From an uncultured Moraxella sp. (GTDB lineage: Bacteria; Pseudomonadota; Gammaproteobacteria; Pseudomonadales; Moraxellaceae): 34,751 bases of DNA. The stretch spans positions 1-34,751 of the forward strand of contig CAKAQU010000001.1 in NCBI GenBank assembly GCA_916720335.1, written 5' to 3'. Of this stretch, positions 1 through 34,751 are shown piece by piece. Below the pieces are notes generated by a model, which was not told the origin of the DNA, did no database searches, and was given only the letters and a program-made list of their open reading frames with translations. Each line of letters opens with the position of its first letter. Positions within the stretch are counted from its first letter, which is position 1. The position numbers were made by a program, and so were the translations under genes.

Positions 1-327
1 GATTTGTAAATCAGCTTTATTTACGGGTATTAACAAATAGTCTACTGCACCTGATTTTAATGCGGTAAGTGTTGATGTAATGTCATCAATCCCTGAAAAA
101 ATCAGCGCTGGTGGATTGTGAAATTCACGATTTAATACCTGATAAAATTCATGAACATTAGGAGTGTGAGCACTCAATAAAATCACATCGGGCTGACGCG
201 CTTTAACTTCTGGAATAATTTCCTCTAAACGTTCCACCTGTGCTGTTACTCGATGACCTAAACTTTCAACTAAACTGGCTAAATGTTTACGTACTGCCAA
301 TTCCGCATCACAAATGATTACTTGCAT
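1..327 (-). CDS. AlgR-like response regulator, N-terminal receiver domain (partial, runs off left edge); phospho-acceptor degenerate
   Basis: Not in ORF track. Manual translation from ATG at 327: MQVIICDAELAVRKHLASLVESLGHRVTAQVERLEEIIPEVKARQPDVILLSAHTPNVHEFYQVLNREFHNPPALIFSGIDDITSTLTALKSGAVDYLLIPVNKADLQI. Receiver-fold pattern; PPALIF and AVDYLLxPV resemble AlgR; divergent from argH like the Pseudomonas argH/algZR locus. Confidence 0.7.
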   Translation of the reverse strand, partial: MQVIICDAELAVRKHLASLVESLGHRVTAQVERLEEIIPEVKARQPDVILLSAHTPNVHEFYQVLNREFHNPPALIFSGIDDITSTLTALKSGAVDYLLIPVNKADLQI

Positions 328-911
328 AACAAACACCTGACACCTTTTTTTTCAATCATTATTAACTAAAATTTTTACCTAAATTATTTGTAATTAGAAA
401 AATCAAATCATGATTCTTATTTATCCAAAATTATCGCATCGAATCGATTTGTCAATTACAAAAACAAAACACGTTTTGCATCAATCAGACAAATCAACAA
501 ACTTTTTCTATAAATGGTTTGTAATTAAAAAGTTGATAAAAAACCGTATATTACACTTCATCCCCTTTTTAAAACCATTTAGTTACAAAATAACTACGAA
601 CAACCCTATAAAGTGCGACAAACTTCCGATACATGGTTATACTTTTAATGCTGCAAATGCTGTTCCAACTTTTTTATATCTATTTATAAATTTAAAAAAA
701 TTTTAATAAAATGCTTAAAAATTAAGCGTTTATTACAAAAAAATCTATCTTTAAAAGTTGATTTTACCGTTTTATTTTGCTGCTTTTAGGGCTGTATAAA
801 TTTTTTTTGGATAAACTTATAAGGTTATTGTGCTTCATGTTAAAATAGCTTTTATAAAAAAATGATGACGTGAATTATTGTGTTTTATCCATTGAAATTA
901 GGTGAATAACT

Positions 912-2330
912 ATGACGGGACATAATCAATCAGGACAGATGTGGGGAGGGCGATTTAATGAGGCAACCGATAGTTTTGTTGCTGAATTTACCGCATCAGT
1001 TAATTTTGATAAACGTATGGCAAAAGAAGACATTCAGGGTTCTATTGCTCATGCAACCATGCTTGGCAAATGTGGCATTATCAGCACAAGCGAAAGCCAA
1101 CAAATCATCAATGGGCTGACTCAAATTGAGCAAGAAATTGACAGTGGAGAATTTGTCTGGTCAGTCGCTTTAGAAGATGTACATATGAATATTGAGTCCA
1201 GACTCACCGCACTGATTGGCGATGTTGGTAAAAAATTGCATACAGGACGTAGTAGAAATGACCAAGTTGCTACCGATATTCGCCTGTATTTACGCAATCA
1301 AACGGACGTGATTTTATCACTGCTTACCCGCTTGCAAACGGGGCTTTTAGAGCTTGCTGACAAACATACCAATACCATCATGCCGGGTTTTACCCATTTG
1401 CAAACAGCTCAACCAGTTAGTTTCGCTCATCATGTCATGGCATGGTTTGAAATGCTGCTGCGCGATAGTGAGCGTTTTTGCGACACCAGAAAACGCATCA
1501 ATCAAATGCCACTTGGTAGTGCAGCATTGGCTGGCACAACGTACCCCATTGACCGAAATATTACTGCTAAACTTCTAGGATTTGAAGGAATTTGTCAAAA
1601 CTCACTGGATGCAGTTTCTGATAGAGATTTTGCGATTGAATTTGCCGCCAATGCGTCCATTTTGATGATGCATTTATCTCGTATGAGCGAAGAGATTATT
1701 TTATGGATGTCTGCCCAATTTGGTTTTGTGTATGTGCCTGACCGTTTTTGTACTGGTTCAAGCATCATGCCTCAAAAGAAAAACCCAGATGTTCCTGAAC
1801 TGGTGCGTGGCAAGGCGGCTCGTGTGTTTGGTCAATTAACCACACTATTGACATTGATGAAAAATCAGCCCCTAGCTTACAATAAAGACAATCAAGAAGA
1901 CAAAGAACCTCTATTTGATTGTGTGGACACTTTAACAGGCTCTTTACTTGCTTTTGCTGATATGCTGCCAAATCTTGTGCCAAACGAACAAAACATGCGT
2001 GCTGCGACGATGAAGGGCTATGCCACAGCTACGGATTTAGCAGATTATTTGGTAAAAAAAGGTTTGCCATTTCGCGATGCTCATGAGGTGGTGGGCAAAA
2101 CCGTTGCATTGGCAGTAAGCCAAAATATAGATATCAGTGAATTATCCTTGGAACAATTGCAAGAATTTTCACCATTAATAGAAAACGACGTATTTGATTG
2201 TTTGACGTTAGAAGGGTCGCTAAATGCTAGAAATCATATTGGCGGAACTGCTCCAAATCAAGTTAAACAAGCCATTAAAAACGCCAGAAAGCGCATAAAA
2301 AACGTATTAGGACAGCCTGATGAATCATAA
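912..2330 (+). CDS. argH: Argininosuccinate lyase
   Basis: MWGGRF start, [22 protein letters not shown] lyase signature; AGGTG RBS upstream. Confidence 0.98.
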
Positions 2331-3090
2331 CGCACCCATTTGTATTTTTGATATTGAGACCATTCCTGATACTCAAACAGGTAAATTGCTGTACCCACAG
2401 CTTGCTGATTTATCTGAAGAGGAAGCGATAACGGAGCTGCAAAAAATTCGCCAAGAAGAGGCAGGTAGTGATTTTATGCGACTTCCTTTGCATAAAATCG
2501 CATGTTTATCGTTTTTGTGGTTTGAAAATCAAACCTTAAAATTGCATTCTTTATCACTAGAAAACCATGACGAACAGGGAATTTTAAGCACGTTTTTGCG
2601 AGCATTTAATAAAAAACCAACGCTGATTTCGTGGAATGGTGCAAATTTCGATTTACCAGTGCTGCTTTATCGTATGGCGCACCATAAACTTAATGCAACC
2701 GCCTTACTGCAGGGTAATAACAGCGCTAAAGGTTATTTAAATCGCTACAGTCAAAGTCATATTGACCTGATGCAAAAATTTTCCTTTGAGGCGTGGGGTA
2801 ATAAACAAAAACTGGATATTATTGCCAGTCTTTGTGGGTTTGCTGGTAAGGGAGAAATTGATGGTCATCAGGTTGTACCAATGGTATTAGAGGATAGATG
2901 GCAAGAATTGACTACATATTGTGAATCAGACGTGATTAATACTTGGTTGATTTACATTCGTTATCAGTTATTAACTGGTGAAATTGACATGCAAACAGCT
3001 GATAATGCAGTGAATTTTACCAAAAACTATTTACAAACATTGACTAACGCTGATGGTAAGCCTAGACATGCCCGTTTTTACGAAGAATGA
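2320..3090 (+). CDS. Stand-alone DEDDy 3'-5' exonuclease (PolB-exo-like)
   Basis: ExoI FDIET, Exo[12 protein letters not shown], ExoIII YCESD; overlaps argH by 11 nt. Confidence 0.85.
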
Positions 3091-3103
3091 ATCAAAAGGA
3101 TAA

Positions 3104-3445
<342 letters not shown>

Positions 3446-3449
3446 ACTA

Positions 3450-3485
3450 AATAAAAAACGCATCTACAATGATGCGTTTTTATTT
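3450..3485. terminator. Bidirectional intrinsic terminator
   Basis: AAAAAACGCATC-tacaat-GATGCGTTTTT between convergent genes. Confidence 0.85.
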
Positions 3486-3502
3486 ATCAAGCAATTGATG
3501 TA

Positions 3503-3871
3503 TTATTTTTTAACCCAAGTTTGCGAACCTTTTAAGGTTTTTAAAGTTAAGCTGTTGCCATTTAATGTAATATCTGCTTTTACCGCAGGTAAGGCTCCCC
3601 AACGAGGGTCTTTTGCACGCCCTTTATATTTGCCATTTCCTTGAGATTCAACATCTAATAACACTGTTTTCCCCACAAAGGTTTTGGCTTTTTCAGTTTG
3701 TCCACTAGAGACCGTGCCAACGTATTTTGCGCCCGATTGACTGATGGTAACGACTGCTTTAGGCTGCCCGTTTTCGCTCATTTGCCAATTACCAACAATT
3801 GGGTCAGCAGCAAATGCACTTACACCTAACATTAAGCCTGCGCCAAATACCATTACTTGAGTTAATTTCAT
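3503..3871 (-). CDS. Small exported protein, DUF2147-like
   Basis: Signal peptide ending SAFA; ADPIVGNW start, YxGxxxDP motif, C-terminal TWxK. Confidence 0.6.
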   Translation of the reverse strand: MKLTQVMVFGAGLMLGVSAFAADPIVGNWQMSENGQPKAVVTISQSGAKYVGTVSSGQTEKAKTFVGKTVLLDVESQGNGKYKGRAKDPRWGALPAVKADITLNGNSLTLKTLKGSQTWVKK

Positions 3872-3951
3872 AACGAATCCTACTAATAAAACAGTTGTTA
3901 AAACAAACGTAAACCAAATATAGGCAAATTATAACAAAATTATTCACAAAA

Positions 3952-4200
3952 TCAAGCAAAAGGATTTTCTATGCTGTCATTTTCCAATGAATTTTTGGGT
4001 AATGTTTCTGGTAAATCGTCTATTTTTTCAAAAGTTTGCCATAACTCTTTGGCAAAATCGTATAACATTTGTGCTTGTTGTTTGCCGATTTGAGTTTTTT
4101 CAATTTCAACATCACCAGCAATAAGTATGCTGTCTTGTCCGTTTTCAACGGTTAAATTGGCAATTTGTAAAACTTGACTATCGTTTTGAAAAATATCCAT
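3952..4200 (-). CDS. Small acidic hypothetical protein coupled to the nuclease gene
   Basis: 82 aa, 16 D/E vs 5 K, no signal peptide, ends ENPFA; starts 9 nt after the nuclease stop, with an AAGG RBS overlapping that stop. Confidence 0.75.
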   Translation of the reverse strand: MDIFQNDSQVLQIANLTVENGQDSILIAGDVEIEKTQIGKQQAQMLYDFAKELWQTFEKIDDLPETLPKNSLENDSIENPFA

Positions 4201-4209
4201 TTTTTTACC

Positions 4210-5157
4210 TTATTTAAATAAACTAAGAATAAATTTTAAAATTTCAGCAATCAAAACCGCCCAGCCGCTAGCATCTTCTTTTTGATTTTGCTGATTTTTT
4301 TTTGAGTTATTATCATCATTTTTTGTTGGGTTTTCTGCCGAAGTTGGCAATGAATAGGCTTCTTGGCGCAACGATTGGGGTAAATCAGGCATTACTGATA
4401 TTCCAGTCAAATTGGTAAGTTCATCTAAGCTAATAACCTGCATTTGACTGTTCTCAGTGTTGGCAGAATAATAAACCCCCGCTTTTTGAATGGATGGTAG
4501 GTAAACGGCTTTAAAAAAATGGCTTGGAACAAGCACGCCTGCACCAATTTTTTGGATATTTTTACCAGAAAATGCCACGCCTGTAACTACGTAGGCGCTG
4601 CCGTATTTATTGACCAAATAGCGCGTGCTGGATTCTATTTTTCGCCAATCACCGCGATTATGCGTGCCATTTTGCGGGGCAATATTAGCAAGGCTAAAAC
4701 TATCAAACTGCTGTGATGAGTTTGCCATATCACCGTTTGGCGCCAAATGCCCTCTGTCAAATCCAGATTGTCGGTAATCGGATAATAAGGCTTGAGCAGA
4801 TTTTGGTAGACGACTTTCTTCATGAAAGTTATCTTCTCGGGTGAGAGTTTTGGCTCGCCGAATGCGTTCTTTGGTTAAAAATTCTGCAGACCAAATTGGC
4901 GTTTTGGAAATCCCCGAATAAAGCACCGCAAACCCATCAAAACACAACTCATAAGTTTTTTTGGCAAGTTTCTCGCCTTTAGTGCCAACAAGTTGGGGTG
5001 GGGTATTTTGATAAAAATTGTCAGGACAGCTGGTGAAATTTTGAGCGGTTTTTTCGCTATTTACATTTTGACCAAGGTGAATATCATTTTTGGCAATCGC
5101 CGTTTGAGCGGACAACAACAAGGTTAAACCAGTAAATAAAACTGAAATTTTCGTCAT
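4210..5157 (-). CDS. Secreted DNA/RNA non-specific endonuclease (His-Me finger, NucA/EndA family)
   Basis: FDRGHLAP active-site motif, SLANIAPQ, WxxIE; signal peptide from MTKISVLF (ATG 5157 preceded by AAGGA; ORF track start 5187). Confidence 0.92.
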   Translation of the reverse strand: MTKISVLFTGLTLLLSAQTAIAKNDIHLGQNVNSEKTAQNFTSCPDNFYQNTPPQLVGTKGEKLAKKTYELCFDGFAVLYSGISKTPIWSAEFLTKERIRRAKTLTREDNFHEESRLPKSAQALLSDYRQSGFDRGHLAPNGDMANSSQQFDSFSLANIAPQNGTHNRGDWRKIESSTRYLVNKYGSAYVVTGVAFSGKNIQKIGAGVLVPSHFFKAVYLPSIQKAGVYYSANTENSQMQVISLDELTNLTGISVMPDLPQSLRQEAYSLPTSAENPTKNDDNNSKKNQQNQKEDASGWAVLIAEILKFILSLFK

Positions 5158-5247
5158 TAATGTTCCTTTTGATTGTTTTTCATACAAAGGATAGAAAAAC
5201 CGTAAAATGACCTTATTATAGCCATTTCTAAGTCAAATGAAAATTTT

Positions 5248-6390
5248 ATGCCTAAAAATTCACACTTTTCCCAAAAAATACTCACCTGGTTTGAAACATC
5301 CGGTCGGCATGATTTGCCATGGCAGCAGCACAAAAAAGAACAAAGTGATATTTATGCAGTATGGTTATCTGAAATTATGTTGCAGCAAACCCAAGTCAGC
5401 ACAGTGATTCCTTATTTTCAAAGATTCATTGCAAAATTTCCAACGGTGATTGATTTGGCGGCAGCAGACTGGGATGAGGTTGCCAATCTTTGGGCAGGGC
5501 TAGGTTATTATGCGCGTGCCAAAAATCTGTATCAAGGGGCAAAACAAGTGGTGGATTTTATAAAGCGCACAGGTAATTTCCCTCAAAGTGTTGACCAGTG
5601 GCAAACCATTAAAGGAGTTGGGCAATCAACTGCTGGGGCGATTGTGGCGATGGGAGTTCGTGGATTTGGAGTGATTTGTGATGGCAATGTCAAACGCGTT
5701 CTGAGTCGGTGGGCGATGATAAGTGATGATATCAATAAAACGGCAACTCAAAAACAGCTTTGGCAGCTTGCCCAAGCACTTACGCCCAAACACGATAGTG
5801 GAAAATACGCTCAAGCGATGATGGATTTAGGTGCAACTATATGCACCAAAAATCGCCCAAAATGCACACTTTGCCCAATTAGTGCGGATTGTCAAGCCTA
5901 TCAAAAAGCCAATCCTATCAATTATCCTGTTAAAAACAAAAGCAAAGAAAAACCCAAACGTTATAGTTTTGCATTTCAGCTTATTCAGGAAAATACAGCA
6001 AAAACACTGTGGCTGAAACGTCAAAGTGTAACCAAACATCACGGTATTTGGGAAGGTTTATGGTGTTTGCCACTGTTGGATAGTGATGTGCCATTTGATG
6101 GTGATACCTATCAGCCATCGTTTAATCAGGGATTGGGTAATTGCCAACTGGGCGAAACTGTATTGTTTGAAATGCTCAAAAATAAACCTTTGCCCACATC
6201 CGTTATCCGTACCATCAAACACACGTTATCGCATTTTCATTGGTATTTAACGTTGGTTGAGTTAAAAATAAGTCCAGCACTGGCAGCAGAAATTGAGCAA
6301 AGATTAATTAAAAATAACGTTTCTTTTCGTTGGCAAGCCTGCAATGATGGTTTTGCTAAACCAAAAGCAATGATAAACCTGCTGCAGTAG
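5248..6390 (+). CDS. mutY: A/G-specific adenine glycosylase
   Basis: SEIMLQQTQV, LGYYARA, HhH KGVGQSTAGAI, DGNVKRV, Fe-S motif CTKNRPKCTLCPISADC. Confidence 0.95.
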   Translation: MPKNSHFSQKILTWFETSGRHDLPWQQHKKEQSDIYAVWLSEIMLQQTQVSTVIPYFQRFIAKFPTVIDLAAADWDEVANLWAGLGYYARAKNLYQGAKQVVDFIKRTGNFPQSVDQWQTIKGVGQSTAGAIVAMGVRGFGVICDGNVKRVLSRWAMISDDINKTATQKQLWQLAQALTPKHDSGKYAQAMMDLGATICTKNRPKCTLCPISADCQAYQKANPINYPVKNKSKEKPKRYSFAFQLIQENTAKTLWLKRQSVTKHHGIWEGLWCLPLLDSDVPFDGDTYQPSFNQGLGNCQLGETVLFEMLKNKPLPTSVIRTIKHTLSHFHWYLTLVELKISPALAAEIEQRLIKNNVSFRWQACNDGFAKPKAMINLLQ

Positions 6391-6423
6391 CTATTTATTA
6401 TCAATAGGATACGATTAATAAGA

Positions 6424-7314
6424 TTAAAATTGACGCACTTGCAGCCAATCTACGATAGTAGCTAATAAATTATTATCACCAAAATCGGCAATGTAAATTT
6501 TTGCTTGATAAAACAGCGAATCCGCGTACTTTCTGGCATTGTCAACCCCAAGCAATTTAACGTAAGTGGATTTTTGTAATTTTTCATCTGCCCCTGCCAT
6601 CTTTCCAAGGGTTTGAGTGTCTGCTACCACATCTAAAACATCGTCTTGCACCTGAAAAGCAAGTCCTAAACACCGGGCGTATTGTTGCAAATTATGCATA
6701 TCTTCATGATTTGCAGATGCACATGCCGCCCCCATTAAAACTGCCGCTTCAATCAATGCGCCTGTTTTGTCTTGATGGATGCATTCTAACTGGTTCTGTG
6801 ATAGTTCTTGATTTTCGCCATTTAAATCCAGTTGCTGTCCTGCCACCATACGTCTGGCACGCGGTGCTAAAATCTGGATTAAAAATAAAGCAGTTTGTTG
6901 CTGGTTTTCAGTTAAGTCTGTTGTTAGTATTTCAAATGCCAATGATTGTAAAACATCACCAGTGAGTAATGCTGACGCTTCGCCATAAACTTTATGACAG
7001 GTTGGTTTGCCTCGTCGTAAATCATCATCATCCATACATGGCAAGTCATCATGCACTAAAGAATAACCATGAATTAATTCAACAGCAAGCATGGCTTTTT
7101 GAACCAAAGAATGATTTTGGGATAATTTGGACATGCCATTTAGCGTTAAAAATGTCGCCAAAGTTAACATGGGGCGTACTCTTTTGCCGCCATTTGCCAT
7201 CGCATAAAATGCTGCTTCTGCTAAAGGTTTGGGTAAATTGGCCTGAGTTAGTAGGTTGTGTAGCTGTGTTTCAAGCTGTGATTGTGTGGTTTTTTGCAGT
7301 TCTTGGATAAGCAT
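6424..7314 (-). CDS. ispA: Farnesyl diphosphate synthase
   Basis: GGKRVRP, SLVHDDLPCMDDDDLRRGKPT, FQVQDD. Confidence 0.93.
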   Translation of the reverse strand: MLIQELQKTTQSQLETQLHNLLTQANLPKPLAEAAFYAMANGGKRVRPMLTLATFLTLNGMSKLSQNHSLVQKAMLAVELIHGYSLVHDDLPCMDDDDLRRGKPTCHKVYGEASALLTGDVLQSLAFEILTTDLTENQQQTALFLIQILAPRARRMVAGQQLDLNGENQELSQNQLECIHQDKTGALIEAAVLMGAACASANHEDMHNLQQYARCLGLAFQVQDDVLDVVADTQTLGKMAGADEKLQKSTYVKLLGVDNARKYADSLFYQAKIYIADFGDNNLLATIVDWLQVRQF

Positions 7315-7399
7315 ATTGTTCTTTGTACCTACATTGTATTAAAAAATATGCTTATCATACTGCAAAAATGAAAAATTTATAAATTTTTTATAAAAACAC

Positions 7400-7435
7400 T
7401 TGCTAAATTTTAAAAATATGCTATTATACGCAGCG
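7400..7435 (+). promoter_or_regulatory. Sigma70 promoter of tRNA-Phe
   Basis: TTGCTA-16-TATTAT with extended -10 TG and GC-rich discriminator ACGCAGCG. Confidence 0.6.
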
Positions 7436-7454
7436 TTGTTACTTGATACAACTT

Positions 7455-7530
7455 GGCGCGATAGCTCAGTCGGTAGAGCAACGGATTGAAAATCCGTGTG
7501 TCGGCAGTTCGATCCTGCCTCACGCCACCA
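7455..7530 (+). tRNA. tRNA-Phe (GAA)
   Basis: Cloverleaf; anticodon arm ACGGA-TTGAAAA-TCCGT, T-arm GGCAG-TTCGATC-CTGCC, encoded CCA. Confidence 0.97.
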
Positions 7531-7535
7531 TATTT

Positions 7536-7563
7536 AAACCCCCTAGGAAACTAGGGGGTTTTA
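7536..7563 (+). terminator. Intrinsic terminator after tRNA-Phe
   Basis: AAACCCCCTAG-gaaa-CTAGGGGGTTTT. Confidence 0.85.
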
Positions 7564-7603
7564 ACTTTTTAGCTTTAAATCATTATCAGATTAAAACTTA
7601 CCC

Positions 7604-7639
7604 AATAAAAAAAGAGCCTGAAAATTGGCTCTTTTTATT
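7604..7639 (-). terminator. Intrinsic terminator of the lipoprotein gene
   Basis: AAAAAAAGAGCC-tgaaaatt-GGCTCTTTTT. Confidence 0.8.
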
Positions 7640-7664
7640 CACATTAGAAAAATTTTCTAGTGAA

Positions 7665-8117
7665 TTACTTTTTAGCAGCGTCAGCAGCGGCTTCTGCACC
7701 AGCTTTAGCAGCGTCAGCAGTAGCTTCAGCGGCACCTTTTGCAGCGTCAGCACCAGCTTTAGCAGCGTCAGCAGCGGCTTCTGCACCAGCTTTGGCAGCG
7801 TCAGCAGTAGCTTCAGCAGCACCTTTTGCAGCATCTTTAGCGGCTTCTGCACCAGCTTTGGCAGCGTCAGCAGTAGCTTCTGCACCAGCTTTGGCAGCGT
7901 CAGCAGTAGCTTCTGCAGCGTGTTTGGTAGCATCTTTTGCAGCATCAGCAGCGTCAGCGGCAGCTGCACCAGCTTTAGCGGCATCTGCAGCAGCAGCAGG
8001 TTTTGCAGCATCAGTAGCTTCTGGTTTTGGTGTGTCAGCTGGCTTATCAGCTGGCTTTTGGCAAGCAGTAAGAGCTAGTGATGCGATTAAAGCAGTAATA
8101 GCTAATTTAGCTTTCAT
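7665..8117 (-). CDS. Ala-rich repetitive lipoprotein
   Basis: MKAKLAITALIASLALTAC lipobox; GGAG RBS before ATG 8117; body of EATADAAKAGA-type repeats. Confidence 0.85.
   Translation of the reverse strand: MKAKLAITALIASLALTACQKPADKPADTPKPEATDAAKPAAAADAAKAGAAAADAADAAKDATKHAAEATADAAKAGAEATADAAKAGAEAAKDAAKGAAEATADAAKAGAEAAADAAKAGADAAKGAAEATADAAKAGAEAAADAAKK
7671..7917. repeat. Coding tandem repeats (33-bp and 87-bp periods)
   Basis: Exact 33-bp tandem GCTTCTGCACCAGCTTTGGCAGCGTCAGCAGTA at 7843 and 7876; near-identical blocks starting at 7671 and 7758. Confidence 0.9.
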
Positions 8118-8363
8118 ACATTTCTCCATTGAGTGAATAACAGAAAAAAACCTAAATTTTTACACAATACATCTTAAATTATGGGTTCCTTTCTTTTGTT
8201 TGTTCGCATTATATCTTAAAGCAAAAAAAAGTAAAAGACATTTTACACCTAATTTTTACAAAAATGTAAATATTAATGAAAATTTCATGCAGTTTTGTAA
8301 TTTAGCATATAAATTTGCGCAACATAATTTAAAAATTGCATAAATTTTAATTAACTATCGCGC

Positions 8364-9623
8364 TCAGCCTTTGGTCATACTGGTAAAAAACTCATCATTT
8401 GTTTTAGAATTTTTTAGGCGGTCAAGTAAAAATTCGGTTGCAACGCTGTCTTCCATGGGTTGTAAAAGTTTGCGCAGTACCCAAACGCGTCGTAATGTTT
8501 CCTCATCCAGCAGACGCTCCTCACGGCGAGTGCTGGATTTTTTGATATTAATAGCGGGGAAAATACGTCTTTCTGCCAAATCGCGTTCAAGTGTGATTTC
8601 TTGGTTGCCTGTGCCTTTAAATTCTTCAAAAATCACACTGTCCATTTTTGAACCTGTATCAGTCAGTGCAGTTGAGATAATTGTCAAGCTGCCGCCTTCT
8701 TCAACATTGCGTGCCGCTCCAAAAAAGCGTTTTGGACGTTCTAAAGCGTGCGCATCTACACCACCAGTTAAAACTTTGCCACTAGAGGGGATAACAGTAT
8801 TATACGCCCTTGCTAATCGTGTAATGGAATCCAATAAAATCACAACATCTTGTTTATGTTCAACCAGTCGCTTGGCTTTTTCAATGACCATTTCAGCTAC
8901 TTGAATGTGGCGCTGAGGCGGCTCGTCAAACGTTGATGCTACCACTTCACCACGAACCGTGCGCTGCATTTCGGTTACTTCTTCTGGGCGTTCGTCAATT
9001 AATAGCACAATTACATAGCACTCTGGATGATTTTTGGTGATGGCTTGGGCAATGCTTTGCAGTAAAACGGTTTTACCAGCTTTAGGCGGAGCAACAATAA
9101 TGGAACGCTGACCTTTGCCAATTGGAGCAATTAAGTCAATCACTCGTCCTGTTAAATCTTCAGTTGTACCATTACCAACTTCCAAACGCAGCTGCTGGGT
9201 GGGAAATAGTGGGGTTAGATTTTCAAAAATTAATTTATGGCGAGAGCGGTCAGGGGTGTCAAAGTTGATTTCACTAACCTTGAGTAATGCAAAATAGCGT
9301 TCCGAATCTTTAGGTGGGCGAATTTGACCTGCAATAGAATCTCCTGTTTGCAGGTTAAAACGGCGAATTTGACTTGGGCTGACATAAATATCATCTGGAC
9401 CTGCCAAATAAGAACCTTCACTAGAACGCAAAAACCCAAATCCATCGGGTAAAATTTCCAGTACACCATCACCATAAATTGGTTCGCCATTATGAGCATG
9501 AGTTTTTAAAATGGCAAAAATAATATCTTGTTTGCGGCTACGTGCCATATTATCCATGCCCATTTGCTCGGCAATGTGTAGCAATTCGCCTACTGATTTT
9601 CGTTTGAGTTCGGTTAGATTCAT
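8364..9623 (-). CDS. rho: Transcription termination factor Rho
   Basis: 419 aa; [26 protein letters not shown]. Confidence 0.99.
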
Positions 9624-9738
9624 AAGGTTATAAATAAATTATCATGATGCACAAAAAGGCATCAAATATTTGTGATGATAAGATAAAAAGATGGGAATTT
9701 CATTTAGATTGGGATAGGATTATCCCTTAGGGCTTGTT

Positions 9739-9767
9739 ATAGTAAGGCTTTGCAAGTGTTTTGTCAA
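9739..9767 (-). promoter_or_regulatory. Sigma70 promoter of rho
   Basis: Minus strand TTGACA-17-TACTAT. Confidence 0.75.
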
Positions 9768-9800
9768 TGTTTTTTGTGAATTTATCACCAATTGAGAAAT

Positions 9801-9843
9801 AAAAATCCCAATTTACCTATGGTGATGAGTAAATTGAGACTTT
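9801..9843 (-). terminator. Terminator after trxA
   Basis: Minus strand TCTCAATTTAC...GTAAATTGGGA stem (one G-U) followed by TTTTT. Confidence 0.6.
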
Positions 9844-9877
9844 ATCAAAATCATCAATACAACAAGTTTGTATTTGA

Positions 9878-10201
9878 TTATAAATACTTGTCAATCATTT
9901 GAGCAAGTTCAGCTTTTGAACGGGCGCCATGCACCGATTCTAGTTTTTCGCCATCTTTAAAAACAATCAAGGTAGGCACAAAACGCACACCAAAACGCAC
10001 AGCAGTTTCAGGGTTGGACTGAGCATTGATTTTAACAACTTTGGCACGACCTTGATATTCTTCAGCAACTTGTTCCAAAGATGGCAACATTGCCAAACAT
10101 GGTCCACACGATGGCGACCAAATATCAAGTAAAACAACATCGCGTCCGCCTAAAACATCGGCATCAAATGTAGCATCGGTCGTTTCAATAATATGAGACA
10201 T
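9878..10201 (-). CDS. trxA: Thioredoxin
   Basis: 107 aa, CGPC motif, cis-Pro loop FVPT, conserved position upstream of rho. Confidence 0.9.
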   Translation of the reverse strand: MSHIIETTDATFDADVLGGRDVVLLDIWSPSCGPCLAMLPSLEQVAEEYQGRAKVVKINAQSNPETAVRFGVRFVPTLIVFKDGEKLESVHGARSKAELAQMIDKYL

Positions 10202-10422
10202 TTCTACTCCTTATTTGTGAAAAATTTAATTAAAATTAGTTTAGATAAACTTTGGTTTGATGGTGGTCTAATTTTAACAAAACCCATTTTGTAATTTATT
10301 TAAAATGGGATGCTAGTATAGCAAATTTCAAGATGGGGTATAATTTTGTTTTATCAAGGACTGTATTTTATTTTTGAGATTTGTTTTACAATATGCTTTT
10401 ATTTGTTTAATTGATTAAAGCT

Positions 10423-11145
10423 ATGACATTAACCGATGATAGGATTAATGAGTTAAATGCTCAAGAATCTGATTACACGATTGAATTTTTTAAAAATTTC
10501 ATTCAAAACATCACTGTTTATGAAGATGAAGATATTTGGGTTTTGGATAAACCCGCTGGGCTTTTGAGCGTTGATGGGCGTATTTTAAAGGTAAGTTTAC
10601 AATCTCGTTTACTCAAAGTAAATCCCAAGATTAAATTGATTCATCGGTTGGATATGGATACCTCAGGACTGATTATCTTTGCTAAACATGCCGCTGCTCA
10701 AACGCATATTGGTAAACAATTTATACAGCGCTTGCCTCAAAAAGAATATCAAGCCTTAGTTTATGGTAAGATGACCTCTCAAAATGGTACGATAGATATC
10801 CCTGTGCGTTATGAACCAACCACCAAACCCCGTCATATTACGGATATTTCTTGGGCTAAACAGGCAGTAACCAATTATCAGGTTTTGGGTATTGAATCAA
10901 AAACAGACACTTTAGGTCGCACCCACGACATTACTAGAGTTCAATTATTTCCAATAACTGGAAGAAGTCATCAGCTTAGAGTGCATATGTTGCATATAAA
11001 TCATGTCATGCTTGGCGACCCTATTTATGCAGAAGGCTTGGCTTTGACTTTGTTGCCACGTTTGGCTTTACATGCTCATCGACTGCGCTTAAAACATCCA
11101 ACCAAAAATGTTTGGCTGCAATGGCAAAGTGATGTTCCTTTTTAA
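10423..11145 (+). CDS. RluA-family pseudouridine synthase
   Basis: DKPAGLLS, HRLDMDTSG, TGRSHQLRVH, LHA; start ATG 10423 or TTG 10411. Confidence 0.92.
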   Translation: MTLTDDRINELNAQESDYTIEFFKNFIQNITVYEDEDIWVLDKPAGLLSVDGRILKVSLQSRLLKVNPKIKLIHRLDMDTSGLIIFAKHAAAQTHIGKQFIQRLPQKEYQALVYGKMTSQNGTIDIPVRYEPTTKPRHITDISWAKQAVTNYQVLGIESKTDTLGRTHDITRVQLFPITGRSHQLRVHMLHINHVMLGDPIYAEGLALTLLPRLALHAHRLRLKHPTKNVWLQWQSDVPF

Positions 11146-11220
11146 TAAACTAAATGAATCAAAAAAGTTTGTAAATAAGATAAATTAAATATCTTCTAAC
11201 AAAAATAAACGAGAAAAAAT

Positions 11221-12171
11221 ATGCAGTCCATCAAGACAATCACCATCGCTACTCGCCAAAGCCCGCTTGCGTTATGGCAAGCTAATTTTATCAAACAGCA
11301 CTTACAGAGATTATATCCTGATATCGAAATCAAACTTTTAACCATGACCACCAAAGGTGATAAGATTTTAGATACGCCGTTGGCAAAAATTGGCGGAAAA
11401 GGTTTGTTTGTTAAAGAGCTGGAAAACGCTTTATTATCAAAACAAGCTGATATTGCTGTTCATTCTCTAAAAGATGTACCAATGGTTTTACCTGAAGGGC
11501 TGGTGATTGGGGCTTATTGTAAACGTCACGCGCCAACTGATGCTTTTGTTTCCAATCAATTTAATGCCTTAGAGGATTTGCCCGTTGGTGCGGTTTTGGG
11601 AACGTCCAGTTTAAGAAGAGAATGCCAAATTCGTGCTTATCGTCCTGATATTGTTATTAAATCTTTACGCGGCAATGTTGGCACACGCCTACAAAAACTT
11701 GATGATGGTGAGTTTGATGCAATTATTTTGGCAACGAGCGGACTGCAAAGATTGGGGCTGGATACACGCATTCGCCACGAGCTAGCCACTCACATTAGTT
11801 TGCCTGCGGTTGGTCAAGGTGCGCTTGCGATTGAATGTCGTGATGATGCTGCAATTTTATCACTGCTAAAACCACTCAATGATGATAAAACCGCCCTTTG
11901 TGTTTGTGCTGAAAGAGCCATGAACACTGAACTTGAGGGCGGCTGTCAAGTGCCAATTGCTGGTTTTGCCACTTTGAATGATGGTAATTTAACCTTAGAA
12001 GGACGGGTTGGTACACCAGATGGAAAAACATTGTTAAAAGCAAAACAAACCATCACATTAAGCCAGTTATCAATGATTGATGCTGAAAATTTGGGTAAAA
12101 GTATCGCACAAACGCTATTGAATCAAGGCGCAAAAGCGATTTTGCAACAAGTTTACGCCGCCCATGATTGA
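11221..12171 (+). CDS. hemC: Hydroxymethylbilane synthase
   Basis: [33 protein letters not shown]. Confidence 0.98.
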
Positions 12172-12979
12172 GGCTGTTTTTTTAAACACCCGCCCATTAG
12201 GCGGTCAGTACAGATTCGGTGGTAATGGATTTAATGACAAAACTCATTTATCCATAACCACTTTGGATTTACCTTTGATTGAAATTTGTACATTTGAGCC
12301 CGAACAGCTTTCCAGTAATGCACAAATAACCTTACAAAAACTGCTAACTGGATTTTTTTCAGCGATAGTGGTGGTGAGTGTGCATGCTGCTAAAAGATTG
12401 GTGTATTATTTGCAGTATTACCAAAAGGATGCTTGTTTTTTAAGCGATACAACCGTCATTGCCGTAGGTCATGCCACACAACAAGCTCTGATAAATATGG
12501 GAATTCAAGCAATCAATCCTGAAGATAATGGCTTGTCAATGAATAATGAAGGCATGCTTGGGCTAGATGTTGTTAAAAGCCTTACACCTAACGACCATCT
12601 TTTAATAATAAAAGGCATTGGTGGGCGAATGTTATTGCATGACACACTTGTTGCCAGAGGTGTTGGGGTGTTTACTTTAGATAGTTATCAAAGAAAAAAG
12701 CCCAACAATTTACTTGAAAATTTTACCCAAATTCAGCCACATATAGTCAATAAAACAACATTTGTACTTATCAGCAGTGAATTTGCTTTGAATAATTGGC
12801 AAAGTTTAAATGCTAAAGGTGATTTTATTTATTTGGCGTTTGGTGATAGGTTGTATCGTTTAGTCAAGCAGGCTTATCCAAAGGCTTGGATAGTTTTAGT
12901 GAATAACTTGCAAAAATCCCATATCCAGCATGCAGTTGCCAATTACTTAATAGATTTTAGAGATGATTATGCACCCTAA
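12164..12979 (+). CDS. hemD: Uroporphyrinogen-III synthase (divergent)
   Basis: NTRP start, [19 protein letters not shown] motifs; overlaps hemC end. Confidence 0.8.
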
Positions 12980-13826
12980 AAACCCCAATCAGTCCGATTT
13001 GCCAAATCCCATCAAAACCGACCAACAAAGCGAAAAAGCGTGGCGAGTTTTGATGCGAATTTTGTGGCTAATGATTGCGCTTTTAGGAAGCGGCATTGTT
13101 TGGCTTTACACTTCTTTTGAAACCTTATCTAGCGATGTTAATAACCGTTTAGAAAAAATCGCCACTGTCGACACTAGACTTAACGATATGGATGACCGCT
13201 TATTTGCGATGACATCGTTATATGGGCAGACGCCTACGGAAAAAAAGGTTGGTGAAAATCACGATGGTGCTTTGGTGCAAGTAGAAATGGCTTTAGCAAA
13301 CGAATTGTATAAACGTGGCGAGTATGAAAAAGCTCTAACTGTTTTATCGGTGATTCGTTTGCAGTTAAATGATTTAAAAGGTTTATCTGCGCCTATTAAA
13401 TCAGCACTTATCAAAAGTTTGCAAATGGATATTGAATACATTACTGCCTTAAAAAAGCAGCCTGATTCTTGGCAGGCGCACATCATTAAAATGCAAGATA
13501 TTCAAGCATTTTTACGCAGACAAACCAACCAAACCAAAAATATTACTTACAACGACCTGTTATTGCATGATAGTAGCATGTTGTTATCGCTGGCAATCAG
13601 TGCTGCCACTCATCGCGATAAGGATGTGATGACAACTTATTTACAAGAATCCAAAAGTCAGTTAGAGGCTCATATTTTGGCTGTGCAAGGCAAATTTCGC
13701 CTAGAAAAAAGCGAATCGGCAACTTTAGAAACGCTTGATGACGCACTGTATGCACTTAATGATTTGCTTGCTAACAGTCCAAAAAGTACCGATTTGCACA
13801 GTATGCAATTACTTAATTTTAATTAA
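12963..13826 (+). CDS. Membrane-anchored coiled-coil protein, HemX-like
   Basis: Single N-terminal TM helix, helical body, follows hemCD (synteny-based call). Confidence 0.5.
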   Translation: MIMHPKNPNQSDLPNPIKTDQQSEKAWRVLMRILWLMIALLGSGIVWLYTSFETLSSDVNNRLEKIATVDTRLNDMDDRLFAMTSLYGQTPTEKKVGENHDGALVQVEMALANELYKRGEYEKALTVLSVIRLQLNDLKGLSAPIKSALIKSLQMDIEYITALKKQPDSWQAHIIKMQDIQAFLRRQTNQTKNITYNDLLLHDSSMLLSLAISAATHRDKDVMTTYLQESKSQLEAHILAVQGKFRLEKSESATLETLDDALYALNDLLANSPKSTDLHSMQLLNFN

Positions 13827-13848
13827 TGTTAAAAATCAGCCCAATGTA

Positions 13849-14964
13849 TTAAGCAAACCAAACCAGCTCTTGCAGTGCTTGTATCAAACGTAAGTTTTGT
13901 TCAGCTGTGCCTACAGTGATGCGTAAATAATCTTTGGTGCGCACATGGTTAAAATGACGAACCAAAATGCCTTGTTCGCGTAGTTTATCAGCAATATTTT
14001 GAGCGCTGAGCGTTTTGTGGTTGGGTTTAACAAAGACAAAATTGGTTGCTGACGGTAAGACCTCAAAGCCCAGTGCGGTTAGTGATTTTTCCAGTTTATT
14101 TCTTAAGTGTATGACTTCTAATCGTTTTTCTTCAAAATATTCAGAATCTGCAATGCTAGCCGCTGCCCCTATTTGTGCTAACATATCTAAAGGATAACTG
14201 TTAAAACTGTTTTTTAGGATTGTTAAAGCGGTAATTAAACTTGGGCAAGCAAACGCCATACCAACTCGCAAGCCTGCCAGTGCGCGAGATTTTGAAAAAG
14301 TTTGTACCACAACAATGTTATCAAATTCTTTAATCAATCCAATTGCCGATGCGTTTTTTGGTTCGTCAGCATAATCAATATAGGCCTCATCAATGACAAT
14401 CACTGAATTTGGGTGTTCGCTGGCAAGTTTACGAATTTTATTCAAGCCCAATAAAATACTTGTGGGCGCATTAGGGTTTGCCAAGATAATGCCGCCACAA
14501 GGAATGCGATAATCATCGGTATCAATGCTAAAATCAGCCTTTAGAGGGATGCTTTGAGTGGTAATGCCATAATGTTGAGCATAAACAGGATAAAAACTGT
14601 AACTGACATCAGGCATCAAAAGCGGTCGGTCTTTGACAAAAAAACACGAAAATATCAATGCCAGCACTTCATCAGAACCATTGCCAACAAAAACATTATC
14701 GTGTGTCATTTCTGGATAATAGTGATTGTAATATTTTACGATTTCATCACGCAGAGTAATTGATTCAGGTTCTGGATATAGCCGTAAATTATCACTGCTG
14801 TTTGCTAAAGCCTCACGCATAGCGTTGATAGCTTTTGGGCTTGGCGGAAAAGGATTTTCATTAGTATTGAGTTTACATAAGTTTTCTTGTTTGGACTGTT
14901 CGCCGGGTACATAAGGATTAAGATTGCGAACCTTGGCGCTCCAAAGACGGTTGTTAATGGTCAT
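13849..14964 (-). CDS. hisC: Histidinol-phosphate aminotransferase
   Basis: KLNTNENPFPPS, GNGSDE, DEAY, TFSKSRALAGLRVG; ATG 14964 (GTG 14973 alternative). Confidence 0.95.
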   Translation of the reverse strand: MTINNRLWSAKVRNLNPYVPGEQSKQENLCKLNTNENPFPPSPKAINAMREALANSSDNLRLYPEPESITLRDEIVKYYNHYYPEMTHDNVFVGNGSDEVLALIFSCFFVKDRPLLMPDVSYSFYPVYAQHYGITTQSIPLKADFSIDTDDYRIPCGGIILANPNAPTSILLGLNKIRKLASEHPNSVIVIDEAYIDYADEPKNASAIGLIKEFDNIVVVQTFSKSRALAGLRVGMAFACPSLITALTILKNSFNSYPLDMLAQIGAAASIADSEYFEEKRLEVIHLRNKLEKSLTALGFEVLPSATNFVFVKPNHKTLSAQNIADKLREQGILVRHFNHVRTKDYLRITVGTAEQNLRLIQALQELVWFA

Positions 14965-15009
14965 TTTTTTCACCTTTTTTTAGTTTTATTTTATACGTTC
15001 TTAATTTGG

Positions 15010-16326
15010 TTATAGATTTTCATCAGTATAGCGGTAACGTGCCGATAAAGCGTGAGCGTCTAAATTTTCTTGTTTGGCTAAAATATCAGCAGTTTTTGCT
15101 AAAATTTGACTGCCTGTATCAGTGCAATAAATGAGTGATGATTTTTTGCAAAAATCATAAACCCCAAGTGGCGAACTAAAACGTGCTGTACCAGAGGTTG
15201 GCAGTACATGATTGCTGCCAGCACAATAATCACCAATTGCTTCGGGGGTGTGTCTTCCCATAAAAATCGCCCCTGCATGACGAATGTGTGTTTCAACCAA
15301 TTCTGGACTATCTAATGACAGTTCCAGATGTTCTGGTGCAACCTGGTTGATAACATCAATGCCTTGCTGTCTGTCTTTTACCCAAATTAGCGCCCCACGA
15401 TTTTGTAAAGCGGTTCTGGCAATCTCTGATTTTGGCAGCGATAACAAGGCTTTTTCGATGGCATTTTTTACATCTTGGAGCTGTTTTTTGCAGGTAGTTA
15501 CAAAAATAGCTTGAGCAACGGTGTCATGCTCAGCTTGGGATAATAAATCCATTGCCAGCCAATCGGCATTATCTTGCTGTTCGCCTTCAGCATATACCAA
15601 CACTTCGGATGGTCCTGCTATCATATCAATGCCTACCTGACCAAAAACGGCGCGTTTGGCGGCAGCAACATATTTATTGCCAGGACCTGTGATTTTATCC
15701 ACTTTTTGAATACTGTTTGTACCATACGCTAATGCCGCAACTGCTTGGGCTCCACCAATGGTAATTACCGTATTAACACCTGCTAAATATGCTGCCGCTA
15801 AAACCAATGGATTAAGTTCACCATTTGGAGCAGGGACAACCATCGTGATGTTGCCAACGCCTGCAACTTTGGCAGGAATAGCATTCATCAACACACTTGA
15901 TGGATAGCTTGCTAATCCTCCCGGCACATAAATGCCTACACGGTCAAGCGGCGTTACTTTTTGTCCTAATGTATTGCCTAATTCGTCTGTAAATAAAAAC
16001 CCAGATTCTTTTTGGTGTTGGTGAAATGAAAAAATACGCCCAGCTGATAATTCTAAGGCGTGCTTGACGTCATCTGCAAGATTATCAAAGGCTTGCTTTA
16101 AGGTATTTGAGTCAATAAACAGCTCATTGATGCTGGTTGCAGGATGTTTATCCAACGTTTGGGTCAATTCAAGTAATGCGTTATCGCCATTTTGTCTTAT
16201 TCTTTGAATGATGGTGTCCACAGTTTGAATAAGCTGATTGTCAGTTACAGTCTCAAAGGCAAGCAGAGTATTGAGCTTGTTTTGAAAATCAGGCTCTTGG
16301 CTGTTTAAAATTCTTATGCTTGACAT
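15010..16326 (-). CDS. hisD: Histidinol dehydrogenase
   Basis: GIYVPGG, GPGNKYV, IDMIAGPSE, QAEHD, APEHLE, NHVLPT. Confidence 0.97.
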   Translation of the reverse strand: MSSIRILNSQEPDFQNKLNTLLAFETVTDNQLIQTVDTIIQRIRQNGDNALLELTQTLDKHPATSINELFIDSNTLKQAFDNLADDVKHALELSAGRIFSFHQHQKESGFLFTDELGNTLGQKVTPLDRVGIYVPGGLASYPSSVLMNAIPAKVAGVGNITMVVPAPNGELNPLVLAAAYLAGVNTVITIGGAQAVAALAYGTNSIQKVDKITGPGNKYVAAAKRAVFGQVGIDMIAGPSEVLVYAEGEQQDNADWLAMDLLSQAEHDTVAQAIFVTTCKKQLQDVKNAIEKALLSLPKSEIARTALQNRGALIWVKDRQQGIDVINQVAPEHLELSLDSPELVETHIRHAGAIFMGRHTPEAIGDYCAGSNHVLPTSGTARFSSPLGVYDFCKKSSLIYCTDTGSQILAKTADILAKQENLDAHALSARYRYTDENL

Positions 16327-16348
16327 AAAGCACCTTTATTAACAAAAA

Positions 16349-16837
16349 TCATTTGGCAGAAAAATTCAATTCTACAGTCGGTATGACATGGTTAGCAACA
16401 TATGCACACACCAACATATGAGACCTAATCACCATGTCATCATCTATCGAATAAGGTTTAGCGCTTTTTAGTAGTTCAGTAGGGCTACCTTTGGCGTTTT
16501 TTTCCGCAAACCCTCTACCTATACCTCCTTGAAATGGCGGTTTTGGTCGATGAATATCAATCGGACAATCAGCAAAGAACTGATAAGATGCTGATTTTAA
16601 ATATTTATTTTCTTCACCATTTATTGGCTTGGGATTAGCAAAATTTTCTAAGACAACGTAGCCTAACTGTGGCTTTACATCAACCTTAAGCCCAATGGGT
16701 TTTTGATAAATAATGGTACTTTTGATGATAAATAGTTCACTACCATCACTATCCTTGCCAAGCACCATAAAATCATCTGACACGCTTGCTAACGCCATGA
16801 CGGGTAGCAATAAACCCCATAATAACCATTTTTTCAT
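16349..16837 (-). CDS. Exported hypothetical protein, possibly surface-adhesin-E-like
   Basis: Signal peptide MKKWLLWGLLLPVMALA; two Cys (ADC, LVC); GGAG RBS inside the hisG end. Confidence 0.6.
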   Translation of the reverse strand: MKKWLLWGLLLPVMALASVSDDFMVLGKDSDGSELFIIKSTIIYQKPIGLKVDVKPQLGYVVLENFANPKPINGEENKYLKSASYQFFADCPIDIHRPKPPFQGGIGRGFAEKNAKGSPTELLKSAKPYSIDDDMVIRSHMLVCAYVANHVIPTVELNFSAK

Positions 16838-16838
16838 T

Positions 16839-17480
16839 TTAATCTCCTTGTACCGTTTTTTCTAAAATCTGTAAAATTGGCGATAATTGGCTTAATTTAC
16901 GTTTATAACTGGCAGGATTGGCAATCAGTCGTGAGGATACTTGGCAAATCTCATCTAAAGGTTCAAGCCCATTGGCGCGCAAGGTATTGCCTGTATCTAC
17001 CACATCTACAATCAAATCACCCAGTCCCACAAGTGGCGCAAGTTCCATAGAACCATACAGTTTGATGATATCCACCTGCATGCCCTTGTTGGCAAAGTAT
17101 TGACGGGCAACATTGGCGTATTTTGTTGCAATACGTAAGCGGCGGCTGGGCAAAGTTTGACCAGCAATGCCTGCTGTCATTAGACGGCATTTGGCAATTT
17201 TTAAATCCAGCAGTTCATAAACGCTGGCATTATATTCCATTAAAACATCTTTTCCTGCCACACCAATATCAGCCGCTCCATGTTCTACATAAGTTGGTAC
17301 ATCAGATGCTCGTAAAATCAAAAAATTTACATCAGGATTAGTGGTTTGAAAAATTAGCTTACGAGAATGATGAATGTCTTCCAAAGGACAAATATCAGCT
17401 TTGGCAAATAAAGGTAGTGTTTCTTCCAAAATTCGACCCTTGGATAAAGCAATGGTCAAACCGTCAAACCGTTGATTCAT
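16839..17480 (-). CDS. hisG: ATP phosphoribosyltransferase, short form
   Basis: [37 protein letters not shown]; no C-terminal regulatory domain. Confidence 0.96.
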
Positions 17481-17589
17481 ATTATTTTCCCTATTTTTCA
17501 AATCAAGTTAGGCAAATACCATCAAACAAATGCGATCAAATAAATATGATTAAATGTACCTTAAGATAATATCGCCTAAAATCCATTTG

Positions 17590-17620
17590 TAAAAACCTAT
17601 GTGCAAAACGCAATATAGGC
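17590..17620 (-). terminator. Possible terminator after murA
   Basis: Minus strand CCTATATTGC-gtttt-GCACATAGG-TTTTT, imperfect stem. Confidence 0.45.
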
Positions 17621-17638
17621 GCCATCAGCACAATCAGT

Positions 17639-18898
17639 TTATTTGATTCTTTGAATATTTACGCCAAGATTGCGCAGTTTATTTTCCACATCATCATAAC
17701 CTCTATCAATATGATAAATGCGGTCAATAATACTTTCACCATCAGCACAAGCTGCTGCCATTACAAGCGACATCGATGCACGTAAATCCGTTGCCATAAC
17801 AGGGGCAGGGGTGAATTTTTCCACGCCGGTTACAACCGCCGTATGACCATCCACTCGAATGTTTGCGCCCAAACGCTGAAGTTCTGGAACGTGCATAAAG
17901 CGATTTTCAAAAATATTTTCAATGATGGTGCTGGTGCCTTCGGCTAAACAGCATACCGCCATTAGCTGAGCTTGCATATCAGTAGGAAAGCCAGGGTGGG
18001 GCTGGGTACGAATATCAACGGCTTTTGGTCGCTTTGTCATGACTGCGCGAATCCAATCTTCGCCTGAGGTGATAACTGCCCCCATAGCTTCAAATTTTTT
18101 AAGTACGGGATGTAAAAATTCTGCTGATGTGTTGGTTGTGAGTACATCTCCACAGCTCATCAACGCGCCTGCTAGGTAGGAACCTGTTTCAATACGGTCG
18201 GCAATCACGCTAAATTCACAACCATGTAAACTATGAACACCTTCAATAGTCATTGTGGTTGTACCAATGCCATCGATTTTAGCGCCCATGGCGACTAATA
18301 AGTTAGCTAAATTGACGATTTCAGGTTCACAAGCGCAATTTTTAAGGCGGGTAACGCCATCTGCCAGTGCTGCTGCCATGATGACGTTTTCGGTTCCGCC
18401 TACGGTTACCATATCAAACGTAAAATCGCAGCCAATTAAACGACCACCTTTTGGGGCTTTGGCTTTGACGTAGCCATTTTCAACATTGATGGTTGCGCCC
18501 ATCGCTTCAAAGGCTTTTAAATGTTGGTCAACAGGGCGAGAACCGATAGAGCAGCCACCTGGCAAAGAAACTTCAGCTTCACCAAAACGTGCTAAAAGTG
18601 GACCTAAAACCAAGATGGATGCACGCATGGTGCGTACCAACTCATAAGGAGCATAATAATTGCTAACAACACGAGCATCAGCAACAACCGTATTACCTTC
18701 TTTTTTGATAGCAATACCCATGCCTGAAATAAGTTTAATCAGAGTATCAGTGTCTTTTAGGGTGGGAACGTTATGCAAAACGGTTTCATCGTTTGGTAAG
18801 AGCATGGCAGCCAATAGTGGTAAAGCTGCATTTTTAGAGCCAGAAATTGCCACCTCACCAGCAATGCGGCTAGCACCAATAATTTTAAATTTATCCAT
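17639..18898 (-). CDS. murA: UDP-N-acetylglucosamine 1-carboxyvinyltransferase
   Basis: [24 protein letters not shown] (active-site Cys present), FPTDMQ, ATDLRA. Confidence 0.98.
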
Positions 18899-18904
18899 AA
18901 TCAC

Positions 18905-19153
18905 CTAACCTTGTTTTTTTGCTTGATACTCTGCATGAGTCAGAGCGTGAATGGTTAGGGCGTGCATTTGACCGCCTTGAATAAAAGGGTTGGCAATGGC
19001 ATAGACCATTTGCTGACGAGCGACTAGGCGTTTACCTTCAAAGCCATCATCAATAATTAAAACTTCAAATTTATTACCTTGATTGACTGCTTGAATCTGG
19101 GCGTCTTCAGCAAAATGGGGTTTGAGTAGGGCGATTAAATCGTCTGCGTTCAT
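18905..19153 (-). CDS. BolA/IbaG family protein
   Basis: FEGKRLVARQQMVY, HALTI; canonical position upstream of murA. Confidence 0.88.
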   Translation of the reverse strand: MNADDLIALLKPHFAEDAQIQAVNQGNKFEVLIIDDGFEGKRLVARQQMVYAIANPFIQGGQMHALTIHALTHAEYQAKKQG

Positions 19154-19246
19154 ATATCACTCATGTTTACAAATTGATACAATAATTGTCTATTATATCA
19201 AAGCATAAGAATGATGAACACAGATTTTTATGGTGTGCTTTGAATC

Positions 19247-20002
19247 TTATGGATTTGCTGTACCATTATAAAGCTGAACGTAACTGCTGGTTGGGGTTTC
19301 TTGCATACGCACCGTGGTTGCGCCATACATTTTTTGTTCTGGTGCGTGTGCAACCATATCGTTGGGTGAATTATCACTCATGATGTCGCTGGCGTTTAAT
19401 TCTTCGCCATTATCGGTAACCAAGGTTGCTAGCAGCACCACTTTTTCCATGCCCATAGTGTCTTCAATGGCCTCAATAATTTGACCTTGTTGAACTGGGG
19501 TGAGATAGCCCATAAGATAAACAACATCACTACGTACGGTCATTTTATACTGTGAATTAGCTTTACTTCCATGAAGGGTAATTTTAGCGCGAATCTTAGA
19601 CTTTAAAAAGTTCTCATGAGCAGTATGACTTGGACTTTTTGCTGTTGAATTCACAGTCAAATAATTGTATACCTTTTTAACATCACGCATGGATTCTGCC
19701 ATTTTTGTGATGCCTGCTTTGACTTCTTCATTTGGTACTTCGCCAGTGAGTAATACTTCACCACGAAAGCTATCAGCAACGACACGAAGTGTGCGTTCGT
19801 TCATGTTTTCAAGACCTGCAACATTGGGTAAATTCTTAATCAAAGTGTGTTCAATACCCTCGTCTATCATGCGTTCAGGTAGAGTGCGGTTTAGTACAGG
19901 TACACCATAGTTATTATTAGCGGTAATTGGTTGGTTGGCACATGCACTTAAAATCCCTGAAATTATTATGGTGAAAACCATTTTTATAGCTGCTGCTTTC
20001 AT
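19247..20002 (-). CDS. Dual-BON-domain lipoprotein (DolP/YraP-like)
   Basis: Lipobox LSAC, VLLTGEVP, VYLMG; downstream of yraN. Confidence 0.85.
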   Translation of the reverse strand: MKAAAIKMVFTIIISGILSACANQPITANNNYGVPVLNRTLPERMIDEGIEHTLIKNLPNVAGLENMNERTLRVVADSFRGEVLLTGEVPNEEVKAGITKMAESMRDVKKVYNYLTVNSTAKSPSHTAHENFLKSKIRAKITLHGSKANSQYKMTVRSDVVYLMGYLTPVQQGQIIEAIEDTMGMEKVVLLATLVTDNGEELNASDIMSDNSPNDMVAHAPEQKMYGATTVRMQETPTSSYVQLYNGTANP

Positions 20003-20110
20003 TGTTTTGCCTCTGACTTCATTAATGTTAATTGGTATAACTGCTTAAAAGATAAGCGAAAATTTACCAATTAATAACTCTTAATTATACCTAAGCAAAA
20101 ATCACGCCAG

Positions 20111-20503
20111 CTAAAAGATATTCTCCAACCATTCAGCCCCTATATTCTGCTTTTTGTCGTAATTAAACACAATTGCATCAAATCGGCATGGCAATTTGGC
20201 ATATTTTGGGTGTTGTTGCAAAAAATATTCGGCAGTATTTTGTAGGCAATGCTGTTTAGAGGTGATAATGCTTTGGCTGGCATTTGCATAATTGCTTTTT
20301 TTTCGAGCACGTACTTCTATAAACACCAAGACAGCTGTTGGTTTTTTAAGCTGGCAAGCAATAATGTCAATTTCACCTATTTTAGGTATGTTAAAATTGC
20401 TTTGAATGATGACAAAACCACGATAAGCCAGCCAAAGTTTGGCATAAGCCTCAAAATAATCACCAATTTGCTTGCTTGTTGGTATGTATGAGATTTTATT
20501 CAT
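20111..20503 (-). CDS. yraN: YraN family protein (UPF0102)
   Basis: GEIDIIA, LVFIEVR, CRFD. Confidence 0.9.
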   Translation of the reverse strand: MNKISYIPTSKQIGDYFEAYAKLWLAYRGFVIIQSNFNIPKIGEIDIIACQLKKPTAVLVFIEVRARKKSNYANASQSIITSKQHCLQNTAEYFLQQHPKYAKLPCRFDAIVFNYDKKQNIGAEWLENIF

Positions 20504-20545
20504 AATGTTTGTGGTTTTATTTAACTTAAAAAAAGAGTTTAATCA

Positions 20546-21028
20546 ATGAAATTAAGAATTATCAGTATCGGACACAAAGCTCCAACTTGGGTGCAAATGG
20601 GCTTTGATGAATATTTTAAGCGTATTTTACCAATGATTACCGTACAAGTTGTTGAAATACCGCCCGTTAAAAGAAGCAAAAATCCATCAGCAGGTGAAAT
20701 TGATAAATGTAAACTCCAAGAGGGTGAGCTGATTTTGGCGGCACGATTACCTAAAGAAAAACTATGGGTTTTGGAAGTAACGGGTAAAATGCTCTCTACT
20801 GAAACGCTCGCTGATAGATTAAGTTATGCCATGCAAGATGGTCAAGACGTGGCACTGGTTATTGGTGGTGCTGATGGTGTATCTAAGGCAGTGTTGGCAG
20901 CGGCAGATTTTAAATGGTCATTGTCGGATTTAACCTTGCCCCACCCTTTGGTTAAAGTGATTTTGATGGAGCAGTTGTACCGAGCCATGAGCATTATCCA
21001 TCATCACCCTTATCATCGTGGAGGTTGA
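20546..21028 (+). CDS. rlmH: 23S rRNA m3Psi1915 methyltransferase
   Basis: IGGADG, SLSDLTLPH, EQLYRA, HPYHR. Confidence 0.96.
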   Translation: MKLRIISIGHKAPTWVQMGFDEYFKRILPMITVQVVEIPPVKRSKNPSAGEIDKCKLQEGELILAARLPKEKLWVLEVTGKMLSTETLADRLSYAMQDGQDVALVIGGADGVSKAVLAAADFKWSLSDLTLPHPLVKVILMEQLYRAMSIIHHHPYHRGG

Positions 21029-21962
21029 TTGATGTTGAATCAATATTTCTAATTCCAAAAGGAATGTGCACCGATGGTAAGATATCAATGGTATTGTCCA
21101 AATGTACTTTTTGGTCATCAAAGAAAATTTGTGGGTTGAGCGCTTTTAAAATCTCTCGTTTTGACACTCCACCTAAGAAAAAAGCTTCATTAATGTGGAC
21201 GCCCCATTGTCTGATGGTGTGAATTACTCGTTTGTGTGATGGAGCGCCACGAGCTGTAACAATGCTGATGCGTAGTTTGGGAGTATAATCATTGTTTCGG
21301 CTGGCAAATACTTCTTCTTGAATTTGAATATCAGATAGCTTTTTTAAAAAATGAGCAAGCGGTCCAGGATTGTGCGCAGTATCTTGATGCAATTCTTCAT
21401 ACTCATGAAAACCATTAAGACCTTTGTCAGCAAAGACTTTTTCGGCACTATCATCGGCAAGCACCCCGTCAAAATCTAGCGCCACTCTTAGTTCGTCATC
21501 GTTTTTATTGTCTGTGATGTGTGATTTTAAAACATGGCCTGCGGCAAATCCTTCATTGATGGCTTTTTGTACATCATCTTGGTTGGAAGATAAAAATAAA
21601 TCAATAGATAATGCATTAATGTATTTATGTGGGTAACGTCCTTCTAAAAATAATGCTCGTGAAATATTTAGATTGTGATATTCAATTGAATTCATAACCC
21701 GAAATCCTGTATCAGGATCATTTTTGGATAATAAAATAACTTCTATTGGTGGGTCTTCTGGATTAATTTGATTAATTGATAATAGTTTTTCAATAAAAGC
21801 AAAAGCTACTCCTTTTTGCAATGGCATTGATTGCATTTGTCGTTGATAATGCCGATATGCTTGTGTGCCTTGTTCACGAAATACTTTATCAGAATCTGAT
21901 AAATCAAATAATGCACTTGAGGCAAGTCCAATAACTAAACGGTTTGTTAAATCATATGCCAT
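20994..21962 (-). CDS. 5'-nucleotidase (cN-I-type HAD family)
   Basis: LVIGLASSALFDL, ALDFDGVLADD, VTARGAPSH, FFDDQ. Confidence 0.88.
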   Translation of the reverse strand: MAYDLTNRLVIGLASSALFDLSDSDKVFREQGTQAYRHYQRQMQSMPLQKGVAFAFIEKLLSINQINPEDPPIEVILLSKNDPDTGFRVMNSIEYHNLNISRALFLEGRYPHKYINALSIDLFLSSNQDDVQKAINEGFAAGHVLKSHITDNKNDDELRVALDFDGVLADDSAEKVFADKGLNGFHEYEELHQDTAHNPGPLAHFLKKLSDIQIQEEVFASRNNDYTPKLRISIVTARGAPSHKRVIHTIRQWGVHINEAFFLGGVSKREILKALNPQIFFDDQKVHLDNTIDILPSVHIPFGIRNIDSTSINLHDDKGDDG

Positions 21963-22252
21963 TTTAAACCTTTTATCATTTCATTTATTGGTTAAATTAT
22001 TTAATAACCAATTGATTGTAAAATAATTTATTTAATAATCAATTCTAATAATTAATAACACTTTTTATCTTAATTACAACATAAAAAAGACGTAAACCCA
22101 TCAATTTTATTCAATTTTCAATAAAAAATTAACAATAATTATACCAAAATGATTCAAATCCTTAAAATTTTGGTAATTCTATCGTGGCGTATTAGAACAA
22201 TTTTTGTTATGATACACCGCCTATTCTTTATAAAATTATATTGAGATAATTT

Positions 22253-23083
22253 ATGAAAACTGTAAAAACACTTCTTTGCACCAGTTTAGTTGCAGCACTT
22301 TTAATGATGACAGGTTGTAATAATACCGCAAAATCTGTCAATATTACTGATAAAAGTCCAGAACTTGAACAAGTTGGTTACAGTCTTGGGTATTTGATCG
22401 GTAGCAATAATAAAAATGATATTCCTGATTTAAATATTGAAGCCTTTGAAAAAGGCATTCGTGATGGTTATTCTGGCGATGAAAAAAAACGTGCTTTGAC
22501 CCAAGAACAAATGGAAAAAGTACTGATGGAATATCAGAAAAAACGTGAAGCTGAAATTACCAAAGAAGTAGAAGCTAAAGCCAAAGCTAATAAAGAAGCT
22601 GGCGAAAAATTCTTGGCAGAAAATGAGAAAAAAGAAGGGGTGCAAAAAACCGCTTCAGGTTTACAGTATAAAGTGATTACTGAAGGCACTGGTGCAAAAC
22701 CTAAAGCAACGGACACCGTTACTGTACACTATGAAGGTAAACTGATTGATGGTAAAGTATTTGACAGCTCTTATGAACGTGGTGAGCCTGTATCATTTCG
22801 CCTAAACGAGGTTATCAAAGGCTGGACTGAAGGTGTGCAATTGATGAATACTGGCAGTAAGTATGAACTGTATATCCCATCTGATTTGGCGTATGGTGAA
22901 ACAGGCAATCCTAATATTGAACCAAATAGTGTGTTGATTTTTACGGTTGAGTTATTGGATGAAGCTGCCGCCAAAAAAGCTCAAGCTGATGCTAAAGCTA
23001 AGCAAGAAGCTCAAATGGCGGAACTTCAAAAGCTAGCACAACAAACTAAGCCAGAAGAAGCTAAAAAAGAAGTGGCAAAATAA
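22253..23083 (+). CDS. FKBP-type peptidyl-prolyl isomerase (Mip/FkpA-like lipoprotein)
   Basis: Lipobox MTGC, SGLQY, HYEGKLIDGKVFDSS, VIKGWTEG, LAYG. Confidence 0.93.
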   Translation: MKTVKTLLCTSLVAALLMMTGCNNTAKSVNITDKSPELEQVGYSLGYLIGSNNKNDIPDLNIEAFEKGIRDGYSGDEKKRALTQEQMEKVLMEYQKKREAEITKEVEAKAKANKEAGEKFLAENEKKEGVQKTASGLQYKVITEGTGAKPKATDTVTVHYEGKLIDGKVFDSSYERGEPVSFRLNEVIKGWTEGVQLMNTGSKYELYIPSDLAYGETGNPNIEPNSVLIFTVELLDEAAAKKAQADAKAKQEAQMAELQKLAQQTKPEEAKKEVAK

Positions 23084-23094
23084 TTCATTATTCT

Positions 23095-23125
23095 GCAAAA
23101 CCAAGTGGTTGCCGCTTGGTTTTGT
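23095..23125 (+). terminator. Stem-loop after the FKBP gene
   Basis: GCAAAACCAAGTGG-ttg-CCGCTTGGTTTTGT. Confidence 0.65.
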
Positions 23126-23194
23126 CGTCGTTTGAATATGGGTTTTTGCTGTTGATAAAGATTTAATGATTAAGCAATATTTTTCGGACCTGAT

Positions 23195-24166
23195 ATGATT
23201 GACAAGCAAAACTTGCCTTGTGATGATTTTACTCATCAAACTGTTTTATTGCATGAAACAGTAGATGCGGTTTTAGGTGGTCGTCAAAATGCTTCTGGGA
23301 TATTTGTTGATGCTACATTTGGGCGAGGTGGTCATAGTCAATTATTGCTTGATTACTTAGCAGATGATGCGCGTTTGCTTGTTTTTGATAAAGACCCTCA
23401 AGCCATCAAAACCGCTCAATATTTAGCCAATCATGACAGTCGTATTTTAGTGGTTCATGATAGTTTTGCTAATCTAGCCACTCATTTAAAACAGCTTGAT
23501 ATACCATTGGTTGATGGTATTTTGGCAGATTTGGGGGTATCAAGCCCACAGCTTGATGATGGCAGTCGTGGTTTTAGTTTTATGCGTGATGGTTTGGTGG
23601 ATATGCGCATGGATACTACACGCGGGCAATCGGTTGGGCAGTGGCTGGCGACAGTTGACGAAGAAACACTCGCTAATGTTTTGTATGAATATGGTGAAGA
23701 GCGCCACTCTCGCAGGATTGCCAAAGCCATCAAACAGATGGATAATTATGATTCAACCTTAAAACTTGCTGAAGTAATCAAAGCCGCTCATCCTGCTTGG
23801 CAAAAAGGCAAACATCCTGCAACACAAAGTTTTCAGGCATTAAGAATTTTTATTAATAACGAATTGGGCGATATCAAAACTTTTTTAAATCAAAGTTTGA
23901 CCCATTTAAAGCCTAATGGACATTTGGCAGTGATTAGTTTTCATTCACTTGAAGACCGTTTAATTAAACAGTTTTTAAACAATCACAGTCGCGGCAAATG
24001 GGATGGAGACGACCAATTATTGATTGCACCAAAACGCACAAAATATTTTGATAAACCCAAACGCATCAGTCCAAGTTTGGATGAAATTCAGCGTAACCCT
24101 CGAGCTAGAAGTGCTTATTTGCGCGCCGCCAGACGAAACGATGCACCTATAATAGACGTTTTATGA
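23195..24166 (+). CDS. rsmH: 16S rRNA m4C1402 methyltransferase
   Basis: DATFGRGGHS, DLGVSSPQLD, SFHSLEDR, NPRARSA. Confidence 0.97.
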   Translation: MIDKQNLPCDDFTHQTVLLHETVDAVLGGRQNASGIFVDATFGRGGHSQLLLDYLADDARLLVFDKDPQAIKTAQYLANHDSRILVVHDSFANLATHLKQLDIPLVDGILADLGVSSPQLDDGSRGFSFMRDGLVDMRMDTTRGQSVGQWLATVDEETLANVLYEYGEERHSRRIAKAIKQMDNYDSTLKLAEVIKAAHPAWQKGKHPATQSFQALRIFINNELGDIKTFLNQSLTHLKPNGHLAVISFHSLEDRLIKQFLNNHSRGKWDGDDQLLIAPKRTKYFDKPKRISPSLDEIQRNPRARSAYLRAARRNDAPIIDVL

Positions 24167-24172
24167 TAACAG

Positions 24173-24559
24173 ATGACCCATCTTATGAAAAAACATAAAA
24201 TAAACCAATTGGTAACTGAAGATTCTGATTTTTCAAATGTCAAAGACCCGATCGGGTTGTATTGGTTGATTTTAGTGTTTTGTTCAGTATTGATTTTGAT
24301 GACGGGCATATCTATTGTTATTCAGACCCAGGAACGTCATCAAGTTTATCATCATTTACAAGAATTAAAAAAACAACATGACAACTTGTTGATTGAAGAG
24401 CAGCGTTTATATATTGAGCAGCAGACCTTTAGTGCCACCTCGCAAATTGTTAAGCGTTCTGTTGATGAATTGGGGATGTTTTTTCCTACCAAAAACAATA
24501 AACAAGTGATTAATCTAGAATCAGAACAACCCTCCAAAACCAATGAGGGCAAGCCATGA
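24173..24559 (+). CDS. ftsL: Cell division protein FtsL
   Basis: One TM helix plus coiled coil, between rsmH and ftsI. Confidence 0.85.
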   Translation: MTHLMKKHKINQLVTEDSDFSNVKDPIGLYWLILVFCSVLILMTGISIVIQTQERHQVYHHLQELKKQHDNLLIEEQRLYIEQQTFSATSQIVKRSVDELGMFFPTKNNKQVINLESEQPSKTNEGKP

Positions 24560-26496
24560 GTCATAATAATAAATCCAAAAAACTTGCTGAAAAATTAAAA
24601 CAAATCGGCAGTCTTGACAAACAAACCGATAAAATTGGACGTAAAAAAATCCGAAGGGATAGAAAAAGTGTTACCTTAATGGGCGGTTTGCATGATATTA
24701 ACCGCTTTCGGTTGATTTGGGTAATAATGGCTATTTGTATTTTTATGCTTGCCAAACGAGCGCTTGATTTACAAGTGATTAATGCTGATTTTTATGTTCA
24801 AAAAGCAGATGGTTTTATTACTTCGCGACAAGTTTTAACTACGCAAAGAGGCATGATTTTGGATGTCAATGGTGTGCCATTAGCCGCCAGTGCGCCTTTG
24901 ACGACCGTGATTTTTGATGCTCATCAGTATGCTGAAACTTATTATCAAAAACGAAAATTGCTGCAATCTACCCAAGATGAAAAACAAAAGACGCGATTTA
25001 CCCAAGAGCTTGAAAATATGGATTTGGCTAAAATTTCATCATTAACCAAAATTCCTTATAATGAATTGGCTCAATTGGTTAATCTTAAAACGAACATTGA
25101 TGTTAGAAATTTAGAAGAGGTCAAAAAGGCACTACCAGAAGGCAAGAATTCCCGTCGCTTGATTTTAATGAATAAAGTCATACCAGAAATGGCAGAGCCT
25201 TTATTGTCTTTAAAGATTCCTGGTATCTCAGAAGAAAAACGTTTTCAAAGATTTTATTTACAACCTGAGCCAAATGCAGCAATATTGGGGTATATGGGTG
25301 ATAAAGCTGATAAAAATCAAAAACCTCAATACGTTGGTATATCGGGTTTAGAAAAAAGTCATCAAGAAACTTTGGCGGGAAAATCAGGGAAAATTTTAAC
25401 TTTTATTGCTGGCAAAAAGTCAGTGGAAGAACTCAAAGAAATCACACCAAAAGTTGATGGTAAAAACCTCACATTGACATTGGATTCTCGCTTACAATAT
25501 ATCTTATTTGAAGCTTTATCTGAGCTTGGACGGGTGCAGTCAGCTCGTTCAAGTTCGGGTATTGTGGTTGATGTACAAACAGGCGATGTGGTTGCCATGA
25601 GTTCTTGGCCTTCATTTAATGCAAATAACCTTAATGACCGCACCGCATTTAATGAAAGAAATCGCGTGGTTGCGGATGTTTTTGAACCCGGTTCAGTGAT
25701 GAAACCCTTTACCGTTGCTGCTGCTTTAAAATCGGGCAAATTTAACGTCAATACCCCCATCAATACATCACCTGGCTCAATTAGTATTGGTGATCGTCAA
25801 ATTAGAGATGCAGGAAATTACGGCGTGATAACGATGAGTAAACTCATCCAAAAATCCAGCAACGTTGCCAGTGTGAAAATTGCTTTAGCTTTGCCTAATA
25901 ACGGCATTGCAGAGATGCAAAGAAGCTTTGGTTTTGGCAAAAAAACCCATTTAAACCTGCACGCTGAAAGTTCAGGTGTATTAAAAAATCCAACCAATAC
26001 AGGCGTTAGAGCAACAATGGCTTATGGTTATGGGCAGCAGGTTACCCTTGCTCAACTTGCTCAAGCTTATGTTGCTCTTGGTAATAATGGCGTTTTAAAT
26101 CCACTGCGCATTATCAAAGATGAAGAAAGACCCAAACCCGTTCCTGTTATCAGCCCAGAGCATGCCAAAGCTATTGTTATGATGATGAAAGCGGTAACGG
26201 AAGAAGGAGGTACTGCCCCGTCAGCTGCTATTAATGGTTATCATGTTGCAGGTAAAACAGGCACCAGTCGGCGTATTGTTAAAGGTAAATACAGTCAAAA
26301 TGAATACCGTAATATTTTTGCAGGGTTAGCACCAGCATCAAACCCACGTTTTGCTGTAGTCATTTTAGTCGAAGACCCTAAAAAAGATAAATACGCAGGT
26401 AAGACGGTTGCGCCTGTTTTTGCTAAAGTTATGAAAGAAACCTTAAGACTTTATAATGTACCTTTTGATAAACCTTTAGATGTCAATAAAAATTAA
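24556..26496 (+). CDS. ftsI: Penicillin-binding protein 3
   Basis: RGMILD, EPGSVMK (SxxK), SSN, GKTGT. Confidence 0.95.
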   Translation: MSHNNKSKKLAEKLKQIGSLDKQTDKIGRKKIRRDRKSVTLMGGLHDINRFRLIWVIMAICIFMLAKRALDLQVINADFYVQKADGFITSRQVLTTQRGMILDVNGVPLAASAPLTTVIFDAHQYAETYYQKRKLLQSTQDEKQKTRFTQELENMDLAKISSLTKIPYNELAQLVNLKTNIDVRNLEEVKKALPEGKNSRRLILMNKVIPEMAEPLLSLKIPGISEEKRFQRFYLQPEPNAAILGYMGDKADKNQKPQYVGISGLEKSHQETLAGKSGKILTFIAGKKSVEELKEITPKVDGKNLTLTLDSRLQYILFEALSELGRVQSARSSSGIVVDVQTGDVVAMSSWPSFNANNLNDRTAFNERNRVVADVFEPGSVMKPFTVAAALKSGKFNVNTPINTSPGSISIGDRQIRDAGNYGVITMSKLIQKSSNVASVKIALALPNNGIAEMQRSFGFGKKTHLNLHAESSGVLKNPTNTGVRATMAYGYGQQVTLAQLAQAYVALGNNGVLNPLRIIKDEERPKPVPVISPEHAKAIVMMMKAVTEEGGTAPSAAINGYHVAGKTGTSRRIVKGKYSQNEYRNIFAGLAPASNPRFAVVILVEDPKKDKYAGKTVAPVFAKVMKETLRLYNVPFDKPLDVNKN

Positions 26497-26569
26497 TTAA
26501 TAAAATCTGTCAATATTGATAAGCAAAAAATTGATAAACTGCCAATAATCATCATTAAAAGGAAAAAAG

Positions 26570-28096
26570 ATGACCACATTTACTTTTGCTGATTTTGAAT
26601 CGATTTTAGCCAGTCATATTGCTCCAGATGATTGGCAAAAAATCAGACACTTACCCATCACAGGCATTTGTAGCGATAGCCGAGCGGTTAAAAATGGTGA
26701 AATTTTTACTTTGTTATCTGTCAATCCTGACATCAAAGACAAAGCCAAAGCATTTATTACTCCGCTTTCTAGCACCGCGGTATTGTCTGAATTTTCCAAA
26801 GCAGAAATGGATATTGATGACGCACCCATGCCAATTGTATACATACCAAATTTGCGTTTGGTATTGGGGGATTTTATCGCTGCATTTTTGCAAAAACAAC
26901 AAGAGATTTCTTTACCTAAGATTGTTGCAGTTACAGGTACAAATGGTAAAACCACCATCAGTCAGCTGATTGCTCAGCTTGGCGAATTATCAAATACGCC
27001 ATCAGCGATTATGGGAACAGCAGGCAATGGACGTATTGGAAATTTGACCCAATCAACACATACCACAAGTGAAGTGATTAAAGTTCATGAATTTTTATAC
27101 GCTATGGCAAAACAACATGTGGGTATGGTTGCTTTGGAGGCCAGCTCTCATGGACTGCATCAACATCGTTTGCAAGGCGTGCCAGTTCAAGTAGCAATTT
27201 TTAGTAATCTTTCTCGCGACCATTTGGATTACCATACGGATATGGACTGCTATGCAGCGGCTAAAGCTAAATTATTTGATAACACCTATTTTACGCACCT
27301 ACATCATGCTATCATCAATATAGACGATACTTTTGGTCAAAAACTGGCTGAAAATTTATCACATTCTGCTATGACTGTGTGGACATACAGCCTAAAAGAT
27401 TCTCAAGCTGATTTTTTTGCTCAAAATATCACCCCAAGCCTTGATGGCACAACCTTCGAACTTAAGACTCCTTTTGATGCTAATCCCATCAAGCTTCACA
27501 GTCCTTTATTGGGGCGTTTTAATGTCGCTAATTTGCTGGCAAGCATTGCTGGCTTTTTAGCAATTTATCCTAACAAATTTCAAGAGTTACCAGATATTAT
27601 TCGCCAATTACATGGGGCTCGTGGACGCATGCAAAAAGTAGTAACGCCTGCCAATTTTGGCTGTTTTATTGTCGATTATGCGCACACTCCTGATGCATTG
27701 GTTCAGGTTTTAACCAGCTTAAAAGCTCATTGCACTGGAAATTTATGGGCTGTCTTTGGGTGTGGTGGCGACAGAGATAAGGGCAAACGCCCACAGATGA
27801 CTAAGGCAGGTTTGGATTATGCTGACCAAGTTATTTTAACTGCTGATAATCCTAGAAGTGAAAATGTACTGGCAATTTTAAATGATATGCAGGTTGGTAT
27901 GACCTGTGATGACCATTATAAGACCCAAATCATTCCCGACCGTAAAGAAGCGATTTTGTATGCCATTAAACACGCTAAGGCTGATGATATTGTATTAATT
28001 GCTGGCAAAGGTCATGAAACCTATCAAGAAATTAATGGGGTTCGTTATGATTTTGATGATGTAAAAATCATACAGCAATACACCCAAACCAATTAA
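26570..28096 (+). CDS. murE: UDP-MurNAc-tripeptide synthetase (meso-DAP)
   Basis: VTGTNGKTT, EASSHG, DYAHTPDA, DNPR, GKGHE. Confidence 0.97.
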   Translation: MTTFTFADFESILASHIAPDDWQKIRHLPITGICSDSRAVKNGEIFTLLSVNPDIKDKAKAFITPLSSTAVLSEFSKAEMDIDDAPMPIVYIPNLRLVLGDFIAAFLQKQQEISLPKIVAVTGTNGKTTISQLIAQLGELSNTPSAIMGTAGNGRIGNLTQSTHTTSEVIKVHEFLYAMAKQHVGMVALEASSHGLHQHRLQGVPVQVAIFSNLSRDHLDYHTDMDCYAAAKAKLFDNTYFTHLHHAIINIDDTFGQKLAENLSHSAMTVWTYSLKDSQADFFAQNITPSLDGTTFELKTPFDANPIKLHSPLLGRFNVANLLASIAGFLAIYPNKFQELPDIIRQLHGARGRMQKVVTPANFGCFIVDYAHTPDALVQVLTSLKAHCTGNLWAVFGCGGDRDKGKRPQMTKAGLDYADQVILTADNPRSENVLAILNDMQVGMTCDDHYKTQIIPDRKEAILYAIKHAKADDIVLIAGKGHETYQEINGVRYDFDDVKIIQQYTQTN

Positions 28097-28211
28097 GTAG
28101 GTTGCAAGTTTTAGTTATAAATACTCATTGTGGTTTAATTCATTATTTTAATATTTGTTTATCAATAATTTTATAAAAATTAATCATTTAGAAGTAAAAT
28201 TGGAATCGTTT

Positions 28212-29699
28212 ATGCGTTTATATCACTGGACAAGTCAAGCGCTTTTAATAGCAACGGGTGGGGCTTGGCATAATTTAACCACTGATTTTAGTAGTACCCA
28301 CATCACCACCGATACCCGAAAAATTAAGGTTGGTGATGTTTTTGTTGCTTTAAAAGGTGATAATTTTGATGGACATGATTTTATAGAAACCGCTTTAAAA
28401 AATGGCGCCGCCGCTGTCATTGTAAACCGTCTAGTTAATGCCGATATCCCCCAGTTATTAGTTGATGATACGAGATTGGCACTGGGCAAACTTGGTAAAT
28501 ATCGCCGAGACCAACATCCTGATTTAACGGTAATTGCACTGACGGGTTCTAGCGGTAAAACTACTACCAAAGAAATGATTGGTTCAATTTTTAATCAAAT
28601 AGCACCCACTTTGATTACCAAAGGCAATCTCAATAATGATTTGGGTGTGCCCATGATGCTTCTTGAGCTTAGTGATGAGCATAAATTTGCTGTACTTGAG
28701 CTTGGCGCAAACCATTTGGGTGAAATCGCTTATACTGCCAGTTTGGTGCGTCCAGATGTGGCGTGTGTGCTCAATATTGGCACAGCACATTTGGGCGAGT
28801 TTGGCGGTCAAGAAAGCATTGCCAAAGCTAAAGCGGAAATTTATTCAGCATTAACCAAAGATGGCGTGGCAGTTTTGCCGTTTGGCGATAAATTTTTTGA
28901 GTTTTTAAGCCAAGAAGCTCAAAAATTTACTTCTAATTTAATTACTTTTGGGGAAACCACCGTTCCAACCGCTGAGGCGGTAGATTTTGATTTACTTAGT
29001 CCAGAGGCACAAGCAGAATTTGCTGACATACATAATGTTTTGGTAATGGGCGATGTATTTTCTGACGATGTGGTTTTAAACAATACACACAGCACGTTTG
29101 AACTGGTATGTAGTTTTGAAGTGGATAAAATTGACAGTGTAGTTGTTGAGTTACCCTTTATTGGTGAACATAATATTACCAATGCGTTGGCGGCGGCAAG
29201 TGCAGCTTTGGCGCTGAATGTGCCCTTGCAACTGATTCAAACAGGTTTACAAAACGCCTGCCCCCCAAAAGGACGTTTAACACGCATTCAATTTGACAAC
29301 CATTGGCTGATTGATGACACATATAACGCCAATCCAACATCAATGTTGGCAGCTGCTCAGGTGTTAATTGGTGAAGACAAACAAAAAATTTTGGTTTTAG
29401 GTGATATTGCTGAACTTGGTGACATGGCAGTTTTAGAACACCAAAAACTAGGAACGGATTTGGCTGAGCTGCCCATAGATAAAATTTTAACGTTAGGACC
29501 ACTGATGCGTCATTGCACAGATGCAGCAAATCAGCTTCGAGCTGACCTAAGCACTCATTTTGATAATAAACAGGCTTTGTTATCGCATCTAACATCTTTA
29601 TTGGCAGAACCTTCTGTTGTGTTGTTTAAAGGCTCACGTACCATGCGTATGGAAACCTTAATTCATGATTTAACCTGCTCTACTCAAAAAAGCGAGTGA
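28212..29699 (+). CDS. murF: UDP-MurNAc-tripeptide:D-Ala-D-Ala ligase
   Basis: LTGSSGKTTTKEM, NNDLGVP, DDTYNANP, KGSR; ATG 28212 preferred over TTG 28155. Confidence 0.96.
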   Translation: MRLYHWTSQALLIATGGAWHNLTTDFSSTHITTDTRKIKVGDVFVALKGDNFDGHDFIETALKNGAAAVIVNRLVNADIPQLLVDDTRLALGKLGKYRRDQHPDLTVIALTGSSGKTTTKEMIGSIFNQIAPTLITKGNLNNDLGVPMMLLELSDEHKFAVLELGANHLGEIAYTASLVRPDVACVLNIGTAHLGEFGGQESIAKAKAEIYSALTKDGVAVLPFGDKFFEFLSQEAQKFTSNLITFGETTVPTAEAVDFDLLSPEAQAEFADIHNVLVMGDVFSDDVVLNNTHSTFELVCSFEVDKIDSVVVELPFIGEHNITNALAAASAALALNVPLQLIQTGLQNACPPKGRLTRIQFDNHWLIDDTYNANPTSMLAAAQVLIGEDKQKILVLGDIAELGDMAVLEHQKLGTDLAELPIDKILTLGPLMRHCTDAANQLRADLSTHFDNKQALLSHLTSLLAEPSVVLFKGSRTMRMETLIHDLTCSTQKSE

Positions 29700-29702
29700 T
29701 TT

Positions 29703-30812
29703 ATGTTATATTGGCTCATTGATTATTTAAATATTTTAAGAAGTGAAACCATTGCTTCGCTTGCTTTAAGAAGTCTTTTGGCGGTTATTACCAGTTTGGC
29801 AATTGTATTAATGCTGGGCAAACCAGTTATTGCCTACCTTAGAAATTTAAAATACGGTCAAGCTGTTCGTGATGATGGCCCTAAAACCCATTTGGTAAAA
29901 CAAGGTACTCCAACGATGGGCGGGGTGCTGATTTTAGCGGCAATTGGAATCAGTACGCTATTATGGTCAGATTTATCCAATCCTTATGTATGGATTTTGA
30001 TGGCGGTGATGGTGATTTTTGGAGCGGTTGGCTGGCGTGATGACTGGCTAAAAATAAAACATAAAAACCCACAAGGTTTGGTTGCTCGTAAAAAATATTT
30101 TTGGCTATCGGTTGGGGCAATTTTAGCAGGCGGGAGTTTGTATTATCTTGCTACCAAACAAAGTCCTACTACAATGAATGCCATGCAAGACGTGCTGATT
30201 CCTATGTTTAAAGATTGGATTATTCCATTATCAGCCATCCCTTATGGTATTGGTTTTATGGTTTTGACTTACTTTACCATTAATGGTTCATCCAATGCGG
30301 TCAATTTAACCGATGGCTTAGATGGACTGGTCATTTTACCAGTCGTCTTGGTAGCAGCTGGATTAGGGGCGTTTGCTTATGCATCAGGGCACGCTGAATG
30401 GTCTGTTTATCTTAATGTGCCTTACATTACCTATAACACAGAAGTGGTGGTAGTTTGCGCATCTATGATTGGAGCTGGTTTAGGATTTTTGTGGTTTAAT
30501 GCCGCTCCTGCTGATGTCTTTATGGGTGATGTTGGAGCGTTATCACTTGGCGGTATGCTTGGTACAATGGCAGTCATGACCCGTCAAGAGCTCGCTTTTG
30601 TGATTATGGGTGGAATTTTTGTTGCTGAAGCTTTATCGGTAATTTTGCAAGTAGGTTCGTATAAACTGCGCAAAAAACGTATTTTTTTGATGGCGCCTTT
30701 ACACCACCATTTTGAAGAAATGGGCTTAAAAGAAACCAAAGTTGTCATTCGTTTTTGGATTGTATGCATTGTTTTGGTGGTTTTGGGGTTAATGACCTTA
30801 AAACTTCGTTAA
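29703..30812 (+). CDS. mraY: Phospho-N-acetylmuramoyl-pentapeptide transferase
   Basis: [33 protein letters not shown]. Confidence 0.98.
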
Positions 30813-30840
30813 AAGAATTAAAAAACTTAATAAAAAAAAC

Positions 30841-30868
30841 TTGCAATCTAAAAATTTTTTGGTATAAT
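30841..30868 (+). promoter_or_regulatory. Sigma70 promoter of tRNA-Gln
   Basis: TTGCAA-16-TATAAT with extended -10 TG. Confidence 0.75.
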
Positions 30869-30879
30869 TCTGCACTCAT

Positions 30880-30952
30880 AGGGGTATCGCCAAGTTGGTA
30901 AGGCATCAGGTTTTGATCCTGACATTCGTTGGTTCGAGTCCAGCTACCCCTG
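30880..30952 (+). tRNA. tRNA-Gln (TTG), CCA not encoded
   Basis: Acceptor AGGGGTA/TACCCCT, anticodon arm TCAGG-TTTTGAT-CCTGA, T-arm GTTGG-TTCGAGT-CCAGC, discriminator G followed by CTT. Confidence 0.96.
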
Positions 30953-30974
30953 CTTAAATTTTTCGTAAATTTCG

Positions 30975-31008
30975 AAAAAAGCCAGTTAAGAAATTAACTG
31001 GCTTTTTT
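30975..31008. terminator. Bidirectional terminator between tRNA-Gln and the RNA repair operon
   Basis: AAAAAAGCCAGTTAA-gaaa-TTAACTGGCTTTTTT. Confidence 0.9.
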
Positions 31009-31028
31009 CTATTCTAAATTTTTCTAAC

Positions 31029-31700
31029 CTAAACTATGAACGATTGCTCAGCATTCATCATTGTAAGCCAGTTTTTGATTTGTTTGGCGGTTTTATCACA
31101 ATCAGGCGACGTTAAAGGCATTTCATTAATATTAAAGTGATTTACTAATGGTAAATTTGCCAAAAAATTATCAATATCATCCAAGCTCAATAATCGTCCA
31201 TGTAAATCAAATCCCACATTTAAAGCTCGTCCTTTGACGGCTGCCAAACGGTCGTGTAGATGCCCATATAAATGATACCAGCCTTTATGACAACCTTCCC
31301 ATTCTATCATTGGGTAATGGCTTAAAATTAGGGTACGTTTATATTTATCTTGATTGAGACGAATTTTGCCATACTCTGTAATGGATGATAGCGCAGGCTT
31401 GCCACAGGCTTTTTTGGTCGTTAAAAACGTTTGTGTGTTTTGTCGAATAACATCGTCATGATTGCCTAAAATTAAATGATGCGTTCCCTTTAATTGCAGC
31501 AACACATCCAAAATTTCTTGTTTGTGATGAGAAAACGATATGTCGCCTAAATTATAAACAACATCGTCATCACCCACGACACTATTCCATTGATTGATTA
31601 AAAATTCATTCATCAGATTAATGTCTTTTGGGCGAAAGGTTGGGCAAAATTTAATAATATTTTTATGAGAAAAATGTAAATCCGAAGTAAAATAAATCAT
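31029..31700 (-). CDS. Calcineurin-like metallophosphoesterase
   Basis: DLH, LGD, GNHD, HYP, GHLH metal-binding motifs; 19 nt after the ligase stop. Confidence 0.9.
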   Translation of the reverse strand: MIYFTSDLHFSHKNIIKFCPTFRPKDINLMNEFLINQWNSVVGDDDVVYNLGDISFSHHKQEILDVLLQLKGTHHLILGNHDDVIRQNTQTFLTTKKACGKPALSSITEYGKIRLNQDKYKRTLILSHYPMIEWEGCHKGWYHLYGHLHDRLAAVKGRALNVGFDLHGRLLSLDDIDNFLANLPLVNHFNINEMPLTSPDCDKTAKQIKNWLTMMNAEQSFIV

Positions 31701-31719
31701 ATTAAAACCTATTGCTTAG

Positions 31720-33219
31720 TTAAATTTTTTCCAAAAAATTTTGGATAAAGGTAATTTTATCAAGTTCAGACAATTGATTAAAAATATCTTTATTTTCTTT
31801 GATGTGGTCGATCAAAGGGTAATATTCTTCATCAACGTGGTTTTTATTCAATTTTCTATCGATGCTTTCTTCATTGCTTCTTCCTAAAAATTTAGAAACC
31901 AAATAAAAGGGGGATTTTAATTTAAATAACAGCTCTTTGGTATGACTGTCAAAAACCATAAAACCTTCATGTTTGACAGTTTTTAATAAGGTTTTTGCCT
32001 CTTTAAAACTTATATTGCGAATCATCTGTGGTCTTTTTAAGACTATTTCTTTTTGCGATTGATTAAAATCATCAGCAATTTGATTTAATCTTTCTTCGCT
32101 AAATTGTTCAGAAGTCTTGACATTAATCACACCAATTAGAGTTTCCCCAAAATCTTCTTTGATGATATGAACATCGTTTTTGTCAGTAATCTCAAATAAA
32201 AATGTATGATTGGGATATTGTTTAAATAAGGATTCATACTTTTGACAATGATTTTTCGTCATTTTAGCAAAATCACTGTCTAAAGAACCAGTTGTGGAGT
32301 ATAGAACTTGATGGTTAAAATCGCTATCAAAACTGTCGTGATTTTTATCTAAATCAACATAAGTACACACACCTAAAAAACCATTGACTTTAACCACCAA
32401 ATCCACCAAATGATTATCGTCAATATCAATGGGGTATTTGCTGGTTTTACTAACGCGCTCACTGTAATTAAATACTTTTTTAAATGGACGAATGATAATA
32501 TTATTGGCTTTATCCATAACAAGCCCACGCATTTCCAATAAAGCGTCATCAAAATTATTGTTATAAAACACTTTACGAGCGTATTTTAATACTTTTAAAT
32601 TAGGATAATTTTTAGAATATTTGGCAGTAAAATTACCATAATTAAAAGCCAGATATTCATCACTGATGTATGTATGCTTTTGACTATCGTATTCCAATGG
32701 TTTTTTATCAAAAATTCTAAGTTGTTCAATTTTTTCTTGAATTTCTCTAGTCATTGGTCTAATGGGCGCTACGTCAATCTCATCTTTGAGTTTATTTTTA
32801 TCCAAACGAATGTAGGCAGCCAAAACCTCAGCTTCTTTAACATGATGGATATTTTCAAAAAAATTATGCAAACGATAGACCGTGCTTTTAAAATGATATT
32901 TAGTTGCTAGCGCCAAAAGATGTTTGCACAAACTAATTTTTTGATTGGTGTTTGAATTAATCACCAAAACATTTTTATTAGGATGTTCTTTACCGTATTT
33001 AAAGGCATTTTTCATCATTGTCATGCCCTGATTTGCCGCTTTATCTAGTCTTTCGGGCGTCCAGTAATAATTACCATGTTCATCTGTTAAAAGAAGGTCA
33101 TTTTCTACATGAACAATCAGTGCGTCTGGGAATTTTTGCAAAAATTGAGAAATTGTTTCTTTGGCAAAGGTAGATTTTCCAGAGCCTTGGTGACCGCGAA
33201 TTAAGATAAATTGTTGCAT
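31720..33219 (-). CDS. P-loop polynucleotide-kinase-like domain fused to a T4 Rnl1-like ATP-dependent RNA ligase
   Basis: N-term GHQGSGKST, SNTN, NIHHV; C-term EMRGL, RPFKKVFNYSE, motif I KVNG (K277), STTGS, FLFEI, EGFMV, FKLKS. Confidence 0.85.
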   Translation of the reverse strand: MQQFILIRGHQGSGKSTFAKETISQFLQKFPDALIVHVENDLLLTDEHGNYYWTPERLDKAANQGMTMMKNAFKYGKEHPNKNVLVINSNTNQKISLCKHLLALATKYHFKSTVYRLHNFFENIHHVKEAEVLAAYIRLDKNKLKDEIDVAPIRPMTREIQEKIEQLRIFDKKPLEYDSQKHTYISDEYLAFNYGNFTAKYSKNYPNLKVLKYARKVFYNNNFDDALLEMRGLVMDKANNIIIRPFKKVFNYSERVSKTSKYPIDIDDNHLVDLVVKVNGFLGVCTYVDLDKNHDSFDSDFNHQVLYSTTGSLDSDFAKMTKNHCQKYESLFKQYPNHTFLFEITDKNDVHIIKEDFGETLIGVINVKTSEQFSEERLNQIADDFNQSQKEIVLKRPQMIRNISFKEAKTLLKTVKHEGFMVFDSHTKELLFKLKSPFYLVSKFLGRSNEESIDRKLNKNHVDEEYYPLIDHIKENKDIFNQLSELDKITFIQNFLEKI

Positions 33220-33264
33220 AGTCTCTCACAATCAATAAATTAATAAAATGAATAAGTTATCTTA

Positions 33265-33280
33265 AGCAATGGCTATACCA
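33265..33280 (-). promoter_or_regulatory. Sigma54 (-24/-12) promoter of the kinase-ligase/phosphoesterase operon
   Basis: Minus strand TGGTATAGCCATTGCT: GG-N10-GC; predicted +1 near 33254, about 35 nt before the ATG. Confidence 0.8.
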
Positions 33281-33308
33281 TTTTATAAAATAATGATAAA
33301 AATTTTAT

Positions 33309-33321
33309 TAATTATTTGAAA
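33309..33321 (-). promoter_or_regulatory. Possible IHF site
   Basis: TTTCAAATAATTA, one mismatch to WATCARN4TTR, just upstream of the -24 element; AT-rich context weakens the match. Confidence 0.3.
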
Positions 33322-33421
33322 ATTAAAGAAATTTTTATTTTTATATAAAATAACCTTATAAAATTTATGTTAAAATACTAGCTTATTTTCTAATTTTTAT
33401 TTCATTTATATAAAAAAAGCT

Positions 33422-34751
33422 ATGAATAAATTGACTAAAAACCCAACTAAAAAAACAGTGATGATAAGTTTTTTGGGTACAGTATTGGATGCAGGTCTTG
33501 GAAAAAAACGTTGGAAAAGATGGCGACCTAACGTGGACATTCATCAATGCGCATCAATTGATGTTGTTGAACTGTTTGTGGCGGATAAGTTTGTTACACT
33601 TGGTGAAAAAATCAAACAAGACATCGCTGAGATTTCGCCCAATACCAGTGTAAATCTTATCCCAATGGATTTAGATAATCCTTGGGATTTTAGTGAAGTG
33701 TATGAAAAACTATCCGATTGGGCGGCGGTCTATCCTTTTGATACCCAAACTTATCAATATTGGACACACATTACCACAGGAACTCACGTTGCCCAGATTT
33801 GTTTGTTTTTATTGGTGGAAAGCAGACAAATTCCCAGTGTACTGTTACAAACTGCCCCACCTAAAAAAACCGAAGATTCAACCACCCATTTAGGTGAGTT
33901 TGAACTAATTGATTTGGATTTAACCCGTTATGATAATATTGCCAAACGATTGGCGCAAGTTAAAAATGACGCTCAAAAATATCTAAAAAACAACATCGCC
34001 ACCAAAAATCTTGCATTTAATCAAATGATAGCTGAAATACAACAAGTGGCGATGAATTCATCAGCACCAATCTTATTAATGGGCGAAACAGGCGTTGGTA
34101 AGTCATTGTTAGCCAAAAGAATTTTTGAGCTTAAAAAAGCACGACATTTAATCAGTGGACAGCTAATTGATGTAAATTGCGCTACATTAAAAGGCGATGG
34201 CGCGATGAGTGCGCTGTTTGGTCATGGCAAAGGCGCATTTACTGGAGCGGTTTTGGGGCGAGATGGCTATCTAAAATCTGCTGATAAGGGCGTGCTGTTT
34301 TTAGATGAAATTGGTGAACTTGGACTAGATGAGCAGGCAATGCTGCTAAAAGCTATTGAGGATAAACAGTTTTATCCCTTAGGCTTGGATAAACCCGTAT
34401 CATCAGATTTTATATTAATTGCTGGCACGAATAAAAATCTGCAAACAGAAGTATCGGCAGGGCGTTTTCGTGCCGATTTATATGTGCGAATCAATATCTG
34501 GCAATATCATTTACCCAAGTTGTTTGACCGTAAAGAAGATATCGCCCCCAACATTGACCACCAACTGATTTTGGCAAGTACAGAAATTGGACAAAAAGTG
34601 CAATTTGATAAGTTGGCTTATCAGCTTTATTTGGAGTTTGCACTATCAAGTAGGGCAATTTGGTCAGGTAATTTTCGGGATTTGTCCGCCAGTATTTTGC
34701 GTATGGCAACCTTAAATCAACAAGGATTTATTACTCAAGCAATTGTTAAAA
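33422..34751 (+). CDS. rtcR: RNA repair transcriptional activator RtcR (CARF + sigma54 AAA+), partial at right edge
   Basis: Not in ORF track (no stop in window). Manual translation: KKTVMISFLGTVLD..RWKRWRP..NPWDFSEVY..HITTGTHVAQIC..IDLDLTRY..GETGVGKS..FGHGKGAFTGA..FLDEIGELGLDEQAMLLKAIE..WSGNFRDL, matching motifs I recall from E. coli RtcR. Confidence 0.95.
   Translation, partial: MNKLTKNPTKKTVMISFLGTVLDAGLGKKRWKRWRPNVDIHQCASIDVVELFVADKFVTLGEKIKQDIAEISPNTSVNLIPMDLDNPWDFSEVYEKLSDWAAVYPFDTQTYQYWTHITTGTHVAQICLFLLVESRQIPSVLLQTAPPKKTEDSTTHLGEFELIDLDLTRYDNIAKRLAQVKNDAQKYLKNNIATKNLAFNQMIAEIQQVAMNSSAPILLMGETGVGKSLLAKRIFELKKARHLISGQLIDVNCATLKGDGAMSALFGHGKGAFTGAVLGRDGYLKSADKGVLFLDEIGELGLDEQAMLLKAIEDKQFYPLGLDKPVSSDFILIAGTNKNLQTEVSAGRFRADLYVRINIWQYHLPKLFDRKEDIAPNIDHQLILASTEIGQKVQFDKLAYQLYLEFALSSRAIWSGNFRDLSASILRMATLNQQGFITQAIVK

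Follow-up and report, generated by a model that had tools for sequence, protein, structure and literature searches.

Phage T4 counters the PrrC anticodon nuclease by repairing tRNA with Pnkp (pseT) and Rnl1 (rnlA). In fungi and plants, the tRNA ligase Trl1 (ligase-kinase-CPD) leaves behind a 2'-PO4, which is taken off by Tpt1, and RtcA, of the RtcR-controlled rtcBA operon, regenerates cyclic-phosphate ends. We analysed a 34,751-nt stretch of DNA from an uncultured Moraxella sp. (the window), which is the entire contig C1 of a MAG (86.8% complete, 1.68 Mb) and carries rtcR divergent from genes for a kinase-RNA ligase fusion (LIG) and a metallophosphoesterase (MPE). We consider it probable (roughly 0.7) that this locus is an RtcR/sigma-54-controlled RNA heal-and-seal operon.

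The locus resembles canonical RtcR-rtcBA in its RtcR family (CARF-like plus sigma-54 AAA+ domains), divergent layout and -24/-12 promoter and, in Neisseriaceae relatives, in its Rsr and YrlA-like RNA companions. It differs in that its ligase is an ATP-dependent Rnl1-type enzyme, which needs 3'-OH/5'-P ends and is fused to a 5' kinase, in that a metallophosphoesterase stands in place of the cyclase RtcA, and in that rtcB sits at another place in the genome, with no RtcA found in the MAG. With an Rnl1-type ligase, a kinase and MPE, ends would therefore be stripped and rebuilt, not used directly. The kinase and ligase families and the predicted heal-then-seal chemistry are those of T4 Pnkp and Rnl1; however, the kinase is joined here to the ligase and in T4 to the phosphatase, a calcineurin-type metalloenzyme would serve as phosphatase where T4 Pnkp has a DxDxT (HAD) domain, the C-terminal helical region of LIG is shorter than that of T4 Rnl1 (AF2 model), and the system is chromosomal and RtcR/sigma-54 controlled. 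Clostridium thermocellum Pnkp-Hen1 also joins a P-loop kinase and a calcineurin-type phosphoesterase with an adenylyltransferase ligase, and the LIG kinase domain matches structures 4mde and 4gp6 of the C. thermocellum Pnkp kinase, whereas the present locus has two polypeptides, another domain order and an Rnl1-clade ligase, and Hen1 methyltransferase was not found. Trl1 likewise holds an Rnl1-clade ligase and a P-loop kinase in one protein, but the order is reversed, with the kinase first in LIG, and its phosphodiesterase is of the 2H cyclic type, not a metallophosphoesterase.

The nearest phage relatives, Ralstonia phage RSP15 and the Pseudomonas phage phiPsa374 group, are ~34-38% identical over both LIG domains and have phosphoesterase genes nearby (likened to MPE by type), but they encode kinase and ligase as separate genes, carry an HD phosphohydrolase too and have no RtcR. 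A 2024 eLife paper (PMC11090510) describes CoCoNuT type IV restriction systems that have an RtcR homologue attached, a precedent for RtcR-type CARF/sigma-54 activators wired to non-rtcBA outputs, although the output there is a defence nuclease system and here it is a predicted repair kit. The novelty of the present locus is limited by such published principles, namely that RNA-repair operons are modular and that RtcR homologues can be wired to other outputs. Burroughs and Aravind (2016) are reported to have set out that repair operons in general exchange one ligase for another. No characterised RtcR-kinase-ligase operon was found in the literature consulted apart from that work.

Locus layout and promoter

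An ORF check of the whole window returned MPE, LIG and the divergent rtcR as first described, with all three reading frames intact and rtcR open at the contig end (Table 1). GC content drops from 0.39-0.40 in the flank to 0.30-0.33 across 31-34 kb, and no phage genes adjoin the operon among the ORFs of the window.

Table 1. Features of the rtcR-LIG-MPE locus and its left flank (window positions)
Feature	Position	Strand	Description
tRNA-Gln(UUG)	30880..30953	+	flank, left edge of low-GC segment; not a component
Bidirectional intrinsic terminator	30974..31009	.	between tRNA-Gln and MPE gene end
MPE	31029..31700	-	223 aa; calcineurin-type metallophosphoesterase
LIG ORF	31720-33219	-	499 aa
LIG C-terminal domain (~aa 175-499)	31720..32697	-	T4 Rnl1-family ATP-dependent RNA ligase
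LIG N-terminal domain (~aa 1-170)	32710..33219	-	P-loop polynucleotide-kinase-like
Sigma-54 type -24/-12 promoter of LIG-MPE operon	33265..33280	-	TGGTAT-N5-TTGCT; pattern match
rtcR 5' part	33422..34751 (ORF 33422-34750)	+	443 of ~530 codons; open at contig end

The predicted promoter (TGGTATAGCCATTGCT, 33280-33265 on the minus strand) lies 46 nt upstream of the LIG ATG. The pattern TGGYAY-N5-TTGCW occurred twice in the window against 0.40 expected, the second match being inside an ORF, and 36 times over the 1.68-Mb genome. In 11 relatives, TTGGCAC-N5-T[TC]Gnn stands before LIG or before a tRNA-like RNA preceding LIG. Two points count against the assignment: the -24 element is TGGTAT in the window and TGGCAC in the relatives, and the relatives' -12 elements deviate from TTGC. 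Within the family, repeats, an IHF-like site and TTGGCAC-N5 are shared by LIG-type loci and canonical rtcR-rtcB ones, and rpoN was found in the genome. The terminator hairpin (-21.3 kcal/mol, z -5.1) is followed by a U-run on both strands, and a consensus terminator scanner made no call at it. ORFs, promoter match and hairpin together bear out the first-pass annotation of a two-gene operon divergent from rtcR, with a -24/-12 promoter and its own terminator.

The kinase-ligase, the metallophosphoesterase and RtcR

The identification of LIG as a fusion of a P-loop kinase with a ligase of the T4 Rnl1 type is based on PHROGs, hhalign, a confident fold and conserved motifs. The kinase domain matched phrog_505 (2e-7), T4 Pnkp in hhalign (probability 95.9%, E 6e-9), PDB profiles of T4 Pnk and of the kinase domain of C. 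thermocellum Pnkp (E 0.007), and PSTK and T4 Pnk in Foldseek; its Walker A motif spans G9-T17, and D41 is aligned to T4 Pnk D35, whereas T4 Pnk R38 is aligned to L44, which counts against the assignment. The ligase domain matched phrog_562 (4e-38) and T4 Rnl1 (hhalign probability 94.6%, E 7e-8), with K277 (KVNG) as the motif I lysine. The AF2 model of LIG (pLDDT 91.3) gave T4 Rnl1 structures as best Foldseek matches (9do4/5tt6/2c5u, E ~1e-11), and Trl1 ligase and kinase structures were also among the matches listed. Of 11 T4 Rnl1 residues that we take to be essential, 10 are matched in the hhalign alignment: R231, K248, F250, K277, G280, E343, E418, G419, K433 and K435 correspond to R54, K75, F77, K99, G102, E159, E227, G228, K240 and K242, respectively. 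Nine of these are invariant in 35 sequences and K433 is nearly so (90% or more); T4 Rnl1 K119 is aligned to T310, which counts against the match.

MPE matched phrog_547 (1.2e-48) and the PDB 1xm7 profile (aq_1665; 1.7e-11), this nearest solved relative having no known function, and its predicted model was poor (pLDDT 63); both points count against the preferred reading. Invariant in 12 sequences are D7-x-H9, G52-D53, G79-N80-H81-D82, H128 and G146-H147-x-H149, and MPE is the putative healer of 2',3'-cyclic or 3'-phosphate ends. The pairing of a kinase-RNA ligase fusion with a metallophosphoesterase, as first annotated, therefore held up in PHROGs, profile comparison, fold and motifs. The proposed HMM and structure searches succeeded with PHROGs, hhalign and the LIG fold but not with Pfam or NCBIfam, in which neither protein had a match above threshold (for the LIG kinase domain, AAA_33 reached just 18 bits where 27 are required; for MPE, Metallophos_2 sub-threshold), although LIG relatives 57-67% identical carry PF09511.

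RtcR comprises a CARF-like N-domain and a sigma-54 AAA+ domain (PF06956, E 1.3e-65; Sigma54_activat, E 1.1e-47), with the expected C-terminal HTH past the contig end; Walker A (GETGVGKS), Walker B (LFLDEIGEL) and GAFTGA are all readable, in agreement with the initial description. PADLOC assigned RtcR--CARF_AAA_HTH (1.2e-193). The NF038308 score (623.5 bits, model positions 2-432 of 530) falls under the cut-off of 650 because rtcR is truncated. This truncation, anticipated in the first-pass annotation, coincides with the contig end, and the missing C-terminal part was not found on any other contig of the assembly, which counts against the preferred reading.

Conservation, companion RNAs and rtcB

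Dozens of relatives in Moraxella and Neisseria share the RtcR-LIG-MPE wiring. In the window's genus, rtcR is divergent from and adjoins LIG in 12 of 14 LIG-carrying genomes, and LIG and MPE occur together in all loci examined (21/21). Among 58 Neisseriaceae genomes with near-full-length LIG, 56 have RtcR; rtcR and LIG share a contig in 44, and in 42 of these 44 they lie at most 11 kb apart, all 42 pairs being divergent. The linkage is thus kept in more than 50 genomes, so that the survey of rtcR neighbourhoods showed the arrangement not to be a one-off. The RtcR type found with LIG has a shared ancestry: 14 RtcRs of LIG-carrying genomes form their own clade (100/100), including one Neisseriaceae MAG. 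Divergent adjacency, the -24 element, promoter layout and this clade give comparative backing to the earlier proposal that RtcR drives LIG-MPE. The chromosomal context of the locus differs between species.

The usual Neisseriaceae order is rtcR, YrlA-like RNAs, rsr, LIG and MPE, a parallel to rsr-yrlBA-rtcBA of Salmonella. Of the 9 loci fetched, 7 have rsr between rtcR and LIG, and the single rtcR-LIG gap searched contained three YrlA-like RNAs. Relatives also carry a 233-nt tRNA-like RNA, for which no Rfam family reached threshold. By layout it is co-transcribed with LIG in six rtcR-RNA-LIG loci and in L004, and it also lies beside rtcB (L085, L089). Neither this RNA nor rsr is in the window or its genome.

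The first-pass annotation had reported no rtcB, rtcA, rsr or hen1 in the window and read the kit as standing "instead of rtcBA". While rtcB is indeed absent from the window, it is present on contig C16 of the same genome, and an unlinked rtcB occurs in 14/14 RtcR-LIG genomes of the genus, so that this reading needs correcting. Upstream of the unlinked gene, a -24/-12 motif was not seen. RtcA, Ro60/Rsr and Hen1 were not found in the 86.8%-complete MAG (the best Hen1 match scored 27 bits, the cut-off being 340).

Proposed circuit and alternative explanations

In the proposed circuit, RNA damage would be sensed by the CARF-like domain of RtcR, the signal being, by analogy with Salmonella, tRNA fragments that terminate in a 2',3'-cyclic phosphate. 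RtcR oligomers would open the sigma-54 promoter at 33265-33280, and the transcript would code for LIG and MPE. MPE would then take off the 2',3'-cyclic or 3'-phosphate, the N-terminal kinase of LIG would phosphorylate the 5'-OH, and the Rnl1-type domain would join 3'-OH to 5'-P with ATP via K277-AMP, an overall chemistry like that of T4 Pnkp and Rnl1 and unlike that of RtcB. We infer induction and each of these activities on tRNA, tmRNA or other substrates, as well as feedback, in that the circuit would shut itself off because MPE would destroy the cyclic-phosphate ends sensed by RtcR. A 2'-PO4 route, as in Trl1, may be possible because a KptA/Tpt1 homologue exists elsewhere in the genome. Regarding the ligand, RtcR binds tRNA halves with 2',3'>P ends according to PMC7790460. 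PMC9650030 reports that E. coli RtcR is activated only when its CARF domain has RtcA and RtcB bound to it; this requirement, with RtcA not found here, counts against the circuit.

The substrate could instead be a dedicated ncRNA of the system (Y-like or tRNA-like RNAs, with Rsr), or MPE could mainly quench the cyclic-phosphate signal, the role being RNP maturation, turnover or signal reset and not general repair of cleaved tRNA. Relatives in which LIG is co-transcribed with the tRNA-like RNA or lies downstream of rsr and YrlA-like RNAs speak for this, as does the presence of the same RNA beside rtcB. However, the window genome retains RtcR-LIG-MPE without either companion, and the nearest functional precedents, T4 Pnkp/Rnl1 and phage modules, repair tRNA according to database annotation and PMC7824862, which leaves this explanation unlikely. 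We regard it as quite unlikely that LIG-MPE is merely adjacent to RtcR and expressed independently of it, with the -24/-12 match unused or the RtcR target elsewhere, for example at the unlinked rtcB. Six complete or near-complete genomes do have LIG-MPE and no RtcR, namely five of the seven LIG genomes of genus g9 (G008, G073, G090, G105, G150) and one of the window's genus (G083), and in L049/G119 rtcR is unlinked to LIG; LIG-MPE can thus do without RtcR in some genomes, which counts against the preferred reading. None of these seven upstream regions has a -24/-12 motif and five have a TTGACA-type motif (four of those from the six RtcR-less genomes); the -24 hexamer of the window is itself imperfect. 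In G185, rtcR adjoins the tRNA-like RNA and rsr with LIG on a different contig, but the LIG operon there retains the same TTGGCAC-N5 element and IHF-like site, which fits a regulon. The linkage in more than 50 genomes, the separate RtcR clade and the lack of a visible -24/-12 motif before the unlinked rtcB further argue for control by RtcR.

Action on DNA, with the kit cleaning and sealing 3'-P/5'-OH nicks after DNA damage, appears very unlikely: PMC7790460 reports induction of the Salmonella RtcR operon by DNA-damaging agents and discusses a DNA-repair role for RtcB and Rsr, but fold and profile comparison gave RNA ligases (T4 Rnl1, Trl1) and RNA/tRNA kinases as top matches, and in relatives the operon is accompanied by the RNA-binding Rsr and by tRNA-like RNAs. 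It is most improbable that the locus is a passively carried remnant of a phage- or island-derived counter-defence cassette without a host role. Such an origin would agree with the low GC relative to the flank, the adjoining tRNA gene, the phage modules as nearest non-bacterial relatives and the varying chromosomal context, yet no phage genes adjoin, the three frames are intact, catalytic residues are kept across 35 (LIG) and 12 (MPE) sequences, and in many species the genes are linked with a sigma-54 regulator of host type.

Within the preferred reading of an RtcR/sigma-54-controlled heal-and-seal operon, RtcR might serve rtcB too, because an unlinked copy exists in the genome. The LIG-MPE kit is an additional or alternative RtcR output and does not replace RtcB in the cell. 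The window locus is the compact version of a system widespread in Neisseriaceae/Moraxellaceae, in which Rsr, Y-like RNAs and another protein, X, are often present as well.

Anatomy of the locus and its predicted proteins

The window spans complete contig C1 of a 1.68-Mb MAG (183 contigs, completeness 86.8%), in which murE, murF and mraY are followed by a tRNA-Gln gene, a hairpin, the metallophosphoesterase gene MPE, the predicted kinase-ligase gene LIG and the divergent rtcR (table below). GC content was 0.30-0.33 across the final 3.7 kb, down from about 0.39. The hairpin was found by folding, with 0 of 200 shuffles equally stable; the terminator scanner passed over it because its A/U extension absorbs the T-run. 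At gathering threshold, an Rfam search of the window and five relatives matched only the two tRNAs, and a 94-nt ARAGORN 'tRNA-???' with a two-base anticodon at 13779-13872(-), unconfirmed by Rfam, was probably a chance call. PADLOC placed neither LIG nor MPE of the window in a known or candidate defence system.

Coordinates of features in the window and of the tRNA-like RNA and protein X in loci fetched from relatives (L-numbers)
Feature	Position	Strand	Details
tRNA-Gln(UUG)	30880-30953		follows mraY
Strong hairpin	30974-31009		U-runs on both strands; -21.3 kcal/mol, z -5.1
MPE ORF	31029-31700	minus	223 aa
LIG ORF	31720-33219	minus	499 aa
rtcR ORF	33422-34750	plus	443 aa, open at contig end
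tRNA-like RNA	L033:9534-9766	minus	
tRNA-like RNA	L034:1183-1416	plus	
tRNA-like RNA	L036:9510-9743	minus	
tRNA-like RNA	L039:7753-7982	plus	
tRNA-like RNA	L041:9518-9751	minus	
tRNA-like RNA	L091:9283-9516	plus	
tRNA-like RNA	L090:3765-3996	plus	
tRNA-like RNA	L004:3121-3362	plus	
tRNA-like RNA	L089:4732-4963	minus	
tRNA-like RNA	L085:11481-11748	plus	
tRNA-like RNA	L098:1501-1765	minus	
tRNA-like RNA	L099:1501-1714	plus	
Protein X	L030:9509-10291	plus	
Protein X	L037:7183-7998	minus	
Protein X	L034:2949-3722	plus	
Protein X	L042:7180-7998	minus	
Protein X	L043:9482-10261	plus	
Protein X	L049:9521-10309	plus	
Protein X	L004:3423-4202	plus	
Protein X	L114:6044-6802	plus	

The RtcR translation carried the N-terminal CARF-like domain (PF06956, E 1.3e-65, model positions 1-182 of 183) and the AAA+ domain (Sigma54_activat PF00158, E 1.1e-47), with Walker A, Walker B and GAFTGA all readable, and it matched the PADLOC model RtcR--CARF_AAA_HTH (E 1.2e-193). 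Its score against NF038308 was 623.5 bits (cut-off 650; model positions 2-432 of 530), below the cut-off because rtcR is cut by the contig end. The final ~85 residues, which include the C-terminal HTH, lie beyond that end (full-length relatives have 525-553 aa), and a search for them elsewhere in the assembly found none. This copy was the only RtcR in a genome-wide search, and rpoN lies on contig C27 of the same genome.

For the ligase part of LIG, PHROGs returned phrog_562, the T4 gp63/Rnl1 family (E 4e-38, residues 197-478), and for the kinase part phrog_505, polynucleotide kinase (E 2e-7, residues 1-185). We found 393 homologues at E <= 0.001; the best 120 of them showed 40-67% identity, most with PF09511 and with PF13671 present or absent, and PF09511 was present in relatives of 57-67% identity. 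Their source name is 'RNA ligase' in Moraxella, Faucicola, Neisseria, Alysiella, Kingella, Cardiobacteriaceae and Pasteurellaceae. A profile of 35 LIG sequences aligned with T4 Rnl1 by hhalign (probability 94.6%, E 7e-8), pairing R231, K248 and F250 with T4 R54, K75 and F77. Nucleotidyltransferase motifs I, III, IV and V (LIG K277/G280, E343, E418/G419 and K433/K435) corresponded to T4 K99/G102, E159, E227/G228 and K240/K242, and these LIG residues, the catalytic lysine K277 included, were invariant or nearly so among the 35 sequences; T4 K119 faced a mismatch, LIG T310. The aligned T4 Rnl1 residues are reportedly essential in Shuman-laboratory mutagenesis. The AlphaFold model of LIG (pLDDT 91.3, pTM 0.80) retrieved T4 Rnl1 entries as the top three Foldseek matches (E 5.5e-12 to 2.1e-11), followed by Trl1 ligase domains, while its N-terminal domain retrieved PSTK, T4 Pnk and a fungal Trl1 kinase.

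The same profile aligned with T4 Pnkp residues 1-108 (probability 95.9%, E 6e-9). Walker A of LIG (G9-T17) matched the T4 P-loop and D41 matched T4 D35, which we take to be the catalytic Asp, both being invariant in the 35 sequences; of the substrate-binding arginines of T4 Pnk, R38 faced LIG L44 and R126 fell outside the alignment. Against PDB profiles, the kinase structures of C. thermocellum Pnkp and T4 Pnk reached only E 0.007, and phmmer of LIG against PDB sequences gave chance matches only.

MPE matched phrog_547, 'phosphoesterase' (E 1.2e-48), and the five calcineurin-type metal-binding motifs (DxH, GD, GNH[DE], H, GHxH) were invariant in 12 MPE sequences. Its profile matched the uncharacterised Aquifex protein aq_1665 (PDB 1xm7, E 1.7e-11). 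NCBIfam gave nothing above threshold on the window MPE, and its structure model was poor (pLDDT 63) and unfit for a fold search. The metallophosphoesterase domain of C. thermocellum Pnkp is a model for the removal of 2',3'-cyclic and 3'-phosphates, and by analogy with it MPE would remove such phosphates from RNA. MPE proteins at L030:10315-11244(+) and L037:6246-7181(-) have an extra ~90-aa N-terminal region that the window MPE lacks.

Phage records matching LIG numbered 738, all below 60% identity, the best being Ralstonia phage RSP15 and the Pseudomonas phiPsa374 group (~34-38%). Kinase and ligase are separate neighbouring genes in these phages, with phosphoesterase and HD genes nearby, whereas fusion of the two and RtcR control are bacterial features. 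Because of this phage gene neighbourhood, 'phage-style kit', as the first-pass annotation had put it, is an apt label. The ligase of the proposed kinase-ligase was borne out by profile, motifs and fold, but Pfam and NCBIfam gave nothing above threshold on LIG itself (AAA_33 18 bits against a cut-off of 27; no PF09511 match at E 0.01), so that its predicted identity draws on PHROGs, relatives, T4 profile alignments and modelled fold. The metallophosphoesterase had its superfamily motifs in all 12 sequences but not a passing curated score (Pfam Metallophos_2, 15.6 bits, cut-off 27).

Linkage of RtcR, LIG and MPE in two families

LIG was present in 24 of 301 sampled Moraxellaceae genomes: 14/41 in the window's genus and, in the other genera, 7/20 in g9, 1/73 in g20 and one weak partial match in g7. 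LIG and MPE occurred together in all 21 fetched loci; a related-locus search with a single protein had returned one locus only. Within the window's genus, rtcR was divergent from and adjacent to LIG in 12 of the 14 LIG-carrying genomes, among them G133 with rtcR in two pieces; of the remaining two, G185 has rtcR on another contig and G083 has no RtcR. Conversely, RtcR occurred in 14 of the 41 genomes and LIG in 13 of these, the 14th (G113) having a canonical rtcR-rtcB locus. In other genera, the divergent partner of rtcR was rtcB, in some cases accompanied by rsr or rtcA, or else rsr alone, and in g9 LIG-MPE lay mostly in genomes without any RtcR.

LIG matches were found in 72 of 176 Neisseriaceae genomes. 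We kept the 58 with a near-full-length LIG and dropped 14 with fragments only or N-terminal kinase-only matches of ~150-170 aa. A full RtcR N-domain was present in 56 of the 58, and a 57th (G411) had a fragment at a contig edge. RtcR and LIG shared a contig in 44 genomes; 42 of these pairs lay 0.23-10.8 kb apart, all divergent, and the other two 39.6 kb and 2.1 Mb apart. Of nine fetched loci, seven had rsr between rtcR and LIG and two were compact like the window; MPE was downstream of LIG in seven, beyond rtcR in one and outside the stretch in one. The available parts of PMC7790460 and PMC3854526 give the Salmonella layout as rtcR / rsr-yrlBA-rtcBA, and the Neisseriaceae layout is the same with LIG and MPE replacing RtcB and RtcA. 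At one rtcR-rsr-LIG-MPE locus of this family (L107:3318-3854), the 1.1-kb rtcR-rsr gap held three tandem YrlA-like Y RNAs (62.9, 60.8 and 39.2 bits, Rfam gathering score 69; E down to 1.2e-13).

These surveys bear on the first-pass claim that RtcR is wired to a kinase-ligase and phosphoesterase operon instead of rtcBA. The linkage recurs in Moraxellaceae (12/14) and Neisseriaceae (42/44), and rtcBA next to rtcR is absent from the window locus. 'Instead of rtcBA' does not hold for the genome, in which a genome-wide check found an unlinked rtcB at C16:3225-4346, between an unidentified 241-aa ORF and a UvrD/Rep-like helicase; rtcR is not adjacent to this gene, and the region upstream of it gave no -24/-12 match. 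An unlinked rtcB was likewise present in all 14 RtcR-LIG genomes, the window's own counted. RtcA and Ro60 were not found in the 86.8%-complete genome, where the best Hen1 match (TIGR04074) reached 27 bits against a cut-off of 340. Bacterial Pnkp-Hen1 combines a trifunctional single-chain Pnkp with Hen1, whereas the window has kinase-ligase and MPE as separate genes. A homologue of the RNA 2'-phosphotransferase KptA/Tpt1 lies at G000:C22:12231-12728(-) in the same genome (E 1.4e-48) and would gain relevance should the junction made by the ligase retain a 2'-phosphate.

In a midpoint-rooted tree of 24 RtcR rows, kin among which are not independent, the 14 RtcRs from LIG-carrying genomes formed a clade (support 100/100, branch 0.54) that takes in the G185 rtcR and the unlinked rtcR of a Conchiformibius MAG. 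The other 10 rows, Moraxellaceae RtcRs from loci that lack an adjacent LIG and have rtcB, rsr or neither of these next to rtcR, fell outside it. This topology is compatible with joint inheritance or joint transfer of LIG and this RtcR type. Anatomy, conservation and linkage of the RtcR-LIG-MPE locus are direct observations.

The LIG-MPE cassette directly follows murF-mraY both in the window (29703-31029) and in the Conchiformibius MAG (L004:1005-6391), in opposite orientations, and the dcw cluster breaks off at both; the common site may be a shared insertion hotspot or a coincidence. Assembled contigs of several public runs held near-identical or 2-3% divergent copies of the stretch, and one metatranscriptomic library held an identical 244-nt contig inside rtcR (33631-33874) and nothing else of the locus; as assembled contigs, these matches are silent on start sites, strand and induction, and none of them was counted as evidence.

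Sigma-54 promoters, the tRNA-like RNA and protein X

A candidate -24/-12 element, TGGTATAGCCATTGCT, occupies 33280-33265 on the operon strand and precedes the LIG ATG by 46 nt. The pattern TGGYAY-N5-TTGCW matched twice in the window (0.40 expected) and 36 times genome-wide on both strands, so that chance occurrence in the 200-bp rtcR-LIG gap is unlikely. The second window match, at 14248-14263(-), is inside a 374-aa ORF and probably due to chance. A possible IHF-like site ~30 nt upstream of TGGTATAGCCATTGCT has one mismatch in an AT-rich background and carries little weight.

Eleven relatives showed TTGGCA[CT]-N5-T[TC]Gnn upstream of LIG or of an RNA gene preceding it, with a -24 element of TGGCAC in 10 and TGGCAT in locus L037 and a variable -12 element; they include the LIG operon of G185, which does not adjoin rtcR. 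The upstream region of locus L031 was covered to -450. Canonical rtcR-rtcB loci (L080, L085, L089) had the same AT-rich repeats, AATCAA-N4-TTA site and TTGGCAC-N5 layout. No -24/-12 motif was found in seven upstream regions of RtcR-less LIG-MPE loci (L042-L046, L048, L049) from g9, g20 and G083, five of which (L042-L046) had a TTGACA-type motif upstream of LIG. In the region about 330 nt upstream of LIG, loci L042-L046 and L048 have in common a conserved leader that contains hairpins and a CCTGAGCTACGACCC-like block and may be another RNA element.

In six same-genus loci, LIG is separated from the sigma-54 promoter by a tRNA-like RNA of 230-234 nt. It also occurs before rsr (G185), before X-LIG-MPE (Conchiformibius) and, in rtcB-type loci, between rtcB and rtcA (L089) or after rtcB (L085), so that this ~233-nt RNA, predicted to be transcribed from RtcR-type sigma-54 promoters, is found in LIG-type and rtcB-type operons. 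Its 7-bp acceptor stem includes a G3:U wobble in 11 of 12 sequences; the 3' ACCA is encoded, a T-arm is present, and a large insert occupies the place of the anticodon arm. Across the 12 sequences 95.0% of cells were paired, against 34-58% with partners slid, 49 of 72 pairs changed on both sides and 0 of 500 shuffles reached these pairing/covariation values, in an alignment fitted to the model, which favours such statistics. Rfam matches were sub-threshold only (YrlA 22 bits, tmRNA 15.6 bits), and ARAGORN called no tRNA or tmRNA for it in the relatives. A search of the window's genome found no copy. Weak 20-28-bit matches to its model, R1, were ordinary tRNAs at the five loci checked, the others were taken to be so too, and none was counted as a member; the R1 tally of 46/151 is mostly ordinary tRNAs and includes unpublished G057, on which no claim rests.

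G185 has rtcR divergent from the tRNA-like RNA and rsr (L090, G185:C56) and, on another contig (L032, G185:C35), LIG-(154-aa ORF)-MPE with its own TTGGCAC-N5 promoter and tRNA-like T-arm fragments upstream of LIG. This arrangement points to an RtcR regulon of two or more promoters.

Protein X, a conserved protein of ~260 aa with an N-terminal CxCxxC, is encoded between LIG and MPE or ahead of LIG in relatives. It had no match in Pfam, NCBIfam or PADLOC, and searches of the window and its assembly did not find it.

A proposed second output of RtcR and its meaning

We infer the RtcR ligand, induction, enzyme activities and substrates from RtcR biology, T4 Pnkp/Rnl1 and an Aravind-laboratory summary of ATP-grasp RNA ligases. 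The CARF domain of RtcR binds tRNA halves ending in 2',3'>P according to the available text of PMC7790460, and ATP-grasp RNA ligases act alongside polynucleotide kinases and phosphoesterases according to the summary (PMC7824862, section 3.4.9, available in part). By these analogies LIG is predicted to seal 3'-OH/5'-P RNA ends in an ATP-dependent manner. One caveat to these analogies is that in E. coli, according to the accessible portion of PMC9650030, RtcA and RtcB reportedly bind the CARF domain and RtcR activation requires them. MPE would erase the cyclic-phosphate signal, whereas RtcA regenerates it.

Taken together, these data allow a tentative joint reading, to which we assign a probability of about 0.3: RtcR-type sensors would drive two chemically opposite arms that have an RNA in common in many hosts, the window's locus being the minimal form. 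The RtcB/RtcA arm might use and regenerate cyclic-phosphate ends, and the Rnl1-kinase/MPE arm might erase them and thereby switch off its own inducer. A previously undescribed tRNA-like RNA would, if this doubtful reading is right, be common to both arms in many hosts and conceivably be, in topology, an unpermuted counterpart of YrlA. Possible roles for this RNA are those of decoy, scaffold or sentinel substrate for anticodon nucleases, and charging in the manner of tmRNA is even conceivable. The window's locus would then be a minimal cell-owned anti-ribotoxin system, with sensor and kit and without RNA or Rsr, a proposal we hold loosely.

A full-text literature search, supplements aside, found no paper linking RtcR to an Rnl1-type ligase, and the pairing is unmentioned in the available parts of Das & Shuman 2013 (PMC3854526) and Chen 2014 (PMC4201824). 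RtcR homologues wired to non-rtcBA outputs have been published for CoCoNuT systems (PMC11090510, accessible sections). As far as we have seen within the literature searched, RtcR-LIG-MPE is experimentally uncharacterised. The abstract of Burroughs & Aravind 2016 reportedly treats RtcB or ATP-grasp ligases, kinases and phosphatases as modules that are shuffled, and is said also to mention Ro/Y RNA and 'a novel tRNA-like molecule'; that paper is the most likely to cover such operons.

The locus amounts to a natural experiment in which the same sensor family is predicted to drive ATP-dependent healing and sealing in place of RtcB/RtcA. Two questions therefore become directly testable: whether the cyclic-phosphate signal is the conserved input, and whether the output chemistry shapes feedback, the signal being erased or regenerated. 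With the tRNA-like RNA of relatives, the few tRNA mimics that have a link to RNA repair would gain a new member, and LIG offers RNA tool development a predicted bacterial kinase-ligase of compact size. Among Neisseriaceae and Moraxellaceae from the mucosa of animals and humans the system is frequent, and it may therefore affect their tolerance of ribotoxins, contact-dependent toxins, phage-triggered anticodon nucleases and ribosome-targeting stress.
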